Source of the DNA: Sulfurihydrogenibium sp. | Lineage (GTDB): Bacteria > Aquificota > Aquificia > Aquificales > Hydrogenothermaceae | Direction: 5' to 3' | Assembly (NCBI GenBank): GCA_037442825.1 | Contig: JBBIPN010000001.1 | Location: forward strand, 2,325-66,324 | Length of the DNA: 64,000 nt | Part shown: one piece after another, positions 1 to 64,000 of the stretch | How positions within the stretch are numbered: the stretch's first letter is position 1 | Layout: the number at the start of each line of letters is the position of its first letter | Made by a program: the position numbers and the translations under genes | The notes under the pieces: model-generated | What the model saw: the letters and a program-made list of their open reading frames with translations, nothing else | The model's database searches: none | What the model was told of the DNA's origin: nothing

Positions 1-209
1 TTAAAAAAACTTTCTAAATCTAAATCTGTTTCTCCATAAACTACCATATTAAAAAAATCAGGTTGATTTTCATATCCAACTGCCTTTGAAATATATATAC
101 GAGACTTTTTTAGATTAGATAAATGCCTTTGAAGTAAATTTATAGATTTATCTAAGTTTTCTTTCCTATTTCCTACATTACTTCCAAGCCCTAAATATAC
201 TTTATTCAT
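1..209 (-). CDS. folK: 2-amino-4-hydroxy-6-hydroxymethyldihydropteridine diphosphokinase (partial, runs off window edge)
   Basis: Manual translation MNKVYLGLGSNVGNRKENL...YENQPDFFNMVV matches the HPPK N-terminal LGLGSN and QPDF(L)N motifs. Confidence 0.9.
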   Translation of the reverse strand, partial: MNKVYLGLGSNVGNRKENLDKSINLLQRHLSNLKKSRIYISKAVGYENQPDFFNMVVYGETDLDLESFF

Positions 210-350
210 TCATTTAAGTCATAACTTTAATTTCTAAAATTATTATAATATAAAATACTTTTGTATAAAGCAGTAATAGAAGCTTTCCTTAAATATCAAT
301 AAGCTAAATTAATTTTTGGATACTTGGCATTGGTGTTTATTTATAATTGA

Positions 351-812
351 TAGTGTTTTTAAACTGAACATTTTAGTGTAAATTTATATTGTACTTTAAA
401 AAAATTTAAATAGAGGAAAAATAAAATAAAGAAAAAACCCTTTAACCTTGGAAAAGATTTTTCAAAATATAGCTTTTCAATTTCCTATGGGACAAGTTTT
501 AGTTTTGTTACAGTATCTTAGATAAGGAACTTTATGCTAGTTAAGGAAAATTTCTTATTAATACTCTGGATTAAATTGAGTAATTAAAACTGAGAGTCTA
601 GCAAAATAAAGTTTAAAGAATAAAGTAAATCATCCTTTAAAGAAGGCATCTAAAGTTCTTTTTGCAAATATTTCATTGAAAGTGTATTTGCAAGATAAAA
701 CAGAAAAAAATATTCTCTTCTCAGAGTAAGGCTCCCAGATATAACTGAGAAAAAGCATCCTGAATTTCAAAGTCAAAGTAGGCTTAAGGCCTCTAATTTT
801 TGAAACACCCTA
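351..812 (+). mobile_element. Possible degraded DDE-transposase IS remnant
   Basis: Stop-ridden plus-strand fragments (LDKELYAS; KYFIESVFAR*NRKK) resemble DDE DKGY and R-x2-IE-x2-F-x3-K motifs. The end TTTTGAAACACCCTA looks like an IS terminus, with only a weak left-end match at 351-365. Confidence 0.3.
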
Positions 813-853
813 CATCATAATTTGGCTTTAAAATGCAAAATAATATAAAATAA

Positions 854-2224
854 TCAATAAACTTCTAATTTTATAAGATTTTGATTTTCATTTAAAACAG
901 GCATTACATTATACTTTTTATCTTTATTAACAATAATTTCAATAATATTTTCATTTTTTCCTTTAAATTCAATAGTACCTATTTTTTTATCATTAACAAT
1001 TAAATCTCTTGTAAAGGAAACTATATCTAATGACTTATCTCTATTTTCTAAATATGCATATACTATTACTCTATTTTGGATAGATTCTTTTATATCTATC
1101 TTTGATACTGTCCCCAGTTTTTTAGGTACAAATAAATTTACCACCTTAATGGGTGTTTTCGTAGTTTTTTCTTCTATCTTTTTTAAAGATAAATCTTCTT
1201 TCTTTACTATACTAGTATTTTGATCTTCTTGTGAAAACTCATTTTTCTCACTTTTAATATTTAAATTAAATCCTCCTATTTCAGGAGTTATATTTATTAA
1301 TTCATTCTTTGTGTATATAGCTTTTATTTTGGCTATTCCTTTAGAAAACTCTTCTGGTAATACTTTTTCTGGTATTAATTTACCATTCCCATTATGTCTT
1401 AACATGATAGGCTTTCCTATCTTATCGTAAACTTTTATTAAAAGTCCATTTTGGTCATATACTGATAAAATTATTTCAAACTCTTCACCAGCTTTTGTTT
1501 TTTGTGGATAATTTATTTTTACTTCAGATGGAATTTGTTTTACTACAGATAACGTTTTACTACCTAACAATTTCCTTGTAGAACTATCATAAATTTCTAA
1601 GGTTGTATCTTTAATATCAAGAGGTACAATTTTCAATGTTTTTTTACCATTATCAAACTCTTTATTTCTAATTGTTGATTTATACAAACCGTTTAACTGG
1701 ACGATTAATTCCTGTTTATCATAGGATGTATCTTTAACTAAGTTCCCATATTTATCATAAGCATTTATAACAATCTCTTTTTCATACTCTGGAATAAAAT
1801 CAGGAGAAGTAATAATATCTACTTTTTCAATTTTACCGTTTAAAACTTCAACAGAAATATTATCTAGTAAACCATTTGTATATTTATCTTTAATTTTTAT
1901 CGTTTTATTATTCAATAAAAATTCTAATTTATATACTCTAGGTAAGGTTTCTGCAAAATTTAAAGAAGATTTTCCATTTAAGAAATTAATTTTTTTCCTT
2001 ATTCCATTAATATCAACTTCTATAGATCCATTGAAATCTGATATATCGTTATCAAAAGGATCTTTTGCTGTAAGGTTTATACTAATATTTTCCCCAGCTC
2101 TAACTAACTTTTGATATTCTACAAAGAAATATGCTAAGTTTCCAGATTCAATCTTTATCTGACCATAAGAAAAGTTTATCAAATTTAATAGTAAAATTAT
2201 TATTGCAAAAACCTTTTTCATCAT
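854..2224 (-). CDS. Secreted hypothetical protein with three Ig-like repeats
   Basis: Signal peptide; three repeats of the type (AGE)-x4-I-x-(L/I)-x-(A/V)-x-D-x2-(D/G)-(N/L), then a K/E/T-rich linker and a beta-rich C-terminal domain. Confidence 0.55.
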   Translation of the reverse strand: MMKKVFAIIILLLNLINFSYGQIKIESGNLAYFFVEYQKLVRAGENISINLTAKDPFDNDISDFNGSIEVDINGIRKKINFLNGKSSLNFAETLPRVYKLEFLLNNKTIKIKDKYTNGLLDNISVEVLNGKIEKVDIITSPDFIPEYEKEIVINAYDKYGNLVKDTSYDKQELIVQLNGLYKSTIRNKEFDNGKKTLKIVPLDIKDTTLEIYDSSTRKLLGSKTLSVVKQIPSEVKINYPQKTKAGEEFEIILSVYDQNGLLIKVYDKIGKPIMLRHNGNGKLIPEKVLPEEFSKGIAKIKAIYTKNELINITPEIGGFNLNIKSEKNEFSQEDQNTSIVKKEDLSLKKIEEKTTKTPIKVVNLFVPKKLGTVSKIDIKESIQNRVIVYAYLENRDKSLDIVSFTRDLIVNDKKIGTIEFKGKNENIIEIIVNKDKKYNVMPVLNENQNLIKLEVY

Positions 2225-2390
2225 GGTTACCTCTCATAGGTTTTTATTATATTTTAACATAAAAAAATAACTACGGATTTTTTAAAAAGTACAATATTTT
2301 CTTCCTTTAAAATACTAAATTTCCTTTTTATACTATTTTAATTTTATATATAATTATTTTACATCAAAATTTTTGACAAGAGGTTAAAAA

Positions 2391-3266
2391 ATGAAAATAA
2401 TTGAGAAGCTTAAACAAACCGAAATAGGTATATCTTTTGAATTTTTTCCACCAAAAACACAAGATGCTGAAATATCTTTATTTAACACAATAGAAGATCT
2501 TAAACATATCAATCCTACATTTGTATCTGTTACCTATGGAGCAGGCGGTTCTACGAGAGAAAAAACAAGAGATATTGTAAAAAAATTAAATGAAGAAACA
2601 AACTTAACTGTAATGGCACATCTAACATGTGTTGGACATTATAAGGAAGAGATAAAAAATATTCTCGATGATTACAAAAATATCGGGATTGAAAATATTT
2701 TAGCTTTAAGGGGTGATATTCCTTTAAATTTTGAAAGGTCTAAAATACCTTTAGACGCTTGTAAATATGCTTCTGAACTTGTAAGTTTAATTAGGGAAAA
2801 CTATGATGATTATTTTTGTATCGCTGTTGCATCATATCCAGAAGGGCATCCAGAAAGTCCAAACTTAGAAAGGGATTTAATAAACTTTAAAAAGAAAGTA
2901 GAAGCTGGTGCTGATTTTTCTATAACACAGATGTTTTTTGATAATAGATATTTTTATGAGTTTATAGATAGATGCGAAAAAGCAAATATAAATATACCTA
3001 TAATACCAGGTATCATGCCTATAACAAACTTTAATCAGATTCGAAAATTTGCTTTACTGTGTGGTGCTACAATACCAGAAGATGTAGTAAAAATGTTTGA
3101 AAAGTATGCAGATAATTTGGAAGAAACAAAAAAGATAGGTATAGAGTTTGCTATAAAACAGTGTGAAGATTTAATTAAACACAATGTAAAAGGTTTACAT
3201 TTTTATACCTTAAATAAACCAGATGCAACTTTAAAGATTTATGAAAGCATAAAAAAATTGATTTAA
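2391..3266 (+). CDS. metF: 5,10-methylenetetrahydrofolate reductase
   Basis: [30 protein letters not shown] and GLHFYTLN motifs. Confidence 0.97.
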
Positions 3267-3328
3267 AATCATAAATAATAATATGTTTTAATATATAATA
3301 ATTTAAATAATTTTGGAGGTTTTTGTTT

Positions 3329-4624
3329 ATGGGTATGACTGTTACAGAAAAAATAATAGCAGCTCACGCAGGAAAAGATTATGTTGAAGCTGGTGAACTT
3401 GTTACTGTAAAAGTAGATTTAGCTATAGCAAACGATATAACTGCACCTCTTGCTATAAAACAACTTGAAAAATACGGAATAGATAAAATTCACGACCCTA
3501 ATAAAATTGCTCTTGTAATGGATCACTTTTTCCCACCAAAAGATATTTTATCAGCTCAACAAATTAAGATATCAAGAGATTTCGCTAAAAAAATGGGTAT
3601 TAAAAACTACTTTGAAGGTCAAGATAGTGGTGTGATGCACACACTTTTACCAGAAAAAGGTTTTGTAGTTCCAGGAGATCTTGTTATAGGTGCAGATTCC
3701 CATACATGTACATACGGTGGGATAGGAGCATTTTCAACCGGTGTAGGTTCTACAGATATAGCATATATATGGGCTACAGGTGAAACATGGTTGAAAGTGC
3801 CTGAAACTATGAAGTTTGTTTTTTATGGAAAACCTCAAAAATGGGTAGCTGGAAAGGATTTTGTTTTATCTGTAATTGGTAAGATAGGTGTAGATGGTGC
3901 ACTGTACAAAGCTATGGAATACCATGGTGAAGCTATAAAAGCCCTTGATATAGATAACAGATTAACTATTGCAAATATGGCTATTGAAGCAGGTGGAAAA
4001 AATGCAATAATAGAAGCCGATGAAAAAACTATAGAATGGGTAAGAAAAAGAACAAATAGAGAATTTAAAATATACAAAGCAGACCATGATGCAAAGTACT
4101 GCTACGAGTATGAGTTTGATGCAAGTAAAATAGAGCCTGTAGTTGCATGTCCTAACTTACCTTCTAATGTAAAACCAGTAACTGAGGTTGCAGGTACACA
4201 TATAGACCAAGTATTTATAGGTTCTTGTACAAATGGTAGATTGTCAGATTTAAAAATTGCAGCAGCTATACTAAAAGGTAAAAAAGTTCATCCAGAAGTA
4301 AAATGTATAGTAATACCAGCTTCCGACCAAATTTACAAACAAGCTTTACATGAAGGATTACTTGAAATATTAGCAGATGCTGGTTGTTTAATAAGTACTT
4401 CAACTTGTGGACCATGCTTAGGTGGACATATGGGAATATTAGCTGAAGGGGAAGTTTGTTTATCAACATCTAACAGAAACTTTGTAGGAAGAATGGGACA
4501 TCCAAATAGTAAAGTTTATTTATCAAGTCCAGCAGTAGCTGCAGCATCTGCAATACTTGGTAGAATAGCTCATCCAAATGAAGTTGCAAAGTACGAAGAT
4601 GTTGAGACATTGATAACTTTATAA
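3329..4624 (+). CDS. leuC: 3-isopropylmalate dehydratase large subunit (LeuC/homoaconitase family)
   Basis: DSHTCTYG, IGSCTNGR, CGPCLG and STSNRNFVGRMG aconitase-family motifs; ATG at 3329 follows GGAGGT. Confidence 0.88.
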   Translation: MGMTVTEKIIAAHAGKDYVEAGELVTVKVDLAIANDITAPLAIKQLEKYGIDKIHDPNKIALVMDHFFPPKDILSAQQIKISRDFAKKMGIKNYFEGQDSGVMHTLLPEKGFVVPGDLVIGADSHTCTYGGIGAFSTGVGSTDIAYIWATGETWLKVPETMKFVFYGKPQKWVAGKDFVLSVIGKIGVDGALYKAMEYHGEAIKALDIDNRLTIANMAIEAGGKNAIIEADEKTIEWVRKRTNREFKIYKADHDAKYCYEYEFDASKIEPVVACPNLPSNVKPVTEVAGTHIDQVFIGSCTNGRLSDLKIAAAILKGKKVHPEVKCIVIPASDQIYKQALHEGLLEILADAGCLISTSTCGPCLGGHMGILAEGEVCLSTSNRNFVGRMGHPNSKVYLSSPAVAAASAILGRIAHPNEVAKYEDVETLITL

Positions 4625-4639
4625 TCGGAGGTATAAATC

Positions 4640-4843
4640 ATGGCTCTTTGGGATGCAATAGTTAGAATACTTCTTGGTTCTATATTAGTTTTACTTGGTG
4701 TTGAAAAAGGTGGTATTTTTGTTATATCCACAATTTTTGGAGTAGTTTTAATACTAACAGCTATAACTGGATTCTGTTTAATATACAGAATAGCTGGTAT
4801 TTCTTCTAAAGGAGAAGAGAAAGTAGCTTGCAACGAGTGTTAG
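4640..4843 (+). CDS. DUF2892 (YgaP-like) small membrane protein
   Basis: D-x2-VRILLG ... TAITGFCLIY pattern; two TM segments; GGAGGT RBS. Confidence 0.8.
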   Translation: MALWDAIVRILLGSILVLLGVEKGGIFVISTIFGVVLILTAITGFCLIYRIAGISSKGEEKVACNEC

Positions 4844-5235
4844 GTTTAGATATAGGAACAAAAAGAATAGGGGTTGCTTTAAGTGACCCCTTTTTGATAA
4901 TTGCTAAACCTTTAGATTTTATACACAATGATGAAAAAGCTGTTGAAAAGATAAAATCATTAATAAAAGATTATAACGTTTCTACTATTGTAGTAGGTTT
5001 ACCTCTTACATTAAAAGGTAAGGAAGGGGAACAAGCTAAATACACTTATGAATTTACTGAAAAAATAAAAGAAAGTATAGAAAATATAAATATAGTTTTT
5101 ATAGATGAAAGATTTACATCTTCTTTAGCAGAAAAGCAACTTGGCAAAAAGAAAAATAAAAAAGAGAAAATAGATAGTCTCTCTGCTGTCTTTATACTCC
5201 AAACTTACCTTGATAGTTTGCAACTTAAAAAATGA
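4828..5235 (+). CDS. ruvX: Holliday junction resolvase-like / pre-16S rRNA nuclease YqgF
   Basis: LGLDIGTKRIGVALSD, VVGLP, DERFTS and IDSLSAVFILQ motifs. Confidence 0.95.
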   Translation: MQRVLGLDIGTKRIGVALSDPFLIIAKPLDFIHNDEKAVEKIKSLIKDYNVSTIVVGLPLTLKGKEGEQAKYTYEFTEKIKESIENINIVFIDERFTSSLAEKQLGKKKNKKEKIDSLSAVFILQTYLDSLQLKK

Positions 5236-6224
5236 AAAAAATTTTCTTAGCTTTATTTTCAGTAATCTTTACTTTTACTCTTTTAACTGTACTATTAAAT
5301 TATAAACTTTCTTTAAGTAAAGAAATAGAAATTCAAAAAGGATTATCCATCAGTCAGATAGGAGAGAATCTTGAAAATAACAATATTATATTAAATCGGT
5401 ATTTATTTTTAATCTATGCATTAGTAAAAAAAGAGCCATTAAAAGCTGGCATATATGAATTTAAAGGAAAATATTCTATTATTGATGTTTATAACAAAAT
5501 AGCAAAAGGGGAAATTAAATTAAAACTTTTTACGATCGTACCAGGAGATGACCTTATAGATATATCGGAAAAGTTAGAAAAAGAAAATATTATAGAAAAA
5601 AGAGAGTTTTTAGATTACGTTTTTAATAAAGAGAATGTAAAGAAATTCGGACTTGTAGGAGATAGTTTTGAAGGCTATTTTCCTCCAGAAAGCTATGCAG
5701 TAGGAAAAAATGAGACACCAGAAAGCTTAACAAAGAAATTTTTAGAAATATTCAACGAAAGATACTTACTTTATAAAGATTTAATTGAAAAAAAAGATTA
5801 CTCAGATTTTTACAAAAGTAAAATATCTTTTTATGAAGCAATGATTATAGCATCAATGATAGAAAAAGAAACATTTGTAGAAGAAGAAAAACCAACAATT
5901 GCAGGAGTAATATTCAATAGATTAAAAGCAAACATGAGATTGCAAATTGACCCTACAGTAATATATGCTTTAAAACTTACAAACAAATGGAATGGAAAAT
6001 TAGGTAAAAAAGATATAGTTTATAAATCACCATTTAATACATATCAAACTAATGGACTTCCACCTACACCAATATGTAGTTTTTCTTTATCTTCTTTAAA
6101 AGCTGTTTTAAACCCAACTAAAACAAATTACTACTACTATGTTTTATCAAAAGATAAAAGTAAACATATATTTTCTGAAAATTATAAAACACATTTAAAA
6201 AACATAGAAGAAAATTTAAAATAG
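5232..6224 (+). CDS. mltG: Endolytic transglycosylase MltG
   Basis: EGYFPPESY, IASMIEKE, NRLKANMRLQIDPTVIY, SPFNTY and GLPPTPI motifs. Confidence 0.95.
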   Translation: MKKIFLALFSVIFTFTLLTVLLNYKLSLSKEIEIQKGLSISQIGENLENNNIILNRYLFLIYALVKKEPLKAGIYEFKGKYSIIDVYNKIAKGEIKLKLFTIVPGDDLIDISEKLEKENIIEKREFLDYVFNKENVKKFGLVGDSFEGYFPPESYAVGKNETPESLTKKFLEIFNERYLLYKDLIEKKDYSDFYKSKISFYEAMIIASMIEKETFVEEEKPTIAGVIFNRLKANMRLQIDPTVIYALKLTNKWNGKLGKKDIVYKSPFNTYQTNGLPPTPICSFSLSSLKAVLNPTKTNYYYYVLSKDKSKHIFSENYKTHLKNIEENLK

Positions 6225-6298
6225 TTAATGTACTTGATAGAAATTATAATTTTATAGCTATGTTATACTAATTTTAAAACAAAATGGGAGGTTTTAAA

Positions 6299-6955
6299 AT
6301 GAAAGTAGGTGTTTTATTAGCTGGTTGTGGTGTATTTGACGGTGCAGAAATACATGAAGCTACTTTAACACTTTACTTCTTAGATAAAGCTGGTGTAGAA
6401 ACAGTAATTATGGCACCAAATATTAAACAAAAGGACGTTATAAACCACCTTACCGGTGAGTCTATGAACGAAGAGAGAAACTTATTGGTGGAAGCTGCAA
6501 GAATTGCAAGAGGTAACATTAAAAATATAAATGATGTAAAAGTAGAAGATATAGATGCTTTAATAATGCCTGGTGGTTATGGTGTTGCAAAAAACTTTTC
6601 AAACTTCTTAGAAAAAGGCGCAGAAGCAGATGTTATACCTGAAGTTAAAAGATTGTTAGTTGAACTTTTTAAAGCTGGAAAGCCAATAGGTGGAATCTGT
6701 ATATCTCCAGTAATAGTTACATCAGCTTTAAGGGAAGCAAAACCTACTGTTACAATAGGTACAGATATAGATGTTGCTAAAGTTATTGAAGAAATGGGAG
6801 CAAAACATCTATCATGTCCTGTAAATGAGATGATAGTAGATGAAGAAAATAAAATAGTTACTACTCCAGCTTATATGCTCGGTAAAAGTATAAAAGATGT
6901 TGCTGAAGGTATTGAAAAGTTAGTAAACAAAGTTATTGAACTTGCTAAAAAATGA
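6299..6955 (+). CDS. elbB: DJ-1/PfpI-family glyoxalase ElbB
   Basis: LAGCGVFDGAEIHE, EAARIARG, PGGYGVAKN and TTPAYM motifs; ATG at 6299 follows GGAGG. Confidence 0.92.
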   Translation: MKVGVLLAGCGVFDGAEIHEATLTLYFLDKAGVETVIMAPNIKQKDVINHLTGESMNEERNLLVEAARIARGNIKNINDVKVEDIDALIMPGGYGVAKNFSNFLEKGAEADVIPEVKRLLVELFKAGKPIGGICISPVIVTSALREAKPTVTIGTDIDVAKVIEEMGAKHLSCPVNEMIVDEENKIVTTPAYMLGKSIKDVAEGIEKLVNKVIELAKK

Positions 6956-8529
6956 AAATCTTAAAATCAACAGAAATAGCAAACGTTGATAAGCTAACAA
7001 TAGAAGATACAGAGATACCTTCCTTGGTACTAATGGAAAGTGCCGGAAGGTCTGTTGTAGAAGTAATATTAAAAAACTACAGTACTTTAAATAATATTTG
7101 TGTAGTAGCTGGTAATGGTAATAATGGTGGAGATGCTATTGTTGTAGCAAGATATTTAGCAAAGCTAAGTAAAAATGTAAAACTTTTTATCCTCTCTGAA
7201 AGTAAAGAAAAACTATCGGAAGATAATAGGAAAAATTTAGATATTTACGAAAAATTTAACCTTAATTATCGTTTTTTAAATTCAGAAAATTTTGAGATAT
7301 TAAGAGAAGAGTTGAAAGATTGCGAATTAATAGTAGATGGAATATTTGGAACAGGTTTTAAGCCACCAGTAAAAGGTTATAGAGAAGATATCATAAAAAT
7401 AATAAATGAAAGTAAAAAGCCAGTTGTAAGCATAGATTTACCATCTGGAATAGATGCAGATAGTGGAGATATAAAAGGGATATGTATAAAAGCTAAAATT
7501 ACTGTTACATTTGGTTATCTAAAACTTTGTCATATACTTTATCCAGCTTTAGATTACTGTGGTAAAGTATTTTTAGCTAATATAAGTTTAAACGATAAGT
7601 ACGCATATGTTAAAAGGTATCTAATAACTCCAGAAAACTTAACACTTCCAATAAGAGAAAAAACAGGACATAAATACACCTTTGGCCATGTGCTTATTGT
7701 TGGTGGAAGTGTTGGAAAATCTGGTGCAGTAATAATGACATGTAAATCTGCTACAAAATCTGGAAGTGGTTTAACTACAGCTATCATTCCAGAATGTATA
7801 AATTCCATAGTGGAAAATAATATTATAGAAGAAATGAGTATTCCTTTACCTTCTAACGATGGTATGTTTGCAGATAATTGTGAAAATCAGATTTTAAATA
7901 TTATAAATGAAGGTAGATTTTCTTCTGTTGTTGTTGGAATGGGTATGGGGATATCTGATACAAATAAAAATATAATTGATAACTTAATTAAAGTTGATAA
8001 AACAGTTGTAATAGATGCAGATGGTTTAAATAATTTAGCAAACATTGAAAACTTTGAAAAAAAACTATTAAGTAGAAAAAATATAACTGTTTTGACACCA
8101 CATATAGGAGAGTTTTCAAGACTTACAAAAATTTCTACAAAGGAAATTTTAGAAGATTATGAAAGCATTGGGAAAGATTTTGCTATAAAAACAAATAGCT
8201 TTTTAATACTAAAGTTTCATAGGATAGTTTTATTTACACCAGAAGGTGAAATTTACTATAGCAATAAAGGTAATCCTGGAATGGCGACAGCTGGTTCTGG
8301 AGATGTTTTGGCTGGAGTAGTAGGTGCCCTTATAAATAGACTTAAACCGTTAGAAGCTTTAAAGTTAGCTATCTATATACATGGTTTAGCTGGAGATATA
8401 GCAGCACAAGATGTAGGAGAAGAAAGTTTAAAAGCTACTGATATTATAAATTACATTCCGAAAGCTTTTAGATATATATATCAATTAAAAAACAATCAAA
8501 CAGTTTCTTTAGTAAAAGAAATTGGATAA
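6952..8529 (+). CDS. nnr: Bifunctional NAD(P)H-hydrate epimerase/dehydratase (YjeF)
   Basis: LMESAG, GNGNNGGDA, DLPSG, VIDADGL, TPHIGEF and ATAGSGDVLAG motifs. Confidence 0.95.
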   Translation: MKILKSTEIANVDKLTIEDTEIPSLVLMESAGRSVVEVILKNYSTLNNICVVAGNGNNGGDAIVVARYLAKLSKNVKLFILSESKEKLSEDNRKNLDIYEKFNLNYRFLNSENFEILREELKDCELIVDGIFGTGFKPPVKGYREDIIKIINESKKPVVSIDLPSGIDADSGDIKGICIKAKITVTFGYLKLCHILYPALDYCGKVFLANISLNDKYAYVKRYLITPENLTLPIREKTGHKYTFGHVLIVGGSVGKSGAVIMTCKSATKSGSGLTTAIIPECINSIVENNIIEEMSIPLPSNDGMFADNCENQILNIINEGRFSSVVVGMGMGISDTNKNIIDNLIKVDKTVVIDADGLNNLANIENFEKKLLSRKNITVLTPHIGEFSRLTKISTKEILEDYESIGKDFAIKTNSFLILKFHRIVLFTPEGEIYYSNKGNPGMATAGSGDVLAGVVGALINRLKPLEALKLAIYIHGLAGDIAAQDVGEESLKATDIINYIPKAFRYIYQLKNNQTVSLVKEIG

Positions 8530-8977
8530 GTTTATAGATATCGCTTTAAAAGAAGCAGAAAAAGCTTATAAAAAAGGTGAAGTTCCTGTTGGTGCTGTTG
8601 TTGTAAAAGATAATAAGGTAATATCAAAGGCTCATAATCAAAGAATAACTAAAAATAATGCTTTATACCATGCTGAACTGTTAGCTATAGAAAAAGCATG
8701 TAAAAAGCTAAAAACTTGGCGATTAGATGATGCTATTTTATATACAACTTTAGAACCTTGCTTAATGTGTGCTGGAGCTATCATGCAAGCAAGAATAAAA
8801 AAGATTATTTTTTGTAGTAAAGATGAAAAAGGCGGTGTAGTTATAAGTAATTATAAAGTTTTTGATGATAAAAAACTTCCATTTAAAATAGAGTATGAAT
8901 ACATTCCAGATGAAAGATGTATTAAAATTTTAAAAAATTTTTTTAAAGTTTTAAGGGAAGGGCCAAAAAGCCCTTAA
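8522..8977 (+). CDS. tadA: tRNA adenosine(34) deaminase
   Basis: EVPVGAVVV, HAE and TLEPCLMCAGA motifs. Confidence 0.93.
   Translation: MDKFIDIALKEAEKAYKKGEVPVGAVVVKDNKVISKAHNQRITKNNALYHAELLAIEKACKKLKTWRLDDAILYTTLEPCLMCAGAIMQARIKKIIFCSKDEKGGVVISNYKVFDDKKLPFKIEYEYIPDERCIKILKNFFKVLREGPKSP
8958..8975. terminator. Hairpin between convergent tadA and the sox-tail genes
   Basis: AAGGGC-caaaaa-GCCCTT. Confidence 0.55.
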
Positions 8978-8980
8978 ATA

Positions 8981-9470
8981 CTACATTAAATCTTTTATTG
9001 ACTTTTCTATTCTAGTTTCTAACTCTTCAACTGCTTTTTTAGCTTCTGGATATTTTGTCTCATCAAGTAATAAAGATGGTTTTGTCCTTACTATATAAGT
9101 ATATATCTCCTTCAAGTTGATAAATAGTTATAACAAGAGGAGATATTACCATTACATTTGGGTCATTCATAAAAATTTTGTATAGTGTACTCATACTTGT
9201 TACTAAAAAGTTTTGGATGTAATCTACCTTTAGTTTTTTGTAATCTGGAAAAATTTTTATGTTGTTTGCAAGGGGAGCTGCTGGATCTGTTGTGCTTACA
9301 AGGACTATCTGATTTGCTTCTAAATTACCTTTTAAAGCAATCATTACATCACCTGGGTCACCTTCTACTTTGTAAATAATAATTCCTTTACCAGATCCTT
9401 CAGTAGAAGGCTCCCATGCAAAAGCTAAAGAAAATACAACTAAAAACAAAGAAAGTACATATCTAAACAT
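8981..9470 (-). pseudogene. Exported DUF302-like protein with a +1 frameshift
   Basis: The track ORF ends at 9063, but the natural C-terminus IVRTKPSLLLDETKYPEAKKAVEELETRIEKSIKDLM* continues in another frame to TAG at 8981; one extra base near 9095-9098. Confidence 0.75.
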
Positions 9471-9487
9471 AAGCTCCTCCTATAAAT

Positions 9488-9949
9488 TTATTGTAAAGGT
9501 ATATATGCATAACCTTTATTTTGCCAATTTACTAGACCTATAAATGCATTAGGGATTAGCTCCACAAAATCATATAACGTTTCTTTATTTATTTTCTTAC
9601 CTTTCATACCAGCTTCACACATTTGAAACCTAACTTTATAATTTTTAACTAAAAATTCTAACTTTAAAACTATATCTTTTTGATTTTCTAAAAGTTCTTT
9701 ATCATTTTTGTAAGGTGAGTTTTGTAAATCTTTTATAAAAAATTTGTAAGCATCTCCATGTATAATAACTACCACATTAAGTTCCTTTAACTGATTTTTA
9801 TAATACTCTGCTGAGTTAGCCAATCCACTTAATAGATAGGTATTAAATCTACTTAAATCACCAGTTGTAAGATTTATAACTACCTTTGGATTTTCATCTG
9901 CTAAAGAAATATCTATTAAAAAAAGTATTAAAAATATTAATTTCCTCAT
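9488..9949 (-). CDS. Exported DsrE/DsrF-like protein
   Basis: Signal peptide; VVIIHGDA, FQMCEAG (conserved Cys) and QNKGYAYI patterns of the DsrE-like family. Confidence 0.75.
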   Translation of the reverse strand: MRKLIFLILFLIDISLADENPKVVINLTTGDLSRFNTYLLSGLANSAEYYKNQLKELNVVVIIHGDAYKFFIKDLQNSPYKNDKELLENQKDIVLKLEFLVKNYKVRFQMCEAGMKGKKINKETLYDFVELIPNAFIGLVNWQNKGYAYIPLQ

Positions 9950-9960
9950 ATCCTTAACCT

Positions 9961-10884
9961 TTATTGAAAGTTTTCCATATCTAAATCATTATACACTTTA
10001 TATATGTTAGCATCATTAAATACATTATACATCACAAAATTTTTATAAGGAGAATTTTGGTTTATGTATGCTTTTATTTCATCTAAATATTTTCCTTCAT
10101 CTTTTAATTTTCTAACATTTTCTCTTATATAATTTAAATAATCATAAGTAAATGTTATAGCTTTTTTACCCATCGGCATATTATGAGCACCAAGAATGAT
10201 TTTAGGATTTAAAGATTCTATTTCTTTTAATACTTTTAACCAGTTTTTTGTAGAGGATCCCCTATCTCCTGCAAAAGGTATTCTGTTTATATAAACTAAA
10301 TCTCCAGCAAACAACACGTTTTCATTTTTTACAAAAACTACTATATCATTATCAGTATGGGCTGGTGTCATAGGTATTATAGAAATTTCATATTCTCCTA
10401 TTTTTAAATCTTTTTTATCTTCTATCTCAATATCAGCTGGAATAAGGACTACATTTTTATATATATTTCCAAACCTTTGATTTGAAGATTCTAAAACTAT
10501 TTTAGATTCTGGAGAGTTATAAAATTTGTTTAAATTTTTATGAGCTATTACTATAGCGCCTTCTTTTTTAAATGTAGAAGCTCCATACCAATGGTCTGGA
10601 TGATAATGTGTAATTATTAAATATTTTATTTGAAATTTTCTTTCTTTTTTTAGTAATGTTAAAAACTCTTTTGATAGTTCTGGGGTAGATAAACTGTCTA
10701 TAACTATCCAGCCTTCTTTTGTTAAAATTGCATAAGCATTTGACATAAAACCTTTATTTTTTTCAGAAGGTAAGCCATCTTCACCACGAACCATATAAAT
10801 ATTTTTATGAAACTTTATAAGTTCCATAGAAAGACTAAATTTAGTTAGAATTAGTATCAATAAAAAAAGCCTTAATGTTTTCAT
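9961..10884 (-). CDS. Periplasmic metallo-beta-lactamase-fold hydrolase (SoxH-like)
   Basis: Signal peptide; THYHPDHWYG, AHT, FAGDL and GAH metal ligands; located in the sox cluster. Confidence 0.8.
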   Translation of the reverse strand: MKTLRLFLLILILTKFSLSMELIKFHKNIYMVRGEDGLPSEKNKGFMSNAYAILTKEGWIVIDSLSTPELSKEFLTLLKKERKFQIKYLIITHYHPDHWYGASTFKKEGAIVIAHKNLNKFYNSPESKIVLESSNQRFGNIYKNVVLIPADIEIEDKKDLKIGEYEISIIPMTPAHTDNDIVVFVKNENVLFAGDLVYINRIPFAGDRGSSTKNWLKVLKEIESLNPKIILGAHNMPMGKKAITFTYDYLNYIRENVRKLKDEGKYLDEIKAYINQNSPYKNFVMYNVFNDANIYKVYNDLDMENFQ

Positions 10885-10895
10885 ATTTAATACCT

Positions 10896-11332
10896 CTATT
10901 TTTTAAATTTTCTCAAATCATGAACTACCATTGGTATTAATCTATATCCTTCTTCTTGAAAAACTGCAAATCCTACCACTCCAGCAGGTACAACCTCTAC
11001 AAATGGTTGTAATTTTAATTGCTCCAATCCTAAAGCTTTCATTATATTCCTACATACTTAGTTTAACTCCATATGTTTTATTAAAAAATTCTAATCTATC
11101 TACAATATCTTTATACTTATCATAGTTATCTTTTGGAAAAATTAAAACTTCTGGTCCATGAGATACTATAGCTATCTTATGTTCTTCTTACTGTTTCTGC
11201 ATCTTCTGGTTTCTCTAATGTCCAATCAAAAACTGCTTTAATTTTGTCTGGTAAGTCTACTTTAAGTTATGCTGAATAAGAATAAGAAGATATAAAAATT
11301 AACAAGATTAAAAGTTTAAATTTTTTGATCAT
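10896..11332 (-). pseudogene. Second exported DsrE-like gene, inactivated
   Basis: ATG 11332 after a strong RBS; TAA at codon 22 (11267-11269); fragments KAVFDW, KIAIVSHGPEVLIF and FVEVVPAGVVGFAVFQEEGYRLIP lie in different frames. Confidence 0.8.
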
Positions 11333-11359
11333 CTTTTTCTCCTCCCTTCATTAAAAAAA

Positions 11360-11379
11360 CCCAGGCATAAAAGCCTGGG
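11360..11379 (-). terminator. Intrinsic terminator after the porin gene
   Basis: CCCAGGC-ataaaa-GCCTGGG stem followed by a U7 tract on the minus strand. Confidence 0.8.
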
Positions 11380-11387
11380 ATATTCAT

Positions 11388-12671
11388 TTAGAATATTAAC
11401 TGTATTCCTACTCCTATATAATCTCCTGCTTTTCCATTTTGGTTTGTACCTGTATACAATGAATATGCTGATCCATTTTAATCAACGTAATGTAAATTGA
11501 GTTTTAATTTATTCTGTTTTATATACCAATTTAGCCCTACATCTGTAGTCTTAAATTTACCGTTTCCGTTTAAGCTTGAATTACTTCCTTTCCACTCACT
11601 GTATGTTATCGCTGGCTCTAAAATTGTTTTGTTTGGTAGTGTAAAGTTGTATCCTGCCCTTACATGCCATACTTTGTCTTTGTATGATAAATTTGATCTG
11701 TCATAATCTCTTTTTAATTCGTCATACTCTGTATTAAATGTAAAATCTTTGTAATTTGCAAGTATATCAAATCCTAATAGTTGATTGTTTTTAAATGAAT
11801 ATTTTGGAACATTACTCGTAAGATCAGAAGCTGTCCATACACCGCCTTTCACAGCTAATGGATAGCTGTTAGTATCTTGTGCTCTTCCTTGGTAGGAGTA
11901 GTTTACTGCTAATGTTATACCGTTTCTTTTTCCAAAGTAATTTACTTTATAACCCATTCCATATTTTTTCATCTCTGGATCACCAAGAGATAAAGCTATC
12001 CTTGCTGTGTATAGTAAGCTGTCCCCTCCTGTCCCTCCATTAAATTTGCCAGTGTTGAATATTCCAAAGTTGTAGTTTATCCCCCATTTGGATTTCTCAT
12101 CATTGTATAATCCTCCTATGTTTATACCTGTATCACGACCTGGCCCTATTCCTACTATATGTTGTCTTAGATAGAAGTTTGTTAAAGCTTTCTCAAATGA
12201 TGTTACTTCAAATCCTGCTGTTATGCTCTCTCTTCCTACTTGTGGTCTAAAGTATCCTACAGTAATGTTGGCCCAGTTTTTGTGTAAAGCGTATGTAAAG
12301 AATGCATCCCATAGATAAAATTCTTTATTATTACTATTAACACCTATTAATCCATTGTTTGATTTTGTTAAAGCAGTATGTGAGTCTAATCCTACGTTGT
12401 CATAGGCAAACCAAACTCTCCAAGATAGATTTTCTGAAATCTTTCCTTGAAATCCTACCCTAGATCTTCTTAAGAAGAAATCCACCCTGTTGTCGTATTT
12501 TGTATTGTCCTCTACTCTATCTATTGTGTAAACGCCCCAGAGTTGATTCATAAAGAAAATTTCCATTTCTCTTCCTTCACCAAAATAAAACTTTGGTGCC
12601 GCATTTGATGGTGTTGCAAGAAGTCCTGCAACAAAAAGGCTTGTTCCGATACCAAGTAAAACTTTTTTCAT
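11388..12671 (-). pseudogene. Outer-membrane porin (OprO/OprP-like anion porin) with an in-frame TAA 29 codons before the natural end
   Basis: Signal peptide; DFFLRRSRVGFQG, YLWDAF and FNTEY beta-barrel motifs; after the TAA at 11478-11480 the frame continues NGSAYSLYTGTNQNGKAGDYIGVGIQLIF*. Confidence 0.75.
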
Positions 12672-12694
12672 GTTTTTAACCTCCTATAAAATAT

Positions 12695-13327
12695 TTATTT
12701 AACAACCTCATCTATAATTTCTTTTATTTCTAAATCTAATTCTTTAAGTACTTTAATTGCTTCCACATCAAGATTTCCCATATATCTAATGAAAGTACTT
12801 GGTTTATAAGTTCCAACTACAATCTTTCCATCTTTTTCATAAATGTAAACTTTTAGTGGAAACTGTGAAGCAAGTTGTGGGTTGTTTTTTAGTATTACAG
12901 AACATTTTGATAGTTTACATACAAGGTAGATATTCATATTTTTCCAAAAGTTTTTTTCTCCTTGCTCTTCTAATCCTTTAGAAACGTGAATTATATGTAC
13001 TATCTTAAAGTTTTTATTTTCAAGTAGTGTTTGTATTGTTAGTTCTACTTCTTCTATGGATTTTGTTGTGGTTTTTTCATATATATCTGACATTTCTTCG
13101 TCTTCTGTATCTGTAGCTACTGCATTTGCAAGTGTAGATAAGAAAGATTTTTTCTCTGTGTTACTTGTAGTATTTTCTTTATTTGGCTTACTTAAACCTA
13201 TTTTTTCCTGTGGCTTTTCATCATAACCAGTTTCTAAATAATCTCCTGTTTCAAAGGATACATCTTTTATAGCACCACCACAAGAGAGTACAAAAGCAGA
13301 AAATGTTATTAAAAGTATCTTTCTCAT
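12695..13327 (-). CDS. Lipoprotein with C-terminal DUF302 domain
   Basis: Lipobox VLSC; acidic low-complexity linker; YLVCK ... PLKVYIYEKDGKIVVGTYKPS DUF302 pattern; ATGA overlap with soxB. Confidence 0.75.
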   Translation of the reverse strand: MRKILLITFSAFVLSCGGAIKDVSFETGDYLETGYDEKPQEKIGLSKPNKENTTSNTEKKSFLSTLANAVATDTEDEEMSDIYEKTTTKSIEEVELTIQTLLENKNFKIVHIIHVSKGLEEQGEKNFWKNMNIYLVCKLSKCSVILKNNPQLASQFPLKVYIYEKDGKIVVGTYKPSTFIRYMGNLDVEAIKVLKELDLEIKEIIDEVVK

Positions 13328-15057
13328 AAACATTCTCCTCTATCTGTAGGACATCCACAAACATAATCTAACACTCTTACATTTGATTTAAGTGGCGGAT
13401 TTACCTCTTTTACTCTTTTTATATAGTCTATGGTTATATCGTATACAGGTCTAAACTTCTTAGCATTTTTACCTGCTTTGTATAGATTTCCTCCCCATGA
13501 AGCTACCACGTAAGTTCTGTTCGTATCAAGGTCTTTACCATTTACCTTTATATTTGATAATCTTTGACCTGTCGGTGCTGATATTTTTATATCGTAATCT
13601 AATCCTAATGTTCTGCTCATATCTCCACCTTGTTGATAAAGTGGATTAGAGTTAAATGCATTATCTGCAACATCTTCAAGTATATTTTTAATCTGTGCTC
13701 CAGTAAGTTCAAATCTATAAACATTCGGGTATGTAATAGCTGTCATACTATAAACATCATCTACTGTTATATTATCTCCTGGTAATAACGTCGTTCCCCA
13801 TCTATAACCAGGGTTAAATACTATCTCACAGTCTGTTTCATCTTTTATTGCATCCATAATAACTCTATCAAATGTTGAGTAGAAAGTATCTCTCTTGTAC
13901 AAGATTTTTTGGGTTTTTCCAATTACTTCTGAAAGCTGTTTCTCATAAGGTTCGTAAAGTTTGTTTACTAAAGATTCTACTTCTTTATCTGGTTTTATAA
14001 AGTTTGAAGCAACTGGATAAAGTTTGTATGCAAAGTTTGTTATCTTTTTATTTTTTACTTCAAGATCAAGTCTTCCTAAATATTTTCCATGACTACCTGC
14101 TATAACTATAATTGTGTTATTTATCACAATTGGTTTTGGCGCTGGATCATGTGTATGTCCAGAAAGTATAACATCTATACCATTTACCATTTTTGCCAAT
14201 GCTTGGTCAACAGTAAATCCATCGTGAGAAAGTAAAACAACCAAATCAGCTCCTTTATTTCTTACTTCATCAACAAACTTTTGAAGTCTTTCTGGTTGTA
14301 TACCAAATGTCCATCCTTCTGTAAAATCTCTTGGGTTTGCTATAGGTGTGTAAGGAAAAGAGTTTCCAATAACTGCAACATTTACACCGCCAACATCTCT
14401 TATTGTGTAAGGTTTAAATATAAGTTCTCCCCACATATCATCAGCTATATTTTGAGATATAAACTCTGCTTTTAAATGTTTGTTTATAAGTTCTAAAACC
14501 TTTTCTTTTCCATATGTAAACTCCCAGTGACCTACCATAACGTCTATTCCAATAGCATTTTGAACTTCAACTATAGCTTGACCTTTTGTAAACAATCCTA
14601 TAGCTGTTCCTTGCCATGTATCTCCAGAATCCATAAATAAAACTTTATCACTACCTCTTTCAGCTTTTATCTGTTTTACTAAAGAAGATATATAAGCTAC
14701 ACCTCCCATTTTCCCATACTTCTTTGCAAGCTCTTCAAAGGCTATGTGTGTATCAAAATAAGCTCTAATCGTACTTGGTTTTATATTGTAGTATTTCATA
14801 AAAGCTTTACCACACAAAAACCCTGGAGTACCAATAAGTTCTTTCGCTGATATTAATGTTGAAGGTTCTCTCCAGTAAAGTGGTTTTAAATGAGCATGTA
14901 AATCGCATATATGGAGTAATGTCACATTTCCAACTGGCTTAAAATCAAAAAGTTTTTCTGGTTTAATATCGTTTAATTTTGCAAAAACGTTATCTGTAGT
15001 TAAAGATAATCCTGCTATAGCTGCAAGATGAAAAAGTTCTCTTCTTGATATATTCAT
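13324..15057 (-). CDS. soxB: Thiosulfohydrolase SoxB
   Basis: Tat motif SRRELF; CDLHAHL, DSGDTWQG, GHWEFT, LLSHDG and GHTHD motifs of the 5'-nucleotidase fold. Confidence 0.97.
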   Translation of the reverse strand: MNISRRELFHLAAIAGLSLTTDNVFAKLNDIKPEKLFDFKPVGNVTLLHICDLHAHLKPLYWREPSTLISAKELIGTPGFLCGKAFMKYYNIKPSTIRAYFDTHIAFEELAKKYGKMGGVAYISSLVKQIKAERGSDKVLFMDSGDTWQGTAIGLFTKGQAIVEVQNAIGIDVMVGHWEFTYGKEKVLELINKHLKAEFISQNIADDMWGELIFKPYTIRDVGGVNVAVIGNSFPYTPIANPRDFTEGWTFGIQPERLQKFVDEVRNKGADLVVLLSHDGFTVDQALAKMVNGIDVILSGHTHDPAPKPIVINNTIIVIAGSHGKYLGRLDLEVKNKKITNFAYKLYPVASNFIKPDKEVESLVNKLYEPYEKQLSEVIGKTQKILYKRDTFYSTFDRVIMDAIKDETDCEIVFNPGYRWGTTLLPGDNITVDDVYSMTAITYPNVYRFELTGAQIKNILEDVADNAFNSNPLYQQGGDMSRTLGLDYDIKISAPTGQRLSNIKVNGKDLDTNRTYVVASWGGNLYKAGKNAKKFRPVYDITIDYIKRVKEVNPPLKSNVRVLDYVCGCPTDRGECL

Positions 15058-15067
15058 TTTTGCCTCC

Positions 15068-15871
15068 TTATCTGACTAAACCCGGTGCTTCAATAGTTGC
15101 CCCATTTGATAAAGAAGTTACATATAACTCTAAGGCTACCATCTCTTTAGAACCTAATGGTAATACTTTCGTACTTGCTTGACTCATACATTGTTGAAAT
15201 CTTTGTTCTATTGTAAATACTTCACTTTTTGTCATTCTATAACCTGGCCAATGGGCTGCTGCTGTAGTACCTTTTAGACCATTATACTCATGACCTAAAG
15301 GATTGAGTTTCTGCATTCTTAAAACCATTCCAGCTGCGTTTTCATGACAGACAGCACAAGAAAGGTTTCTTTTTCCTCTTTTCAATTCAAAAACATATCT
15401 ACCATAGTTATAGTACTCTTTAACAACTGGGTTGGAAGAGGTATCAACATTTATTTTTTCACCGGAAGCTATATACTTCAAGTAAGTCACCAATGCTGTA
15501 TTCTCTTTGCTTTTTAAATTAAATGGTTTATCAACACCTTGATACAACTTTTGACACATCTGAATTCTCTGTTGAAGAGAGATAACAGCATTTAGTTTTT
15601 CATTGTATTTTGGATATGTTCCTACAGCTTTTTTAAGTTTATCTTCACTATGACAAGATACACATGATTTATTTGAGCTTCCCATAGGTTTATTAAAAAG
15701 CGCTCCACCAACTTCCTGTGCAAAAACTTCACCTGGATTGATACCTGATTGGTATAATTTTAAATCTTCTTCTGATATAGCTTGTCCAGCTTCTTCTGAT
15801 ATTGCTTTTATAGTAAATGATGTTATTAATACTAAAGTACCAAAAAGCAAGACTTTACCCTTTAATTTCAT
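15068..15871 (-). CDS. soxA: Sulfur oxidation c-type cytochrome SoxA (dihaem type)
   Basis: Two CxxCH motifs (CVSCH, CAVCH); HWPGYR and RFQQC axial-Cys region; ATG at 15871 follows GGAGGT. Confidence 0.95.
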   Translation of the reverse strand: MKLKGKVLLFGTLVLITSFTIKAISEEAGQAISEEDLKLYQSGINPGEVFAQEVGGALFNKPMGSSNKSCVSCHSEDKLKKAVGTYPKYNEKLNAVISLQQRIQMCQKLYQGVDKPFNLKSKENTALVTYLKYIASGEKINVDTSSNPVVKEYYNYGRYVFELKRGKRNLSCAVCHENAAGMVLRMQKLNPLGHEYNGLKGTTAAAHWPGYRMTKSEVFTIEQRFQQCMSQASTKVLPLGSKEMVALELYVTSLSNGATIEAPGLVR

Positions 15872-15902
15872 GGCAATGTTTACCTCCGTTTGTTTTTTCA
15901 AG

Positions 15903-15926
15903 AAAAAGGGCCTATAAGCCCTTTTT
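15903..15926 (-). terminator. Terminator-like hairpin between soxZ and soxA
   Basis: AAAAAGGGC-ctataa-GCCCTTTTT, perfect 9-bp stem with a U-tract. Confidence 0.7.
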
Positions 15927-15933
15927 AGATTAA

Positions 15934-16260
15934 CTAAAACTGAATGTTTATTATTTTCTCTGTAATGTCTCCTTGATTATCTTTCCAAACAATTTTAATT
16001 GGTTCTGCTTTTGTCAACTTAACATTAAAAGAAATAAACGGGTTTGCACTTACTGAACCAGAAAGTTTCATGGTAGTTATTTTTTCATTACCATAGTAAA
16101 CTTCTACATCTGTTATATGGTAAGCAGCTATATATTTTCCAGATTCTTTATCCTTTACAAGTTCAGTATCCATAGGATGCATAATAACGCTGTCAATCCT
16201 AACTATATCATCTTTCTTGTATTCTCTTGGATTAATTTTAACCATAGCTTGTTTTAGCAT
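15934..16260 (-). CDS. soxZ: Sulfur carrier subunit SoxZ
   Basis: IMHPMDT, HITDVEV, SVSANPFISF and WKDNQGD motifs; directly after soxY. Confidence 0.93.
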   Translation of the reverse strand: MLKQAMVKINPREYKKDDIVRIDSVIMHPMDTELVKDKESGKYIAAYHITDVEVYYGNEKITTMKLSGSVSANPFISFNVKLTKAEPIKIVWKDNQGDITEKIINIQF

Positions 16261-16303
16261 TTTATATCCTCCTTTTATTTATCAATTTATTTATCAATTT
16301 TTA

Positions 16304-16771
16304 TTAACCACAACCACCTATTGTTACTTTAACTGGTTTTTGAGCTTTTATAAATGTTCCGTCGTTTAGTTCTGCAACTGCTATAACGTTCATAGTCTCA
16401 GCTAATCTTATTCTTGTTGAGATGTAAGCTTTCCCATTTTGTGGAGTGAGATACACACTCATCGTGTGGGCATTATGGTTTTTATCTGCTAGTATATGGA
16501 TTGCTCTTACACTTTCAACTGGGAGCTCAATTTCAACAGTAACTGGAACAACTGCACCATTTTCTGCTATTTCTGGAGCTATAATTTTTACTTTATCTGA
16601 ATCACTTACAGATTTCCCGCCAGTGATTTCTTTTAAAACTTCCTCAAATGGTTTTTTCGGTGGTGGGTTGTCTACTAGTTGAACTGCTAAAGATTCATAA
16701 ATTAAAGAGCTTCCAAATGTTAAACTACCTACTGTTAAAGCAGCCATTTTTAAAAGTTTCCTTCTGTTCAT
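16304..16771 (-). CDS. soxY: Sulfur carrier protein SoxY
   Basis: Tat motif NRRKLL; PEIAENGAVVPV; C-terminal VKVTIGGCG swinging arm. Confidence 0.98.
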   Translation of the reverse strand: MNRRKLLKMAALTVGSLTFGSSLIYESLAVQLVDNPPPKKPFEEVLKEITGGKSVSDSDKVKIIAPEIAENGAVVPVTVEIELPVESVRAIHILADKNHNAHTMSVYLTPQNGKAYISTRIRLAETMNVIAVAELNDGTFIKAQKPVKVTIGGCG

Positions 16772-16781
16772 AAAAAACCTC

Positions 16782-17219
16782 CTAATTATTTTTCATAAAA
16801 TATTCGTTCATATCCATATTTTTATAGTTATCTGATGCGAAATAATCTAAAATTTTAAAGAAATCTTTCTCTTCCCAAGCACCAAATATAGATTTTATTT
16901 TTTTACCATCAGTTTCCAAAAAGTAAAACATAGGTGTTCCTATAAATCCATACTTTTTCCTAAACTCTATACCTTCTTTACTACATTTCCTTAATTTAAC
17001 TGGAATAAAGTCTTTATTTATCAAATCTTCCACTCTTTTACTTTCAAATACATTAAACTCCATAATATCACAGTAATGACAGGAAGGAGAATAAATGTAA
17101 ACAAGAACCAACTTATTTTCTTTCTTTGCCAAATCAAAAGCTTTCTCATAAGAAATCCAGTTTATATCAGCTTTTGCAATCCATATAAACAAAAGTAGAG
17201 GTAAAAATATTTTTCCCAT
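16782..17219 (-). CDS. Periplasmic thioredoxin-family protein (SoxW-like)
   Basis: Signal peptide; CHYC active site; GTPMFYF; located within the sox operon. Confidence 0.8.
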   Translation of the reverse strand: MGKIFLPLLLFIWIAKADINWISYEKAFDLAKKENKLVLVYIYSPSCHYCDIMEFNVFESKRVEDLINKDFIPVKLRKCSKEGIEFRKKYGFIGTPMFYFLETDGKKIKSIFGAWEEKDFFKILDYFASDNYKNMDMNEYFMKNN

Positions 17220-17223
17220 CTTT

Positions 17224-17739
17224 TTATTCCTGTGTTAGCAGATATGCTGTTAATTGGCAAACTTCTTCGTATGTTAACTGTCCTGTTGTTAGCTGAACTG
17301 TCATAATATTATAGTAAGGCACTTTTTCTAAATCTTTTGGTAATAAAACTCTTCCATCAGCTATCTTTTGATATAACCAATCAATGGTTTTTGGGTTTCC
17401 TCTATAATCTGGAGCTTTAAATAAACCATTTCTATATCCAGATAAGGATGGCCCTATATTACCACAACCTTTAGCATCTTTAACACAGTGACATGCTACA
17501 CAGTTACCTTTCTTTACTGTGTGAAAAACTTTAATACCTTTTTCTGCAAGTTTTTTTAGTGATTCTTTATCTGTTAGGTTACACTCTGGAGGAACTGCAT
17601 ATGTTCGTGACTTATCAGGTATATCTTTTAACATTGGTGTTTTTCCATCTGGTGATTCAATTCCTGCTTCATTTAAACTTAAAGCAAAAGTTAAACCTAC
17701 AGTTGAAACTACTGCCAAAAATACCTTTCTAAACTTCAT
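17224..17739 (-). CDS. soxX: Sulfur oxidation c-type cytochrome SoxX
   Basis: KGNCVACH haem motif, GNIGPSL, IMTVQ axial Met region. Confidence 0.93.
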   Translation of the reverse strand: MKFRKVFLAVVSTVGLTFALSLNEAGIESPDGKTPMLKDIPDKSRTYAVPPECNLTDKESLKKLAEKGIKVFHTVKKGNCVACHCVKDAKGCGNIGPSLSGYRNGLFKAPDYRGNPKTIDWLYQKIADGRVLLPKDLEKVPYYNIMTVQLTTGQLTYEEVCQLTAYLLTQE

Positions 17740-17775
17740 AATAACCTCCCACTATTTTTATCATCTTTATCAGTA

Positions 17776-17792
17776 AGCAAATTTTATGCCAA
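17776..17792 (-). promoter_or_regulatory. sigma54 (-24/-12) promoter of the sox operon
   Basis: Minus strand TTGGCATAAAATTTGCT: GG and GC separated by exactly 10 nt, 37 nt upstream of the soxX ATG. Confidence 0.85.
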
Positions 17793-17834
17793 TTTTTAGG
17801 AGGCTATTTATAGTACTTCTCAAATAATAAACTA

Positions 17835-17869
17835 TCCAAAATGGAACAGTGTTGTCCAAAATGGAACAG
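17835..17869 (-). promoter_or_regulatory. Tandem enhancer (UAS) sites for a sigma54 activator
   Basis: Exact 15-bp direct repeat TCCAAAATGGAACAG at 17835 and 17855 (20-bp period); minus strand reads TGT-tccattttgg-ACA and TGT-tccattttgg-ATA. Confidence 0.7.
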
Positions 17870-17870
17870 C

Positions 17871-19145
17871 TTAACCAAACATCTCTCTCCATAAACCTTT
17901 TGCCCACTCTTTATATCTTTTTACAGATGATTCTTTTCTTACATTATCTTCTCTATGAATAGGTGTAACTGTCTTAGTTACTCTGTCCAACTTAAATGCT
18001 GTTTCTGACATAATAGCTTCTTTATCACTTACCATTGAATAACATATAACCATTAAAAGCTCTTCCTGTCTTGTCTTTTTACCTGTTATTCTTTCATTTA
18101 TAATACTTGCAACTACTTTACCTTGCATATTAGCACCAAAACCGGATTTTGGTAAAAATGTTCTTGCAGAATCACCGATAACAAATACATTTTTAACTTC
18201 TGTTTCAAATGTAAACGTATCTACTTCTATCCATTTCTGTCTATTTTTTAATAAACCTATTTTATAAAGTAAATTTGAAGCTTTCATAGGTGGAATTATA
18301 TTAGCTATATCAAATTTAAAATCTCCATTTGTCGTTTTTACTAATTTTTTAGTTGGATCTATCTCTTTAATAGATGTTCCTGTTATATAATCTGCATAAC
18401 CTTTATACAACTCATAGTAAGCTTTCATAAAACCTTCAGAGTTTACTATAGGTCTTTCATTTTCATCAATAAAATATAAATGTGCTTTCAGATTTCTTGA
18501 TTTTAGATAGTTTAGTAACAATGCAGCCCTTTCATAAGGAGCTGGAGGACATCTGTAAGGATAAGAAGGAACAGTTACTACAATATCTCCACCACTAAAT
18601 TCATTAATTATTTTTTTTAAAAATAGATGTTCACTACCTGGTTTAAATGCAGGCGGATAATTTATAAAAATTTCAGCCTTTGTTTCATCAACATCATAAT
18701 CTATACCTGGTGATAAAACTAAAAAGTCATAAGATACTTTGTATTTATTAGTATAAACAACCTTTTTATCAAAATCTATATTGTCCACTTCATCTTTCAA
18801 TACTTGAATGTTATGTTTTACAGTTAGGTTATTATAAGGAAAACAAAGATTAGAAAATTCCATTATATTTACTAAATATAGATTACTCATAGGACAAGAC
18901 ACAAAAAAGTCATTTTTTTCTATCAAAATAATATCTATATCTTTATTATATTTCCTTAAAGCTACTGCTGTAGTTACACCACCATAACCACCACCAACTA
19001 TAACAACCTTAGCTTTTTTTGGAGAAAGTTTACTTTCTGTAGTTTCTGATTTTACTTCATTAAACGAAAGTAAAGTTGAAGCAGAAAGTAATGCAGATGC
19101 TGTTAAAAAATCCCTCCTACTAACATTTAATTTGTTCTTTGACAT
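17871..19145 (-). CDS. Flavocytochrome c sulfide dehydrogenase flavoprotein paralogue (FccB/SoxF family)
   Basis: Tat motif SRRDFL; VVIVGGGYGG; CPMSN; YRCPPAPYER and ICYS catalytic cysteines. Confidence 0.9.
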   Translation of the reverse strand: MSKNKLNVSRRDFLTASALLSASTLLSFNEVKSETTESKLSPKKAKVVIVGGGYGGVTTAVALRKYNKDIDIILIEKNDFFVSCPMSNLYLVNIMEFSNLCFPYNNLTVKHNIQVLKDEVDNIDFDKKVVYTNKYKVSYDFLVLSPGIDYDVDETKAEIFINYPPAFKPGSEHLFLKKIINEFSGGDIVVTVPSYPYRCPPAPYERAALLLNYLKSRNLKAHLYFIDENERPIVNSEGFMKAYYELYKGYADYITGTSIKEIDPTKKLVKTTNGDFKFDIANIIPPMKASNLLYKIGLLKNRQKWIEVDTFTFETEVKNVFVIGDSARTFLPKSGFGANMQGKVVASIINERITGKKTRQEELLMVICYSMVSDKEAIMSETAFKLDRVTKTVTPIHREDNVRKESSVKRYKEWAKGLWREMFG

Positions 19146-19836
19146 ATTTACTTACCTCCATAGCAACAGATTTTTCTACCATTTCTGTAGCTTTCTCAAA
19201 ATCTCCATACAACTCTATTAAATCTGATTTATATATATCTAAAAACTCTTCAAATTGGCTAGGTCCTACAACAGCTGTTGCATAAATATTTCCATTTTCT
19301 TCTACAAGTTCAACATAGGCTAAAGGTAGTTCTGCTGGACCTTCCATTACTTGACCACCTTTTTTTACATCAAAAACAGACATATGTGCGCAACATTGTA
19401 TAACACCGCTTTTCCCTGTTGTAGCAGATTTTTCCGTAGGTGGATAGTAATTGAAAAGCGAAAAATCTTTATTTGGATAATTCCACTGATGAGGACATAT
19501 TGCACTATAAGCAACGATACTTTTATCTTTTCCTATACCTCCATTAAACTGATAATCTTTACCACTATCTAATTTTATAGTCATTGGTTCAACTTTATCA
19601 CCTAAATTTATAATATAACAAGGTGTAGATTTAAACGGGTAATGGAAAAGTAATACAGTGTATGGTAATAGATCAGAAGTTTTTAAAGGTTCACCATTTT
19701 CTTTTACCAACAATGCTTTTTTATAAGTTTTATAAAGTTCTTTTTCTGCAGCAATTAATTTAGTAAAAAGAGTAGAATCTATCATCATTCCAGCAGCTAT
19801 AGCTGAACATGTCTTAAACAATTTCCTCCTATTCAT
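19120..19836 (-). CDS. Tat-exported Rieske [2Fe-2S] protein
   Basis: NRRKLF Tat motif; AYSAICPHQ (CxH) and QCCAHMSVFD (CxxH) boxes; GPA-x2-PL. Confidence 0.85.
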   Translation of the reverse strand: MNRRKLFKTCSAIAAGMMIDSTLFTKLIAAEKELYKTYKKALLVKENGEPLKTSDLLPYTVLLFHYPFKSTPCYIINLGDKVEPMTIKLDSGKDYQFNGGIGKDKSIVAYSAICPHQWNYPNKDFSLFNYYPPTEKSATTGKSGVIQCCAHMSVFDVKKGGQVMEGPAELPLAYVELVEENGNIYATAVVGPSQFEEFLDIYKSDLIELYGDFEKATEMVEKSVAMEVSKYVKEQIKC

Positions 19837-19863
19837 CTTAGAACCTCCTATATATATAAAAAA

Positions 19864-19883
19864 AGGGGGCTAAAAAGCCCCCT
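19864..19883 (-). terminator. Intrinsic terminator after fccB
   Basis: AGGGGGC-taaaaa-GCCCCCT followed by a U-tract on the minus strand. Confidence 0.8.
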
Positions 19884-19916
19884 CTCATTAAACTATGTAT
19901 TATAGAATTATTTATA

Positions 19917-21224
19917 TTATCCTCTTCCCCATGTATCTGCTACTATATTATCATACCAAACTTGAGCATAAATCGCCTCTTTTTCTCTGAACTTTTCATC
20001 TGCACCTGCTGGACTAACACCACCTGCACCTTTAACAGCTTCTATTCCTTTTTCTGAAACATTATAAACAGCTGCTACAGAAATGCCATAGGTTGGAGAT
20101 ACTAAACTATAACAAGTGTTTACGACTGTTGTATTTTCTGGTTCTTTTCCGTTTATTTGAGATACAATAGCTGCTGCGGCCACTTTACCATGGCTATTAG
20201 CTGAGAATCCTGATTTAGGCATTATAGTATTAGAAGAGTCACCAATTACAAATACATCTTTAGCAACTTTTGACTCAAATGTTTTTGGATTTATATCTGC
20301 CCAACCTTTTTCATTAGCAAGTTTTGAAGATGAAATTATATCTGCTGCTTTTTGATGTGGTATAAAGTTTATAACATCACCTTTAATTTTTTCACCAGAA
20401 GATGTAACTACAACTTTTTCTTTAGGATCTATTTTTATAACTTTACCACCAACATCCGATGAAACCCATTCAACCATATCTCCATATAGAGCACTCCAGC
20501 CTTCCATAAAAAGCTTTTGTTTAGGAAAGTTATTTTTAGCATCTAAAAGTATTATTTTTGACTTTGGTTTATTATTTTTAAGATACCAAGCCACTAAAGA
20601 AGCTCTTTCGTATGGCCCAGGTGGACATCTGTATGGCATAGGTGGAATAACCATTATAAATGTACCACCATCTGGCATAGCTTCTAACTGTTTTCTAAGT
20701 AACAATGTTTGTGGTCCAGCTTTCCATGCATGTGGTATTTCTTCAGCCATTTGAGGTGTAGCACCTTCTACTGCTTCATATTTGAAGCTTATACCAGGTG
20801 ATAGTACAAGTTTATCATACTTAACTTTTTTACCATCAGACAGTATTACATGTTTAGCAGTTGTGTCGATTTCTTGAACATGACCTTTTATAAAGTTGAC
20901 TCCGTACTTACCTTTTAGAATGGAATAATCTACTTCTAAATCTTCAATTTTCTTAAATCCACCGATAACTGTGTTACTAAATGGACATGTATAGTACTTG
21001 TCAGAACCTTCAATGATAGTAACAGCAATGTCTTTATCGAATATTTTTATATACTTAGCAACTGTTGAACCACCAAATCCACCACCTACTACTACAACAT
21101 GAGCTTTCCCTTTTATTTCATATTCAGAAACTTTTTGAGACATAGAAAAAGCTTTATCTACTCCTGCTACTGTTGCTACACCTACTAAACCCGTTAATTT
21201 CAATAAATCTCTTCTTGTAATCAT
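19917..21224 (-). CDS. fccB: Flavocytochrome c sulfide dehydrogenase flavoprotein subunit
   Basis: Tat motif TRRDLL; GGGFGG; TCPFSN; YRCPPGPYER; PKSGFSANSHGK; NTCYS. Confidence 0.93.
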   Translation of the reverse strand: MITRRDLLKLTGLVGVATVAGVDKAFSMSQKVSEYEIKGKAHVVVVGGGFGGSTVAKYIKIFDKDIAVTIIEGSDKYYTCPFSNTVIGGFKKIEDLEVDYSILKGKYGVNFIKGHVQEIDTTAKHVILSDGKKVKYDKLVLSPGISFKYEAVEGATPQMAEEIPHAWKAGPQTLLLRKQLEAMPDGGTFIMVIPPMPYRCPPGPYERASLVAWYLKNNKPKSKIILLDAKNNFPKQKLFMEGWSALYGDMVEWVSSDVGGKVIKIDPKEKVVVTSSGEKIKGDVINFIPHQKAADIISSSKLANEKGWADINPKTFESKVAKDVFVIGDSSNTIMPKSGFSANSHGKVAAAAIVSQINGKEPENTTVVNTCYSLVSPTYGISVAAVYNVSEKGIEAVKGAGGVSPAGADEKFREKEAIYAQVWYDNIVADTWGRG

Positions 21225-21236
21225 CTTATCTCCTCC

Positions 21237-21530
21237 TTATTTTAATGTTGATAGATACTCTGCTACTTTTTTGATTTCTTCATCTGTATAACCTTTTGCA
21301 AGACGGTTCATTACGGTACCTTTAAGTTTGCCTTCCTTATACTGAAGCAATGTTTTTTCAATAACTGCTGCTGGTTTTCCTGCAATAGAATACCCTTTCT
21401 TATTTGTAGTTTTACCTTCTGGGCCATGACAACCAAAACAAGTAGCAGCAATAACTTTTACAGATTCTACAGCGTTAGCTGTAAATGTAAAACACAAGGC
21501 CAAGACTCCTGCGGTTAAAAACCTCTTCAT
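21237..21530 (-). CDS. fccA: Monohaem c-type cytochrome subunit of flavocytochrome c
   Basis: Signal peptide; AATCFGCHG; GTVMNRLAKGY; directly upstream of fccB; ATG at 21530 follows GGAGG. Confidence 0.85.
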   Translation of the reverse strand: MKRFLTAGVLALCFTFTANAVESVKVIAATCFGCHGPEGKTTNKKGYSIAGKPAAVIEKTLLQYKEGKLKGTVMNRLAKGYTDEEIKKVAEYLSTLK

Positions 21531-21564
21531 TTTTAAACCTCCAAAAATGTTTTTTTCCATGGAA

Positions 21565-21593
21565 AATATAAATCATCTTTAAGTTATTGTCAA
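21565..21593 (-). promoter_or_regulatory. sigma70-type promoter of fccAB
   Basis: TTGACA-N17-TATATT on the minus strand. Confidence 0.75.
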
Positions 21594-21599
21594 ATACAT

Positions 21600-21661
21600 A
21601 TTTAAATTAGTATATTTACATAATTTAAATTAGTATATTTATATATTTAAATTAGTATATT
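21600..21661. repeat. Three direct repeats ATTTAAATTAGTATATT
   Basis: Exact 17-mers at 21600, 21623 and 21645, immediately upstream of the fccA -35 box. Confidence 0.85.
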
Positions 21662-21748
21662 AATATTAACCTTTTTTTATTTTTATTAGAATATACATGT
21701 AAAAATTATTAATTATATTAATATGATTATTAATATATAATATTGTTC

Positions 21749-23068
21749 TTATAATAAACCAAAGTTCTTCATCTTGGTTCTTAACTGCTTCCTTGATATA
21801 CCTAATTTTTGAGCTGCCCTTGTTTGATTAAAATTTTCTTCTTCAAGAACTTTTAATATTACTCTTTTTTCTATTTCATAAAGATTTAAATTATCTTTAT
21901 CTAATATAGTATCAACTTTATTTTTAAAACTATTTTTTACTCTATCAGGTAAATGATCTACGTTAATTATCTCTCCCTGACATAAAACTACTGCCCTTTC
22001 TATAACATTTTCAAGCTGTCTAACATTTCCTGGCCAATCGTAATTAACAAGAACATCTAAAGCTTCCTTATCAATATCATAAATATTTTTCCCATTTATT
22101 TTGCTAAATTTACTAATAAATTTTTCAACAAGTAAAGATATATCTTCCTTTCTTTCTCTTAACGGTGGTATTTTTAAGTGTATTACGTTTATTCGATAAA
22201 ATAGATCTTCTCTAAATTCTTTATTTTCAACCATTTCTTCAAGATTTCTATTTGTTGCAGATATAAACCTGCATTTTACTTTCACTAATTCTTTTCCACC
22301 AATTCTAAAAAATTCTTTCTCTTGTAAAACTCTAAGTAATTTAGCTTGCATAAAAAGTGGCATATCTCCTATTTCATCTAAAAACAATGTTCCTTCTTCT
22401 GCAATTTCTATCTTTCCTATCTCCTTATTTAATGCTCCAGTGTATGCTCCTTTTTCATGTCCAAAAAGTTCATTCTCAAATAGGTCAGAAGGTATAGCAG
22501 AGCAGTTGATTGCTATAAAAGGCTTATCTTTTCTTTTTGAACGTTTATGGATAGCTTTAGCTACAAGTTCTTTTCCTGTCCCACTTTCTCCTTCTATAAG
22601 TATTGAAGATTCACTTTTACTAACAATATCAATTTCTTTAAAAAGTTCTCTCATCTTTTTACTTTTTCCTATTATTCCTTCAAATTCAGATTCTTCAAAT
22701 TTTTTTTCTTGTTTTTCTTTATAAAACTCAATAATCTTAATTAAGTTATCTGTATCTATAGGTTTTGGTATATAGTGATTTGCTCCTTTTTTTACCGCAT
22801 CTACAGCTCCATTTATAGAACCATAAGCTGTAATAATAATAAAAGGTGTATTAATATCAATTTTCCTAAAATATTCTAATATTTCTATCCCTGTCCCATC
22901 TTCTAAAAGAAAATCTGAAAGGATAAGGTTATATTGATTTTTAGATATTAAGTTTAAGCTGTCAGTTTTTGTTTTCGCTATATCAACACTGTATCCAGCT
23001 TGAGTTAAAACTGTTTTAATAACTCTTAATATACTTTCTTCATCATCAATAAGTAGAATCTTAAACAT
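21749..23068 (-). CDS. sigma54-dependent response regulator (NtrC family)
   Basis: Receiver domain (LLIDDE, ILSD, ITAYG); GESGTGKE; GAYTGA; LFLDEIGD; RFISATN; WPGNVRQLEN; Fis-type HTH. Confidence 0.96.
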   Translation of the reverse strand: MFKILLIDDEESILRVIKTVLTQAGYSVDIAKTKTDSLNLISKNQYNLILSDFLLEDGTGIEILEYFRKIDINTPFIIITAYGSINGAVDAVKKGANHYIPKPIDTDNLIKIIEFYKEKQEKKFEESEFEGIIGKSKKMRELFKEIDIVSKSESSILIEGESGTGKELVAKAIHKRSKRKDKPFIAINCSAIPSDLFENELFGHEKGAYTGALNKEIGKIEIAEEGTLFLDEIGDMPLFMQAKLLRVLQEKEFFRIGGKELVKVKCRFISATNRNLEEMVENKEFREDLFYRINVIHLKIPPLRERKEDISLLVEKFISKFSKINGKNIYDIDKEALDVLVNYDWPGNVRQLENVIERAVVLCQGEIINVDHLPDRVKNSFKNKVDTILDKDNLNLYEIEKRVILKVLEEENFNQTRAAQKLGISRKQLRTKMKNFGLL

Positions 23069-24617
23069 TTCTTCTAACCTTTATAGGTAGTTCTATTATA
23101 AATTTAGTGTATTTACGATACTCTGAATTTAAATTTATTGTTCCTCCATTTAAGAAAACGATTTTATAAACCATTGGTAAACCAAGACCTGTACCTTTTG
23201 GTTTTGTAGTAAAAAATGGTTTAAATATCCTTTCTTTATGCTCTTGTTTTATTCCTATCCCATTATCCTCTATAGTTAAAACGATTTTTTGTTTATTATC
23301 TACAAAACTGGTTTTTATTTTTATATATCCATCGTCTATATTTTTTTCTTTTATAGCATCTATAGAATTAAGAACAAGATTTACAATAGCTTGTTTTAGT
23401 AAGTTATCATCTAAAAAAATCAAAGGTAAATTTTCATCTAACTCTAAAATAAGTTTTATATTGTTATCTTCACAATCATAAATTAAAAGTTTAACAGAAT
23501 CTTTTACAACTTCATTTATATCTGTCAGTTTAAAGTTTGGTTCTATAAGTTTAGAGAAATTTAAAAATGATATTGTCATATCATTAAGTCTATTACTTTT
23601 TTCTTTTATAATTTTCCCAAACTCTCTTATTATTTCATCTTTAGAATTATTTTTTATATAGTTTGCTGCATTAGATATAGAATAAAGGGCATTTTTTATT
23701 TCATGTGCTATTTTTGCACTCATCTCCCCCATAGTAGCCATACAACGCAGTGTTTCCCTTTCTTTATAAGCTTCTTCAAGTTTCTTTATATAATCATTTA
23801 ATGATGCAACCATTATATAAAAACTGTAAGTAAGCTTGTCTACCTCATCTCCAGTGTATTTATTAAATACTTCACATTTAGAACACTCTTTAATAGCAAT
23901 TTCTCCTATATTTAAAAGTATGTCAGCTGAATCTTTTGAAGCTAACCAGCAAGTATCTAAAATATTTTTAATACACTCTCTATCATTTTTTGAGATTGGT
24001 TTTATATCTATTATTGTATTTAGATTATTAAAATCTTGAACAAATAAATTTAAAATTTTTTCTTTCAAATTTACAAGAGGTCTTACATTATAAGAAGAAA
24101 TTAAAAATATACCTACAAAGGAAGCAAAAAATATAAATAGTATTACTAAAGATAGGGGATATATAATATTTTCTATATCTTTGGCAAGTTCTTCTTTAAT
24201 AGTATCTTCATCGTAAAAGACAATTATTTTTCCTATAACATCATCACCAACGTCAAGATTAAAATAAAAAGATTTAAAACTTTGTTTGGTAAATCCAGTA
24301 TAAATTTTCCCTATATAAGATATATTTGAACTTCCAATTATTTTCCCCTCTTTGTCTGTTATAAAAACTTCTTTAACAGATTTATTTTTCATAACAAAAT
24401 TGACTAATTCATCTATCTTCTCAAAATTTTTAACAACTATTTTCTCTTTATAGCTTTCTGATAAACTAATAATATTATCTTCTAATGATTCAATTCTATC
24501 ATTTAAAATTTTTCCATAGAAACTATAGACAGTTAAAATCATAGAAGCAAAAAGAATAACTAATATATAAATTGAGATTGATAAAGATGTTTTAATCTTT
24601 ATGGATAAATTTTTCAT
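23061..24617 (-). CDS. Membrane sensor histidine kinase with a Cys-rich insert in HAMP
   Basis: Two TM segments, small periplasmic domain, HAMP, AHEIKN H-box, N-box, EDNGIG, PFFTTK and GTGLGL. Confidence 0.93.
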   Translation of the reverse strand: MKNLSIKIKTSLSISIYILVILFASMILTVYSFYGKILNDRIESLEDNIISLSESYKEKIVVKNFEKIDELVNFVMKNKSVKEVFITDKEGKIIGSSNISYIGKIYTGFTKQSFKSFYFNLDVGDDVIGKIIVFYDEDTIKEELAKDIENIIYPLSLVILFIFFASFVGIFLISSYNVRPLVNLKEKILNLFVQDFNNLNTIIDIKPISKNDRECIKNILDTCWLASKDSADILLNIGEIAIKECSKCEVFNKYTGDEVDKLTYSFYIMVASLNDYIKKLEEAYKERETLRCMATMGEMSAKIAHEIKNALYSISNAANYIKNNSKDEIIREFGKIIKEKSNRLNDMTISFLNFSKLIEPNFKLTDINEVVKDSVKLLIYDCEDNNIKLILELDENLPLIFLDDNLLKQAIVNLVLNSIDAIKEKNIDDGYIKIKTSFVDNKQKIVLTIEDNGIGIKQEHKERIFKPFFTTKPKGTGLGLPMVYKIVFLNGGTINLNSEYRKYTKFIIELPIKVRRNV

Positions 24618-25423
24618 TTTAAAACTGGGAAAAGGTCAAGTATTTTTCTATAGTTTTTTATTATTTCAAACATTTTTGGTTTTGGTTTTTCAAAGCCATC
24701 AATTTCCATACTCTTTAATGTTTCTTTATCTACTGTAAAAAGTGCTTTTTCTATTTGGTTATCTAAATTTTTATCTAAATTTTTATCAACCATTATAATA
24801 TGTCTTGGAAAAGAAGGTGATTTAGCTATAACTCTAAGCTGAGATTGATAAGGTATTAAACTTTCTTCTCTAATACCAGCAACATCTGCAACACCTGCTA
24901 AAAGTGATAAAATAGCACCTTTGTCTGTCCCAGAACTCCATATATTTACTACATCTTCCTGTGTAATACCAGCATTCGTAAGCATGTACAATGGCATAAC
25001 ACAGTTACTCATACAAATTGGACTACCAAGTGTTATTTTCTTTCCTTTCACATCACCTATAGACTTTATATTACTATCCTTTTTTACTACTAAAACACCA
25101 TTTTCAACAGCTTTTCCGTTTATTTTCATAACAGCTACTGCCTCTACGTTAAACTTCCTTTTCAACTCAAAATATACAACTGAGCAACCAACAGCTAAAT
25201 GAGCTTCTTTCTTTTTAAATAACCTATAAACTTCATCTACTTTTTCTACTATAATAACTTCCACTTCTTTATTTAGATTTTTAGATAGATATTTAGATAA
25301 CGCTGAATATCTTTTATATTCTTCAATAGGATTTCCATAAGATAAAACCACAAAGTTTAATCGTTCCTGTGCAAAAGATATACTAAATATACTGAATATA
25401 GCAATAATTATTTTTACAATCAT
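24614..25423 (-). CDS. Periplasmic binding protein, PhnD/phosphonate-binding fold
   Basis: Signal peptide; GVLVVKKDSNIKSIGDVKGK, LLAGVADVAG and KSPSFPRH patterns; ATGA overlap with the kinase; no ABC permease nearby. Confidence 0.85.
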   Translation of the reverse strand: MIVKIIIAIFSIFSISFAQERLNFVVLSYGNPIEEYKRYSALSKYLSKNLNKEVEVIIVEKVDEVYRLFKKKEAHLAVGCSVVYFELKRKFNVEAVAVMKINGKAVENGVLVVKKDSNIKSIGDVKGKKITLGSPICMSNCVMPLYMLTNAGITQEDVVNIWSSGTDKGAILSLLAGVADVAGIREESLIPYQSQLRVIAKSPSFPRHIIMVDKNLDKNLDNQIEKALFTVDKETLKSMEIDGFEKPKPKMFEIIKNYRKILDLFPVLK

Positions 25424-25541
25424 GGAAATAATATATTACAAAAACATTAAGTTAGCAAATACTAAGTTTTTATAAACTTGAAAGATAAAAAAAAGGAAAT
25501 ATTTTTAGATTTGAAAAAACATAAAAAAGAAGGTAGTAAAA

Positions 25542-26342
25542 ATGGAAACCGTTAGAAAGCCAGCTGTATCAAATCTTTTTTATACAGGAGATAGAGAAAA
25601 CCTTTTATATACAGTTAAGAAATATCTAAACAATGCTATGTTATACGATTATAAACCAGAAGGTTTAATTGCACCACATGCTGGTTATATGTATTCTGGT
25701 ATTGTTGCTGCTGTATCATACAAACAACTTCTAAACCTTGATTTAAACAAACATTACACATTCTTATTGATTGGTCCATCCCATCATGTTTATTTAAATG
25801 GTATTTCTTTTGGTCTATATGAATACTGGCAAACACCTCTTGGAAACGTAAAAGTAGCAAAAGAAAAAATATTAGATTTTATCAAAAACAACCCAGATTT
25901 TCCTTCTACAACAAACACATTGCCTCATAAAAAAGAACATTCCTTAGAAGTTCAAGTTCCATTTTTACAAGTTTTACTAAAAGATTTTGATATTATCCCT
26001 GTTGTTTATGGTGACATTTCTAGTAGTTATGTAAAACATATAATTGAATATTTTAAAAAAGATGATAACACAGTTGTAATAATAAGCTCAGACCTAAGTC
26101 ATTACTACCCTGACAATATAGCAAGGGAGATAGATAAATACTGTCATTTAGCTTTAAACTCTTTAGATATAAAATTTTTAGAAAACTGCGAAGCTTGTGG
26201 GAAAATAGGCATAGAAGCTATGATAAATTATGCTAAAGAAAAAAATTTAAAAGCCAAACTCCTTTATTATAAAACTTCAGGAGATACTGGAGGAGATTAT
26301 AGTAGTGTTGTCGGATATGGAAGTTATATCTTCTATAAATGA
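25542..26342 (+). CDS. amrB: AmmeMemoRadiSAM system protein B (MEMO1 family)
   Basis: RKPAVSNLFY, APHAGYMYSG, GPSHH, EHSLEVQVPFLQ, SSDLSHY and VVGYGS motifs. Confidence 0.92.
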   Translation: METVRKPAVSNLFYTGDRENLLYTVKKYLNNAMLYDYKPEGLIAPHAGYMYSGIVAAVSYKQLLNLDLNKHYTFLLIGPSHHVYLNGISFGLYEYWQTPLGNVKVAKEKILDFIKNNPDFPSTTNTLPHKKEHSLEVQVPFLQVLLKDFDIIPVVYGDISSSYVKHIIEYFKKDDNTVVIISSDLSHYYPDNIAREIDKYCHLALNSLDIKFLENCEACGKIGIEAMINYAKEKNLKAKLLYYKTSGDTGGDYSSVVGYGSYIFYK

Positions 26343-26892
26343 GGAAGAAGGCAAGTTTTTAGTAGATTTAGCAAGAGTAAGTACTGAGTATTATTTAAAG
26401 TATGAAAAGATTCCAGATATTAAAAATGTTCCATATAAAAATTTAAAAAAACTTGGTGCATCTTTTGTTACAATAGAAACAAAATATGGAGATTTAAGAG
26501 GCTGTATAGGTTCTATTATACCCCATAAACCTTTATATCAAGATGTAATAAATAATGCAATATCAGCTGCCACATCAGATCCAAGATTTTATCCATTAAA
26601 TTTAGAAGAACTTTTCAATGTAAAAATAAAAGTTTCTGTTTTAACTTATCCTATAAAAGTGGGATATACAGATTGGAAAAATTTACTAAATAAAATAAAA
26701 CCTTTTAAAGATGGTTTGATAGTTAAATATAAAAACTTTTCTGCTACATTTTTACCTGAAGTTTGGGAAAAAATACCAACCAAAGAGGATTTTTTAACTC
26801 ATTTATGTTTGAAAGCAGGTTTAGCAGGTAATTTTTGGAAAACAGGATTATTAGAGGTATACAGATATAACACTATTACTTTTAGTGAATAA
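26305..26892 (+). CDS. amrA: AmmeMemoRadiSAM system protein A (AMMECR1 family)
   Basis: ASFVTI, LRGCIG, AATSDPRF, ATFLPEVW and FLTHLCLKAG motifs. Confidence 0.92.
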   Translation: MLSDMEVISSINEEEGKFLVDLARVSTEYYLKYEKIPDIKNVPYKNLKKLGASFVTIETKYGDLRGCIGSIIPHKPLYQDVINNAISAATSDPRFYPLNLEELFNVKIKVSVLTYPIKVGYTDWKNLLNKIKPFKDGLIVKYKNFSATFLPEVWEKIPTKEDFLTHLCLKAGLAGNFWKTGLLEVYRYNTITFSE

Positions 26893-26959
26893 TTTAAAAC
26901 ATTAAGCCTTAACCTTTGAAAGTAAACAAACATTCAAAATGAGCCAATCTATAAAAAAA

Positions 26960-27925
26960 TTAACCTCCAATACTTGTCATAACTCTTACACAATCTGAAA
27001 ATGCATAATTTGATTTTTGTATATTCATATTAGATATTTCTTTTGCTATTAAGACATTTTGTAAAAACTCATCTAAATCTCTATCACTTCCATTCCTTAA
27101 CACTTCTTTAACATGTATCTCTTCATCTGTACGAAGACATAATTTTATACTTCCTTCCGCTGTAACTCTTAGCTTTGAACAACCATCACAGAAAGGATTT
27201 GAAATAGGTGTTATAAATCCAATCTTTATATTTTTATTAGGTAATTTATAAACTCTTGCTGCACCACTTCCAATAGACAAAGAAGGTATAAGTTTTCCAT
27301 ACCTATCCTCAATCAACATTTTAACCTCTTCTAAAGGCTTTACCATATCTTTTTCCCATTTAATAAAACCTTGTCCAAGAGGCATCATCTCAATAAATCT
27401 CACTTCTACACCATACTCTATAGCAAAATCTACAAAATCTAATGCTTCATTTTCATTCAAACCTTTTATAATAACAGCATTAACTTTTATAGGGTCAAAT
27501 CCTAATTCTTTACTTACTCTAATACCCTCTAAAACATCTTCAAGCTTACCTTTGGTTATTTGAAAAAATAAATCCGGTTTTAAACTATCTATACTAATAT
27601 TTAATCTATTTAGCCCAGCTTCTTTTAGCTTTTTTGCATGATGTTTTAACGTTATTCCATTTGTAGTCATACTTATATCTTCAATCGCTGGAATATCTCT
27701 TAACATCTTTATCAATTTTTCTATCTCAGGTCTAACAAGCGGTTCGCCACCGGTAATTCTCACTTTTTTCAAACCATAATTTGTCATAGCCTTAACAAGA
27801 CGTGCTATCTCTTCATAACTTAGGATTTCTTCATGGGGTATATATTCTTGATTGTCAGGTCTACAGTAGAAACATTTTAGATTACATTTATCTGTCACAG
27901 ATATTCTTAAATATGATATTTCCAT
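26960..27925 (-). CDS. moaA: GTP 3',8-cyclase MoaA
   Basis: YLRISVTDKCNLKCFYC; RITGGEPL; FCDGCSKLR; C-terminal IGG. Confidence 0.97.
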   Translation of the reverse strand: MEISYLRISVTDKCNLKCFYCRPDNQEYIPHEEILSYEEIARLVKAMTNYGLKKVRITGGEPLVRPEIEKLIKMLRDIPAIEDISMTTNGITLKHHAKKLKEAGLNRLNISIDSLKPDLFFQITKGKLEDVLEGIRVSKELGFDPIKVNAVIIKGLNENEALDFVDFAIEYGVEVRFIEMMPLGQGFIKWEKDMVKPLEEVKMLIEDRYGKLIPSLSIGSGAARVYKLPNKNIKIGFITPISNPFCDGCSKLRVTAEGSIKLCLRTDEEIHVKEVLRNGSDRDLDEFLQNVLIAKEISNMNIQKSNYAFSDCVRVMTSIGG

Positions 27926-27957
27926 ACTAATCCTCCTTTATTAAAACTTTCAAATAA

Positions 27958-27986
27958 AGAATATGACTTTTTTGTCAAATTGTCAA
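27958..27986 (-). promoter_or_regulatory. sigma70-type promoter of moaA
   Basis: TTGACA-N17-TATTCT on the minus strand. Confidence 0.65.
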
Positions 27987-28004
27987 TAATGGAATAACAA
28001 AAGA

Positions 28005-28023
28005 TTGCACAAAATAAGTGCAA
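28005..28023. promoter_or_regulatory. Palindromic operator TTGCAC-N7-GTGCAA
   Basis: Perfect 6-bp inverted repeat between the divergent moaA and csp promoters. Confidence 0.55.
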
Positions 28024-28030
28024 AACAAGA

Positions 28031-28059
28031 TTGACTTTTTACAGGATATAATACATACT
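28031..28059 (+). promoter_or_regulatory. sigma70-type promoter of the csp pair
   Basis: TTGACT-N17-CATACT, which predicts a 5' UTR of about 145 nt. Confidence 0.55.
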
Positions 28060-28210
28060 ATTTGAAATAAAAATAGAAGATGTTTAAAGAGGTACTAGAG
28101 GGTAGAGGTAATATATCAAGTAAACTCTCAAATTCCCAAAAATTCTAAGTGTTTCTTTAAACCTCTTCTGTTAGAGGTAATTTAATTAATTTTTTGGAGG
28201 TATTTTAGTC

Positions 28211-28417
28211 GTGCGTATCACAGGTACAGTTAAGTGGTTCAACTCAAAGAAGGGTTTTGGCTTCATCACAAGGGATGATGGTCAAGGAGATGTTTTCGTT
28301 CACTTTTCAGCTATTCAATCAAGAGGTTTCAAAACTCTTGAAGAAGGTCAGAAAGTAGAGTTCGAAATAGCTCAGGACGAAAAGGGTCCAAAAGCTGCAA
28401 ACGTCGTTAGAGTTTAA
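28211..28417 (+). CDS. Cold-shock protein (CSD)
   Basis: [15 protein letters not shown] and DVFVHFSAI (RNP1/RNP2); GTG start after GGAGGT. Confidence 0.97.
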
Positions 28418-28430
28418 GGAGGCAATAGAA

Positions 28431-28637
28431 ATGGCAGTAACAGGAACAGTTAAATGGTTTGATTCTAAAAAAGGTTTTGGTTTTATTACAAGAGATGATA
28501 ATGGGCAAGATATATTTGTTCACTTCTCAGCAATAGAAGGAAAAGGATTTAAAAACTTAGAAGAAGGACAAAAAGTTCAATTTGAAATAGTCCAAGACGA
28601 AAAAGGTCCAAGAGCTGATAAAGTAGTAAAACTTTAA
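28431..28637 (+). CDS. Cold-shock protein (CSD), tandem paralogue
   Basis: [15 protein letters not shown] and DIFVHFSAI. Confidence 0.97.
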
Positions 28638-28645
28638 TCTAATAT

Positions 28646-28670
28646 ATGTGAGGGGTTTTTGCCCTCACAT
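28646..28670 (+). terminator. Terminator after the csp pair
   Basis: ATGTGAGGG-gtttttg-CCCTCACAT, 9-bp stem. Confidence 0.75.
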
Positions 28671-28687
28671 CTTTAATTAAAAAATTA

Positions 28688-28985
28688 ATGCTAAAAAATA
28701 TATAAAACATATATATTACCACTTCAGCAAAAGTATAAAATATTAGCAAAAAAGCTTTCAATACAATCAGGTAGAACCTATTCTAAATTATATGTCTTGC
28801 AGGTTTAGATTGACTATATTGCTACACTTAAGAAAATAAGATAAGGTTTGCTTTAAGAAATCAGCAATAAAATTAAAAGATAATAAACTAATCTTATTTA
28901 ATAAGAAAAATAGAAATAAACGTAAAAGGTAAGTGTTATATCCATATTGCTATAAGTGGAAAAAAGATTTTCGAATCTTTAAACC
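28688..28985 (+). mobile_element. Probable IS200/IS605 TnpB remnant
   Basis: Broken frames ILAKKLSIQSGRTYSKL, FKKSAIKLKDNKLILFN and KCYIHIAI resemble the TnpB N-terminal region. Confidence 0.45.
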
Positions 28986-29132
28986 TTTTTATTAAAATCT
29001 CTAATTACAATTTTCTACAAAGATAGAGTTATTATCATCCCTTTCACAATGTCCTAGAAAAGATAGTTTTTTATTTTTGAAAACATATAAGTTATAATAT
29101 TACTAAAAAACTTTATTTATCTTGGAGGTTTT

Positions 29133-30335
29133 ATGTTATCTGCAGAAGAACAGCTTAAATTAATTAAAAAAGGGACTATTGAGATAATATCTGAAGAAGA
29201 ACTTTTAAAAAAGTTAAAAGAAAATAGACCTTTAATAGTTAAAGCAGGTTTTGACCCTACAGCACCAGACTTACATTTAGGACATACTGTTTTATTACAA
29301 AAATTAAGAACATTCCAACAACTTGGCCATACTATATTCTTTATTATTGGTGATTTTACAGCTATGATCGGGGACCCCTCTGGAAGAGATAAAACAAGAC
29401 CGCCTCTCTCAAAAGAACAAGTATTGGAAAATGCTAAAACTTATAAAGAACAAGTTTTTAAAGTTTTAGATCCAGAAAAAACTGTTGTTATTTTCAATAG
29501 TGAGTGGCTTGGAAAACTTTCTGCAGAAGATATTGTAAAGTTAACAGCAAAATATACAGTTGCAAGAATGCTTGAAAGAGAGGATTTTAAAAATAGGTTT
29601 AAAGAAAATGTTCCAATATCTATACATGAATTTTTATATCCTTTGTTCCAAGCTTATGACTCTGTAGCTATTAAAGCAGATGTTGAACTTGGCGGTTCAG
29701 ATCAAAGATTTAATTTACTTATAGGTAGAGACATTCAAAAAGAGTATGAAATAGAGAAACCACAAGTTGCAATACTATTACCTCTTTTAGTTGGAACTGA
29801 TGGTGTTAAAAAAATGAGTAAGTCTTATGGAAACTACATCGGAATAACAGAACAACCTGAAGATATGTTTGGAAAGATAATGTCTATCTCTGATGAACTT
29901 ATGTGGCAATACTGGGAATTACTTACAGATTTAACAGTAGAAAAGATTGAGCAACTAAAAGAAGATGTAGCAAAAGGAATAGTTCATCCTATGGAAGTTA
30001 AAAAACAGCTTGGTATGTATATAGTTGAAAGATTTCATAACAAAGAAGCTGCAATAAAATCAAAAGAGCACTTTGAAAAAGTTCATTCAAAAAGAGAAAT
30101 ACCAGATGATATTCCAACATTATCCTTAGACATAAAAGAGTTAGAACTCTTTGAATTACTTTTTACAACAAATTTAGTAGAGTCAAAGGCAGAAGCAAAA
30201 AGATTAATTAAACAAGGTGGAGTGAAAATTAACGGTGAAAAAATTACAGATCCACTACTAAAGGTTAATCTATCAAAAGAGATAGTTATTCAAGCAGGAA
30301 AAAGAAAGTTTTTAAAAGTTATTCCAAAGTTATAA
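29133..30335 (+). CDS. tyrS: Tyrosine--tRNA ligase
   Basis: [13 protein letters not shown] (HIGH), ELGGSDQ, KMSKS and a C-terminal S4 domain. Confidence 0.98.
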
Positions 30336-30666
30336 TATTTTCTATATGTTCAACCTGATTGCTATTGATGGCAATCAGGTCAAATCTAAAATCATAATCA
30401 AACAAAACGTTTCTAGCAATAAAATGTCTAGCAGTTTCTAAAATTTTTTTAGCTTTTGGTAATGTTATGCTTTCTTCAGACAGTCCAAAATTATCTGATG
30501 TTTTTCCTCTAACTTCAACAAAAACTATCAAATTGTCTTTTTTAGCGATTATATCTATTTCACCTTGTCTTGTTCTATAATTTCTATATAAAATCTCAAA
30601 ACCTTTTTCTTTTAAATATTTTTCAGCTATATCTTCAAAGATCCTTCCTTTCTCTCTTTTATTCAA
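30319..30666 (-). CDS. YraN family protein
   Basis: [28 protein letters not shown] and RFDLIA motifs. Confidence 0.93.
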
Positions 30667-31510
30667 GATACTGTATAACTGCCTGCTCTCTTAACTTTTT
30701 AAGGTATAACTCATACTCTTGTTTAAATTTCTGTAAATCTTTATCACTTAACTGTTCTTTTGGTATAAGTTTTTTATCTTCTTTTTCTATAAAAACAAAG
30801 TATATACCTTCTTTTGTATCTACCTTAAATATATCTCCTACTTTATGGGAAAAAATCTCTTTTTCAAGGTCTTCTACTAAATCTCCTTTTCTAACTTCAC
30901 CTAACAAACCTTTGTTTTCAGCTGTGTATTTATCATCAGAGTATTTAGAAGCATAGGTAGGAAAGTTTTCTTTATTTAGCTCTTTTTCTAATTTTGATAC
31001 TACATCTTTATAATCTTCTCTACCTTTTGATATAAAGATAACCCTAACCTGTTTTACATCTTCTATTGTTCCTTCTATAATACCTTGAGTTATTTTATTT
31101 CTTAGATAAAAATGAAGAAACTTGTTTCCTATTAAATCTATTTCTATAAATCCTCTCAACTTTTTATAAGAAATGCCACTTTCTTCAAGTCTCTTTTTAA
31201 ATGTTTCAATATCGTTAACACCATTAGCTTTTGCTATATTTAAAAATGCATTATCTATTTCCGTTGATGTCACAGAGATACCCATCTTTTTTGCATGTTG
31301 AGACATAAGTATAGAATCTATAAGTTTTTCTTTTACTTCTTTATCATCTTTTAAGTTATACCAATTTTTTGCAAAATCTAAATCTGATTTTAAAATAGGT
31401 TGTCCATTTACTACCATAACTACTTTATCAAAAAGATCTTCCTTCTCTTCTGCAAAAATAGAAAAACTTAAAATAAGGATAATTAAAAATGCTTTAAAAA
31501 CTTTAACCAT
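30659..31510 (-). CDS. SurA-like periplasmic chaperone / parvulin PPIase
   Basis: DKVVMVVNGQPILKSD SurA N-terminus; ASKYSDD, GLLGEV PPIase region; LKKLREQAVI. Confidence 0.85.
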   Translation of the reverse strand: MVKVFKAFLIILILSFSIFAEEKEDLFDKVVMVVNGQPILKSDLDFAKNWYNLKDDKEVKEKLIDSILMSQHAKKMGISVTSTEIDNAFLNIAKANGVNDIETFKKRLEESGISYKKLRGFIEIDLIGNKFLHFYLRNKITQGIIEGTIEDVKQVRVIFISKGREDYKDVVSKLEKELNKENFPTYASKYSDDKYTAENKGLLGEVRKGDLVEDLEKEIFSHKVGDIFKVDTKEGIYFVFIEKEDKKLIPKEQLSDKDLQKFKQEYELYLKKLREQAVIQYLE

Positions 31511-32951
31511 TTTTACCTCTCTTTTTCTTTCTTATCTCAGTATAGTTTTCTATAATTTTTTGCTGATTTCTTTCTATTGCAAGGGCTTTATCTGGTACTT
31601 CTTTTGTTATTACAGAACCAGAACCTGTTATAGCTTCCTCGCCAATAACAACTGGAGCCACCAACATAGTATCACTTCCTATAAATGCTTTATCTTTTAT
31701 AACCGTTTTATGTTTTTCAAATCCATCATAATTACAGGTAATTGTACCTGCTCCTATATTCACATCTTTTCCTATCTCTGCATCACCTAAGTATGTTAGA
31801 TGTTTTGCATTTGTTCTTTCTCCAATTACGCTATTTTTAACTTCTACAAAATTTCCAATAACTACATTCTCTTTTATACAGCTGCCGTTTCTAATCCTTG
31901 CAAAAGGTCCTATTATAGATCCATCTTCTATAACAGAATCTTCTATATAGCTGTTAGCTAAGATTTTTACATTGTTGCCTATCTTTGAGTTTTTTATTAC
32001 ACAGTTTGGTTCTATAACTGTTCTTTCCCCAATTTGAGTTTTTCCAGAAATGAAACAGTTTTGAAAGATTTCTACATCTTTTGAAAAATCTACATCAAAC
32101 TCTATCCATATACTTTCTGGATTGTGGAATGTGGTACCATTTAGCCCCCAAAATGTCATAAATCTTTGTTTTAAGATATTTTCAACACCAGCTAAAGCAA
32201 GCCTATCATTTACATTTAAAATTTCTGTATAATCTGGTATCTCTAAAGCATATAAATATTTTCCTTCTTCCCTTAAAATCTCTATAACGTCTGTTAGATA
32301 GTATTCTCCTTGGTTATTGTTGTTATTTACTTTTTTTAAAGCTTCACATAGATATGGTGCATAGAAAAAGTAAATACCAGAGTTTATCTCATTTATATTT
32401 TTTTCTTGTTGATTTGCATCTTTTTCTTCAACAATCTTTAATATTCTATGACTTTTATCTTTTATAATCCTTCCATATCCATATGGATTTGGAACTCTTG
32501 CTGTCATTACAACTCCAGCTATACTTTCATTTCTATATCCTCTATAGGTTTCAAGGTTTGCACCTTCATACCTAACTAAGGCTTTTAAAAATTCCCCTGC
32601 ATTATGTAATGTTTCCCCTCTTATTAATGGTATATCTCCATTTATAACTAAAACATAGCCATCAAAATCTTTGAAATGTTCTGAAGCTGTAACAACAGCA
32701 TGAGCAGTTCCAAGCTGTTCTTCTTGATAAACAAAAATACATTTATCACAGTTTATAGCATTTATAACCTCTTCTTTTTTATATCCAACTACAAAAACAG
32801 TTTTTTGAGGCTTAATCCAATTAACAGCATACTTTACATAAGAAATCATGGGTTTTCCTAAGATTGTATGTAAAACTTTTGGTTTTTCTGATTTAAATCT
32901 TGTTCCTTTCCCGGCTGCAAGTATAATAGCTACTAATGGAAAATCTATCAT
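31503..32951 (-). CDS. glmU: Bifunctional GlcNAc-1-P uridyltransferase/acetyltransferase
   Basis: LAAGKGTRF, QLGTAHA, GYGRI, EINSG, EYYLTD, HLTYLGDA and GTITCNYDG motifs. Confidence 0.98.
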   Translation of the reverse strand: MIDFPLVAIILAAGKGTRFKSEKPKVLHTILGKPMISYVKYAVNWIKPQKTVFVVGYKKEEVINAINCDKCIFVYQEEQLGTAHAVVTASEHFKDFDGYVLVINGDIPLIRGETLHNAGEFLKALVRYEGANLETYRGYRNESIAGVVMTARVPNPYGYGRIIKDKSHRILKIVEEKDANQQEKNINEINSGIYFFYAPYLCEALKKVNNNNNQGEYYLTDVIEILREEGKYLYALEIPDYTEILNVNDRLALAGVENILKQRFMTFWGLNGTTFHNPESIWIEFDVDFSKDVEIFQNCFISGKTQIGERTVIEPNCVIKNSKIGNNVKILANSYIEDSVIEDGSIIGPFARIRNGSCIKENVVIGNFVEVKNSVIGERTNAKHLTYLGDAEIGKDVNIGAGTITCNYDGFEKHKTVIKDKAFIGSDTMLVAPVVIGEEAITGSGSVITKEVPDKALAIERNQQKIIENYTEIRKKKRGKNG

Positions 32952-33587
32952 CTAAACCTCCTGCAAGTACTTTTCAATATTATCAATAACATAGAAGATA
33001 TTTTTAGATTTCAATTTATAACTAATTCTATTTACAATTAACTTTGCCGTAGATGGTCTTATAGTATCTATTACTACCAATCCATTTTCTCTTAGAGTTG
33101 TTCCAGTTTCTACTATATCAACTATAAAGTGTGATAAACCTACCAATGGTGCTAGTTCGACAGAACCATAAAGTTCAAAAATTTTAACATTAATACCTTT
33201 TTTTGAGAAAAATTCTTGGGTTATTTTAGGGTATTTTGTAGCTACAGCTAAAGAAGAAGGGTTTGAGAAATAAAAATCTCTATCTTCAGGCTTGCCGGCT
33301 ACTACAATATTACAATATCCTACTTTAAGGTCTACTGGTTTGTATACATCTGGAAGAGATTCTAATAAAACATCATCTCCAGCTACACCTATATCTGCTA
33401 TACCATTTTCTACATAAGTTGGGACGTCTTTTGACCTAACAACTAAAAACCTAAACTTTTCTGATTCCAAGATGAGTTTTCTTGTATTTTGGTTTATATA
33501 TTCCTTTAAAACACCTGATTTTTTTAGTATATCTATAGTTTGATCAAAAAGTCTCCCTTTTGGTAGTGCAAAGGTTATTTTATCCAT
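32952..33587 (-). CDS. hisG: ATP phosphoribosyltransferase (short form)
   Basis: ALPKGRL, DVPTYVE, VATKYP, GSVELAP and DIVETGTTLRENGL motifs. Confidence 0.97.
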   Translation of the reverse strand: MDKITFALPKGRLFDQTIDILKKSGVLKEYINQNTRKLILESEKFRFLVVRSKDVPTYVENGIADIGVAGDDVLLESLPDVYKPVDLKVGYCNIVVAGKPEDRDFYFSNPSSLAVATKYPKITQEFFSKKGINVKIFELYGSVELAPLVGLSHFIVDIVETGTTLRENGLVVIDTIRPSTAKLIVNRISYKLKSKNIFYVIDNIEKYLQEV

Positions 33588-33833
33588 CTACTTCCCGTTT
33601 GCAAAAGGTATACTTATCCAAAGTTCATCTCTATCATTCTCTGATTTGATTTCAACTTCAATATTGTTAGAATCAAACTGAGGATACTTAGAAAATACTA
33701 AAATAAGATCATCTTTAAGTAAATCTGCAAAGTTAGGAGGAAGTCCTTTTCTCTCATATGATAAAACCATCATCAATCTTTCTTTAGCTTTATTAGCTGA
33801 TGACTGTCCTTTAAAAAAACTAAAAATTGACAT
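33588..33833 (-). CDS. minE: Cell division topological specificity factor
   Basis: SANKAKERL motif; follows minD. Confidence 0.92.
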   Translation of the reverse strand: MSIFSFFKGQSSANKAKERLMMVLSYERKGLPPNFADLLKDDLILVFSKYPQFDSNNIEVEIKSENDRDELWISIPFANGK

Positions 33834-33842
33834 TACATCCTC

Positions 33843-34625
33843 CTATTTCCCAAAAAGTTTAGTAAAAAATCCTTTTTTCTCTTCAAGTTCTGTAAATGGA
33901 ATATTTTCACCTTCAAGTCTCTTTACAATATTCCTAATGGCTTTTGCAGCAGCAAAATTTTCACTTAGTACTATAGGTTCTCCTTTGTTTGTAAAGTCTA
34001 CTAATTTTTCTTCATCAGGTACTATACCTATTTTTGGAATTTGTAAGATCTCTTCTATATCTTCAACAGACAACATCTCCCCTTTTTTTACTTGATGAAG
34101 CTTTATTCTATTTATTACAAGTTTTATATCATTTTTTTCCATTGATTCTAAAAGTCCGATTATCCTATCTGCATCTCTCACTGAAGAAACTTCTGGATTT
34201 ACTACTACTATAGCCTCTGTTGCCGGTGCAGACGCCGTTTTAAAACCACTTTCTATACCAGCTGGAGAGTCTATAAGTATATAATCAAAGTTATCTTTTA
34301 CTTTTTCAACTATCTCAACCATCTGATCCGGTTTAACTGCATCCTTATCTTTTGTTTGAGCTGCTGGTAAAAGATAGAGAGACAATCCTCTCTTATCTTT
34401 AACAAAAGCTTTTTCAGGTGAAACTCTTCCCTCTACTACGTCAACAATATCGTAAACAATCCTATTTTCAAGACCTAAAATCATATCAAGGTTTCTAAGA
34501 CCTATATCTGCATCTATTGCTAAAACTTTTTTACCTATAAGGGCGATAGCTGTTCCTATATTTGCTGTCATGGTTGTTTTTCCTACACCACCTTTTCCTG
34601 AAGTTATAACAATAACTCTTGCCAT
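33843..34625 (-). CDS. minD: Septum site-determining ATPase
   Basis: SGKGGVGKTT, DADIGLRNLD and DSPAGIE motifs; C-terminal amphipathic helix. Confidence 0.98.
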   Translation of the reverse strand: MARVIVITSGKGGVGKTTMTANIGTAIALIGKKVLAIDADIGLRNLDMILGLENRIVYDIVDVVEGRVSPEKAFVKDKRGLSLYLLPAAQTKDKDAVKPDQMVEIVEKVKDNFDYILIDSPAGIESGFKTASAPATEAIVVVNPEVSSVRDADRIIGLLESMEKNDIKLVINRIKLHQVKKGEMLSVEDIEEILQIPKIGIVPDEEKLVDFTNKGEPIVLSENFAAAKAIRNIVKRLEGENIPFTELEEKKGFFTKLFGK

Positions 34626-34637
34626 ACTTTCACCTCA

Positions 34638-35228
34638 TTAAATTTTTTCTATAATTATAGAATCACCTTCTATAAAAGCAATCTCTGGATGGTTTACCTC
34701 TTCAATATTATCTGGAGCTCTAGCAATATAATGACCTATCCTTATCTGTTGAGGTCTAAGTTTTAATGCCATAATAACAGCTGTTTCATCTCCATTAGCT
34801 CCTGCATGAACAACACCTCTTAATGCACCCATAACAACTACACTTCCAGAAGCTATAATATAAGCATCTGGATTTACATCTCCAAGTATAACTACATCAC
34901 TATCATACTCTACTTTTTGTCCACTTCTTAATGTTTTATTTATAATCTTTAAAGATTTTTTTTGATTAAGAGTTATATTTTTCTGCTCTGATTTATTATT
35001 TTGATAACCAAGTATATTTGTATTGAAATTTTTTAGTAATATTTCTATCTCTTTTTTTTCTCTATCACTAACTTCAAGTCCATTATAATCAACAACAGCA
35101 TAAGAACCTTTAAAAAATGTAGAAGACATCTTTTCAGAAAGTTCTTTCAGATTATCCTTTAAACTTATATTTGGGTCTAATTTAATTAATAAAGCTGGAA
35201 CTGTCAAACCTTTTATCTCAACTCCCAT
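34638..35228 (-). CDS. minC: Septum site-determining protein
   Basis: TLRSGQ, GDVNPDA, GALRGVVHAGANG and QIRI motifs; likely start MGVEIKG at 35228. Confidence 0.95.
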   Translation of the reverse strand: MGVEIKGLTVPALLIKLDPNISLKDNLKELSEKMSSTFFKGSYAVVDYNGLEVSDREKKEIEILLKNFNTNILGYQNNKSEQKNITLNQKKSLKIINKTLRSGQKVEYDSDVVILGDVNPDAYIIASGSVVVMGALRGVVHAGANGDETAVIMALKLRPQQIRIGHYIARAPDNIEEVNHPEIAFIEGDSIIIEKI

Positions 35229-35306
35229 ACTTATCCTTCTTGAAAATTTAAAAAATTTATGATTATCTATTCTACTGCAAATTTTTACCGGAGGCAAAAT
35301 TTTTTA

Positions 35307-36560
35307 ATGTTTAAGGATTATTTCGGATATAAAGATAAAAAACTTTACTGTGAAGATGTAAGTATACAAAATTTAGCTTTAAAGGTAGGAACACCTTTCT
35401 TTATTTATAGTAAAAAAGCTATATTAGATAGTATAAAAAGTTATAAAGATGCATTTAAAGATTATGACACACTAATATGTTATGCATTAAAAGCAAATTC
35501 TAACTTATCTCTATTAAAGATATTTGAAGAAAATGGACTTGGTGCTGATATAGTTTCAGGCGGGGAACTTTACAAAGCTAAAAAAGCCGGGTTTTCTCCA
35601 AATAAGATAGTTTATGCAGGTGTAGGAAAAACAGATCCAGAGATAAACTATGCCCTCAGTGAGAATATCTTATCTTTCAATGTTGAAAGTTTTATGGAAC
35701 TTGAAGTTATAAATGAACTTGCAAAGAAGCAAAATAAAAAAGCTAACATCTCAATTAGAGTTAATCCAAACGTAGACCCAAAGACCCATCCATACATATC
35801 TACAGGCCTAAAGAAAAGCAAATTTGGAATAGATATTGAATATGCTTTAAATGCTTATAAAAAAGCAGTAAAGTTAGAAAATCTAAATATAGTAGGGATA
35901 CATTGTCATATTGGATCTCAAATTATGGATGTGTCTGTATTTGGAGAAGCTGCAGAAAAAGTTGTAGACCTTGTTTTCAAACTTAAAAAAGAAGGTATAG
36001 AACTTCAATTTATTGACTTAGGTGGTGGTCTTGGAGTAAAATATTTATCTGAGGATAATCCTCCAACACCTGAGGATTTAGCTAATATTATACTACCTAT
36101 AGTAAAGCAGACAGGTTTAAAGCTTATACTTGAACCAGGAAGATCACTTATAGCTCAAGCGGGAGCATTAATAACAAAAGTTATATTTTTAAAGAATAAA
36201 GGAGAAAAACATTTTGTTATTGTTGACTCAGGAATGAATGATTTATTAAGACCTGCTATTTATAATGCGTATCATCATATAATCACAGTAGACGAAAAGG
36301 AAGATGAGATTATAGCTGACATAGTTGGTCCTATATGTGAAACTGGCGATTTTTTTGCATTGGATAGGAAGATAGGAGCTGTAACAAGGGGAGAACTTTT
36401 AGCTATACTAACAGCAGGTGCATACGGTAGCAGTATGTCTTCTAATTACAATGTTAGACCAAAGGCATTAGAAGTATTGGTAGATGGTAGTAATTTTAAA
36501 ATTATAAAAGAGAGGGAAGATTATAAACATATATCAAAATACGAAGAGGAAGTGTTATGA
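35307..36560 (+). CDS. lysA: Diaminopimelate decarboxylase
   Basis: YALKAN, DIVSGGEL, HCHIGSQ, DLGGG, EPGR, VGPICETGD and GAYG motifs; ATG at 35307. Confidence 0.97.
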   Translation: MFKDYFGYKDKKLYCEDVSIQNLALKVGTPFFIYSKKAILDSIKSYKDAFKDYDTLICYALKANSNLSLLKIFEENGLGADIVSGGELYKAKKAGFSPNKIVYAGVGKTDPEINYALSENILSFNVESFMELEVINELAKKQNKKANISIRVNPNVDPKTHPYISTGLKKSKFGIDIEYALNAYKKAVKLENLNIVGIHCHIGSQIMDVSVFGEAAEKVVDLVFKLKKEGIELQFIDLGGGLGVKYLSEDNPPTPEDLANIILPIVKQTGLKLILEPGRSLIAQAGALITKVIFLKNKGEKHFVIVDSGMNDLLRPAIYNAYHHIITVDEKEDEIIADIVGPICETGDFFALDRKIGAVTRGELLAILTAGAYGSSMSSNYNVRPKALEVLVDGSNFKIIKEREDYKHISKYEEEVL

Positions 36561-37834
36561 AAGTACTTGTTGTTGGGAATGGTGGAAGAGAGCATGCCTT
36601 AGTATGGAAAGTAAAACAAAGTCCAGTGGTAAAAGAGGTTTACTGTGCAAGTGGTAACGCTGGAATAGCTAAGATAGCAAAAAAAGTAAACATATCACCA
36701 ACAGATATTTACAACTTAGTAAAATTTGCAAAAGAAAATAAGATAGATTTAACAATAGTAGGACCAGAACAACCTTTGTCAGAAGGTATAGCTGATAGAT
36801 TCAACAGTGAAGGACTTAAAATATTTGGTCACCAACAGTCTGCCGCAATACTTGAAGCAAGTAAAGTATTTGCAAAAAATCTTATGAAAAAATACAACAT
36901 CCCTACTGCGAGATTTGAAAGTTTTGATAACGAATCAGATGCTATATCTTTTATAAAAAACGTTGGTGCTCCAATAGTAATAAAAGCAGATGGACTTGCT
37001 GCCGGTAAAGGTGTAATAGTAGCTAAAACAGAAGAACAAGCTATTCAAGCAGTAAAAGATATGTTCTCTGGAAAGTTTGGTCCAACAAGTAAAAGAGTTG
37101 TTATTGAAGAGTTTTTAGAAGGGGAAGAAGCATCTTATATATGTTTTGTTAAAGAAGATAAACTTATACCTATACCAACATCTCAAGACCATAAAAGAGT
37201 TTTTGATAATGACGAAGGACCAAACACCGGTGGAATGGGTGCTTATTCACCATGTTCCTTAATAACGTCAGAGATGGAAAAAGAGATCCAAGAAAAAATA
37301 ATGTATCCAACTTTAAAAGCAATGATAAATGAAAATAGAAGTATGTGTGGATTCTTATATGCTGGTTTAATGATAGGACCTAAAGGTATAAACGTTTTAG
37401 AATTTAATGTAAGGATGGGTGATCCAGAAACTCAACCTATAATGAGAAGATTAAAATCTGATCTTGTAGAACATATACTGGAAATTTTAGAAGGCAAAAT
37501 AGAAAATGTAAAACCAACCTGGTCTGGAGATTATGCTCTTGGCATAGTTATGGCATCAAAAGGTTATCCAGATAGTTATGAAAAGGGTAAAGTTATAACA
37601 GGTATAGAAGAAGTTGAAAAAGATAACGACATAGTAGTATTCCATGCTGGAACGGAAGAAATAAATGGAAAATTGGTTACAAATGGTGGTAGAGTTTTAA
37701 CTGTCACTGCAACAGGGGAAACTATAGAAAAAGCAAGAGAAAAAGTTTATAATGCAGTTGAGAAGATAAAATTTGAAGGTGCACATTATAGAAAAGATAT
37801 TGGATTTAGAGAACTAAACAGAAAAAGACCTTAA
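36557..37834 (+). CDS. purD: Phosphoribosylamine--glycine ligase
   Basis: GGREHAL, KADGLAAGKGV, QDHKR, GPNTGGMG and EFNVRMGDPE motifs. Confidence 0.98.
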   Translation: MKVLVVGNGGREHALVWKVKQSPVVKEVYCASGNAGIAKIAKKVNISPTDIYNLVKFAKENKIDLTIVGPEQPLSEGIADRFNSEGLKIFGHQQSAAILEASKVFAKNLMKKYNIPTARFESFDNESDAISFIKNVGAPIVIKADGLAAGKGVIVAKTEEQAIQAVKDMFSGKFGPTSKRVVIEEFLEGEEASYICFVKEDKLIPIPTSQDHKRVFDNDEGPNTGGMGAYSPCSLITSEMEKEIQEKIMYPTLKAMINENRSMCGFLYAGLMIGPKGINVLEFNVRMGDPETQPIMRRLKSDLVEHILEILEGKIENVKPTWSGDYALGIVMASKGYPDSYEKGKVITGIEEVEKDNDIVVFHAGTEEINGKLVTNGGRVLTVTATGETIEKAREKVYNAVEKIKFEGAHYRKDIGFRELNRKRP

Positions 37835-37836
37835 GA

Positions 37837-37856
37837 AGGTGGCATAAAAGCCACCT
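37837..37856. terminator. Hairpin between convergent purD and the ferredoxin gene
   Basis: AGGTGGC-ataaaa-GCCACCT. Confidence 0.7.
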
Positions 37857-37861
37857 ATTTA

Positions 37862-38188
37862 TTAAAACATTCCTGGTGGTTTACCTTTAGAAACAATAAG
37901 TCTTTCTACTGGTTGACCTTCTATAATATGTTTTTGAACTATTTCTTCTACATCTGCAGGTGTTATATTCCCATACCAAATAGCATCAGGATATACAACG
38001 ACATTTGGTCCAAACATACAAGGTCCTAAACAGCCTGTTGGTGTCACTGCCATCTTGTTAAAAAGTCCTTTCATCATAAGAGCTTCTTGAAACTTAATAA
38101 ATATCTGGTCTGAACCTTTATCACCACATGATGGCATACCAGGTGGTTTTCTTTGCATACAAACAAAAACATGTTTAAAATCTGACAT
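37862..38188 (-). CDS. Thioredoxin-like [2Fe-2S] ferredoxin
   Basis: HVFVC...SC ... TGCLGPC..GPNVVVYPD..WY pattern. Confidence 0.93.
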   Translation of the reverse strand: MSDFKHVFVCMQRKPPGMPSCGDKGSDQIFIKFQEALMMKGLFNKMAVTPTGCLGPCMFGPNVVVYPDAIWYGNITPADVEEIVQKHIIEGQPVERLIVSKGKPPGMF

Positions 38189-38259
38189 TTTATAACCTCC
38201 TATCTAATCATTTTTATTTAGATTATAAAAAAAACAATCATGCTTTTAAATGATTTTTA

Positions 38260-41013
38260 TTAGTAAAATAGAATATATTTTAAATAAAGATATAATTGCT
38301 TATCAAAAGATTGCTGGATACTTTTAGTATAGGAAAATCCAAAACTTAAATTATCTTGCCTTAGTATGCTTCCTCCAATACCTCCTTCTAAAGAATACCC
38401 AAGATTTAAAACATCACTGTATATTAAACCTAAACTCATAAATGGTCTCCAAGGTCTTACATAAATTTGATCGTTATCATAACCAAAAGAAAAAGTTAAA
38501 CCTAATAAATTAAAAGATTTTGGTAAAAATTTTGTATCTGCAAAAAGAGATAAAGTTTCTATATTTCCTTTATTTCCTTCTTTTTCATTATATTTTCCAT
38601 GAGAAGAATAAACTTTAAAAGTATAGTCAGGATAACCTACTCTTAATTTATAAGAAAGTTCATCATAAAGGTTAACTGAACTTCCTATTTTCATTTTATC
38701 TGAAGAATAATAAATACTATAACTTGGGTTTATATAAACGGAAGTTCTATTGTTTAAATTATGAGTTATACCTACACTATATAAATCTTTTATCCCTCCA
38801 AATTTTAAAAATAATGTATCATCACTAGATATATTTTTTCCTATATTAATTGCTAGGTAAGATTTATCTTTTAAGTATCTATTTAATGAAAATTTAAAAT
38901 ATATATCGGTTGATAGATTATATAAAGATCCTAATCCAAATTTAAGACTGCCTTCGTCTAACTTTTTCTCAATACCAATGTAAAAATCATAGATATTATT
39001 AATGTTTTTAATACCTGTATTTTTGTTTGATAACAGGAAAAAGTTATTTATATCAGTGTTGAAAAATAAATCATTTTTTACATTATAAGACAAAGATAAA
39101 TTACTTTGTATTCCATTAATGTTTGATAAATCTAAATAAGATGATTTCATATCTAATTTTGGTCTATTTGATACAATTAAATCCCTCTGTTGTTTATAAA
39201 GCAAATAGTCTTCGGAATTATCTTCTAACCCTTTATAGCCATAATACATAGCTTTATCTCTTTCTCCTACGTCAACAAGGGCAGTTACCCTATCCCTAAT
39301 AGGTAAAATTTCGATATATTTTTTGAGAATTTCTTGTTGATAATAAGTATCATACTGATTTAATGCTATATTTAGCTTCATCCAAGGCTTTAAATCAACA
39401 GAAGATCTATTAGCTAAGTATTCTACATATTCATAATCTTCTCGTTTTAATAGATGAGATAGATAAATATCTTTATAAGTATCTTCAGATATTCTATCTT
39501 TGCTTTTTTCAAGAATTTCTAAAAATTCCCTTTCTGGTAAAAATGTATCTGCCAATCTTAAAAACTCAACCAGCTCATCATCTTCCAATATTTTCTTATT
39601 TTTTAGTTCAGTAAATATCTCATATCTAATTTTATTACTTTCATCTACTCTACCGAGAGTATAAAGTATATCTGCATAAATAATCCTATCTGATATAGAA
39701 GAATTACTATAGCTTTTAAAAATATTCTGTGCTTTGTATGAGTTTTGGAGTATAAGATATAAAATTGCAAAGGGTTTTTTCAAATCATTTTGATATTCTG
39801 AGTAGTTATCAATTATATACTTAGCAAGTTCTTGATTGGATGTTTCAATAGAAGTGTATATAAGTTCTGTTAAGATTGATGGATCAACTTTTTCCTTTAA
39901 TAAGCTTTTAGTAATATCTAAAGCTTTGCTTAGATTATTAATTCTGATCAAGCTATTTATGTATTTAGAAGCTATAAAAATATTTTTTTTATAATCTATA
40001 TCCTTATTTTCTATAAAATCTACAATAGCTTTAAAATCCTTTAAATCATAAAGAGATTCAACACAAATTGAAGCTAAATATTCATTTTTAAATTTCTTAT
40101 ATCCTTCAAAACTATATTTTGAAGCATTTTTAAAATCTTTTTTTTGAAAATAGTACAAAGAAAGCCTAATGTATTCGTTCTCTCTTTCTTTTTTATCTCT
40201 AATCAATATTTTAGAAATTTTCACAACAAACTCATAATCTCTCAAAAGCCAACTTAAATCGGATAAGTTATATAGATACTCATAATACAAACTTTTTTCT
40301 TCATCAGAATATATTTTTACTTTAGTAAAAATAGATTTTAAAAATTCATACAGTTGCCTAAGTTTATTCTTAGCATATAGGATATTGGAATATAATATTA
40401 TATCCTTTAAAGAGGGATAATAATTTTTAACTAAAGTTTCACTATATTTCTCAGCTTTATCCATATATCCATACTTATATGTAACATACCCAAGATTGTA
40501 TAAAACTTCTTTATCTTTATATTTAAGATATATTTCTTCTAAGATTTTAACTAACTCTTCAATTCTTCCTGCATGAATATAAACATAAACAAAGTCTTTC
40601 ACATTTTTAGGGTTTTTTTCTAAAACATCAATAAATTTAATAGCTACATCAAACCTGTTTGCATTTACTGCAAGATTAAATAAAGTTTTCTTAAAATTTT
40701 CATCTTTTGTTATTTCATAATACTTTAACAAAGCATCTAACGACTCATATGGTTTGTTTAACCAGAGAGATATCTGTCCGAGCATCTTCCACCAATAAGG
40801 ATTTTCAGGATATGCCTGTAAACCTTTTTGTACTACTAAATAAGCATTTTCTAAATCATTATTACCTAAGAATACAGTCAATAATAACTTTAGAGATTCT
40901 TCATCTAAATTTGATTTAGAATATTTATCTACATGTTTATTTTTATCTTCTATTTCGGTTTCGCTATAGGAAAAAGATATAAAAATGAGAAGTAAAATTA
41001 AGATTACTATCAT
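38260..41013 (-). CDS. pelB: PelB C-terminal part (TPRs plus outer-membrane beta-barrel) with its own signal peptide
   Basis: Last gene of the pel cluster; TPR-rich N-terminal half, beta-strand C-terminal half ending in an aromatic residue (YLKYILFY); YVRPWRPF. Confidence 0.75.
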   Translation of the reverse strand: MIVILILLLIFISFSYSETEIEDKNKHVDKYSKSNLDEESLKLLLTVFLGNNDLENAYLVVQKGLQAYPENPYWWKMLGQISLWLNKPYESLDALLKYYEITKDENFKKTLFNLAVNANRFDVAIKFIDVLEKNPKNVKDFVYVYIHAGRIEELVKILEEIYLKYKDKEVLYNLGYVTYKYGYMDKAEKYSETLVKNYYPSLKDIILYSNILYAKNKLRQLYEFLKSIFTKVKIYSDEEKSLYYEYLYNLSDLSWLLRDYEFVVKISKILIRDKKERENEYIRLSLYYFQKKDFKNASKYSFEGYKKFKNEYLASICVESLYDLKDFKAIVDFIENKDIDYKKNIFIASKYINSLIRINNLSKALDITKSLLKEKVDPSILTELIYTSIETSNQELAKYIIDNYSEYQNDLKKPFAILYLILQNSYKAQNIFKSYSNSSISDRIIYADILYTLGRVDESNKIRYEIFTELKNKKILEDDELVEFLRLADTFLPEREFLEILEKSKDRISEDTYKDIYLSHLLKREDYEYVEYLANRSSVDLKPWMKLNIALNQYDTYYQQEILKKYIEILPIRDRVTALVDVGERDKAMYYGYKGLEDNSEDYLLYKQQRDLIVSNRPKLDMKSSYLDLSNINGIQSNLSLSYNVKNDLFFNTDINNFFLLSNKNTGIKNINNIYDFYIGIEKKLDEGSLKFGLGSLYNLSTDIYFKFSLNRYLKDKSYLAINIGKNISSDDTLFLKFGGIKDLYSVGITHNLNNRTSVYINPSYSIYYSSDKMKIGSSVNLYDELSYKLRVGYPDYTFKVYSSHGKYNEKEGNKGNIETLSLFADTKFLPKSFNLLGLTFSFGYDNDQIYVRPWRPFMSLGLIYSDVLNLGYSLEGGIGGSILRQDNLSFGFSYTKSIQQSFDKQLYLYLKYILFY

Positions 41014-42101
41014 TTTAGCACCTCATTTTTAATTTCTAATGCAATTTCATGAGCAAATTTGGGATCTCCTGTAGCTAAAGCTGATTTTAGTATAAATTTA
41101 ACCATTTCTCTGTCTTGTAGGAAATTTTTATAATTTTTTCTAATTGTTTCTTTTACAAGTCTATAATTTTTGCTATACATAGCAATTTCTAAGGTCTTTT
41201 TGAAATATTCTTTTTTCTTATTAAAGTTTCTTTCTTTTTCTAAGAGAAATAAACAGTAATCCATAGCTTTAATATAATCTCTTCTGATTAAGTATAAATC
41301 TAAAATCTTTTTATTATAAGAAACTTCATTATTTTTATCTAAAACTTTAAGATAATTTAAAGACCATAAAGCTTCGTCGTAATCTTTAAGCATTAAAGAA
41401 ATGTTATAAAATTTTTGAAGCCAAAAAACTTTATCCTTTTCATCCTTCATTATCAACTTTCTAAGTATATTTAAAGCAATGGAATAATTTTCTGTAGCTA
41501 ATGATTGTTTATAACTTTCTTCTAACCAATGTAAATTTTCTGGTTTTATTGAGTTTATTTTTAAACTAACTTCAAGAGCTATATCTGGAAAAGCCATAGA
41601 TAAAGATTCTTTAAAAATCTCCTCTAAAAAGTTTAGATCTAACGATTTTCTATAACTTGATTTTAATATTTCTTTCATCTCTTGTCTAATCTTTTCTTTA
41701 TCTTCTTCTGAAAATTGATCTGAAAAATATTTAGTTTTTAATATTAAATATTTTGAAAAAAAAGCTTTTGCTTTAATATTTTCTTCTGGATATAACTCTA
41801 ATTCCTTGATATAATCCAGTACTTCATCATATTTGCCTAATTTTATAAGTCTTTCTACCATTAAAATTTTTAAATTTGGATCTGGATTTAATTTTATTAA
41901 TTGTTTTAAGTATATATTTGATAAATTTATATTAGAATCTTCTTCTAGAATAAAACGCTCTATTTTACCTTTAGGAAATAAAATATAAGCTATAAGAAAG
42001 AAAATTATAACAAATACTGCTATCTCCTTATTATCTATAAACTTAGCTTTTACAGTAGGCTTCCACATTGACTTCTTTCTCTTTTTTAAATTTGTACTCA
42101 T
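41010..42101 (-). CDS. PelB N-terminal-like TPR protein with an N-terminal membrane anchor
   Basis: TM segment then LSNIYLKQLIKLNPD..LKILMVERLIKLGKYDEV, resembling the recalled N-terminus of Pseudomonas PelB. Confidence 0.65.
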   Translation of the reverse strand: MSTNLKKRKKSMWKPTVKAKFIDNKEIAVFVIIFFLIAYILFPKGKIERFILEEDSNINLSNIYLKQLIKLNPDPNLKILMVERLIKLGKYDEVLDYIKELELYPEENIKAKAFFSKYLILKTKYFSDQFSEEDKEKIRQEMKEILKSSYRKSLDLNFLEEIFKESLSMAFPDIALEVSLKINSIKPENLHWLEESYKQSLATENYSIALNILRKLIMKDEKDKVFWLQKFYNISLMLKDYDEALWSLNYLKVLDKNNEVSYNKKILDLYLIRRDYIKAMDYCLFLLEKERNFNKKKEYFKKTLEIAMYSKNYRLVKETIRKNYKNFLQDREMVKFILKSALATGDPKFAHEIALEIKNEVLK

Positions 42102-44781
42102 AGATATCTTTCTCTTTAACTATTTCATAGTTTTTATTTGGATCTACAATAACTTCACAATTCTTATTTAAAATTTTAAAATTTAGAGGAAGATAACTTT
42201 TTAGTTTAAAATAAATCTTATCATTCTCTTTTTTATAGGATACTATCTGACCGTTCGAATCAATAAGTAAAAATTTTGGAATTTCATTAGATAGAATAAT
42301 TTTAGAATTTCCTTCATTTGAAAGATGTACATATATTGAGTTATTGATTTTTTTATATCCTAAAATTCCTTCACTTTTAAAAATATCAATATCTATATCT
42401 TTATCAAATCTAACTGTTTTTAAATTTCCTTCACTTCTAATAACAAAATTATCAACTAAATCTTTAGCTATTACGGTGTTTCTAAACTCTAAAACTCTTT
42501 GAGCATATTCAGATAAAAACATAGGATTATTATCTTGAGAAATAGCATAGTTGTATACTTCTTTTAATGCTTGTAATGAAGATATTTTTTGACCAGAATA
42601 AAAATGATAGTATATATTTAGTGGTTTAAATCTATAAGGTTTATCTGTAAGTTTAAAAGTCGATATAACATTTAAATAACCATTATAATATGTCCATAAA
42701 TCTGTATAAATATTTTCGTTTTGAATAGGTGCATATATTTGAAAGTACTCTCCTTTATTTACTCCCATAGATGATATAAGAGAAAAATAGGGGAATTTAG
42801 AGCTAATTTCAGTATTTCCACCATTTACATTATATATACCATATTTATAAGTAAGTTTTATTGCTTCTTGCGGTGGGACACAATCCCCTGTCCATAAGAA
42901 AACTTTAACTTTTTTTCCAGGTGGCAAAAGGTTTTTATCTATATAATCTATAGAATCTGTTATTTCTCTTTCAAGACTAAATTTGTAATCTTTTATATTT
43001 AAATTATAGATTCCTTCCTTATAAGAATTACGATCCTTATGTTTAAAATATTCATATAAAAGTATCCACTTATAAGGATGGGAAAAAGAATGACTTGCCG
43101 GTTCTACATTTTCAAGTTGAAAAATAGATTTAGCAATACTTTCAAGATTTTTACTTTTATCAGGATATAATCCATTAGGACTTATCTCTCCTTCTATAAT
43201 AGATATGGTATGAGGTATTTTATAAACCTTTAGTATTTCATCTCTAATTATTTCTCCTAAATTTTTTTGTGGGTTAAAATCAGCTACACCAAAAAAAGCA
43301 TCTCCATCTATATGAGAAATCAATATTCTTTTACCGTTTTCTGTAGTAACATCAGGAATAGGAAAAGATGGTTTAAAAACATCTTTAAATATCTCTACAG
43401 GATTAAAAACAAAAAGAGCAGGATCTAGCCCTGCAAACAAAAATGTATTTTCAAGAGCATAGCCTCCCCAATCTGTAATTGCAAAAGGAAAAAACTCTTT
43501 ATTACCTACATAAATAGATAAAACAGGTTTATAATTTCCAAATGGGACTATTTTTTGGATAGAACCAAAATTTTCAGGTTTTATCTCAAAATATTTGTAA
43601 TCGTAGGTTTTATAATCTACTTTTTCAAAAAGAGATAATGTTCCTATGTTTTTGAGTTTTAAAACATTTGATAAAAAATCTTCATCATATGGAAGAGTTA
43701 AAAAAAATACTTTTAATCCATCTTTTATCTGATTTTCTATCCAAGCAAGTATTTCTTTAGAAAACTCTTCTGGTTGAAGATTTACTATTACACCAGCATA
43801 CTCATCCCCAATATAATTTTTTGGAATCTCTTTTATATCAACTAAAACAGGAACAAATCCTAAATATTCTAAAAAAACTTGGAAATTTTGATGAACTTCA
43901 TTATAAGAGGGATCTGTTTTAGAAGAGTTATATGGTATTAATATCTTCCTTGGTATTATTTGATATATACTTGTTCCTAACGTTTGTAAAAATTTATCTG
44001 TAACGTAAGGAATAAAACCATACTGATAAATTTTTTTTGCTACTTCTTTTTGTAATTTTTTATCTTTTGGATTTACATAATCTATAACTATAACTTTTAA
44101 ACCTAATTCTTTTATTTTGCTTAATTGGTTTAAAAGCCAGTTTCTATCTTCTTCTTCTTTTTGTTTTTTATAATACATACTTTTTGTATCTAACCCATAA
44201 AACAAAGATTCTGCAACTACAGCATCTATTTTATCTTTTACATATGGAACAACTTCAAAACCTCTATTTAGTATTATTTTTTTTGTTGAATATTTAGATT
44301 TCACCTCATTTATAAATGAAATTATAGATTCTTGGTACGCTTTAATTTCTTCTGGCTTCTTTAAAACAGCTTGATAACTATCTACTGTATCAAAGAAAAA
44401 ACCATCATATTTTTCTAACTTAGACATAACATTGTTTATTAGAAACTCCATATAACCTTTATTTCTTAAATCTGCTATATATGTTTTCCAATCTTTGTTT
44501 TCTCCTAATATCCATTCTTTCTTTATATCTTTATAATAACTTCTGTAAGGTTCTATTTCTCCAATAGATACATATGCAAAAAGTTTTGACTTTTTATTTT
44601 TTATATAAAATTTTTCATTTAGTTTTTCAAAAGAAAAATTGTCTGGATCTACTACTAACCAATCATAAAGATAAAAAGCTTCTTCAGGTGGTTGTTTATA
44701 AATAAATCCTACACTTATATTTTCAGCCCAAACTATGTTAATAAAACTAAATAAGCATAAAAGTTTGATAATGTATTTCAT
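42043..44781 (-). CDS. pelA: Bifunctional alpha-1,4-GalNAc glycoside hydrolase / deacetylase PelA
   Basis: YVSIGE, FFFDTVDSY, ILNRGFE and VVAES (GH domain); HIDGD, ASHSFSHP and YYHFYSG (deacetylase domain). Confidence 0.92.
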   Translation of the reverse strand: MKYIIKLLCLFSFINIVWAENISVGFIYKQPPEEAFYLYDWLVVDPDNFSFEKLNEKFYIKNKKSKLFAYVSIGEIEPYRSYYKDIKKEWILGENKDWKTYIADLRNKGYMEFLINNVMSKLEKYDGFFFDTVDSYQAVLKKPEEIKAYQESIISFINEVKSKYSTKKIILNRGFEVVPYVKDKIDAVVAESLFYGLDTKSMYYKKQKEEEDRNWLLNQLSKIKELGLKVIVIDYVNPKDKKLQKEVAKKIYQYGFIPYVTDKFLQTLGTSIYQIIPRKILIPYNSSKTDPSYNEVHQNFQVFLEYLGFVPVLVDIKEIPKNYIGDEYAGVIVNLQPEEFSKEILAWIENQIKDGLKVFFLTLPYDEDFLSNVLKLKNIGTLSLFEKVDYKTYDYKYFEIKPENFGSIQKIVPFGNYKPVLSIYVGNKEFFPFAITDWGGYALENTFLFAGLDPALFVFNPVEIFKDVFKPSFPIPDVTTENGKRILISHIDGDAFFGVADFNPQKNLGEIIRDEILKVYKIPHTISIIEGEISPNGLYPDKSKNLESIAKSIFQLENVEPASHSFSHPYKWILLYEYFKHKDRNSYKEGIYNLNIKDYKFSLEREITDSIDYIDKNLLPPGKKVKVFLWTGDCVPPQEAIKLTYKYGIYNVNGGNTEISSKFPYFSLISSMGVNKGEYFQIYAPIQNENIYTDLWTYYNGYLNVISTFKLTDKPYRFKPLNIYYHFYSGQKISSLQALKEVYNYAISQDNNPMFLSEYAQRVLEFRNTVIAKDLVDNFVIRSEGNLKTVRFDKDIDIDIFKSEGILGYKKINNSIYVHLSNEGNSKIILSNEIPKFLLIDSNGQIVSYKKENDKIYFKLKSYLPLNFKILNKNCEVIVDPNKNYEIVKEKDIYEYKFKKEKEVNVEAYCKS

Positions 44782-46114
44782 TTAAAAACCTCCTTAACAG
44801 CAATACTGCAAATATATTACAAATAAATAAAGAAGTTAAAAAACCATAGCCATAAAAATAAGGTCCTAAAGCTATACTTATATATGTAAAACTTCCATTT
44901 AAAAGAACAAAAAATAAACTTAGTATTAACACTTCTTTTCTTCTATCAAAGTAATTTAAAATAGCTAACAACACCATAAAAATAAGTTGCATATAAACAG
45001 CCAACAATAGTATATGAAAGATAGGTATGTATAAAAAAGATAAGTTAAACATTTTAAAAATTGTTTTATCAAAAAAGATAATAATGATAAAAAATATACC
45101 TTGTATTCTTAAAGTATCAAAAATTACATTCCGTGCTGAGTATAGTAAATTATCTCCAAATTCATAAATCTTATTTAATGTAGCTCCTTCCCTTACAGCT
45201 TTATAATATTTATTGTAATATTCAGCAAACTCTGTTTCTAACTTTAAAAAGAATATGGCTATTCCTGGTGTTATAGATAAGTATGCTAAAAACATAGGTA
45301 TATCATAAACAATTGATGATCTTATAGGTCCTAAGATTTCTAAACCTGTATCTCTATGAAACCAAAAGATAAATTTATCAATCCAAATCCCAAGGTTATA
45401 AAAAAATCCCGAAAATATAAGAGAAATATAAATTTTATCCTTTTCTAAGAAATCAAAAGCTATTAAATTTTTAGATGGGTAACTTCTCACAAAATAAGAT
45501 AATAAAAGGAAATATATAACCCCTTGACCTAAGAAAAAGGAAACTAAAAGACCAGTTAAATTGTACTTAACAGTTAAAAAAGAGGAAAGAAAAAATACTA
45601 AGTAACCCAATAAAAAAGAGAAAACAATAAATTTATAACTTTTAAAACCTACAATTACTATATTAATAATCCAAATCCCACTCATTATTGAAAATGTTCC
45701 GGTAAAAGCTATAATAAAAGGAACTCCTAAATCTTTAAAAAAATATAGTGAAAAAAGCAAAGATAATATAAAAGCTGCAGACATATTTAATAACATATTA
45801 CCCATTAGATTTGGCAGTATAATTTCTTCTTTTCCTTCAAACAGTCTATCTGCTAAAAACCTTGTTATCATCAACTGAGAAAATCCTGTAATTACTAAAG
45901 TAAAAGCCGTAAGATAAGTTACAACAATACCAAACTGTATAATTACCTTATCAGAAATAAATGGTCTTAAAAAAACAAAAGCTAAAATCAAAGTTAAAAT
46001 AGAGATTATATAAGGACCTGCCATTAGTACAACCGAGTATCCAAATGCTTTTAAAATAGAACCAAGAGTATTTTCCTTTAATATTTTCCTTAGTTCAAAA
46101 CTTATTCCTGCCAA
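44747..46114 (-). CDS. pelG: Pel exopolysaccharide transporter PelG
   Basis: MAGISFELRK start, LGIWIDKFIFW, YDIPMFLAYLS and LNYFDRR motifs; multiple TM segments. Confidence 0.95.
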   Translation of the reverse strand: MAGISFELRKILKENTLGSILKAFGYSVVLMAGPYIISILTLILAFVFLRPFISDKVIIQFGIVVTYLTAFTLVITGFSQLMITRFLADRLFEGKEEIILPNLMGNMLLNMSAAFILSLLFSLYFFKDLGVPFIIAFTGTFSIMSGIWIINIVIVGFKSYKFIVFSFLLGYLVFFLSSFLTVKYNLTGLLVSFFLGQGVIYFLLLSYFVRSYPSKNLIAFDFLEKDKIYISLIFSGFFYNLGIWIDKFIFWFHRDTGLEILGPIRSSIVYDIPMFLAYLSITPGIAIFFLKLETEFAEYYNKYYKAVREGATLNKIYEFGDNLLYSARNVIFDTLRIQGIFFIIIIFFDKTIFKMFNLSFLYIPIFHILLLAVYMQLIFMVLLAILNYFDRRKEVLILSLFFVLLNGSFTYISIALGPYFYGYGFLTSLFICNIFAVLLLRRFLNEIHYQTFMLI

Positions 46115-47628
46115 CTTTTTAATACCTCTTGGTATATTTTTTTATAATTATTTAAAAATTGATCTTTTCTATAAAATCTATTGACTCTTTTTAAAGCATT
46201 TAATTGGTATTTTCTCCATAAATTTTCATCTGTTAATATTGAAATATAAGCTTTTGACAACAACTCTGGATTTGCTATTGGAACCACCTCTCCAGCTTCT
46301 CCTATTTCTAGATCTTCTTGATTTAAACCTCCATAAATTAGTTGTCTACAAGATCCAACGTCAGTAGTAACTGCTGGTAACCCTGCTGCAAATCCTTCAA
46401 GAACAACCAAAGGCATTCCTTCACTTATAGATGTTAAAGTTAATATTCCTGTCTTCGGGAAAATGTCCTTAGGATTTTGAAATCCTAAAAATTTTACATT
46501 TTCTTCTAACGAATATGCTTTTACAAGTAATAAACATTCCTGATAGTAATTAGGATCCTCATCTGTAGGACCCACTATCCATCCTTCTACATCTGGTAAA
46601 TTATTCACTACAATTCTCATAGCCTTTATAAATGTTTTTATATCTTTTATAGGAACAACCCTTCCTAATAAAGTTATAACTTTCGGTATATATGATGGCC
46701 TTTTTTCTAAAGCTAAAGCATATCCATCTACATCAACACCATTCGGAATTACTATACATTTATCTTCAGGTGCATCATAGGAAATTTGTATTTTCCTTGC
46801 ATCATCAAAAAGAGATATAATAAGATCACTAGCATGGTAAATAAATCTTCCAATACTTTCAAAAAATTTTATCCATATATTTTTTATATGGCTCACTTCC
46901 CCTATATCCCTTTGGAAAAAGAATCTTTCATCTTTTAACCAGTCTGAATGCATTAAATCAATTTTTCTTTCTTTTGTATAAATACCGTGTTCTGTAAGAA
47001 TAAAAGGCTTTTTTTTATGATACTTAAGGAGAGAAGCTAAAAAACCAGCATATCCTGTGGACGGACTATGTACTAAACCAAAATCCGGAATATTTGATGC
47101 TACTTTTGCAACAGTCCATATTGGAGCATGCATATTCCTTATATTCCAAAAATAATCAATAAAAGGGCTTTCTTGGTCATATTCAGCATACATATTTATT
47201 ATAAAGTCCCAAGCCTCTCTACTAAATAGAAAATCTTCGTGTTTTATATCTTCTATAAAAAATCTAATATCTTTCAATTTGTCTGGTAAATCTAATTTTT
47301 TATCAAAATTTTCTTTAAACCAATTATGTAAAAATTCTATATATTTAAATTTCTCTTTATCTACATTTCTTTCCTTAGGTTTAACTTCTTCTTTATAATC
47401 AAATATATAAGAAACAGAAAGGTAAACTATGTTTTCAGGTAATTTATACTTTATTTCTCCATAATCTTCTGGTCTACTTCCTAAAAAAACGACACCAAAA
47501 TTAATATCACTTAATCCACTTACTAACTCATGAATCCAAGAAGAAACACCTCCTCTTATATAGGGGTAAGTCCCTTCTGCAATTATAAGTATATCTATTT
47601 TTTTATTTTTATTGATTATCTCTATCAT
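46102..47628 (-). CDS. pelF: GT4 glycosyltransferase PelF
   Basis: EGTYPYIRGGVSSW, STGYAG, TEHGIYTKER, RVVPIKDIKTFI and SEGMPLVVLE motifs. Confidence 0.95.
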   Translation of the reverse strand: MIEIINKNKKIDILIIAEGTYPYIRGGVSSWIHELVSGLSDINFGVVFLGSRPEDYGEIKYKLPENIVYLSVSYIFDYKEEVKPKERNVDKEKFKYIEFLHNWFKENFDKKLDLPDKLKDIRFFIEDIKHEDFLFSREAWDFIINMYAEYDQESPFIDYFWNIRNMHAPIWTVAKVASNIPDFGLVHSPSTGYAGFLASLLKYHKKKPFILTEHGIYTKERKIDLMHSDWLKDERFFFQRDIGEVSHIKNIWIKFFESIGRFIYHASDLIISLFDDARKIQISYDAPEDKCIVIPNGVDVDGYALALEKRPSYIPKVITLLGRVVPIKDIKTFIKAMRIVVNNLPDVEGWIVGPTDEDPNYYQECLLLVKAYSLEENVKFLGFQNPKDIFPKTGILTLTSISEGMPLVVLEGFAAGLPAVTTDVGSCRQLIYGGLNQEDLEIGEAGEVVPIANPELLSKAYISILTDENLWRKYQLNALKRVNRFYRKDQFLNNYKKIYQEVLKSWQE

Positions 47629-48616
47629 TTTCTTTACACCAAAGTATTTTCATAAAATGAGTTCTAACCTGCGGTGTTGTGTCAAGTTGTGAAAACAATC
47701 GCTTAACCATGTCATATTTTTTTTCATAAAAATAACATTCTACAAGATAAGGTATAACTTTATTTTTTCTAACTTTGTTAGAAAAGTAGGCTTTTACTAA
47801 GTATTCTTTAGCTTTGATATAGTCTTTAATATATAAATAAATTCTTCCAAGTAAAAAGTAAGCTAAAAAGTTTTCTTTTATATTTAAACTCTCTTTTACA
47901 TAAAAAATGGTTTTTTCAATAAAAAATTTTCTCATCTCTTCATCTGCAATTTTAAAAATGATAAAGTTCCAATAAATTTGCCCTAACTCCAGATAAATTT
48001 CTGCTTTTTCTTCATTAGATAAATCTTCCTCCTTTAATTTCTCATTTAACATATAAATCTTTTCATTTAAATCTTTTTCCATTTTTGAGATTAAACTAAA
48101 TGCCATTAGCCTTATTTCATCAATACTACTTGATATACTTTCTTTTACAACTGCCATAGTATTTGGATCTAAATTTTCTTGGATATAAAGAAAAATTTTC
48201 TCCGCCAAACCTTTTGAAGAATTTTTATTTAAACTAACAATGTTTATAGAACCTTCACCAAATTTTCTACTATTAAATTTAAAATCTTCACTATAAACTT
48301 CATTAATAGTAAATTTTTCAAAAAGTTTAACTCCAGCATCCCTCTCTTTCTTTAAGACAAAAATTGCTAAAAGTAGGAAAATGTATCCTAATACAAGTCC
48401 AAAAAAACCTACCAAAAAAAATACAGTTAAAACGGATAGATATTTTTGATCTATATTTATCTTCCTCTTTAAAAGTACAGATATAACTGAAGATAATAGA
48501 AAAATTGCTATTCCATGAAAGAGGAAAAAAAGAAAAATCGCTAAATAAATATTTTCAATAAAGATAGTACCCATAGACAAAATTTCAAAAAAACCAGAGT
48601 AATAAATTTTATTCAT
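47609..48616 (-). CDS. pelE: PelE-like membrane protein with TPR
   Basis: N-terminal TMs; DEIRLMAFSL; C-terminal TPRs; lies between pelD and pelF. Confidence 0.8.
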   Translation of the reverse strand: MNKIYYSGFFEILSMGTIFIENIYLAIFLFFLFHGIAIFLLSSVISVLLKRKINIDQKYLSVLTVFFLVGFFGLVLGYIFLLLAIFVLKKERDAGVKLFEKFTINEVYSEDFKFNSRKFGEGSINIVSLNKNSSKGLAEKIFLYIQENLDPNTMAVVKESISSSIDEIRLMAFSLISKMEKDLNEKIYMLNEKLKEEDLSNEEKAEIYLELGQIYWNFIIFKIADEEMRKFFIEKTIFYVKESLNIKENFLAYFLLGRIYLYIKDYIKAKEYLVKAYFSNKVRKNKVIPYLVECYFYEKKYDMVKRLFSQLDTTPQVRTHFMKILWCKENDRDNQ

Positions 48617-49893
48617 TTTTCAAAACCTTCATAATCTAAAATATAATTTAAAGATTCTTCAACATTTTCATTTATTTCTCTAACATTAATTCTTAAATTC
48701 TTTTCCAAGAAAGATCTTGAAAAATGTTCTACTATTTCACTTTCAAACCTTTTGATAAAAGAATATGCTCCTGATATAGGAGTAAATGGAAGAAGTATTG
48801 GTACAATAAGTAAGTCTTTTTGTTTCATATAGATTTCATCTCCAATATCTAATCCTCTTATCTGTTTTTGAATAAAGTAATAGAAACTTCCTTTATAAGG
48901 ATAGTTTTTCACGTAAATAACTACAAGAGACGAATCGAGGCCAAAGTTTTCATAAATTTCTGCCATTCTTATAGTCTCTTTCAAAAATTCAAAGCTGAAA
49001 TCTCTGTATTTTGAAATAAGTTTACTATTTTTCATTATAAAACTTTCTTCATTTGCAATATAGGAAATAAATAAACTTATCATTAACAAATTATCTAAAT
49101 TTAAAGAAAGAAAATCCATCTTTTCAATGACAAATAGATATGCTTTATTTTCATTAATAAACACAGGAACAACTGCAAGATATTTTGTAGATTTTTCTAC
49201 ATAAGTTAAAAATGTTATAGATTTATCTTCTAATGCTTTTTGAATAAGTATATCATCTACATCTATTTTAAAATCATCATCTGTTAAAAAAATAGTTTTG
49301 TATTCTTTTTCATATACTGAAATCTTTATAAATCCAGCTCTTTCTATATTAAAGGTATGAATTATTAAAGAACAGAGATTTTGAAAAACAGAATTAATGT
49401 TTTTCTCTTCTAACATTTGTTGTCTAATTTGAATAATAATTCCTCTAATACTAACAGGTTTTAAAATATACTGTTTTTCTAATTGATCATGGGAAACTTT
49501 TAAAATCATAAACTCTTTTGCTAAATCTCTCAATTTCTCTTCTATATATTTATATTTCTCTTCACTTCTTTTTGTTTTCTCTTGCCAGTAATAGTAAAAT
49601 TCAGAACATATCAATAAAATCAAAAAAGACAATAAGAAAATCTCCGTTGGAAAATATTTATAGAATAAAGTAAAACTCCCAATAAATAGTATTAAATAAA
49701 CGAATCCAGCTAAAAATCCATAATACAAGGAAAAAACAATAAGAGGTATAAGATAAATAAAGTATATATAAAATACATTCGTCTTTAAAAGAAAAGGGTC
49801 ATTAGGACTAAAATAGTAACCAATTCCTACAATTAATAATAAAAATAGAATTACTTCGGCAACTAATATTTTTAAGCTTATTTCTTTTAACAC
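48613..49893 (-). CDS. pelD: c-di-GMP receptor PelD (TM-GAF-degenerate GGDEF)
   Basis: Four TMs; LKVSHDQLE coiled coil; I-site RGLD at 48847-48858; ILLPFT. Confidence 0.88.
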   Translation of the reverse strand: MLKEISLKILVAEVILFLLLIVGIGYYFSPNDPFLLKTNVFYIYFIYLIPLIVFSLYYGFLAGFVYLILFIGSFTLFYKYFPTEIFLLSFLILLICSEFYYYWQEKTKRSEEKYKYIEEKLRDLAKEFMILKVSHDQLEKQYILKPVSIRGIIIQIRQQMLEEKNINSVFQNLCSLIIHTFNIERAGFIKISVYEKEYKTIFLTDDDFKIDVDDILIQKALEDKSITFLTYVEKSTKYLAVVPVFINENKAYLFVIEKMDFLSLNLDNLLMISLFISYIANEESFIMKNSKLISKYRDFSFEFLKETIRMAEIYENFGLDSSLVVIYVKNYPYKGSFYYFIQKQIRGLDIGDEIYMKQKDLLIVPILLPFTPISGAYSFIKRFESEIVEHFSRSFLEKNLRINVREINENVEESLNYILDYEGFEK

Positions 49894-49907
49894 TTTAAAC
49901 TACCTTA

Positions 49908-50393
49908 TTAAGGTATTATACTATTCAAAATTTTCTGTGCTACTGTTGTAATAGATTCATGAGACCAACCTGTTTTTGATCCTACACTTGTATAGAGCTC
50001 TCGACCTTCTTTAATATCATAGATCTTTAACGTTATACTTACAGCTGGTTCACCATCAATACCTGTTTTATATCTAAATTCATTTACTGAGCCAGTGATA
50101 GCATAATCAATATTGTCTTCTTTTAATTTCTCTATCATACTTTTTATTTCACTAGGGCTATAATCTTTATCTTGATTTATTTGCTGAAAAGTAATTTTAT
50201 AACCCTTTGAAGTCAAAACTCCTTCAGTAATAGATTTAACTCTAAGTCCTGCTAAAGGCGTCTCAGTATAATTTTCGAAAGGTAAAACTGTTATTATCTT
50301 ATTTTTCAAATTAGCTTTTGATTTATCTATATTTGTTATGGTAGAGCATGAGGCAATAAGCACAAAGAAACATAAAAAAAGTATTTTTTTCAT
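49908..50393 (-). CDS. pelC: Outer-membrane lipoprotein PelC
   Basis: Lipobox IASC; VLPFENYTETPLAG; EFRYKTGIDGEPAV. Confidence 0.9.
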   Translation of the reverse strand: MKKILFLCFFVLIASCSTITNIDKSKANLKNKIITVLPFENYTETPLAGLRVKSITEGVLTSKGYKITFQQINQDKDYSPSEIKSMIEKLKEDNIDYAITGSVNEFRYKTGIDGEPAVSITLKIYDIKEGRELYTSVGSKTGWSHESITTVAQKILNSIIP

Positions 50394-50425
50394 TTTTCCA
50401 TTCCTCCAATTAATTAGTTAAATCT

Positions 50426-51433
50426 TTATCTTTTTTCCCATTCTAAAGCTGTTTTACAAATAAAATTTAAATCATCATACTTTGGTTTCCAGTTTAATTT
50501 TTTTAATATTTTCTCATTATCTGCTACTAATACTGCTGGATCTCCTTCCCTTCTTTTTGTTATCTCTACTTTAAAATCTAATCCTGATACTTTTTTCATC
50601 GTATTGACAACTTCTAACACAGAATATCCTTTACCATATCCACAGTTAAAAATATCACTTTCATTATCGGATAAATACTCTAAACTCTTTAAATGTGCAT
50701 CTGCTAAATCATCAACATGAATAAAATCTCTTATACATGTTCCATCAGATGTTGGATAATCTGTACCATATACAAACATTTTATCTCTTTTACCAACAGC
50801 AGTTTCTGCTGCTACTTTTATTAAATGGGTTGCATTTGGAAATCTTTGTCCTATTCTAATTTTTGCATCTGCACCAGCTACATTAAAGTATCTAAGAATT
50901 ACATATTTAAAGTTAGAGTTGGAAAAACCAACATCTTTTAATACCATCTCACTCATTAATTTAGTTCTACCGTAAGGATTTATAGGGTTTGTTGGTGTAG
51001 TCTCTTTAACAGGAATTTCATCCGGTTCTCCATATACAGCAGCTGTAGAAGAAAATATAAATTTATTTACATTGTATTTTAGGCATAGATTTATTAAATT
51101 TGCTGTATTAACTGTGTTATTTATATAATACTTAATAGGATTTCTAACACTTTCTGGAACAACTATACTTGCAGCAAAATGTATAACAGCATCAAAATCA
51201 CTCGCTTTAAAAATTCCTTCCATTATACTAAAATCTTTTAAATCAGCTTCAATAAACTTAAAATCTCTATTTTTACCAGATTGTTTATTTATATCTTCTA
51301 AAGTTTTTATTGTTTCTATGGATCCAGTTGACAGATTATCTATTATAGTGATGTCAAAATCTGTATTTTCTATTAGCTGTTTTACTACATGACTTCCTAT
51401 ATATCCTGCTCCTCCTGTTATAAGAATATTCAT
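50426..51433 (-). CDS. galE: UDP-glucose/UDP-GlcNAc 4-epimerase (PelX-like position)
   Basis: TGGAGYIGSH, FSSTAAVYG, YGRTK, LRYFN and RDFIHV motifs. Confidence 0.93.
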   Translation of the reverse strand: MNILITGGAGYIGSHVVKQLIENTDFDITIIDNLSTGSIETIKTLEDINKQSGKNRDFKFIEADLKDFSIMEGIFKASDFDAVIHFAASIVVPESVRNPIKYYINNTVNTANLINLCLKYNVNKFIFSSTAAVYGEPDEIPVKETTPTNPINPYGRTKLMSEMVLKDVGFSNSNFKYVILRYFNVAGADAKIRIGQRFPNATHLIKVAAETAVGKRDKMFVYGTDYPTSDGTCIRDFIHVDDLADAHLKSLEYLSDNESDIFNCGYGKGYSVLEVVNTMKKVSGLDFKVEITKRREGDPAVLVADNEKILKKLNWKPKYDDLNFICKTALEWEKR

Positions 51434-51933
51434 TTCCTACCTCTCAATTTGTTAATTATTTCTTCTACTATCTGATTGGGATTTTTTCTATCTGCATTAA
51501 TTCTTATATTAGCTAAACTATATATCTTTTTTCTATTTTCATATAATTTTTTTAAATCGGCTGGTGGGAGTTTTAACAAAGGTCTATTTTCATCATTTTT
51601 ACACCTTTCAAGTATAGTATTTAAAGTTACATCTAACCAAATAACATTACCTGTTTCTCTCATAACTTTCATATTATCTAAATCTGCTCCAAGACCACCA
51701 CCAGTAGAAACAACATAACCCTTACTTTTTGATAAATTATTAATTTCGATTTTTTCTAAATTTCTAAAGTACGATTCTCCTTCTTTTTCAAAAATCTCTT
51801 TAATATATCTATTTTCCTTTTTTTCTATCAATTTATCAACATCTATAAATGTTAAACTAAGTTTAGTTGCAAGTAACTTTCCAACAGTTGATTTACCACT
51901 GCCCATAAAGCCTACAAGATATATATTTTCCAT
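51430..51933 (-). CDS. aroK: Shikimate kinase
   Basis: GFMGSGKST, GESYFR, STGGG and RPLL motifs. Confidence 0.96.
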   Translation of the reverse strand: MENIYLVGFMGSGKSTVGKLLATKLSLTFIDVDKLIEKKENRYIKEIFEKEGESYFRNLEKIEINNLSKSKGYVVSTGGGLGADLDNMKVMRETGNVIWLDVTLNTILERCKNDENRPLLKLPPADLKKLYENRKKIYSLANIRINADRKNPNQIVEEIINKLRGRK

Positions 51934-52001
51934 AAATTGCCGCCTAAGTTTATGATATAATCATTTTAACATAGTTAGAGATAATAAACCTTGGAGGAAA
52001 A

Positions 52002-53687
52002 ATGTTAGCCAGTAAGTATTTTATGCCTACACTTAAAGAAACTCCATCTGATGCTGTAGTACCAAGTCATATATATTTAGTAAGGGGAGGATTTATAAGA
52101 AATTTAGCTGCAGGTCTATACGAATATCTTCCACTTGGACTTAGAGTATTGAAAAAAATAGAAAATGTAATAAGAAAGTATATGGATGAAGCCGGAGCTT
52201 TAGAACTACTTCTTCCTATACTTACACCTGCAGAACTTTGGAAGGAAACAGGTAGATGGGATGTATACGGAAAAGAGCTTTTTAGACTAAAAGATAGGAA
52301 AGATGCTGAATTTGCCCTCGGTCCTACTCATGAAGAAACAATAACAGATTTAGTCAGGAAAAATGTAAAATCGTACAAAGATTTACCATTAAACTTCTAT
52401 CAAATACAAACAAAGTTTAGAGATGAAGCAAGACCAAGGTACGGACTAATCAGAGGTAGAGAATTCGTAATGAAAGATGGATATTCCTTTGACATATCAG
52501 AAGAAGATGCTATTAAAACATACGAGATTATGAAAGAAGCATACAATAAAATATTTAAAGATCTTAAATTAGATTTTCTTATGGTTGAAGCAGATGTAGG
52601 AGCAATAGGTGGTAAGTTTTCCCATGAATTTGTTGTAAAAGTGCCTTCTGGAGAAGCTCATATTGTATACTGTCAAAACTGTGGTTATGCTGCAAATATA
52701 GAAGCTGCTAAATTTCATCACCACAAACTACCACCAGAAGAACCAAAAAATTTAGAGAAAGTTTATACACCAAATATAAAATCTGTTGAAGAAGTAAGTC
52801 AATTTTTAAATGTTCCGATAAATAAGATTGTAAAAACATTAATCTATAAAATAGATGATAAAGATTTTGTAGCTATCTTAATAAGAGGTGATAGAGATAT
52901 AAACGAAACAAAACTTTCAAACTATTTTAAAGCATTAGATGTAAGACTTGCAACATCTGAAGAACTTGAGAAATTAAACATACCAGAAGGTTTTGTAGGA
53001 CCTATAAATTTAAACTTTCCAATCTATGGAGATTACTCAATTAAAGAGCTTTACAACTTTGTTGTAGGTGCAAATGAAAAAGATCATCACTATATTAATA
53101 TAAATCTTGATAGAGATTTTAAAGTAAAAGCATTTCATGATTTTGCAACAGCTAAAGAATCAGATCCTTGCCCTGTTTGTAAAAATCCATTAAAAGAAAC
53201 TACAGGCCTTGAAGTTGGGCATATTTTCCTACTTGGAACCAAGTATTCAGCAGCAATGGAAGCAAATTTTGTAGATAGAGATGGTAAAGAAAAACCAATT
53301 ATTATGGGATGTTATGGTATTGGTGTAAGCAGATTAATTGCAGCTATGGTAGAGCAGTACCATGATGAAAAAGGTATAGTATGGCCTGAAAACATAGCTC
53401 CATTTCAATACCATATACTTGTTTTAAACCCTAAAGACGAAAAAAGTATAGATGTAGGATTTATGATATACGACAAATTAAGAAAGAAAAATAAGGAAGT
53501 TCTTCTAGATGAAAGGGATATATCTCCAGGTGCAAAATTTAAAGATGCTGACTTAATAGGTATCCCTTATAGAATAGTAATAGGAAAAGCTTTATCTGAA
53601 GGAAAAGTTGAGTATCAAACAAGAGATGGAAAAGTAAAAGAATTGATAGATATTAAAGACATAGATAGTTTTATAGGAAAGGTTTAA
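52002..53687 (+). CDS. proS: Proline--tRNA ligase
   Basis: GPTHEE, QTKFRDEARPR and MGCYGIG motifs; INS editing domain. Confidence 0.98.
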   Translation: MLASKYFMPTLKETPSDAVVPSHIYLVRGGFIRNLAAGLYEYLPLGLRVLKKIENVIRKYMDEAGALELLLPILTPAELWKETGRWDVYGKELFRLKDRKDAEFALGPTHEETITDLVRKNVKSYKDLPLNFYQIQTKFRDEARPRYGLIRGREFVMKDGYSFDISEEDAIKTYEIMKEAYNKIFKDLKLDFLMVEADVGAIGGKFSHEFVVKVPSGEAHIVYCQNCGYAANIEAAKFHHHKLPPEEPKNLEKVYTPNIKSVEEVSQFLNVPINKIVKTLIYKIDDKDFVAILIRGDRDINETKLSNYFKALDVRLATSEELEKLNIPEGFVGPINLNFPIYGDYSIKELYNFVVGANEKDHHYININLDRDFKVKAFHDFATAKESDPCPVCKNPLKETTGLEVGHIFLLGTKYSAAMEANFVDRDGKEKPIIMGCYGIGVSRLIAAMVEQYHDEKGIVWPENIAPFQYHILVLNPKDEKSIDVGFMIYDKLRKKNKEVLLDERDISPGAKFKDADLIGIPYRIVIGKALSEGKVEYQTRDGKVKELIDIKDIDSFIGKV

Positions 53688-53691
53688 AGAT

Positions 53692-53830
53692 ATGGATGAA
53701 AAAGATGAATTAGATTTAAATAATCTATGCTTTATCACAAGGAATGAAAACATTAAGACAAGATGGAATGTTAAAAGCTTTAAATGGGATAACAACTGTT
53801 GAAGAAGTTATTAAAAATACTTTAGAATAA
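53692..53830 (+). pseudogene. C-terminal remnant of a GspE/PilB-type secretion ATPase
   Basis: 53729-53830 translates to ALSQGMKTLRQDGMLKALNGITTVEEVIKNTLE*, the typical GspE/PilB tail; no ATPase domain upstream. Confidence 0.8.
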
Positions 53831-53852
53831 TATAAAAATTCTGTGAGGCAAA

Positions 53853-55229
53853 ATGAAGGTAATAATACTTGCTGGTGGTTCTGGAACAAGACTTTGGCCT
53901 TTATCAAGGAAAAACTATCCAAAACAGTTTTTAAAAATAGGAAATGATAAATCTCTTTTACAACAGACAGTTGAAAGAGTAAAAAAACTTGTAGCAGATG
54001 AGGATATTTTAGTTATAACAAATAAAGATTATAAATTTCACATAAAAGCAGAACTTAAAAATCTACCAGAAGAAAATATAATACTTGAACCAGAAGCTAA
54101 AAACACAGCACCAGCTATAGCTTTAGCTGTTAAATACTGTTTAGATAAACTTCAATGTAGTGAAGATGAAACCATACTTATTTTGCCTTCAGACCATATC
54201 ATAAAACCAAAAGAAAAATTTAACGATTATATAAAATCAGCATCAGATTTAGCTAAAGATCATATTATTACATTTGGTATAAAGCTAACAAAACCAGAAA
54301 CAGGATATGGATACATTAAGATAGGAGAAAAAATAAAAGACAACTTTTTTAAAGTAAATAAATTTACAGAAAAACCAGATTTAGAAACAGCAAAAAGATA
54401 TATAGAAAGTGGTGACTATTTCTGGAATTCTGGGATGTTTATGTTTAGCATTAAAACAATAAAAGAAGAGTTTGAAAAATATTCTCCAGAAATATCTAAA
54501 ATATTTTCTCAAACTTTTGAAGAATCTGTTAATACTTTTTCTAAAATGCCAAATATATCCATAGATTATGAAATTATAGAAAAATCAAACAGAGTAATAA
54601 CAACTCTTTTAGATATTAAGTGGAGTGATATAGGTTCTTGGGATGCTTTAGATGAAATTTCAGAAAAAGACAGTTTTGGAAATGTAAAAGTAGGAGATGC
54701 TTTAACCTTTGACACAAAAAATACATTTATACTTGGAAATAAAAGGCTTATTGTAGCTTTAGGTTTAGAAGATTTAATTATAGCAGAAACAGATGATGCA
54801 ATACTGATAGCCAAGAAAGGAGAAACTCAAAAGGTTAAAAATGTTGTTGAAAGCCTTTCAAAAACTGGAAGAAAGGAAGCAATAGAACATACTACCGTCT
54901 ATAGACCATGGGGGTCATATACATTACTTGAAACAGGTGAAAGGTATAAGATAAAAAAAATAGTTGTAAACCCAGGACAAAAACTTAGCTTTCAGATGCA
55001 TCATCATAGGAGTGAACACTGGGTTGTAGTTAAAGGAACAGCAAAAGTTACTATAGAAAACAAAGAAATATTTTTACATGAAAATGAATCTACATACGTA
55101 CCAAAATCTACACCACATAGGCTTGAAAATGTAGGAAAGATACCACTTGAGATAATAGAAGTTCAAAATGGAGAATATATAGAAGAAGATGATATTATAA
55201 GGTTTGACGATGCATATGGCAGACAATAA
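53853..55229 (+). CDS. manC: Mannose-1-phosphate guanylyltransferase / mannose-6-phosphate isomerase
   Basis: LAGGSGTRLWPLSR, WNSGMF, SIDY and WSDIGSW motifs; C-terminal cupin RPWG ... HHHRSEHW. Confidence 0.95.
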   Translation: MKVIILAGGSGTRLWPLSRKNYPKQFLKIGNDKSLLQQTVERVKKLVADEDILVITNKDYKFHIKAELKNLPEENIILEPEAKNTAPAIALAVKYCLDKLQCSEDETILILPSDHIIKPKEKFNDYIKSASDLAKDHIITFGIKLTKPETGYGYIKIGEKIKDNFFKVNKFTEKPDLETAKRYIESGDYFWNSGMFMFSIKTIKEEFEKYSPEISKIFSQTFEESVNTFSKMPNISIDYEIIEKSNRVITTLLDIKWSDIGSWDALDEISEKDSFGNVKVGDALTFDTKNTFILGNKRLIVALGLEDLIIAETDDAILIAKKGETQKVKNVVESLSKTGRKEAIEHTTVYRPWGSYTLLETGERYKIKKIVVNPGQKLSFQMHHHRSEHWVVVKGTAKVTIENKEIFLHENESTYVPKSTPHRLENVGKIPLEIIEVQNGEYIEEDDIIRFDDAYGRQ

Positions 55230-56817
55230 ACATCAGATAAATCTTTTTATTTTTCTAACTATCTTTATACTTATATGGAACTTCTGGTATAACGATATTT
55301 GGATTCCAAATGAAAGCTTTTATGCTGAATCTGTTAGAGAGATGTTTGAATCTAAAAATTTTTTAGATATATACTACAACTATGAACCACGTTTTAATAA
55401 ACCACCATTAACTTACTGGTCCCTAGCTTTATCTGTATTTATCTTTGGATTAAACGAGTTTGCTATAAGATTACCTATAGTCTTAATGGCTATTGGAAGC
55501 ATTTTTCTCACTTATAAAATAGCCCAGATTCTTTTTGATAAAAAAGTAGCTATTTTTTCTTTTTTTGTTATGGCATTTAGTTTTCAATTTGTAATAAACT
55601 CTCGTTATGCTTCTCCAGAAATTCCACTTTTATTTTTCTTTACTCTTACGTTATACTTTTTCATAAAAGGTTATAAGGAGAATAGATATTTTTACATCTA
55701 TCTATCATATATCTCTTTAGGACTTACTATCTTAACAAAAGGTTATCCTTATCTGGTGGTTTTAAGTGGTATTGTAGGATTTTATCTTCTCTTGGAAAGT
55801 AATTTCAACATTAAAGAATGGATAAAAAAAATTTTAAAACTTAAAGTTTATATAGGACTTCCTATAGCTATAATTGTAGGTTTTAGCTGGATTTTATATA
55901 TGCATTTTAAGTTTGGAAATCAGTTTTGGGACGTTTACAATAAAGAAACCATAAAAAGAGCTTTTGGAGATGATTTCAAATTTTCTAATCTATTTTTCTA
56001 TACTATTGTAATACTTTGGGGATTTTTACCTTACTCTTTAACATTTTATTTCGGCTTCTTAAATAGTTATAGAAGATGGATTAAAGATTTTTCTTTTATA
56101 TTTAGCTGGATTTTTGTAATGTTTGTAATATTTACTATTGCAAAAGGTAAAATACCAACTTACTTTATACAAGCTCATCCAGCATTATCTATTTTTGTTG
56201 GTTATTATCTCGTAAATTATAAACCAGATGGATTAAAAAAGTATCTATGGAACTTTTCTCTTATATTCCCAACGTTAATAGTAATAACTTTAAATTTTCT
56301 TCTTGTGTACCTATTTAAATTAGACTATCTTTATTATCTAATATCTTTCTTTCCTATCTTATACTTTTTAAAGTATAAAGACACCAGACTTTTACCTTTT
56401 ACAGCTATACTTACAACATTTTTAATTTTTACAGTTTCTTTACTCCCAAAAGTTGAAAACTATAGACCTTATAAAGAGATCGGATATATTGTAAACTACA
56501 ATGTACCAGATAGAAAACTACCTTTGATAATTGAAAGAAGATTTTTCCATAACTTACCTTTTTATGCTAAGAGAAAAGTATTGAGAGACTATAGTTTAGA
56601 AGATATAGAAAATTTTAGAAAAGAAAATGGATTCCTACTTGCTTTGATAGATGAAGACAGTTTAAAAAAGCTTGATAATGTTAAAATACTATGGAGCGGT
56701 TATTTATACACTGAAAGCGAGTCACGGTTTGCAGTATTTCTAAAAAATATATATAAACTTGAAAATGGGGAAAAATCAAAATTTGTAAAAATGTATCTTG
56801 TTAAATCACTGTTTTAA
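55204..56817 (+). CDS. ArnT/PMT-family (GT-C) integral-membrane glycosyltransferase
   Basis: NESFYAESVREM, RFNKPPLTYW, EFAIRLP and LTKG motifs; about 13 TM segments. Confidence 0.88.
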   Translation: MTMHMADNKHQINLFIFLTIFILIWNFWYNDIWIPNESFYAESVREMFESKNFLDIYYNYEPRFNKPPLTYWSLALSVFIFGLNEFAIRLPIVLMAIGSIFLTYKIAQILFDKKVAIFSFFVMAFSFQFVINSRYASPEIPLLFFFTLTLYFFIKGYKENRYFYIYLSYISLGLTILTKGYPYLVVLSGIVGFYLLLESNFNIKEWIKKILKLKVYIGLPIAIIVGFSWILYMHFKFGNQFWDVYNKETIKRAFGDDFKFSNLFFYTIVILWGFLPYSLTFYFGFLNSYRRWIKDFSFIFSWIFVMFVIFTIAKGKIPTYFIQAHPALSIFVGYYLVNYKPDGLKKYLWNFSLIFPTLIVITLNFLLVYLFKLDYLYYLISFFPILYFLKYKDTRLLPFTAILTTFLIFTVSLLPKVENYRPYKEIGYIVNYNVPDRKLPLIIERRFFHNLPFYAKRKVLRDYSLEDIENFRKENGFLLALIDEDSLKKLDNVKILWSGYLYTESESRFAVFLKNIYKLENGEKSKFVKMYLVKSLF

Positions 56818-57075
56818 ATGTTGAATACCTAAAAAAACTATCCTGTATACAAATAGTAACGTAGTTAATGCCCATCCTAAAACTATAGATATTAGGAAGA
56901 TAGAGAGAAGAGATTTTCTCTCCTCTTTTGGTTTTCTATTATAATAGATAGTTAGAGCTATATTAAAAATAATTGTTAAAACCATTATTGATATTATAAA
57001 AACAACAACAGATATTGTTAGGTCTGTACCAACTTGGACAAGCTTTTCCTCTGCCTGCCTCATAATATCATACAT
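56806..57075 (-). CDS. Small hypothetical membrane protein (2 TM)
   Basis: ATG at 57075 follows GGAGAGG; two hydrophobic helices. Confidence 0.6.
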   Translation of the reverse strand: MYDIMRQAEEKLVQVGTDLTISVVVFIISIMVLTIIFNIALTIYYNRKPKEERKSLLSIFLISIVLGWALTTLLFVYRIVFLGIQHLKQ

Positions 57076-57088
57076 TTTAAACCTCTCC

Positions 57089-59165
<2,077 letters not shown>

Positions 59166-59227
59166 AAAAACCTCCTTTCAGTAATGTATAATAATTTTAT
59201 CATAAATAAAAAGGATGATTAAAACAA

Positions 59228-60250
59228 TTAAATAAAACTTTTTCTATTTTGATACTTATAAACCGATAAAAAGAAAACAACTAAAACTAATGGGTAAACA
59301 AAAAATAAAATAGGTAATTTTTCTATGAGTTTCAAAAAGTAAAAATTTAAAATCATATAAGATATACCTATACTTATTGAATATACTAAAAGACTTTCTT
59401 TACTTTGAAATAGCATTAAACCAATCAAAAAACCGATGTATCCTAAAAATGCAAAAGGAATAAAAAAGAATATCCTATCAGCTAAAACAGTTAATACTTT
59501 TTCTTTAGCATTATATTTATCAAAAAATGTTTTAACAAGTATTGATGTTTTGTAATCTTCAATTGGAATTTCCTTTAAATATGTAACATCTATGTTAAAT
59601 TTATACTTTTCGTACTTTATAGTGTTAAAAGATTTTTCAGATGGGATTTGTATATAGCCGTCTTTTAATAAAAGTTTATTCCTAAAAAAAGTTCCCTCTT
59701 TTGCCGTTATAAGATAACCATTTGATAAGTTATATATAAAAACGTTATAAAAGATATTTCCTTCTTTTTTTTCTATATAAACAGTTATCCTTTCACTAAC
59801 CTTTGAAAAATTTTTCGATGAGATATTTTCAAGAATATAATCTCTTACTTTGTAAGTTAAAAATTTTGCCCTCTCTCTATTTGCATAAGGTATAATTACT
59901 AAAGAAAATATAAAAGAGGCCAACACAAACATTACAGTAGTTATAAATACTGGCTTTAAAAGTTTTTGTTTTGATATACCAGCAGAAAATAAAGCATATA
60001 TCTCATTCCTTTCCCTAATACTTATACCTACAAGTAGCCATCCAATAAAAAATCCAAAAAGAAGTTGATATTTAATAAAAGAGATATCTAAAAGAATTAG
60101 CAACCTTGAAAAATCTAATATGTTCATACCATAAGCAAAGCTTGGTAAATGCAAAAGCTGAGAAGATATAACAATTAAAGAAAAAATTCCTATAAGCATA
60201 AAAAAATTTTTTATAAAAAGCTTGAGGATGTATCTCTCAATAATTTTCAC
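59228..60250 (-). CDS. LptF/LptG-family LPS export permease
   Basis: IIERYILK start, RERNEIYALFSAGIS motif, 3+3 TM layout with a periplasmic domain. Confidence 0.85.
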   Translation of the reverse strand: MKIIERYILKLFIKNFFMLIGIFSLIVISSQLLHLPSFAYGMNILDFSRLLILLDISFIKYQLLFGFFIGWLLVGISIRERNEIYALFSAGISKQKLLKPVFITTVMFVLASFIFSLVIIPYANRERAKFLTYKVRDYILENISSKNFSKVSERITVYIEKKEGNIFYNVFIYNLSNGYLITAKEGTFFRNKLLLKDGYIQIPSEKSFNTIKYEKYKFNIDVTYLKEIPIEDYKTSILVKTFFDKYNAKEKVLTVLADRIFFFIPFAFLGYIGFLIGLMLFQSKESLLVYSISIGISYMILNFYFLKLIEKLPILFFVYPLVLVVFFLSVYKYQNRKSFI

Positions 60251-60753
60251 AGACTAAACCATCCTTCAGGTGGTGTTATCTCTATATTTCCTTCTTCAAG
60301 GTTTATAGACTTAACAAAATTATTTATAAAAGGTAAATGTCTTACTTTATTATCAACACATCTTATTAAGAGATAAACCTGAGATAATCTATCATCTATC
60401 TTTTCAACTTTCCCAATAAGTTTTCCATTAAAGTATACATCTAAACCTAAGAGTTGAAACTCATAGTACTCATTCTCATCCAACTTTGGAAGTAATTCTT
60501 GTGGAATATAGATAAACTTTTGACTTATCTCTTTTGCCTTTTCTAATGTATCATATCCCTTTATCTTTATAAGATTTTTTTTCCTATCTACAATTTCTAT
60601 TTCTAAAGGTATAAAATTATTTTCTTCATCTTTAATATAAATCTCTTTTGGTAGATAAAATCCTTCCAGAAAAATTTCCAACTTTAAATTACCTTTTAAT
60701 CCATGTGTTGAATGAAGTTTTCCTATAATAACTTTATTACTGTTTTTAACCAT
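60247..60753 (-). CDS. rimM: Ribosome maturation factor RimM
   Basis: IGKLHSTHGLKG, EYYEFQLLGL, HLPFI and V-x3-NLEEG motifs. Confidence 0.92.
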   Translation of the reverse strand: MVKNSNKVIIGKLHSTHGLKGNLKLEIFLEGFYLPKEIYIKDEENNFIPLEIEIVDRKKNLIKIKGYDTLEKAKEISQKFIYIPQELLPKLDENEYYEFQLLGLDVYFNGKLIGKVEKIDDRLSQVYLLIRCVDNKVRHLPFINNFVKSINLEEGNIEITPPEGWFSL

Positions 60754-60756
60754 ATT

Positions 60757-63516
60757 TTACCTTACACATTTTGGTAATTTTTTTAATTTATTTTTAGCTA
60801 AATTTTTAAATTCTTCAATATCTGAATCCTTTAATGGTGATATCAAACAAGAAGCTTCTTTTAACTTCTTAAATTTTATAAGAATATCTGTAGCTTCTAA
60901 CCTTGCTTTTGCTGTAATCTCTTTTGCATCAGGATAAAGGTAAATAGTATTTAGGAAAAAGTTTAACGCTTTATTCAAATCTTTATCTTTATGTATTAAA
61001 CCCAGTATATAATAACTTTCAGCTGCATCTTGATAGTTTGATGATTTTTGCCCATTTAATAAATAATCAGTAGCACTACCAAACTCATTCATTAAAAAGT
61101 ATGATTTACCAATATAAAAACTTATATCATTTGATTTTTCTGGATATTTTTCTAAAAGATATTTGAGATTATTTATAGCATTTTGATAATCACCTTTTAA
61201 AATAAGTAATTTTGCAATTTTAAATTTTATGTCATCATTATCTTTTATAGTAGTATATATATTTATTGCATCATCATACTTATTTTCTTTCTCATAGACC
61301 TCTCCAAGAAGTAATTTTGCATTAATATCTTCCTGATTTTCGTTTAGAATATCAAGTAATAAAAATTTTGCTTTTTCTGTATCGTTGGTTTTATAGTAAA
61401 CTTCAGCTAATTTATACTTTGCAAAATAAGATTCCTTTGAGTTTGATTGTACAATTTCATTATATATGTTTATCGCATTTTCTATCTGACCTTTTTCTTG
61501 GTATAAAGAAGCAAGCTGAAGTTTTAAGTTATCAACTAACGGATAGTCTGGATACTTTTCTATAAAATGTTTTATAGTTTCTTCCTGATTTTCAAGTTGG
61601 TCTTTACTTTCAAGTAGTATAAGGTTATAAGCAGCATCTATCCCATCTTTTGTATTTGAATATCTTTTAATAAAATCTGCATAAATACTTCTCGATAACT
61701 CTTTTTCTCCTAAATTGTAATAACTGTCTGCTAATCTAAGAATAGCTTTTTTTGTATAACTATCATCTCTATCTTTATACTTATCAATAAAGTTTTTAAA
61801 AGCTTCTATAGCATTTTTATAATCTTCAGAAGAAAAGTATAAGTATGCATAGAGATAGTCTGCTTTTTCTGATAACTCATCAAAACCTGACGATATACTT
61901 TTCAAAATCTCTTGGGCTTTTTCTATACTACCTTCTTTTATCTGAATATAAGCAGACAAAAATTTACTTTTATTATCTCCAATTACTTGGACTAAATTTT
62001 TTGCTGTCTGAACATCACCAGCGTTAAAGGCTGATACAGCTTTCATATAGCTATCTCTAAAAGCTTTATATGCATTTTGATAATCTTCATCCATAAAAAA
62101 GTACCAACCTAAGAAATTATAAGCTTCTACTGAATCTATATCTTTAAGCTTATCAATGGTATCTATAAATTTCTCATCTTCTTTACTTAAAAAGTAAACT
62201 TCTGCTAAATAAATTAAAGCTAATTTTTTTATCTGTATATTTTCTGTATTTATAGCATTTTCTAAAAATTCTTTAGTTTTTGGAAAATCTTTCAAGTTAT
62301 AAGCAGATAAACCAGCGTAAAGGTATATATCAGGTTCCTTTGTTTCTTTAGTAAGGTCAGAGAAAAATTTTAAAGCATATTCATAGTTCCCTAAGTTGTA
62401 TAAAGATGTTGCTATAGCTTTTTTAAGGTATGTTTTGTTTGTATTGGACAAATTTATACCTTTTTGGAAAAATATAAAAGCATCTAAAAATCTACCTTTT
62501 TGAAAATAAGCATTCCCAAGTTTCAAATATAAATTGTAAGCTAAATATTCATCTCTTGTCTCTAAAATATAAGCATAATCTTTAATGTCCTTTTGTTGTA
62601 TTAAAGCTTTCCCATATAGAGATAGATTATATATATATCCATTTGATATATTTTGGATTAGTTTATCAAAAATTTCTACAGCTTCTGAGTAATCTTTTAA
62701 GAAAAATAAACTATAACCATCCATTAAATCACTTTGAATTTTTATCTCTTTTAAACTTTCATCAATTTTTATATCTAATGCTTTTTTATAGTTTGCAACT
62801 TTAAATAAAAAATATTTTTTCATATATTTACAATATTCAAAACTGCCAACATTAATACTATTACAATCAATTTGAGATAAATCTACTTTTTTAGCATCTA
62901 AGAAATCTAAAACAACGTTGTAAAACATAACATCTCCATCTTGAGTTAACTGAGATAAAATAGATTTTGATTTTTCAAAATTTCCAAGTATTATATTAAC
63001 AATTCCTGCAGAAAGACATATTTCTTTAATATTTACCATCTGACAGCTTTTATATAGAAGTGGCTCTGATTCTTCTATCTCTCCTAAATTGAATTTTGTA
63101 ACACCAAGTAAATAGTATACATAGTATAAATATTTATTATCTTTATACTTGTGTAAAAATGTTTCTAAATTTGATTTTGCAAAAAGGAAATCTCCTTTAT
63201 TAAAGTAATCTATAGCTTCAGATAAAAGAGCATTTGATGGTGGAATTCCTAAGTATGATGTAGGTTTTTCTATCGTGTACAAGGGAAGATTTACATACAT
63301 AGGTTTAAAAGGTTTTATATATCTATTTAAATCAACATCTCCATCAAAATATTTCAGTGCTATATAATTTGGAGCTTCTCTAAATGGTTTTTTTTCTAAA
63401 ATTTTTGATGTTATCTCTAAAGGAAAGTACACTTCTGGAAGATTAATTTTTCCATAGGAGTTTATAAATAAAAGGAAGAATGATAGAAAAACATACCTAA
63501 TTTTCATAACCTTCAC
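60757..63516 (-). CDS. Large exported tetratricopeptide-repeat protein
   Basis: Signal peptide; many TPR-like helical pairs (e.g. AILRLADSYYNLG). Confidence 0.85.
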   Translation of the reverse strand: MKVMKIRYVFLSFFLLFINSYGKINLPEVYFPLEITSKILEKKPFREAPNYIALKYFDGDVDLNRYIKPFKPMYVNLPLYTIEKPTSYLGIPPSNALLSEAIDYFNKGDFLFAKSNLETFLHKYKDNKYLYYVYYLLGVTKFNLGEIEESEPLLYKSCQMVNIKEICLSAGIVNIILGNFEKSKSILSQLTQDGDVMFYNVVLDFLDAKKVDLSQIDCNSINVGSFEYCKYMKKYFLFKVANYKKALDIKIDESLKEIKIQSDLMDGYSLFFLKDYSEAVEIFDKLIQNISNGYIYNLSLYGKALIQQKDIKDYAYILETRDEYLAYNLYLKLGNAYFQKGRFLDAFIFFQKGINLSNTNKTYLKKAIATSLYNLGNYEYALKFFSDLTKETKEPDIYLYAGLSAYNLKDFPKTKEFLENAINTENIQIKKLALIYLAEVYFLSKEDEKFIDTIDKLKDIDSVEAYNFLGWYFFMDEDYQNAYKAFRDSYMKAVSAFNAGDVQTAKNLVQVIGDNKSKFLSAYIQIKEGSIEKAQEILKSISSGFDELSEKADYLYAYLYFSSEDYKNAIEAFKNFIDKYKDRDDSYTKKAILRLADSYYNLGEKELSRSIYADFIKRYSNTKDGIDAAYNLILLESKDQLENQEETIKHFIEKYPDYPLVDNLKLQLASLYQEKGQIENAINIYNEIVQSNSKESYFAKYKLAEVYYKTNDTEKAKFLLLDILNENQEDINAKLLLGEVYEKENKYDDAINIYTTIKDNDDIKFKIAKLLILKGDYQNAINNLKYLLEKYPEKSNDISFYIGKSYFLMNEFGSATDYLLNGQKSSNYQDAAESYYILGLIHKDKDLNKALNFFLNTIYLYPDAKEITAKARLEATDILIKFKKLKEASCLISPLKDSDIEEFKNLAKNKLKKLPKCVR

Positions 63517-64000
63517 CTAAAATGTTTTTTGCTACCTCTATATCTAATTTTATCTGATTTTTTAAATCCTCTACACTTTTAAACTGTTTTTCTTCTCTAA
63601 TGTAATGTTTAAAAATAACTTTAATATAATCATTTACTGTTGGACTGATTTTATAATCTTCTATAATGTGAGCTTCCATAAATGTTTTTTTTCCATCAAC
63701 AGTAGGTCTGTTGCCGTAGTTAATAACAGCTTTTTGACATATTTCTCTAAAGCAGACATAACCTGCATATACACCTTTTTTTAAGCATACATCTTCTTCT
63801 GGTTTTAAATTTAATGTAGGAAAACCTATCTCTCTACCCTTTTTATCACCTTCTACAACTTTTTCTATCAAATAGTAATCTCTTCCAAGGAATTCTTTAA
63901 CTTTCCCAACATCCCCATTTTTCAAATATTTTCTAATTTCACTACTACTTACTCTTTTATCACCATCTTTTACATCTTCTATAGTAAAAACTTCATAATC
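63497..64000 (-). CDS. ribF: Riboflavin kinase / FAD synthetase (5' part outside the window)
   Basis: GREIGFPTLN, GVY, NYGNRPTV, EAHI and IREEKQF motifs; the frame stays open to the window edge. Confidence 0.95.
   Translation of the reverse strand, partial: DYEVFTIEDVKDGDKRVSSSEIRKYLKNGDVGKVKEFLGRDYYLIEKVVEGDKKGREIGFPTLNLKPEEDVCLKKGVYAGYVCFREICQKAVINYGNRPTVDGKKTFMEAHIIEDYKISPTVNDYIKVIFKHYIREEKQFKSVEDLKNQIKLDIEVAKNILGEGYEN

Follow-up and report, generated by a model that had tools for sequence, protein, structure and literature searches.

What controls the sox operon in Sulfurihydrogenibium, a member of the Hydrogenothermaceae, the family that dominates primary production in sulfidic hot springs and vents? 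The question is raised by a 131-bp spacer on the minus strand, between the gene for an FccB-like flavoprotein (17871-19145) and soxX, in a 64,000-nucleotide stretch of DNA (the window) from a metagenome-assembled genome of 1,353,722 bp (137 contigs, 29% G+C, 99% complete). This spacer carries a -24/-12 box and two 16-bp near-palindromes. A sequence-only reading of the window had described it as a complete sigma-54 control region with a NifA-type pair of upstream activator sequences (UASs), had named the regulator encoded at 21749-23068 as the protein that targets them, and had contrasted the arrangement with the ArsR-type repressor of better-studied sox operons. Our analysis leads us to conclude that positions 17776-17869 are very probably the sigma-54 enhancer-promoter of the sox operon and that the activator encoded at 21749-23068 is what would bind it. 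The result is a precise and testable cis-regulatory map of thiosulfate oxidation in the Hydrogenothermaceae, consisting of a predicted start, two putative sites, a proposed regulator, and an operon extent.

Reading along the minus strand toward soxX, the first base of the distal putative activator site, UAS1 (TGTTCCATTTTGGACA, 17868->17853), lies 2 nt past the stop codon of the flavoprotein gene, and the proximal site, UAS2 (TGTTCCATTTTGGATA, 17848->17833), follows at 20 bp, start to start. The two 16-mers share CTGTTCCATTTTGGA, a 15-mer present twice in the spacer, and in each the geometry is TGT-N10-A(C/T)A and the inner half-sites are TCCA/TGGA; UAS1 is TGT-N10-ACA, while the right half-site of UAS2 is weakened, with ATA in place of ACA. 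The -24/-12 element, TGGCATAAAATTTGCT (17791->17776), has its GG at 17790/17789 and its GC at 17778/17777, an exact GG-N10-GC. Based on the usual distance from the -12 C (17777) to +1, we infer that transcription starts at or beside the G at 17765 (17764..17766), which would give a 5' leader of ~25 nt. The soxX ATG at 17739 stands 36 nt beyond the end of TGGCATAAAATTTGCT, preceded by a Shine-Dalgarno sequence (GGGAGG, 17750-17745) that is conserved in relatives. Counted from the predicted start, UAS1 spans -103 to -88 (center at ~-96) and UAS2 spans -83 to -68 (center at ~-76). The canonical spacing of the box, and the two identical near-palindromic 15-mers placed two helical turns apart and ~70 to 105 nt upstream of the predicted start, are thus as the sequence-only reading had described them. 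A center at -76 is nearer the promoter than in classical enhancers, and inspection of the spacer by eye revealed no obvious IHF site.

Can such an arrangement be a product of chance? In the window, TGGCATAAAATTTGCT is the sole zero-mismatch match to TGGCAY-N5-TTGCW; it is among the 17 best matches genome-wide and is the only one of these with a Shine-Dalgarno-preceded open reading frame of >150 amino acids starting within 40 nt. By our own estimate, an exact 15-mer repeat would arise by chance in a 131-bp spacer of this base composition with a probability of ~1e-4. Seven matches to the repeat with <=3 mismatches occur in the window, versus 2.2 expected, and the two sox copies are the only exact ones. 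The genome-wide motif scan that the earlier reading had proposed for defining the regulon returned only the two sox sites at 0 or 1 mismatch, with no further copy in the whole 1,353,722-bp genome. Scored with a weight matrix built from 30 orthologous sites, UAS1 reaches 22.5 bits and UAS2 17.2 bits, and the sox spacer is, besides one marginal match of 10.2 bits, the only place in this genome where a site of >=10 bits has a relaxed sigma-54 box within 160 bp. Other candidates for regulon membership were rejected: the weight-matrix match in contig C35 lies inside a gene, those in contigs C65 and C39 are likewise intragenic, a weak site pair in contig C20, which led us to the small-RNA candidate described below, lacks a -24/-12 box in this genome, and a match in contig C42 belongs to a different sigma-54 promoter with unrelated repeats.

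The same elements recur upstream of soxX throughout the family. For this region, our alignment comprised nine close relatives, of which all but G014 belong to the same genus, and nine family genomes at a greater distance. The -24/-12 box is present in 17 of these 18 other Hydrogenothermaceae genomes with an intact soxX (8 of 9 close relatives and all 9 distant genomes), and both palindromes are present in 16 of the 18; in one genome (G020), the contig stops short of the sites. In two distant genomes (G019 and G011), the alignment does not show both palindromes, and a motif scan adds the second, weaker site in each. In an alignment of 10 genera, the columns of the spacer that never vary are almost confined to the proximal palindrome, GGCA-N6-TTG, the Shine-Dalgarno sequence, and the start codon, and the sequence between the conserved promoter elements varies freely among relatives; such conservation is far beyond what chance would give. 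TGTyCC-N4-GGrACA is the consensus of the site in the family, and G007, the closest relative, shares its architecture with the genome studied here. The -12 C is replaced in 6 of the 18 relatives (TTGT or TTGA), which is unusual among sigma-54 promoters. The genome also encodes sigma-54 itself: rpoN is an intact open frame of 440 amino acids, with a DNA-binding domain scoring 198.5 bits. Together, rpoN and the family-wide conservation of the box and the two sites back the earlier description of the spacer as a probably complete sigma-54 control region for sox.

Within the family, the two sites are 20 to 23 or 32 to 35 bp apart, a distance of two or three helical turns, and the proximal site lies 56/57, 66 to 69, 77/78, 88, 100 to 103, or 123 bp from the -24 element. 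These distances are helically phased, with a Rayleigh p value of ~1e-4 at a 10.5-bp period and of 0.012 when only unique values are counted. Steps of one helical turn are the behavior expected of an enhancer facing polymerase, not of an RNA hairpin.

Which protein would read this enhancer? The proposed candidate, encoded on the minus strand at 21749-23068, is an NtrC-type enhancer-binding response regulator with REC, AAA+, and Fis-type helix-turn-helix (HTH) domains in Pfam. Its gene overlaps that of a 518-amino-acid histidine kinase (HisKA plus HATPase_c; 23061-24617, minus strand), and the gene for a PhnD-family periplasmic binding protein (24614-25423, minus strand) is the first of this sensor operon; kinase and binding-protein genes are syntenic in relatives. 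Among 25 family genomes, soxX and an ortholog of the activator are both intact in 18 and neither is intact in 6; the activator occurs alone in none, and soxX occurs alone in a single genome, G002 (Fisher's exact p = 4e-5, with losses in five different genera). The activator orthologs are 59 to 88% identical, and the soxX-less genomes retain only paralogs of <=47% identity. G002, the sole genome with soxX and no activator ortholog, is also the sole one without the enhancer and promoter, and it offers a natural test case of sox expression independent of sigma-54. As a side observation, the enhancer and promoter are replaced in this member of the genus (locus L050, G002:C15 557-2301) by a 554-amino-acid IS605/TnpB-like open reading frame, which has a GC-rich structured tail and immediately precedes soxX; housekeeping genes lie there too. 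In G022, soxX and the activator ortholog are pseudogenes on one contig (loci L029/L070, G022:C11 ~306300-313700), with 2 and 11 internal stops, and two palindromes (one of them an exact copy of the 16-mer TGTCCCAAATGGGACA) and a -24/-12 box, TGGCACAGAATTTGC, are still intact; this looks like a recent loss of the whole circuit. An exact copy of the same 16-mer or of its reverse complement is found upstream of soxX in G003, G015, and G022.

Gene order points the same way. The activator gene ends directly at the enhancer in four genomes (G010, G012, G015, and G003), the kinase gene does so in G013, and the regulator genes are syntenic with soxX in 10 of the 13 relatives for which the upstream flank was retrieved. 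The activator gene abuts the enhancer in several genera, which argues that the module travels with soxX and the regulator rather than with the flavoprotein gene. In the protein, the recognition helix NWNQT(K/R).A..LGISRKQLRTKMKN is invariant in the activator orthologs and absent from those paralogous enhancer-binding proteins (EBPs) of this genome that could be aligned. The assignment of the repeats to the 21749-23068 activator is accordingly supported by co-occurrence, by joint loss in at least five lineages, by adjacency, and by the recognition helix, all of which make it the probable reader.

Could a different protein occupy the palindromes of what is otherwise a true sigma-54 promoter, either one of the five paralogous EBPs or a repressor that shares the sites? 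The genome does encode six true EBPs, each scoring >220 bits, and thus five besides the proposed activator, whose gene is not always next to the enhancer (3.9 kb away here and ~78 kb away in G005). However, only the ortholog group of the 21749-23068 protein co-varies with soxX and the enhancer, while paralogs of <=47% identity survive in sox-less genomes; the recognition helix goes with the palindrome from phylum to phylum, and that of the paralogs is different; the other sigma-54 promoter, in contig C42, has unrelated direct repeats of its own; and the published TspR site, discussed below, is the same palindrome. We consider binding by another protein unlikely.

How far does the comparison with NifA carry? 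The sites share with the NifA UAS the outer TGT-N10-ACA (with ATA in UAS2), a position ~70 to 150 bp upstream of a sigma-54 promoter, and a Fis-type HTH reader. They differ from it in that the inner yCC/GGr is also conserved, the targets are sox and not nif genes, and the regulator has a receiver domain and not a GAF domain. The activator scores 368.7 bits against the NifA equivalog model, whose cut-off is 528.85, its N-terminal domain is Response_reg, and it reaches no NCBIfam equivalog cut-off. The label "NifA-type" in the sequence-only reading therefore fits the geometry of the sites but not the type of protein. The sigma-54-contacting loop of the activator (residues ~204 to 209) reads GAYTGA, not the canonical GAFTGA; among its orthologs, the loop is GAYTGA, GSFTGA, GSYTGA, or GAFTGA, the -12 base of their sox promoters is C, T, or A, and we saw no simple correlation between loop variant and -12 base among them.

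We posit a mechanism in four steps for the sox enhancer-promoter. RNA polymerase-sigma-54 would first sit in a closed complex on TGGCAT-N5-TTGCT. Activator dimers would occupy both 16-bp palindromes, at ~-96 and ~-76 and on the same helical face. The adjacent kinase would then phosphorylate the regulator and so drive assembly of the AAA+ ring, in response to a signal, probably a reduced sulfur compound, that the PhnD-like binding protein would report. Finally, the short intervening DNA would be looped so that the ring contacts sigma-54, giving an open complex near 17765. No autoregulatory site was found upstream of the binding-protein/kinase/activator operon in scans of the window and the genome with the weight matrix.

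The transcript made from this promoter would cover soxX, a thioredoxin-like gene, soxYZAB, and probably two more genes. All are on the minus strand: soxX (17224..17739; NCBIfam TIGR04485, 78.8 bits versus a cut-off of 61), an exported thioredoxin-like protein (DUF255/DsbH-like by Pfam; 16782..17219), soxY (16304-16771), soxZ (15934-16260), soxA (15068-15901), and soxB (13324-15057), the last four each above their NCBIfam equivalog cut-offs. Downstream of soxB on the same strand lie genes for a 212-amino-acid protein of no known type and an ExtI-like porin (11478..13333), which are probably co-transcribed with sox. An intrinsic-terminator-like hairpin at 11360..11379 (minus strand) is the likely end of the sigma-54 transcript, and no terminator is predicted in the operon ahead of 11379.

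Might all of this be a decaying or silent relic in the genome at hand? Some features would fit such a reading: the 1.35-Mb genome was assembled from a metagenome and is split into 137 contigs, UAS2 has ATA for ACA, the promoter of a second target, the candidate small RNA described below, is deleted in this genome, and in G022 the module has outlived its genes. On the other hand, the activator, the kinase, the binding protein, rpoN, and every sox gene have unbroken reading frames here; the -24/-12 box matches the consensus perfectly, UAS1 is a strong site, and the architecture in G007 is alike. A relic seems to us very improbable.

Farther upstream on the minus strand lie genes for a small cytochrome c (21237-21560) and an FccB-type flavoprotein (19917-21224), followed by a predicted strong terminator (19886-19861), a Rieske protein (19120-19836), and the second FccB-like flavoprotein, which directly precedes the spacer. 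No terminator is predicted between this second FccB-like gene and soxX (17871-19886 region), so sigma-54-independent read-through may also express sox, and the Rieske/FccB2 pair may be co-transcribed into sox at a basal level. It is extremely unlikely, however, that the repeats act in RNA, as 3'-end hairpins or stabilizers of the flavoprotein transcript, with soxX owing its expression mainly to read-through or a sigma-70 promoter and the -24/-12 match being incidental: UAS1 does lie just past a stop codon, each repeat can fold into a short hairpin, and a weak sigma-70-like match overlaps the repeats, but the module accompanies soxX whether the upstream gene is flavoprotein, activator, or kinase, what is conserved is the sequence (TGT, CC, GG, ACA) and not the pairing (the would-be pair 4/13 is a nonpairing C-A in several genomes), the repeats have neither a T-run nor a predicted terminator, GGCA-N6-TTG is invariant in 10 genera, and the distances are phased with the -24 box, and we rejected the hairpin or terminator reading on account of the nonpairing C/A combinations and the lack of a predicted terminator.

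The cytochrome c/FccB pair has an upstream region of its own. Three direct repeats, ATATACTAATTTAAAT, spaced at ~22 bp, lie on the minus strand at window positions 21561-21700 and immediately precede a near-consensus sigma-70 promoter of this gene pair (TTGACA-N17-TATATT, 21593-21565). The true start of the cytochrome c gene is probably the second ATG (MKRFL...), with GGAGG ahead of it, and the repeats point to a separate regulator for the sulfide dehydrogenase genes.

Is a sigma-54 enhancer-promoter of the kind we propose for sox new? According to the review PMC6335251, which summarizes Li et al. 2017, TspS/TspR activates sox via sigma-54 in Acidithiobacillus caldus, and phosphorylated TspR binds the upstream activator sequence TGTCCCAAATGGGACA ahead of soxXYZA-hyp-soxB. 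That 16-mer, as quoted there, fits the Hydrogenothermaceae consensus TGTyCC-N4-GGrACA, and in both systems an NtrC-type regulator (REC, sigma-54 interaction domain, HTH_8) and a histidine kinase lie beside sox, the comparison being one of site and gene layout. Differences exist as well: the A. caldus system is from the Pseudomonadota and this one from the Aquificota; two phased sites are found here versus the single site quoted in the review; four sulfide-dehydrogenase-type genes separate regulator and enhancer in the genus Sulfurihydrogenibium; and the sensor kinase TspS is reported to have a periplasmic sCache_3_2 domain (PMC12194929), whereas Pfam finds no Cache domain in the kinase here, which is preceded by a separate PhnD-family binding protein. 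Judged from these features, the circuit is TspS/TspR-type in kind, here in the Aquificota, and not a new mechanism. The contrast that the sequence-only reading drew with ArsR-type SoxR is correct but incomplete, since sigma-54 control of sox by TspS/TspR had already been published (PMC6335251); given the published control via TGTCCCAAATGGGACA, the novelty implied by that reading was too high. What is new here is the Aquificota lineage, the tandem phased sites, and the binding-protein-assisted sensor.

Other Sox regulators belong to unrelated families: the ArsR-type SoxR of Paracoccus and Cupriavidus, the CsoR-type TTHA1953 of Thermus, and the OmpR-type SulRS of Sulfurimonas (PMC13122954, PMC10318464, and PMC12936845). 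Like the system proposed here, they are dedicated regulators, encoded next to sox clusters and responsive to reduced sulfur compounds, but they are repressors or sigma-70-type activators, and none has sigma-54 or this palindrome. Our literature search found no work linking Aquificota, sigma-54, and soxX and none on sox regulation in Aquificota, although Aquificales clusters may be included among the "some chemolithotrophic bacteria" named in the title of Li et al. 2017.

The three-part composition of the sensor resembles that of another signaling module. AioX/AioS/AioR, an arsenite-sensing three-component system, combines a PhnD-like periplasmic binding protein with a membrane kinase and a sigma-54 EBP. 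There too, such a three-part sensor drives a neighboring respiratory oxidation operon from a -24/-12 promoter; the target genes and the ligand are different, and the likeness concerns the sensor, not the cis-element. Within the phylum, the NtrC4 protein of Aquifex aeolicus has been reported to bind upstream of lpxC, not sox. The closest solved structures to the activator are A. aeolicus NtrC1/NtrC4 (PDB 4L4U, 3DZD, and 1NY5; E values of 1e-101 to 1e-94 over REC plus AAA+), which share its domain order and its phylum. In the Aquificaceae genomes, no ortholog of the activator was found, the best matches missing the 1e-100 threshold.

Does the enhancer reach beyond the family? A scan of 185,579 species genomes for the paired-site pattern gave at least 120 listed matches, and among these are loci in Nitrospirota, Desulfobulbaceae, Ca. 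Sulfobium, Caldimicrobium, and unclassified metagenome-assembled genomes (MAGs) where a paired palindrome is followed by a sigma-54 box. Where the stretch suffices, these loci (L089, L127, L150, L105, L191, L195, L096, and L173) have an EBP 47 to 51% identical to the activator beside the sites, and the EBP-bearing loci among the matches listed often have kinase and PhnD-like proteins too. Those Nitrospirota and Desulfobulbaceae EBPs that could be aligned carry the same recognition helix, LGISRKQLRTKMKN. At these loci, the sites face sulfur-related genes, namely those for YeeE-type Sulf_transp with TusA, for rhodanese, for DsbD_TM with a DUF255-type thioredoxin, and for TauE/SafE-like proteins. 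Many GC-rich look-alike matches, from Rhodobacteraceae and others, had no EBP or sigma-54 box nearby and were set aside.

An enhancer defined biochemically in an acidophilic proteobacterium recurs almost letter for letter in a deep-branching thermophile and in Nitrospirota and Desulfobulbaceae MAGs. Conserved across phyla in this way, the motif could serve for the prediction of sigma-54 regulons that respond to sulfur in uncultured bacteria. We speculate further, as a possibility to which we would give a little less than an even chance, that TGTyCC-N4-GGrACA and EBPs with the LGISRKQLRTKMKN helix constitute an ancient, cross-phylum sigma-54 regulon for reduced sulfur, with a post-transcriptional small-RNA arm in Sulfurihydrogenibium. 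If so, the regulon would span Aquificota, Nitrospirota, Desulfobacterota, and Acidithiobacillia, and Sox, YeeE/TusA importers, rhodaneses, and TauE-like exporters would be among its targets.

The candidate small RNA itself was noticed upstream of a class-V aminotransferase gene in five relatives (G007, G003, G008, G014, and G004; loci L206, L209, L211, L213, and L214). The module consists of two TGTyCC-N4-GGrACA-like sites, a sigma-54 box such as TTGGCATAAATTTTGT, and then a ~75-nt element; in G004, the sigma-54 box alone is evident. Within the ~75-nt element, ACCUACCUCCUCC is invariant and unpaired, and a terminator hairpin has a stem that varies between genomes and yet pairs in each. A search of Rfam gave no match for this candidate. 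In its makeup, the element looks like an activator-dependent (sigma-54) small RNA, of which ACCUACCUCCUCC may be the anti-Shine-Dalgarno seed. In the genome studied here (C20:7204-7360; locus L205 1290-1510), a ~56-bp deletion took the -24/-12 box and the RNA body remains, which leaves the sox operon as the only complete target in this genome.

One further promoter deserves mention. In contig C42 (~10990-11060; locus L203), TTGGCACAAAAATTGAAT stands before a gene for an exported protein, with two direct repeats, TGATAAATTTTTGACCAT, ahead of it. The former is likely another sigma-54 promoter, and the latter presumably serve another of the six EBPs as an enhancer of a different type. The -12 element of this promoter is TTGA rather than TTGC, as in several sox promoters of the family.

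Follow-up and report, generated by a model that had tools for sequence, protein, structure and literature searches.

A Rieske protein in place of the haem subunit: a candidate cytochrome-free sulfide dehydrogenase in Sulfurihydrogenibium

Introduction

Flavocytochrome c sulfide dehydrogenase (FCSD) is the textbook periplasmic sulfide-oxidizing enzyme and, to our knowledge, all schemes of it let the electrons leave through a haem subunit. The locus described here lies in a stretch of 64,000 nucleotides of a Sulfurihydrogenibium sp. contig (JBBIPN010000001.1, positions 2,325 to 66,324), referred to below as the window. It raises the question of where an FCSD-type flavoprotein would deliver its electrons when its gene is joined to that of a Rieske [2Fe-2S] protein and not to that of a cytochrome. 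The original prediction, made from the sequence of the window, treated this pair as a local oddity and proposed a two-subunit periplasmic sulfur oxidoreductase. Its potential or direction was expected to differ from that of FccAB, as in polysulfide reduction or SoxYZ reactivation, the canonical disulfide being absent from the Rieske protein.

Results and discussion

Organization of the locus

The features of the locus are collected in Table 1. The flavoprotein gene, named fccB2 here, is flanked upstream by the Rieske gene and downstream by soxX, the latter lying past a separate sigma-54 promoter (TGGCATAAAATTTGCT, at position 17791). No cytochrome gene adjoins fccB2, in agreement with what had been predicted; the canonical fccA belongs with fccB1 and lies 1.4 kb away. 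The overlap of the Rieske gene with fccB2, as well as the ribosome-binding site inside the Rieske coding sequence, could also be read from the sequence as originally described. All 13 Aquificota pairs compared share this overlap at exactly 26 nt, even where the proteins are only about 50% identical, and it is predicted to couple the translation of the two genes.

Table 1. Coordinates of the features in the window (position 1 is its first nucleotide).
Feature	Position	Strand	Remarks
FccB2, Tat-exported FCSD-type flavoprotein	17871..19145	-	424 aa, N-terminal region ...NVSRRDFL
FccB2 Cys368 (ICYS), second Cys of the redox-active pair	18042..18044	-	Aligned with FCSD
FccB2 Cys199 (RCPPAPYER), first Cys of the redox-active pair	18549..18551	-	Aligned with FCSD
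FccB2 Cys84, counterpart of the FCSD FAD-thioether Cys	18894..18896	-	Aligned with TCP/TCY of 5N1T, 1FCD
Rieske 3' end/fccB2 5' end overlap, 26 nt	19120..19145	-	ORF coordinates
Tat-exported AioB-like Rieske [2Fe-2S] protein	19120..19836	-	ORF, 238 aa, N-terminus MNRRKLFK
C-terminal Cys238, Rieske protein	19123..19125	-	Invariant in Aquificota
GGAGGT, fccB2 ribosome-binding site, within the Rieske coding sequence	19154..19159	-	8 nt ahead of the ATG (19145)
Rieske box II CCAHMS, residues 148-153 (ligands Cys148 and His151, extra Cys149, Ser153)	19378..19395	-
Rieske box I CPHQWN, residues 114-119 (ligands Cys114 and His116)	19480..19497	-	Sequence
Twin-arginine (R3 R4), Rieske signal peptide	19825..19830	-	Invariant in alignments A1 and A3, almost so in A2
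GC-rich hairpin and T-run, fccB1/Rieske gap	19861..19886	-	11-pair stem; terminator or attenuator
Canonical fccB1	19917-21224	-	ORF and Pfam; FccB1 grouped with 1FCD and 5N1T, 100% support
Canonical fccA	21237-21560	-	ORF and Pfam

The window shares its gene family and gene order with the “dhsU” cluster of Aquifex aeolicus and with the dhsU1-Rieske-dhsU2 cluster of LSSB. Indeed, the latter, which reads cyt c-dhsU1-Rieske-dhsU2-soxXYZAB, corresponds to the window gene for gene (PMC3504083), and the flavoprotein-Rieske gene order was already noted in 2012. In these studies, DhsU was regarded as an FccB-like sulfide dehydrogenase and the Rieske protein was given no role. The assay concerned DhsU1 only, which is of the canonical FccB type, and expression of DhsU2 in E. 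coli failed (PMC3504083). Transcription of the dhsU2 ortholog in situ is documented for a mat organism resembling Sulfurihydrogenibium, which shows the same gene order (PMC4912159, PMC3504083). Our literature search found no biochemical study of the Rieske-FccB2 complex, of its substrate or of its potential.

The transcription signals of the pair were also considered. In A. aeolicus, dhsU is transcribed from a sigma-54-dependent promoter (PMC10083551), and many of the surveyed loci that carry the Rieske module are bordered by regulators or promoters of the sigma-54 type. The exact A. aeolicus promoter string was not found in the fetched related loci, and the stretch between fccB1 and the Rieske gene, searched for promoters of both the sigma-54 and the sigma-70 type, gave no convincing candidate for Rieske-fccB2. 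A hairpin followed by a T-run occurs at the same place in six related loci, with stems that differ and with an upstream gene that is either fccB1 or a flavoprotein of the other type. Such a strong hairpin and T-run directly upstream of the Rieske gene counts against the reading of the pair as a sulfide dehydrogenase that is proposed below.

FccB2 is an FCSD-type flavoprotein outside the canonical clade

The assignment of FccB2 to the FCSD family is illustrated by its Pfam matches (FCSD_central PF21706, 82.8 bits for a cut-off of 27; Pyr_redox_2 PF07992, 63.8 bits) and by its similarity to PDB 5n1t_A (E-value of 6.5e-55). Its AlphaFold2 model has the same three-domain fold as the FccB subunits of Thioalkalivibrio paradoxus (5N1T_A), Thermochromatium tepidum (3VRD_B) and Allochromatium vinosum (1FCD_A), with Foldseek TMt values of 0.88-0.89 over about 400 aligned columns. 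FccB2 further shares with FccAB the PYER motif, the Tat signal and a gene neighborhood devoted to sulfur oxidation. The FAD-binding cysteine and the redox-active pair, i.e., C84, C199 and C368, do not vary in any of 104 FccB-like sequences, whichever of the three clades these belong to. Hence, the description of FccB2 as a Tat-exported FccB with both catalytic cysteines held, all three FCSD cysteines being kept.

In contrast to FccAB, FccB2 has a translationally coupled Rieske gene where a cytochrome gene of its own would be expected, carries an extra invariant cysteine (Cys101), and matches the C-terminal FCSD-flav_bind domain (PF09242) with 23.9 bits, below the cut-off of 26; many orthologs do carry a precomputed PF09242 match. 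It also falls in a separate clade (99% SH-aLRT), apart from the clade of 1FCD, 5N1T and FccB1 (100% support). Both the FccB2 clade and that of the flavoproteins encoded upstream of Rieske genes are distinct from canonical FccB and have signature residues in common, for instance E172-H173 vs. Q-T. Orthologs of FccB2, at a level of at least 48% identity, occur in Aquificota only.

The Rieske protein resembles AioB

According to its profile matches, the partner is a Rieske protein, passing the Pfam Rieske threshold narrowly (PF00355, 21.6 bits for a cut-off of 20.3). The AlphaFold2 model (pLDDT of 87.8) matches Rieske proteins in Foldseek, with AioB as top matches (TMt of about 0.8), and the AioB of NT-26 (4AAY/5NQD) and of A. 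faecalis (1G8K) are the closest in both sequence and fold. AioB is a Tat-exported Rieske subunit through which a periplasmic oxidoreductase passes its electrons on to cytochrome c, a role also proposed here for the Rieske protein. The AioB of NT-26 and the present protein have an HxS-V-F box context in common. Unlike AioB, the present protein has a flavoprotein as neighboring partner and no AioA nearby. Its boxes are 31 residues apart in the alignment, with an insert that makes this about 15 more than in AioB, and its C-terminus is extended by about 45 residues, the last of which is an invariant cysteine. An identification as AioB itself was rejected, as the NCBIfam model TIGR02694 gave 51.5 bits, under its cut-off of 95.65, and neither the window nor the fetched loci have an AioA molybdopterin ORF next to the Rieske gene. 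SoxL2 was rejected as well (TIGR03171, 75.6 bits for a cut-off of 582.1).

The N-terminus contains, after the twin arginines, a hydrophobic stretch of about 11 residues ahead of Asp20, followed by the AxA-like site LIAA|E, which points to a signal that is cleaved off and not to a membrane anchor. A bc1/b6f subunit was rejected on account of this short stretch and this site, together with the lack of a cytochrome b gene nearby.

The cluster ligands were followed in three alignments of the family, restricted to Aquificota (A1), of widest scope (A2) and of intermediate diversity (A3). C114 and H116 are invariant in all three, and their AioB counterpart in the alignment is the CPHK box. In the second box, which aligns with CPGHFS of NT-26 AioB, C148 is invariant, and C149, H151 and S153 are invariant within Aquificota. 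His151 is kept in Aquificota and replaced in 29 of 190 sequences of the wider family, mostly by Glu or Asp; in view of this replacement, cluster chemistry may vary across the wider family. As had been noticed, the boxes are atypical and lack the second cysteines of CTHLGC/CPCH, so that the canonical inter-loop disulfide is absent.

From this absence a lowered potential had been deduced. Removal of the disulfide does lower Em in bc1-type Rieske proteins, according to work cited in PMC3758308. However, this argument cannot be transferred to the present protein because its closest structures are those of AioB, in which disulfide and Em are uncorrelated: NT-26 AioB, also devoid of the canonical disulfide, has a potential of +225 mV, and A. 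faecalis AioB, which has it, one of +130/160 mV (PMC3758308). In addition, Ser153, which hydrogen-bonds the cluster, is kept.

Rieske and FccB-like genes are conserved together

A synteny survey of this Rieske subfamily, which had been put forward as a check of the pairing, gave a consistent picture. The Rieske gene and the FccB2 ortholog adjoin in 12 of 12 related loci. Among 41 related genomes, 16 have an FccB2 ortholog, each with the Rieske gene alongside (16/16), and 24 have neither gene. This recurrence, together with the conserved overlap, indicates that the arrangement is not due to chance. At E-values of 1e-30 or lower, the Rieske family comprises 97 representative clusters, found in Aquificota, Thiobacillaceae, Campylobacterales, Gallionellaceae, Thiomonas, Hyphomicrobiales and others. 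In about 76 of 80 loci, the Rieske gene has an FccB-like gene immediately upstream; these 80 loci show no other family conserved beside it across phyla. The pair is thus part of a widespread Rieske module, which does away with the view of a local oddity.

As judged from gene order, the usual partner in most lineages is a flavoprotein whose gene immediately precedes that of the Rieske protein, and to this one Aquificota add FccB2 downstream. Thermocrinis albus has the Rieske gene with the upstream flavoprotein only, and the window and one other locus (L042) have it with FccB2 only. In the window, the slot held elsewhere by the Rieske-linked upstream flavoprotein is occupied by fccAB (19917..21560); canonical fccAB has here replaced the usual upstream partner, leaving FccB2 as the sole cytochrome-less flavoprotein open to the Rieske protein. 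Fusions between flavoprotein and Rieske protein were sought among the longer homologue matches and none was found, the long ones being unrelated chimeric gene calls.

The survey points to a second, cytochrome-free form of FCSD, with an AioB-like Rieske protein as the only conserved neighbor of the flavoprotein. The pairing is found in many environmentally important sulfur oxidizers, among them Aquificota, Thiobacillus, Thiomonas, Gallionellaceae and Campylobacterales. This form, if correct, would represent a new flavin-to-Rieske electron-transfer architecture, would help to explain why several FccB paralogs are retained per organism, and would require “fccB” matches in metagenomes to be read differently. 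The window is a useful natural case in this respect, with canonical FccAB beside the Rieske-linked form and a conserved hairpin between them.

Proposed function and alternative readings

We favor, with reasonable though far from full confidence, the reading of the pair as a sulfide (or polysulfide) dehydrogenase of the periplasm, whose electrons would pass from FAD to the Rieske cluster and then to cytochrome c. The complex would on balance be a variant of FCSD, with the AioB-like Rieske [2Fe-2S] protein in place of the haem subunit. From the twin-arginine signals, both proteins would fold and load their cofactors in the cytoplasm before export by the Tat system. As the conservation of FCSD residues and fold suggests, sulfide would attack the Cys199-Cys368 disulfide beside FAD, itself probably covalently bound at Cys84; two electrons would enter the flavin and the sulfur would be released as polysulfide or S0. 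Synteny and translational coupling suggest that the reduced flavin would then deliver single electrons to the Rieske cluster (Cys114, His116, Cys148 and His151). By analogy with AioAB, the potential of this cluster would probably lie in the AioB range, above 0 mV, and the cluster would reduce a soluble c-type cytochrome connected to a terminal oxidase. Small c-type cytochromes encoded elsewhere in the genome are possible acceptors. Of the original proposal, the two-subunit periplasmic unit fits the adjacency, the coupling, the co-occurrence, the Tat signals and the position of FccB2 outside the canonical clade; the low-potential argument and the view of a local oddity did not stand, and polysulfide reduction and SoxYZ reactivation are judged improbable below.

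The proximity of sox genes leads to another reading, which we consider unlikely, in which the pair acts on Sox protein-bound sulfur and not on free sulfide, either by oxidizing or releasing the sulfane sulfur of SoxY or by a SoxF-like reactivation of SoxYZ. In all Hydrogenothermaceae loci, the Rieske-FccB2 pair lies directly upstream of soxX-trx-soxYZAB, and these sox clusters are devoid of soxCD (PMC4912159). However, the sigma-54 promoter mentioned above splits fccB2 from soxX, and the module lies away from sox genes in Aquificaceae and in nearly all other phyla, SoxY being clustered with it in 7 of 80 loci, all of Hydrogenothermaceae.

It would be still more surprising, and we give it a small chance, if the Rieske protein and FccB2 were not direct redox partners, FccB2 using FccA or another cytochrome, or acting as a SoxF-like monomer, and the Rieske protein being an independent periplasmic carrier under shared regulation. 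Monomeric FccB-type flavoproteins are known, such as SoxF (cited in PMC3504083), which resembles FccB2 in being encoded beside sox genes with no obligatory cytochrome partner; unlike FccB2, it has no described Rieske partner. In the window, fccA is close enough that it could in principle also serve FccB2. In the survey, two Rieske genes are devoid of a flavoprotein neighbor (L090, L101), and two genomes have an upstream-clade flavoprotein with no Rieske gene beside it (L029, L030). Against this, Rieske and FccB-like families are the only ones conserved together across phyla, the coupling by 26 nt is conserved, each FccB2 ortholog found adjoins a Rieske gene, and Aquificaceae Rieske clusters contain no cytochrome c gene.

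Finally, a reductive direction, which was among the original suggestions and would make the pair a polysulfide or sulfur reductase of the periplasm supplied with electrons via the Rieske protein, is most improbable even though the canonical disulfide is missing, since a positive potential such as that of AioB, with or without disulfide (+130 to +225 mV), cannot drive reduction of the S0/HS- couple (about -270 mV), Ser153 is conserved, and the neighboring genes and host lineages are all those of sulfur oxidizers.

Cys149 and the C-terminal cysteine of the Rieske protein

Two further cysteines of the Rieske protein, Cys149 and the C-terminal Cys238, deserve attention. Among 190 sequences, 178 have both Cys149 and the terminal cysteine, 7 have neither, 5 have Cys149 only and none has the terminal one only. 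This co-occurrence reflects about three independent losses, and a phylogenetically corrected test gave 2-3 independent contrasts, all concordant and too few for significance. From this pattern, Cys149 and Cys238 may well form a substitute pair for the canonical disulfide. A bolder view, which we regard as a long shot, is that these two cysteines, one next to a cluster ligand and the other at the tip of the conserved C-terminal extension, would act as an arm that carries sulfur or undergoes redox chemistry, much like SoxY or DsrC, and that reaches into the active site of the flavoprotein. One small protein would then bring the sulfur substrate and accept the electrons, and in Aquificaceae it would serve both upstream and downstream flavoproteins in a three-protein relay. 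Another, weakly similar Rieske gene (C31) is present elsewhere in the same genome.

Gene organization and conservation of the Rieske-FccB2 pair

The Rieske-FccB2 pair is a real, conserved, predicted variant of flavocytochrome c sulfide dehydrogenase (FCSD), and its genes lie between fccAB and the sox genes. In this Sulfurihydrogenibium-type member of the Aquificales, examination of the raw sequence upheld the original prediction of a 26-nt overlap between the two genes, a GGAGGT ribosome-binding site, a twin-arginine motif in both proteins and Rieske boxes reading CPHQWN and CCAHMS. The GGAGGT lies 8 nt 5' of the fccB2 ATG. Between soxX and soxY (window 16782-17219), an exported DsbH/thioredoxin-like protein is encoded, which was kept in all Hydrogenothermaceae sox clusters seen.

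Gene block surrounding the Rieske-FccB2 pair
Feature	Position	Strand	Remark
Sigma-54 regulator and kinase	upstream of fccA	-	sulfur-oxidation block
fccA	21237-21560	-	
fccB1	19917-21224	-	
Hairpin with T-run	19861-19886	-	GC-rich, between fccB1 and Rieske gene
Rieske-like gene	19120-19836	-	
fccB2	17871-19145	-	
Sigma-54 promoter region	between fccB2 and soxX	-	
soxX, thioredoxin-like gene, soxY, soxZ, soxA, soxB	downstream of fccB2	-	

Synteny and coupling of the two genes are strict, and the genes co-occur across lineages. The Rieske gene was found in 17 of 41 related genomes, directly followed in 16 of these by an FccB2 ortholog (56-89% identity), while neither gene was found in the remaining 24. 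In all 13 Aquificota pairs, the start of FccB2 precedes the Rieske stop by exactly 26 nt, an overlap also kept in lineages whose proteins are only ~50% identical. Orthologs of FccB2 with at least 48% identity carried Aquificota names only; below this value, the score fell sharply from 457 to 308 bits. The 17th carrier, Thermocrinis albus, retains the upstream flavoprotein only, indicating that the Rieske gene outlives FccB2 loss; at its locus (L014, 4677-6951), the upstream flavoprotein and Rieske genes are followed only by a 92-aa ORF. In another Sulfurihydrogenibium (L020, genome G008, 6051-8348), the upstream flavoprotein gene is seemingly in two pieces (286 and 169 aa) separated by an unrelated 278-aa ORF, probably an insertion disrupting the gene.

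FccB2 and related flavoproteins

FccB2 combines the FCSD central domain with a pyridine-nucleotide-disulfide fold, and its closest solved structures are the FCSD flavoprotein chains 5N1T (E 6.5e-55), 1FCD and 3VRD. The AF2 model (pLDDT 86.9) matched these three with a TMt of 0.88-0.89, and sulfide:quinone reductases clearly more poorly (~0.70). Across 104 FccB-like sequences, neither Cys84, which links FAD, nor the redox pair Cys199/Cys368 varies. FccB2 is only ~33% identical to the adjacent FccB1. Only the FccB2 clade has a fourth invariant cysteine, Cys101 (window 18843-18845); T/E/K or A/S/M occupies this position in canonical FccB and the upstream clade.

A profile search for the Rieske family returned 574 representative clusters, 97 of them with E<=1e-30, and a genome scan yielded 80 loci from Aquificota, Thiobacillaceae, Campylobacterales, Gallionellaceae, Thiomonas, Thiomicrorhabdus, Hyphomicrobiales, Eremiobacterota and others. 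A same-strand FccB-like gene immediately precedes the Rieske gene in ~76 of these loci, two have a downstream flavoprotein only and two the Rieske gene alone. When all neighbouring ORFs were clustered, only the Rieske and FccB-like families were conserved together. A sigma-54 regulator and kinase accompany the pair in ~20 loci, consistent with the dependence of the Aquifex aeolicus dhsU promoter on sigma-54 (PMC10083551). Two additional upstream-clade paralogs, in L029 (G031, 4155-5456) and L030 (G039, 4045-5349), have no Rieske neighbour and each adjoin a sigma-54 regulator and sensor kinase.

Maximum-likelihood analysis of 106 FccB-like proteins recovered three supported clades, whose branching order it did not settle: canonical FccB, with 1FCD, 5N1T and FccB1 (support 100%); the upstream-of-Rieske clade, with 74 rows from many phyla (96%); and the downstream-of-Rieske clade, i.e., FccB2, with 21 rows, all Aquificota (99%). 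Both Rieske-linked clades have signature residues in common that are distinct from canonical FccB. Most lineages have the upstream flavoprotein followed by the Rieske gene, and most Aquificaceae add FccB2, neither a cytochrome nor a sox gene being close by. The Rieske-FccB2 arrangement occurs in the window, with the upstream slot taken by fccAB, and in L042, which has a sigma-54 promoter immediately 5' of the Rieske gene. No upstream-clade flavoprotein was found anywhere in the window's genome; FccB2 is therefore the sole cytochrome-less candidate partner of the Rieske protein there. One rival explanation is that the two proteins are not direct partners.

The Rieske protein

The Rieske protein narrowly exceeds the Pfam Rieske cut-off. 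SoxL2 and AioB were rejected as its identity, their models scoring far under the cut-offs. The nearest folds to its AF2 model (pLDDT 87.8, pTM 0.83) are arsenite oxidase small subunits (TMt 0.75-0.81), then Sulfolobus SoxF. Relative to AioB, an insert of ~15 residues separates the ligand boxes further, and the C-terminus is extended by ~45 residues that the model predicts with confidence. Cys10, two residues past the Tat-motif Lys (RRxFxKxC; window 19807-19809), is invariant in Aquificota and occurs in most of the wider family; the signal peptide to which it belongs is presumably removed by cleavage.

The original prediction had deduced a low potential from the missing canonical disulfide, which is true of bc1-type Rieske proteins but not of AioB, the nearest relative (PMC3758308). 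NT-26 AioB, naturally without the bridge, has an Em of +225 mV, against +130/160 mV for the bridged A. faecalis AioB, and introducing the bridge into the NT-26 protein lowered Em by 35 mV (PMC3758308). The CPGHFSVFD motif of NT-26 AioB aligns with CCAHMSVFD of the window's protein, which likewise retains the cluster-hydrogen-bonding Ser, and also Phe.

The family has additional conserved cysteines, Cys149 and Cys238, the very last residue. Among 190 sequences, Cys149 and the C-terminal Cys are both present in 178, both absent in seven and represented by Cys149 alone in five, the reverse never occurring. Such co-occurrence, which reflects only ~3 independent losses, suggests a replacement disulfide or joint function, treated here as a lead. 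The second His ligand, His151, is substituted in 29 of the 190 members (mostly Glu in 18 or Asp in 8, giving CCSExS), with Cys-x-His and Cys148 retained; examples are the distant members P0068, P0069, P0074 and P0080 in A2, the widest alignment. These substitutions suggest that in a subfamily the cluster is ligated differently, or is lacking.

Proposed function and expression

The gene order cyt c-dhsU1-Rieske-dhsU2-soxXYZAB was reported in 2012, with sulfide dehydrogenase activity for DhsU1 (FccB1 type); DhsU2 expression failed and the Rieske protein was given no role (PMC3504083). No characterization of a flavoprotein-Rieske sulfide dehydrogenase was found in the full-text literature, a search with most subscription journals outside it. 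The best-supported reading is that Rieske-FccB2 acts as a periplasmic sulfide or polysulfide dehydrogenase. Its genes, motifs, export signals and folds are shown, as are the linkage and co-occurrence of the two genes; the complex, substrate, direction and potential are what we infer. Electrons would pass from the Cys pair through FAD and the Rieske cluster to soluble cytochrome c, and the genome has genes for several small c-type cytochromes at other sites. A rival reading is a Sox-linked role, which would fit the window's gene order; sox adjacency is confined to Hydrogenothermaceae. Another rival, reductive operation, is unlikely on thermodynamic grounds if the cluster resembles that of AioB.

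The hairpin and T-run site is kept in six related loci (L031, L032, L033, L035, L022 and L015) with differing stem sequences, and no convincing promoter was found in the window between the hairpin and the Rieske gene. Hence, transcription of the pair may begin at the fccA promoter and partially read through the hairpin. A hairpin between the upstream flavoprotein and Rieske genes may set the expression ratio of the two enzymes. Transcripts of dhsU2 were found in situ in a mat organism whose genes are arranged in this order (PMC4912159).

Follow-up and report, generated by a model that had tools for sequence, protein, structure and literature searches.

A candidate three-component system of a PhnD-fold binding protein, a histidine kinase and a sigma-54 activator at a sox locus of the Hydrogenothermaceae

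To our knowledge, the sensing of Sox substrates has been described for few organisms, through SoxR, a CsoR-type regulator, TspSR or SulRS, and we know of no dedicated periplasmic receptor protein for any of these. In TtrS and ThsS, a sulfur oxyanion is sensed by a PhnD-like periplasmic module that forms part of the kinase polypeptide itself; their partner regulators are of the NarL/LuxR type and not sigma-54 activators.

Sigma-54-dependent control of sox by TspS/TspR of Acidithiobacillus is described in PMC6335251 (2017 work as reviewed), where the TspR site of A. caldus is given as TGTCCCAAATGGGACA, TGTCCC-N4-GGGACA. The TspS kinase carries an sCache_3_2 domain and, in the Acidithiobacillia, works or appears to work without a substrate-binding protein (SBP) (PMC12194929). 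SulS/SulR of Sulfurimonas hydrogeniphila is encoded upstream of soxXYZAB and activates the operon on thiosulfate via two direct-repeat sites (PMC12936845). A free PhnD-like receptor is combined with a kinase and a sigma-54 activator in AioX/AioS/AioR; the AioX pocket is formed by Tyr88, Cys106, Tyr131, Ser161, Ser163, His192 and Asp210, and Cys106 binds arsenite (PMC5908839).

The window analysed here (the whole 64-kb stretch of DNA, from a hot-spring Aquificota genome) carries a trio of genes on the minus strand in the order binding protein, kinase, sigma-54 activator; the ORF coordinates and Pfam matches bore out this part of the preliminary description. The first gene (24614..25423) encodes a secreted PhnD/PtxB-fold binding protein of 269 aa with a Sec signal peptide, the candidate periplasmic receptor (hereafter the SBP). 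It is followed by the gene for a sensor histidine kinase of 518 aa with two transmembrane (TM) segments (23061..24617; Pfam HisKA and HATPase_c) and by that for a TspR-like sigma-54 enhancer-binding response regulator of 439 aa (21749..23068; Pfam Response_reg, Sigma54_activat, AAA_lid_14 and HTH_8). Both junctions had been described as ATGA-type overlaps; this holds for the SBP stop and kinase start (4 nt, ATGA), whereas the kinase and regulator genes overlap by 8 nt (ATGTTTAA, not ATGA). The trio lies directly upstream of fcc/sox, as had been proposed; on its strand it is followed by genes for a cytochrome c, FccB, a Rieske protein and an FCSD-like protein and, beyond these, by soxX-trx-soxYZAB. 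Other genes adjoining the trio encode Memo, AMMECR1 and MoaA, and no ABC permease or ATPase gene was found among the neighbouring genes inspected, also in agreement with the earlier claim. The genome contains rpoN. Upstream of the SBP gene there is a weak sigma-70-like promoter (TTGCTA-17-TATATT, 25430..25458, minus strand; consensus match only). Neither an enhancer nor a -24/-12 element was found in that region, which led us to reject autoregulation of the trio as improbable.

A -24/-12 pattern search located a sigma-54 promoter, TGGCAT-N5-TTGCT (TGGCATAAAATTTGCT; 17776..17791, minus strand), 36 nt before the soxX ATG. This was the only zero-mismatch match in the window, and a slightly looser pattern gave 7 matches in the 1.35-Mb genome. 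Two enhancers lie upstream of it on the same strand: a distal palindrome (UAS), TGTTCCATTTTGGACA (17853..17868), which matches the published TspR UAS type, and a proximal site, TGTTCCATTTTGGATA (17833..17848), found by repeat/palindrome search 20 nt from the distal one. An exact 15-nt repeat, CTGTTCCATTTTGGA, occurs twice, 20 nt apart (17835-17849 and 17855-17869). Searched genome-wide, TGTYCN-N4-NGRACA has no intergenic match other than the distal enhancer, and in the genome scan and the relatives' loci the regulator-type enhancer was seen only upstream of soxX.

The target operon (11478..17739, minus strand) comprises soxX (17224-17739), a thioredoxin-like gene (16782-17219), soxY (16304-16771), soxZ (15934-16260), soxA (15068-15901), soxB (13324-15057), a DUF302 gene (12695-13333) and an OprO/P-type porin gene (11478-12671), and is ended by a hairpin with a T-run near 11353-11380. 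The cytochrome c-fccB unit is provided with a near-consensus sigma-70 promoter and a repeat array of its own; a strong terminator of the fccAB unit lies at 19861-19886. The proposal that the sigma-54 promoter drives fcc as well as sox was thus retained for the soxX operon, which alone carries the sigma-54 elements, but rejected for fccAB, which has its own sigma-70-like promoter and terminator.

Ten further genomes of the Hydrogenothermaceae have the enhancer pair and the -24/-12 promoter before soxX (among them the loci L001, L004, L005, L007, L008, L009 and L015), and their occurrence by chance was excluded because of this conservation; the claim of a sigma-54 promoter with enhancers before soxX (17776-17791 and 17833-17868) therefore stands. 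Included are three genomes with the trio elsewhere, whose unlinked sox operons carry the enhancer pair and a sigma-54 promoter. The second enhancer site is kept in relatives at 20-33 nt, and the enhancer in L008 and L015 is exactly TGTCCCAAATGGGACA. A strict paired-enhancer pattern gave no match in four genomes with an unlinked trio; it was judged too strict, since direct reading of the soxX upstream regions of unlinked-trio genomes showed degenerate but clear enhancer pairs.

Of the loci whose flanks are long enough, 7 have the trio next to soxX, and SBP-kinase synteny is kept in 18 species, the SBP stop overlapping the kinase start in most loci. Among 50 genomes of the family the SBP was found in 33, of which 32 also encode SoxB; SoxB is absent from 13 of the 17 genomes that lack the SBP (table 32/1/4/13, Fisher p 8e-8, kinship ignored). 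Linkage of the trio to sulfur genes in other genomes, put forward earlier as a check, was thus observed both as soxX adjacency and as co-occurrence with SoxB. The orthologous kinase is absent from the family genomes without the SBP, both being gained or lost together. Neither the trio nor the enhancer was found at the sox clusters of 7 Aquificaceae genomes. A metagenome scan with the exact 16-mer gave mostly chance matches; of 120 stretches, only about 13 had a homologue of a window protein nearby, mostly a kinase or regulator gene. The trio very probably switches on the sox operon.

The kinase consists of TM1, a divergent sCache_3-like periplasmic domain of about 115 aa, TM2, a cytoplasmic Cys4 linker, HisKA and HATPase_c. 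The sCache_3_2 match is sub-threshold: the window protein gives E 0.012, and among 12 orthologues there are 8 with a match, the lowest E being 1e-4. The linker, C-x8-CW...C-x2-C, is invariant in 11 orthologues. Against the TtrS family profile the kinase scored 73 bits (cut-off 750), its core alone matching. The regulator has a REC domain, an AAA+ domain with a GAYTGA loop and Walker motifs, and HTH_8, an NtrC-type architecture (REC, sigma-54 AAA+, HTH_8) found by Pfam. Its relatives in other phyla adjoin TusA, YeeE and rhodanese genes; one lies with a tandem PhnD protein and an sCache_3_2 kinase, and another has an identical enhancer in front of a YeeE operon.

The SBP matched PF12974 (Phosphonate-bd; E 2e-50), and its AF2 model (pLDDT 89) gave PtxB, ArrX, AioX and PhnD as the best PDB folds (Foldseek against PtxB, E 7e-24, TM about 0.72). 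That its best sequence and fold matches are the transport proteins PtxB and PhnD, and that source annotations name it a phosphonate ABC transporter substrate-binding protein, would suit the binding subunit of a phosphonate/phosphite ABC importer encoded elsewhere and placed beside the kinase by chance. We regard this as scarcely credible, as no PhnE permease was found in the whole 99%-complete genome (the sole weak match is PstA), and the transporter hypothesis was rejected on this ground. The NCBIfam scores also fall far under the PhnD and PtxB-type cut-offs (TIGR01098, 94 against 112; TIGR03431, 86 against 261), C-[MA]-S-N-C replaces the anion-binding S-T-S loop, and the synteny with the kinase across 18 species speaks against a chance neighbour.

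C80, C137 and C141 are invariant in the alignment of SBP orthologues, and the motif GSxIC[MA]SNCVMP stands where PtxB has its S-T-S anion loop. The pocket was mapped from a 22%-identity alignment and the secondary-structure position in the AF2 model; the predicted residues are C80, E107, C137, S139, C141, D167 and E187. As modelled, the ligand pocket is rebuilt with three invariant cysteines and acidic residues, which is a new feature; the predicted site, cysteine-rich and acidic, is not what one would expect of a simple oxyanion site, and its acidity would be awkward for an anion such as thiosulfate. We infer that the ligand is a reduced sulfur species. We judged it unlikely that the SBP carries a Tat-exported Fe-S cofactor, because its signal peptide lacks a twin-arginine motif.

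In our judgement it is reasonably probable that SBP, kinase and regulator form a three-component phosphorelay by which the operon for periplasmic thiosulfate oxidation (Sox) is switched on. The Sec-exported SBP would detect reduced inorganic sulfur species in the periplasm, in a cleft to which one lobe would contribute C80 and the other C137 and C141, together with acidic residues. It would dock on the kinase, whose gene comes next and is translationally coupled, by way of the kinase's small Cache-type domain in the periplasm. The kinase would phosphorylate the NtrC-type regulator, which would bind the two TGTYCC-N4-GGRACA palindromes, some 50-90 nt ahead of the -24/-12 promoter, and, by means of ATP, open the sigma-54 holoenzyme complex at soxX, leading to expression of soxX-trx-soxYZAB-DUF302-porin. 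Signalling from the SBP to the kinase and the sign of sox regulation are what we infer from this arrangement. Judged from sequence, the circuit appears to be of TspS/TspR-type origin (same enhancer, probably the same kinase sensor-domain type) with an AioX-like free receptor.

Some other trio loci are linked to DsrE-like genes. Persephonella-type loci have one or two genes for secreted DsrE-like proteins ahead of the SBP gene; four such genomes have it co-operonic with two of these and the kinase encoded on another contig, and split-locus genomes keep a 50%-identical kinase elsewhere. At such split loci the role of the SBP could be non-signalling. The trio may be an ordinary TspS/TspR-type two-component system in which the kinase Cache domain senses and the SBP is a periplasmic sulfur-binding or transfer protein, acting with secreted DsrE-like proteins and SoxYZ and merely co-expressed. 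Three reactive cysteines would suit a sulfur carrier, L113-type relatives of the kinase-regulator pair with the same enhancer have no SBP and appear to work without one, and TspS is described as sensing through sCache_3_2 (PMC12194929). We nevertheless consider a carrier role unlikely: the stop-start overlap in most loci and the joint presence or absence of SBP and kinase across the 50 family genomes both speak against it, and the closest functional precedents, the orphan PhnD-fold proteins AioX and ArrX beside a kinase and a sigma-54 activator, are sensors. In the split Persephonella locus inspected (G007), the gene beside the kinase gene reads by eye as one for a recombination-nuclease or transposase-like protein, and the split would then be a secondary rearrangement.

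If the three-component reading is correct, the sensing step is directly testable in vitro or with a heterologous reporter, as the candidate receptor is small, secreted and derived from a thermophile and the output promoter is defined; the trio could supply parts for a thermostable sulfur-species biosensor. The predicted cysteine/carboxylate pocket resembles no characterised site of the PhnD family that we know of, and it may show by what means reduced sulfur is recognised extracytoplasmically. As a tentative and rather improbable proposal, the SBP may be a covalent Venus-flytrap sensor, in which sulfide or sulfane sulfur (polysulfide, persulfide) would react with cleft C80 (lobe 1) and C137/C141 (lobe 2), and an inter-lobe tri- or tetrasulfide bridge, or an opened resting disulfide, would lock the closed, kinase-activating form. 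Such ligand recognition would be chemically new among periplasmic binding proteins, and the SBP would be the first counterpart, outside the cytoplasm, of the sulfane-sulfur sensors of the SqrR/CstR/FisR type, which are cytoplasmic. The C80/C137 pair is also kept in a wider clade of PhnD-like proteins (representative matches), which would then be a family of covalent sulfur sensors.

Among the systems described, TspS/TspR likewise has an NtrC-type regulator encoded upstream of soxX(YZAB), sigma-54-dependent transcription and a two-TM kinase, whose sCache_3-type periplasmic sensor may have its counterpart in the window kinase (sub-threshold match); its enhancer palindrome is identical in L008 and L015, and the window enhancer differs at two positions. 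The enhancer and the domain type are the features that suggest orthology. The window system differs in its phylum (Aquificota, family Hydrogenothermaceae), in the invariant cytoplasmic Cys4 linker of its kinase, and in having not two components only but also a translationally coupled secreted PhnD-fold protein. TtrS/ThsS share the PhnD-like periplasmic module, but in the window system the SBP is separate and the regulator is a sigma-54 activator. SulS/SulR is of the EnvZ/OmpR type, without sigma-54 or a binding protein, and is a functional analogue only (PMC12936845). In TorT/TorS/TorR and LuxP/LuxQ a free periplasmic binding protein also regulates a membrane kinase, but neither the binding proteins nor the sensor folds of the kinases nor the regulators are related to those of the trio.

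AioXSR, ArxXSR and ArrXSR resemble the trio in X-S-R gene order, an orphan PhnD-fold receptor, a membrane kinase, a sigma-54 activator and the lack of a cognate transporter. A genuine aioBA-aioXSR cluster is present on another contig of the same genome; its AioX, the sole other PhnD-like protein in the genome, is bona fide and keeps 7/7 AioX pocket residues, and its AioS-type kinase aligns with the sox-linked kinase over the periplasmic part too and shares its type of periplasmic domain. The SBP is 22% identical to this AioX, and its family profile gives 25-27 bits against AioX and 99 against PtxB. C80 is the equivalent of Cys106, and C137 and S139 map to Ser161 and Ser163; five of the seven pocket positions are changed (Y131E, S161C, H192D and D210E, with Y88 variable, V/Y), their SBP equivalents being V/Y, E107, C137, D167 and E187. 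The trio targets sox and not a molybdoenzyme, without linkage to an arsenite oxidase or arsenate reductase.

A real three-component system could instead couple sox to a thiophilic cue that is not sulfur, or is mixed, such as arsenite, antimonite, thioarsenate or a soft metal ion. Three pocket thiols with carboxylates are classic ligands of soft metals and As(III), C80 aligns with the arsenite-binding cysteine, the organism oxidises arsenite, as the aioBA cluster is present, and sulfidic hot springs are rich in thioarsenates. We consider such a cue distinctly improbable, as the genome already has a dedicated AioXSR with the full AioX pocket, the SBP keeps two of the seven positions (the Cys106 and Ser163 equivalents), only sox was found in the regulon, the SBP tracks SoxB, and the regulator's relatives adjoin sulfur-trafficking genes.

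With the sox-linked trio and AioXSR in one genome, the organism offers a natural pair for studying the insulation of paralogous receptor-kinase-activator lines, and how XSR-type modules are re-targeted, from arsenic to sulfur or the reverse. The preliminary description had called the arrangement undescribed. Sigma-54 control of sox is already known, because TspS/TspR (PMC6335251) is a precedent with the same enhancer and probably the same kinase domain type, and the free receptor has its precedent in AioX/S/R (PMC5908839); each half of the design is thus known, and their combination is new.

Three genes of the window (G+C ~28%; source assembly 1.35 Mb and 99% complete) lie in series on the minus strand. 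The first (24614-25423) encodes a binding protein of 269 residues with a Sec signal peptide and a match to PF12974 (Phosphonate-bd, E 2e-50), the second (23061-24617) a histidine kinase of 518 residues, and the third (21749-23068) a regulator of 439 residues with REC, sigma-54 AAA+ and HTH_8 domains. The binding protein and kinase genes are joined by a true ATGA overlap; the kinase and regulator genes overlap by 8 nt (ATGTTTAA), so that the ATGA-type linkage reported in the preliminary description holds at the first junction only. The upstream neighbours, Memo, AMMECR1 and MoaA, are on the opposite strand, and no ABC permease or ATPase gene adjoins the trio in the window. A small cytochrome c and FccB follow downstream on the same strand, then a Rieske protein and a second FCSD-like flavoprotein, then soxX, a thioredoxin-like gene, soxY, soxZ, soxA, soxB, a DUF302 gene and an OprO/P-type porin. 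The arrangement first noted, with the trio on the minus strand, no adjacent ABC genes and sox downstream, was thus confirmed. Close homologues of all three proteins were found exclusively in Sulfurihydrogenibium, Persephonella and other Hydrogenothermaceae. Downstream of the porin terminator (10885-11350, minus strand), several short reading frames broken by stops look like the remnant of a decayed gene.

The sole perfect match in the window to TGGCAY-N5-TTGCW is a sigma-54 promoter located 36 nt before the soxX ATG (17776-17791, minus strand). Just upstream of it are two exact copies of CTGTTCCATTTTGGA, 20 nt apart, and an imperfect palindrome (TGTTCC-N4-GGAYA) is built around each as its core; the promoter with enhancers proposed before soxX was therefore borne out. 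In the window's own genome, which carries rpoN, the palindrome has one intergenic match, the soxX site, and two further matches within pstS and an NPD-like gene. Neither an enhancer nor a sigma-54 promoter was found upstream of the binding protein gene. In seven loci from other genomes (L001, L004, L005, L007, L008, L009 and L015), two TGTYCC-N4-GGRACA palindromes, separated by 20-33 nt, were present before soxX together with a -24/-12 promoter, and neither recurs within the locus; in three genomes with the trio away from sox the unlinked soxX retains both the enhancer pair and a -24/-12 element. Since the enhancers and promoter are conserved, the intergenic site is unique in the genome and rpoN is present, the link from regulator to soxX could hardly be made stronger by comparative genomics, and the regulator very probably acts at the soxX promoter.

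Of the fcc and sox genes downstream of the trio, sox stands as the target, with its sigma-54 elements, and fccAB does not. The cytochrome c-fccB unit is preceded by a near-consensus sigma-70 promoter (TTGACA-17-TATATT; 21565-21593, minus strand) and closed by a strong terminator (19861-19886); having its own promoter and terminator, it is an independent unit that has been inserted between regulator and target. This promoter is abutted by three unrelated direct repeats with the core TTTAAATTAGTATAT (spacing 22-23 nt; 21595-21666, minus strand), probably the operator of another regulator. The Rieske gene (238 residues), which overlaps that of the second flavoprotein (424 residues; 17871-19836, minus strand), gave weak matches to SoxL2 and to the arsenite-oxidase small subunit. 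This pair is likewise an insert between regulator and soxX, and was kept together with cytochrome c-FccB in L001, L007 and L008.

The binding protein was searched by a degenerate-pattern scan (one genome per species), and detected in 18 species of Hydrogenothermaceae and in one distant Nitrospirota match. Gene order at these loci was read by tblastn of the window proteins. The trio is present with the fcc/Rieske insert in L001, L007 and L008, and is followed directly by soxX-trx-YZAB in L004 and L005; in L009 and L015 it is rearranged, with the regulator divergently transcribed and sox still adjoining. Within Aquificota (178 genomes) the binding protein was confined to the window's family, 33 of whose 50 genomes have it. 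SoxB was present in 32 of these 33 and absent from 13 of the 17 others (Fisher p 8e-8, a phylogeny-uncorrected count over the 50 family genomes). A full-length orthologous kinase was absent from all six genomes tested that lack the binding protein, four of them 99-100% complete; one genome without the binding protein (55% complete) had a partial N-terminal kinase match beside a broken soxB. In four Persephonella-type genomes the kinase gene is not beside that of the binding protein, and a full-length, 50%-identical kinase is found on another contig; at the one split locus inspected, the kinase adjoins a putative recombination-nuclease-like gene. SoxB is widespread in Aquificaceae, and neither trio nor enhancer was found near sox in the seven Aquificaceae genomes checked. 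One of the six, the complete congeneric genome G142 (L163, 11290-11700), has kept the sox operon without the binding protein, its kinase orthologue or the enhancers, so that the module has been lost here in nature. Upstream of its soxX there is now unrelated sequence, richer in G+C and carrying short tandem repeats. Judged by these distributions, receptor and kinase behave as a single evolutionary unit specific to Hydrogenothermaceae.

A role for the binding protein as a transporter subunit was rejected and is effectively excluded: no PhnE was found in the window's genome, where the sole weak match is PstA of the pst operon, and its NCBIfam scores are under the PhnD- and PtxB-type cut-offs. 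The family profile scored PtxB at 99 bits, ArrX at 63, PhnD at 49 and AioX at 25-27, and the AF2 model (pLDDT 89) was closest to PtxB and ArrX, with AioX and PhnD next; the protein falls outside the AioX clade. When 1.84 billion cluster representatives were searched, the whole Hydrogenothermaceae family was one representative (411 bits), and the next, at 193 bits or less, included PhnD proteins with two domains in tandem as well as others with a single domain. Cysteines at the positions of C80 and C137 were kept in five proteins from the search (P0163, P0165, P0166, P0169 and P0173). The gene of one tandem PhnD protein (L026) precedes those of an sCache_3_2 kinase and a related sigma-54 regulator, with TusA, YeeE and rhodanese genes adjoining.

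Among 16 aligned sequences (46-100% identity), C80, C137 and C141 are invariant, as is the block L-G-S-x-x-C-x-S-N-C-x-M-P-L, in which C-x-S replaces the S-T-S anion loop of PtxB. Pocket residues were mapped by chaining two low-identity alignments, of the AioX encoded on contig C31 of the same genome with NT-26 AioX and with the sox-linked protein. AioX C106 corresponds to C80 and S163 to S139; Y131 becomes E107, S161 becomes C137, H192 becomes D167, D210 becomes E187, and Y88 is variable (V/Y). In the PhnD-type fold, cleft residues lie at helix N-termini, and in the model C80, C137/C141 and D167 are found there, in helices 81-91, 138-150 and 167-175. Such a thiol- and carboxylate-lined cleft, as predicted, argues against simple oxyanion binding and would suit either a nucleophilic or sulfane sulfur that reacts with it or a ligand that is thiophilic or neutral. 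In a rival reading, the protein may sense a thiophilic non-sulfur cue, for example arsenic or thioarsenate; a sulfur species is the likely ligand.

Alternatively, the binding protein may carry sulfur in the periplasm, its gene being co-expressed with that of the kinase. This is favoured by the DsrE-DsrE-SBP operons of Persephonella-type loci, where one or two secreted DsrE-like genes lie directly 5' of the binding protein gene in the same operon (L010, L011, L012, L013, L015, L016 and L018). At its far end, the sox cluster of the window also has a gene for a secreted DsrE-like protein (9488-9949, minus strand). A signalling role is nonetheless probable. In the mechanism proposed, the receptor, with a reduced sulfur species as putative ligand, would act on the Cache-type kinase, which would phosphorylate a TspR-like activator; this would bind the two enhancers and drive sigma-54-dependent transcription of soxX-trx-soxYZAB-DUF302-porin. 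The chain as a whole is favoured, a little less firmly than its receptor steps. The kinase has a cytoplasmic juxtamembrane Cys4 motif (C-x8-CW ... C-x2-C; residues ~214-248, window 23870-23980, minus strand), invariant among 11 orthologous kinases, which may be a second input (redox, metal or sulfane-sulfur). The related L026 kinase has a different Cys-rich insert, in its HAMP region.

The earlier interpretation, a sigma-54 switch of sox with a binding protein, is right in outline by this comparative evidence; as to its being undescribed, TspSR and AioXSR are published precedents for the two halves of the design, and their merger was absent from the literature searched, as was the cysteine-rebuilt pocket. 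TspS/TspR is described in reviews of Acidithiobacillus sulfur metabolism (PMC6335251). The published TspR 16-mer is the exact enhancer in L008 and L015, and the window's sites differ from it at two positions. TspS is reported with an sCache_3_2 periplasmic domain (PMC12194929), and the periplasmic segment of the window's kinase (~115 residues) gave sub-threshold Cache matches, most commonly sCache_3_2 (8 of 12 orthologues, best E 1e-4). Sigma-54 control of sox is thus already described, and the regulator and kinase look like members of the TspS/TspR lineage. A metagenome scan with the exact 16-mer yielded kinase-regulator pairs, the regulators 48% identical to the window's and no binding protein in the locus. 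In L113 (3540-3700; also L092 and L040) a PMT_2-like membrane protein and a YeeE-type sulfur transporter are under a minus-strand -24/-12 promoter that has the 16-mer ~95 nt upstream, with the regulator and its kinase on the other side of the 16-mer; a second, plus-strand -24/-12-like match in L113 overlaps the first promoter yet lies upstream of the 16-mer. Other relatives of the DNA-binding domain adjoin TusA, YeeE and rhodanese genes, and the regulator family is therefore tied to sulfur metabolism across phyla. SulRS, a recently described sox regulator of Campylobacterota, is OmpR-type and unrelated (PMC12936845).

The other half of the design, in which the genes of a free PhnD-like periplasmic protein, a kinase and a sigma-54 activator follow one another as X-S-R, is that of AioXSR, ArxXSR and ArrXSR (PMC5908839), a precedent that the preliminary description does not name, and the trio shares both order and component types. 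Exactly two PF12974 proteins are encoded in the window's genome. The second, on C31, comes after aioB and aioA and is itself followed by genes for a PAS kinase and a sigma-54 regulator, in a complete arsenite-oxidase cluster (aioB, aioA, aioX, aioS and aioR; C31:7355-14435, outside the window and partly in L020); it matches NT-26 AioX (E 4e-35), and the seven published pocket residues are all retained. As aioXSR was reported only from some Alpha- and Betaproteobacteria (PMC5908839), this Aquificota copy widens its range. The sox-linked proteins are 22% (binding protein), 27% (kinase, in an alignment covering the periplasmic segment) and 38% (regulator) identical to these paralogues. What appears new, and well supported by the comparisons made here, is that a TspSR-type circuit has been merged with an AioX-like receptor whose pocket is rebuilt with cysteines, in a sox module that is readily testable.

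Follow-up and report, generated by a model that had tools for sequence, protein, structure and literature searches.

A four-cysteine insert in the HAMP-like relay of a sox-associated histidine kinase from Sulfurihydrogenibium, a candidate reduced two-CW domain

What four cysteines are doing inside the signal relay of a membrane histidine kinase, and where the residues that carry them came from, is the question raised by this locus of a 64,000-nucleotide stretch of DNA (the window) from the hot-spring bacterium Sulfurihydrogenibium. The kinase (518 aa, 23061..24617, minus strand) comprises TM1, a Cache-like periplasmic domain, TM2, a split HAMP-like relay, HisKA (Pfam, 1.4e-08 at residues 296-357) and HATPase_c (8.3e-22). 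Residues 39-110 gave weak Pfam matches to sCache_3_2 (E 0.063) and dCache_1 (E 0.012), and the homologue P0021 matches sCache_3_2 at 2.5e-11. TM2 (residues 153-176, 24090..24161, minus) is read from the hydrophobic stretch YPLSLVILFIFFASFVGIFLISSY in the translation, and the predicted two-TM topology supports the earlier placement of the cysteine module in the cytoplasm. Downstream of the relay, the predicted phospho-acceptor H305 (23703..23705, minus; H-box SAKIAHEIKNAL) lies within the HisKA match and is invariant. The six cysteines of the protein are at positions 215, 223, 245, 248, 292 and 382, with the first four contained in an insert of residues 209-255 (23853..23993, minus) as the motif C215-x7-C223-W224-x21-C245-x2-C248 (23874..23975; C215 at 23973..23975, C223-W224 at 23946..23951, C245 at 23883..23885 and C248 at 23874..23876). 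The motif falls inside the span 23850..24020 (residues ~200-256) for which a four-cysteine insert in the kinase relay had been predicted, confirming that call.

Placing six cysteines at random in 518 residues brought four of them within 34 residues in ~1.2% of trials, but stronger evidence for a four-cysteine module comes from conservation. C215, C223, W224, C245 and C248 are identical and gap-free in all 14 database homologues (47-82% identity), and these residues together with their spacing are invariant in 30/30 orthologues (45-80% identity) from eight genera of one Aquificota family, while the mean column identity of the whole insert is only 57%. The original prediction had staked itself on conservation of the cysteines in orthologues, and conservation is what was found. 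It had also proposed to map the insert with a profile; an exhaustive HMMER search with residues 154-277 against 1.84 billion representatives recovered the kinase's own family and P0021 (E 1.4e-4) only, so that the insert is restricted to one Aquificota family, with P0021 beyond it. Two weak matches from the phylum outside the kinase family (G149 and G051) were not kinases and were dropped. The kinase itself occurs as one copy per genome in 34 genomes, all from the one Aquificota family.

The insert is flanked by RPLVNLKEKILNLFV (residues 179-193) and GDEVDKLTYSFYIMVASL (residues 256-273), which stand ~65 residues apart. The first is a HAMP-like helix 1 (AS1; 24039..24083, minus), helical at residues 179-193 in the AlphaFold model, alignable with AS1 of the true HAMPs in the kinases L054, L055 and P0021, and with P180 and L184 invariant in orthologues. 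It is followed by a putative connector remnant (residues 194-208, QDFNNLNTIIDIKPI, 23994..24038, minus), alignable with the GNLxxR[IV]K connectors found in L054 and L055 as far as the Pro ahead of their first CW. On the far side lies a HAMP-like helix 2 (AS2; residues 256-284, 23766..23852, minus) with a GDE..L..SF..M motif; AlphaFold places a helix at 258-284 running towards the DHp, and E258, L262, S265, F266 and M269 are invariant and align with AS2 of true HAMPs. Pfam HAMP (PF00672, cut-off 25 bits) did not match the window kinase, either in its native form or after in silico deletion of the insert; insert-deleted orthologues matched over the full length (profile positions 1-52) with sub-threshold scores of 12-19.7 bits, and the family profile without the insert retrieved no HAMP structure from the PDB. 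The relay thus shares with canonical HAMPs (PF00672; Af1503, NarQ, Tsr) its location directly after TM2, the Pro of helix 1 and a helix 2 with a DE..L...F..M-type motif leading into the DHp, but it differs in carrying ~47 extra residues in the connector and in having flanks that stay under the Pfam cut-off even when the insert is deleted. Placement of the module in the connector of a HAMP-type relay therefore holds, whereas the label HAMP itself is less secure than had been proposed, the window protein having no Pfam match.

To what is the insert related? Neither Pfam nor NCBIfam gave a match to the insert, whether scanned by itself or together with its flanks, and the two-CW model (NCBIfam NF045718; 80 positions, curated cut-off 35 bits) did not match the window insert even at E<=10. 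NF045718 is nonetheless the family matched by the largest number of kinase orthologues, its best sub-threshold matches scoring 15-18.6 bits on their inserts over model positions 33/39-79 only. In the closest relatives outside the family, P0021, L054 and L055, a complete NF045718 two-CW interrupts a true HAMP at the matching position: the two-CW match of P0021 reaches 35.5 bits, over the cut-off, and its HAMP gives 29.3 bits after removal of the insert; the HAMPs of L054 and L055, interrupted likewise, score 39.7 and 42.3 bits. NF045718 scores reach 116 bits in a further set of sequences (L058-L070). Among 14 true two-CW members (alignment A6), C1-W, C2, C3, C4-W, C6 and C7 are invariant and C5 is present in at least 90%. 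BLASTP and MAFFT equate C215 with C3, C223-W with C4-W and C245-x2-C248 with C6-x2-C7, the gap from C4 to C6 being 21 residues in the insert vs. 22 in two-CW. An hhalign comparison of the insert alignment (A7) with A6 superposed the CW and CxxC columns over 34 columns (E 1e-4), although its probability of 57.6% has to be counted against descent from two-CW.

The likeness extends beyond the cysteines. In the insert, as in P0021, L054 and L055, C-x2-C-x-[FY] is followed immediately by the GDE with which helix 2 starts, and the signature C(P)...CW-x21/22-C-x2-C-x-[FY] is common to all of them, as are the architecture of the kinase and an upstream PhnD-like gene. Profile comparison finds in it the signature of the C-terminal half, CW-x~21-C-x2-C-x-[FY], and its nested position in the HAMP connector is one seen in part of the two-CW family. 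In contrast to the seven cysteines and two CW dipeptides by which that family is defined, the insert has four cysteines and one CW; the first knuckle CW-x4-C, with C1(W) and C2, is gone and so is C5, leaving 4/7 conserved cysteines and 1/2 CW dipeptides in a module that lies under the family cut-off and is confined to one Aquificota family. Since the four cysteines align with C3, C4(W), C6 and C7, the insert is, as judged by alignment, a reduced form or descendant of the catalogued seven-cysteine two-CW domain that scores under the family cut-off. The remark that it resembles half a two-CW motif thus turns out to be correct as homology, with full NF045718 relatives at the same HAMP point and the cysteines aligning to the C-terminal part. 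Within the literature searched, we found no paper on two-CW and no structure or function for it, and hence this homology transfers no mechanism. The full two-CW relatives examined belong to lineages without a demonstrated tie to sox (MAGs of Omnitrophota, Deltaproteobacteria and Rokubacteriota), and also include small stand-alone proteins; a contig search with patterns from helix 1, using HAMP plus two-CW of P0021 as query, found no relative.

The genes around the kinase give it a context. The sensor operon begins with a gene for a PhnD-like periplasmic substrate-binding protein (24614..25423, minus; Pfam Phosphonate-bd 2.1e-50), whose stop overlaps the kinase start and which adjoins the kinase in 10/10 related genomes; in L053 and L054, too, the distant two-CW kinases follow a PhnD-like gene, and the pair of binding protein and kinase is shared with P0021 and L054. 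The third gene (21749..23068, minus) encodes a sigma54-dependent, TspR-like response regulator with REC, AAA+ and HTH_8 domains (Sigma54_activat 3.3e-72, Response_reg 4.7e-24, HTH_8 1.3e-13), found near the kinase in all 10 genomes, eight of which have sox adjacent. In the window the sox cluster lies downstream of the sensor genes, and the kinase is present in 34/37 SoxB-positive genomes vs. 0/13 SoxB-negative ones. Upstream of orf171-trx-soxYZAB there is a candidate sigma54 -24/-12 promoter (TGGCATAAAATTTGCT, 17776..17791, minus) with one mismatch to consensus; the element precedes orf171 in 7/9 loci, and the two remaining loci have close approximations to it. The enhancer sites are twinned: TGTTCCATTTTGGACA and TGTTCCATTTTGGATA (17833..17868, minus), conserved in pairs in related loci, follow the pattern TGTYCCA-N3-TGGRACA and match the published TspR site TGTCCCAAATGGGACA.

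[quoted passage not shown] 2017, as reviewed in PMC6335251 and PMC12194929), with an sCache_3_2 domain reported for TspS (PMC12194929). Compared by architecture, context and sites, the two systems both combine a membrane kinase with a Cache-type periplasmic domain, putative in the window kinase on weak matches, and a REC-AAA+-HTH_8 activator beside sox genes preceded by a sigma54 promoter and an enhancer essentially equal to TGTCCCAAATGGGACA. They differ in that no cysteine module is described for TspS in PMC6335251 or PMC12194929, and in that the window system adds a co-transcribed PhnD-like binding protein. On these grounds of likeness, the kinase is assigned to a TspS/TspR-type, sigma54-dependent system. 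The TspS/TspR mode of controlling sox thereby reaches into Aquificota and gains a dedicated PhnD-like binding protein. SulRS of Campylobacterota, considered as the closest regulator, was rejected because it is of the OmpR type with an EnvZ-like kinase.

Putting these elements together, we propose with moderate confidence that a reduced two-CW with a single metal centre clamps the HAMP connector in the sensor of a TspS/TspR-type system switching on sox. The ancestral seven-cysteine two-CW would have been nested in the HAMP connector, and the first CW-x4-C knuckle together with the fifth cysteine would then have disappeared from the Hydrogenothermaceae-type kinase. The equivalents of C3, C4(W), C6 and C7 probably hold one tetra-thiolate metal centre in the form of Zn(Cys)4 or a single Fe-S cluster, and because two ligands lie at the start of the insert and two at its end, such a centre would tie the insert ends together. 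We surmise that this tie may allow the two HAMP helices to pack together into a relay, and that loss, oxidation or modification of the centre may loosen the connector and change kinase output. The three-gene system of PhnD-like binding protein, kinase and sigma54 activator would switch on the sox thiosulfate-oxidation operon, with periplasmic thiosulfate or a related sulfur oxyanion as the most likely primary signal, received via the binding protein and the Cache-like domain, and with the Cys4 centre adding a cytoplasmic condition, be it redox, oxygen or metal state. Several results count against this proposal: 1) C-x7-C plus C-x2-C is no textbook Zn or Fe-S signature; 2) PDB sequence searches with the family profile, with or without the insert, gave no significant match, and Foldseek against the PDB returned nothing at E<=0.001 for a 110-residue model and zero matches for a 46-residue model, so that neither search yielded a solved structure or fold pointing to a metal site; 3) the HAMP flanks of the kinase family are sub-threshold or undetected. 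In the AlphaFold model (pLDDT ~77 for the insert), C215 and C223 are in non-helical coil, a helix spans 230-246 and C245-x2-C248 lies at a helix-helix junction. A PHD-type zinc finger gave a weak, non-significant profile match to the family in the PDB search (E ~1), which we do not take as evidence. Heme binding was ruled out by the absence of a CxxCH motif.

If the Cys4 centre is metal-bound, it may still carry no signal. The insert would then be a reduced two-CW whose cysteines form a purely structural zinc knuckle, folding the enlarged connector at ~70 degrees C in a kinase with a single periplasmic input. Structural Zn sites typically have four invariant cysteines at fixed spacing, the two ligands at each end of the insert are what a staple requires, the loss of 3/7 ancestral cysteines with retention of the kinase suggests that the ancestral sensing chemistry was dispensable, and even the weak, non-significant PHD-type match could be cited on its behalf. 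However, a connector of normal length needs no insert at all, so that ~47 residues maintained in eight genera suggest something more than stabilization, and two-CW modules recur in signalling proteins of many types, which speaks for a role as input; overall we regard a purely structural site as rather unlikely. It is also quite improbable, in our judgement, that the module works as a thiol switch free of metal, one of the options in the original prediction, in which reversible disulfide, persulfide or polysulfide bridges triggered by cytoplasmic sulfane sulfur or oxidants reset the HAMP. Such a switch would suit a kinase that controls sulfur-oxidation genes, CxxC is a classic redox pair, and a fifth invariant cysteine, C292 (23742..23744, minus), is close to the phospho-acceptor, being 13 residues N-terminal of the His; this residue is Cys in all 29 orthologues covering the column and absent from P0021. 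One or two cysteines usually suffice for a thiol switch, whereas here four are kept at invariant spacing with a Trp alongside; Sox chemistry takes place in the periplasm, and the module lies in the cytoplasm. The homologous seven-cysteine module, moreover, occurs in lineages and proteins without a sox link, which argues against a sulfur-specific role. The persulfide idea found no specific support, its tie to sulfane sulfur being the sox context.

We consider very improbable a last pair of alternatives, in which permanent intramolecular disulfides stabilize the insert in the cytoplasm of a thermophile, or the insert came to look like two-CW by convergence and serves as a docking surface peculiar to the lineage. 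Cytoplasmic disulfides are reportedly tolerated by some thermophiles, Aquificota included, which counts for the former, and the score under the NF045718 cut-off and the middling hhalign probability leave room for the latter. Against both stand the same insertion point, the near-identical C4-to-C6 spacing, the C-x2-C-x-[FY] ending before GDE and the pairing of binding protein with kinase, which, being shared with true two-CW kinases, together make convergence unlikely.

Returning to the metal-centre clamp, we tentatively entertain a more specific version, in which a redox- or oxygen-labile centre (Fe-S or a Zn-thiolate switch) would serve as a removable HAMP clamp, so that sox induction would need both periplasmic thiosulfate and a permissive cytoplasm. 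Two-CW, a widespread seven-cysteine domain, would then consist of two separable metal sites, with C3/C4/C6/C7 as the HAMP-coupled core, a division that the kinase, naturally deprived of C1, C2 and C5, would bring to light. If true, this would offer a first way into the mechanism of an entire uncharacterised class of sensors embedded in HAMP domains, and in a thermostable protein with a defined regulon. NreB and AirS are cytoplasmic sensor kinases with Fe-S in PAS/GAF, and RsrA is a Zn-thiolate switch in an anti-sigma domain; like these, the kinase has a cysteine cluster in the cytoplasmic part of a signalling protein that could report redox state, but their sites are in PAS/GAF or anti-sigma domains and not inside a HAMP connector. 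No families of these types were among the domain-scan matches of the kinase, and there is no sequence similarity.

On this reading of the alignments, the kinase family would offer a minimal two-CW domain with four cysteines, located at the matching point of the HAMP relay, found in cultivable thermophiles and connected to a clear, reportable output, sigma54-driven sox transcription via a TspR-type enhancer. The ligand of the module, its role as a second input and the identity of the HAMP-coupled cysteines in the full domain thereby become directly testable questions. An ORF antisense to this part of the kinase gene (23836..24039, plus strand) was taken as a by-product of the conserved kinase frame.

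The sensor histidine kinase of the window (518 residues, 23061..24617, reverse strand) has a basic N-terminus, followed by a first transmembrane segment (at about residues 12-33), some 120 periplasmic residues that match Cache domains weakly (dCache_1, E 0.012; sCache_3_2, E 0.063) and a second transmembrane segment, TM2 (residues 153-176). Relay helix 1 (RPLVNLKEKILNLFV, residues 179-193) and a short connector ending in IDIKPI lead directly into the insert, SKNDRE-C215-IKNILDT-C223-W-LASKDSADILLNIGEIAIKE-C245-SK-C248-EVFNKYT, with relay helix 2 (GDEVDKLTYSFYIMVASL) starting at residue 256, ahead of HisKA (residues 296-357, with H305) and HATPase_c (residues 403-512). Translation confirmed the predicted cysteine motif and its coordinates, residues 200-256 corresponding to 23850..24020. 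Four of the six cysteines of the kinase lie within 34 residues, which is expected by chance in about 1.2% of cases; this is unusual, albeit not extreme. Conservation of the cysteines in orthologues, on which the original prediction had hinged, was complete: C215, C223, W224, C245 and C248 were kept in 14/14 database homologues (47-82% identity) and were identical in all 30 orthologues extracted from the genomes of the family Hydrogenothermaceae, with no gap from C215 to C248, even though mean column identity of the insert was only 57%. An antisense ORF of 67 residues (23836..24039, forward strand) overlaps the insert-coding region, wholly inside the conserved kinase frame; we found no support for it as a gene.

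Searches of the insert against Pfam and NCBIfam yielded no recognised family. When residues 154-277 were searched exhaustively with HMMER against 1.84 billion representative proteins, only four clusters came back, three from the kinase's own family and one outsider, the distant kinase P0021 (29% identity, E 1.4e-4), which carries a seven-cysteine stretch at the place matching the insert and scored 35.5 bits vs. a cut-off of 35 for the NCBIfam two-CW domain (NF045718). Upon in silico deletion of this stretch, the joined flanks of P0021 matched HAMP at 29.3 bits, above the Pfam cut-off. Among additional two-CW members fetched from named genomes via the P0021 motif, the same nesting was found in two kinases, L054 from Omnitrophota and L055 from a deltaproteobacterium, whose native HAMP falls into two separate stretches (32.8 and 35 bits) that are contiguous after insert removal (39.7 and 42.3 bits); in the remaining copies, which reach as much as 116 bits with the model, two-CW either makes up a small protein by itself or forms a terminal domain.

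With the two-CW cysteines numbered C1 to C7, C223-W aligned with C4-W and C245-x2-C248-x-F with C6-x2-C7-x-[FY], the CW and C-x2-C equivalences agreeing across BLASTP, MAFFT of the insert and MAFFT of the whole relay region; the GDE of helix 2 lies at equal distance beyond, and the C4-to-C6 spacing is 21 residues in the window kinase vs. 22 in P0021. C215 fell on C3 in both MAFFT alignments, whereas BLASTP paired it with the second cysteine of P0021; proline follows C3 in 90% of true two-CW members and C215 in 4/29 orthologues. Helix 1 and the connector could be aligned with two-CW kinases as far as the proline before the first CW, while the first knuckle (CW-x4-C) and C5 are missing in the window kinase's family. 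In a profile-profile comparison, the insert alone, stripped of the HAMP helices, matched 14 true two-CW domains (E 1e-4, 57.6% probability) over 34 columns with equivalent cysteines superposed. NF045718 itself gave sub-threshold scores on the inserts of four orthologues (15-18.6 bits, positions 33/39-79 of 80) and no match to the window kinase's own insert; in a scan of all 29 inserts, no other family was matched by as many members. Independent support comes from gene neighbourhood, as a PhnD-like binding-protein gene immediately precedes the P0021, L054 and window kinase genes. Taken together, these data bear out the predicted resemblance to half of a two-CW domain and make it likely that the insert is a two-CW domain reduced beyond what the curated model can recognise; by the family's own score and seven cysteines, it is a derived variant and not a formal member.

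The proposed placement inside a HAMP domain stands on homology and position but not on the Pfam criterion, since HAMP was not called in the window protein, nor in its flanks joined without the insert. Orthologue flanks gave full-length HAMP alignments at 12-19.7 bits, and the family profile found no HAMP structure in the PDB. AlphaFold, run on the relay region with 29 sequences (mean pLDDT 76.9), predicted helices at residues 179-193, 230-246 (ending at C245), 249-255 (short, with C248 at its start) and 258-284 (long), with C215 and C223 in a non-helical stretch (residues 194-229). The 46-residue insert modelled alone behaved likewise (pLDDT 77), and Foldseek with models of the relay region and insert found no similar solved fold.

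The module is cytoplasmic, strictly conserved and located between two helices of the relay from TM2 to DHp, in a kinase that is the sensor of a sox regulon. As the insert offers four thiolates whose presence and spacing never vary, one pair close to either of its ends, we surmise that they most plausibly bind one metal centre, which would hold the insert ends together and allow the two relay helices to pack. Metal binding by the four cysteines, in whatever form, seems to us quite probable; that the centre is responsive and labile (an Fe-S or Zn-thiolate redox switch) is about an even call, and an inert, purely structural Zn centre is rather unlikely. A metal-free thiol or persulfide switch is more improbable still, as the idea stems solely from the sox context, whereas homologous seven-cysteine modules occur in lineages and proteins without a sox link. 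The joint loss of C1, C2 and C5 hints at two sites in the full two-CW domain, and we postulate that C3/C4/C6/C7 form the HAMP-coupled one. A fifth cysteine, C292 (23742..23744, reverse strand), in the helix leading into DHp and 13 residues before the phospho-accepting H305, is conserved in 29/29 orthologues and absent from P0021; conceivable roles are a redox-sensitive site of its own or a place in a dimer interface.

ATGA-type junctions join the overlapping genes of binding protein, kinase and regulator, which lie directly upstream of genes for a cytochrome c, two FccB-like proteins, thioredoxin, soxY, soxZ, soxA and soxB. In related genomes, the first two genes are adjacent in 10/10, the regulator is nearby in 10/10 and sox genes are adjacent in 8/10, even with the regulator relocated to a divergent position beside sox. 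At L045, L046 and L048-L052 (loci from several genera), the regulator stands outside the binding-protein/kinase operon, in divergent orientation immediately ahead of orf171-sox; it follows the kinase in two genera, the window's own among them, with the cytochrome c and FccB genes between it and sox. This kinase type occurs as one copy per genome in 34 of the 178 phylum genomes searched, all in one family and covering 8/10 of its genera, with no credible match elsewhere in the phylum. Among the 50 genomes of the family, all 34 with the kinase have SoxB, and the kinase is missing from all 13 that are SoxB-negative. Three genomes (G135, G095, G124; two of them 99-100% complete) have SoxB and no detectable kinase copy, and sox must be regulated differently or constitutively there.

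Upstream of the orf171-trx-soxYZAB operon, a -24/-12 element (TGGCATAAAATTTGCT, 17776..17791) and two copies of TGTTCCATTTTGGA[CT]A, 20 bp apart (17833..17868), all on the reverse strand, recur in related loci; judged by sequence, all parts of a sigma54 control region are present at 17776..17868. The enhancer agrees almost fully with the TspR site published for Acidithiobacillus caldus (TGTCCCAAATGGGACA; PMC6335251), and the kinase TspS reportedly has an sCache_3_2 periplasmic domain (PMC12194929), from which we conclude that the binding-protein/kinase/regulator system is a TspS/TspR-type sox regulator. In contrast to the window kinase, descriptions of TspS mention no cysteine module (PMC6335251, PMC12194929). 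SulRS, the other described sox two-component system, is OmpR/EnvZ-like and unrelated.

Neither the two-CW domain nor a cysteine-rich insert in a histidine-kinase HAMP together with an iron-sulfur cluster was mentioned in the literature searched. The insert is a new, minimal version of the known but uncharacterised two-CW-in-HAMP arrangement, the full form of which our searches bore out in four proteins, and is borne by a kinase of known regulatory type; it offers no new principle but a favourable system for learning what two-CW modules do. The PhnD-like binding protein co-transcribed with the kinase (24614..25423, reverse strand) matched Phosphonate-bd (2.1e-50) but scored 85.9 bits with the NCBIfam PhnD equivalog, well below the 261-bit cut-off; a phosphonate is an improbable ligand, and gene context makes a sulfur oxyanion the likely one. 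A PhnD-like gene also directly precedes seven-cysteine two-CW-in-HAMP kinases at L053 (4252..6828) and L054 (about 540..3060), and hence the combination of this binding protein with a Cache kinase carrying a cysteine module in HAMP appears to predate, and to extend beyond, the Aquificota family.
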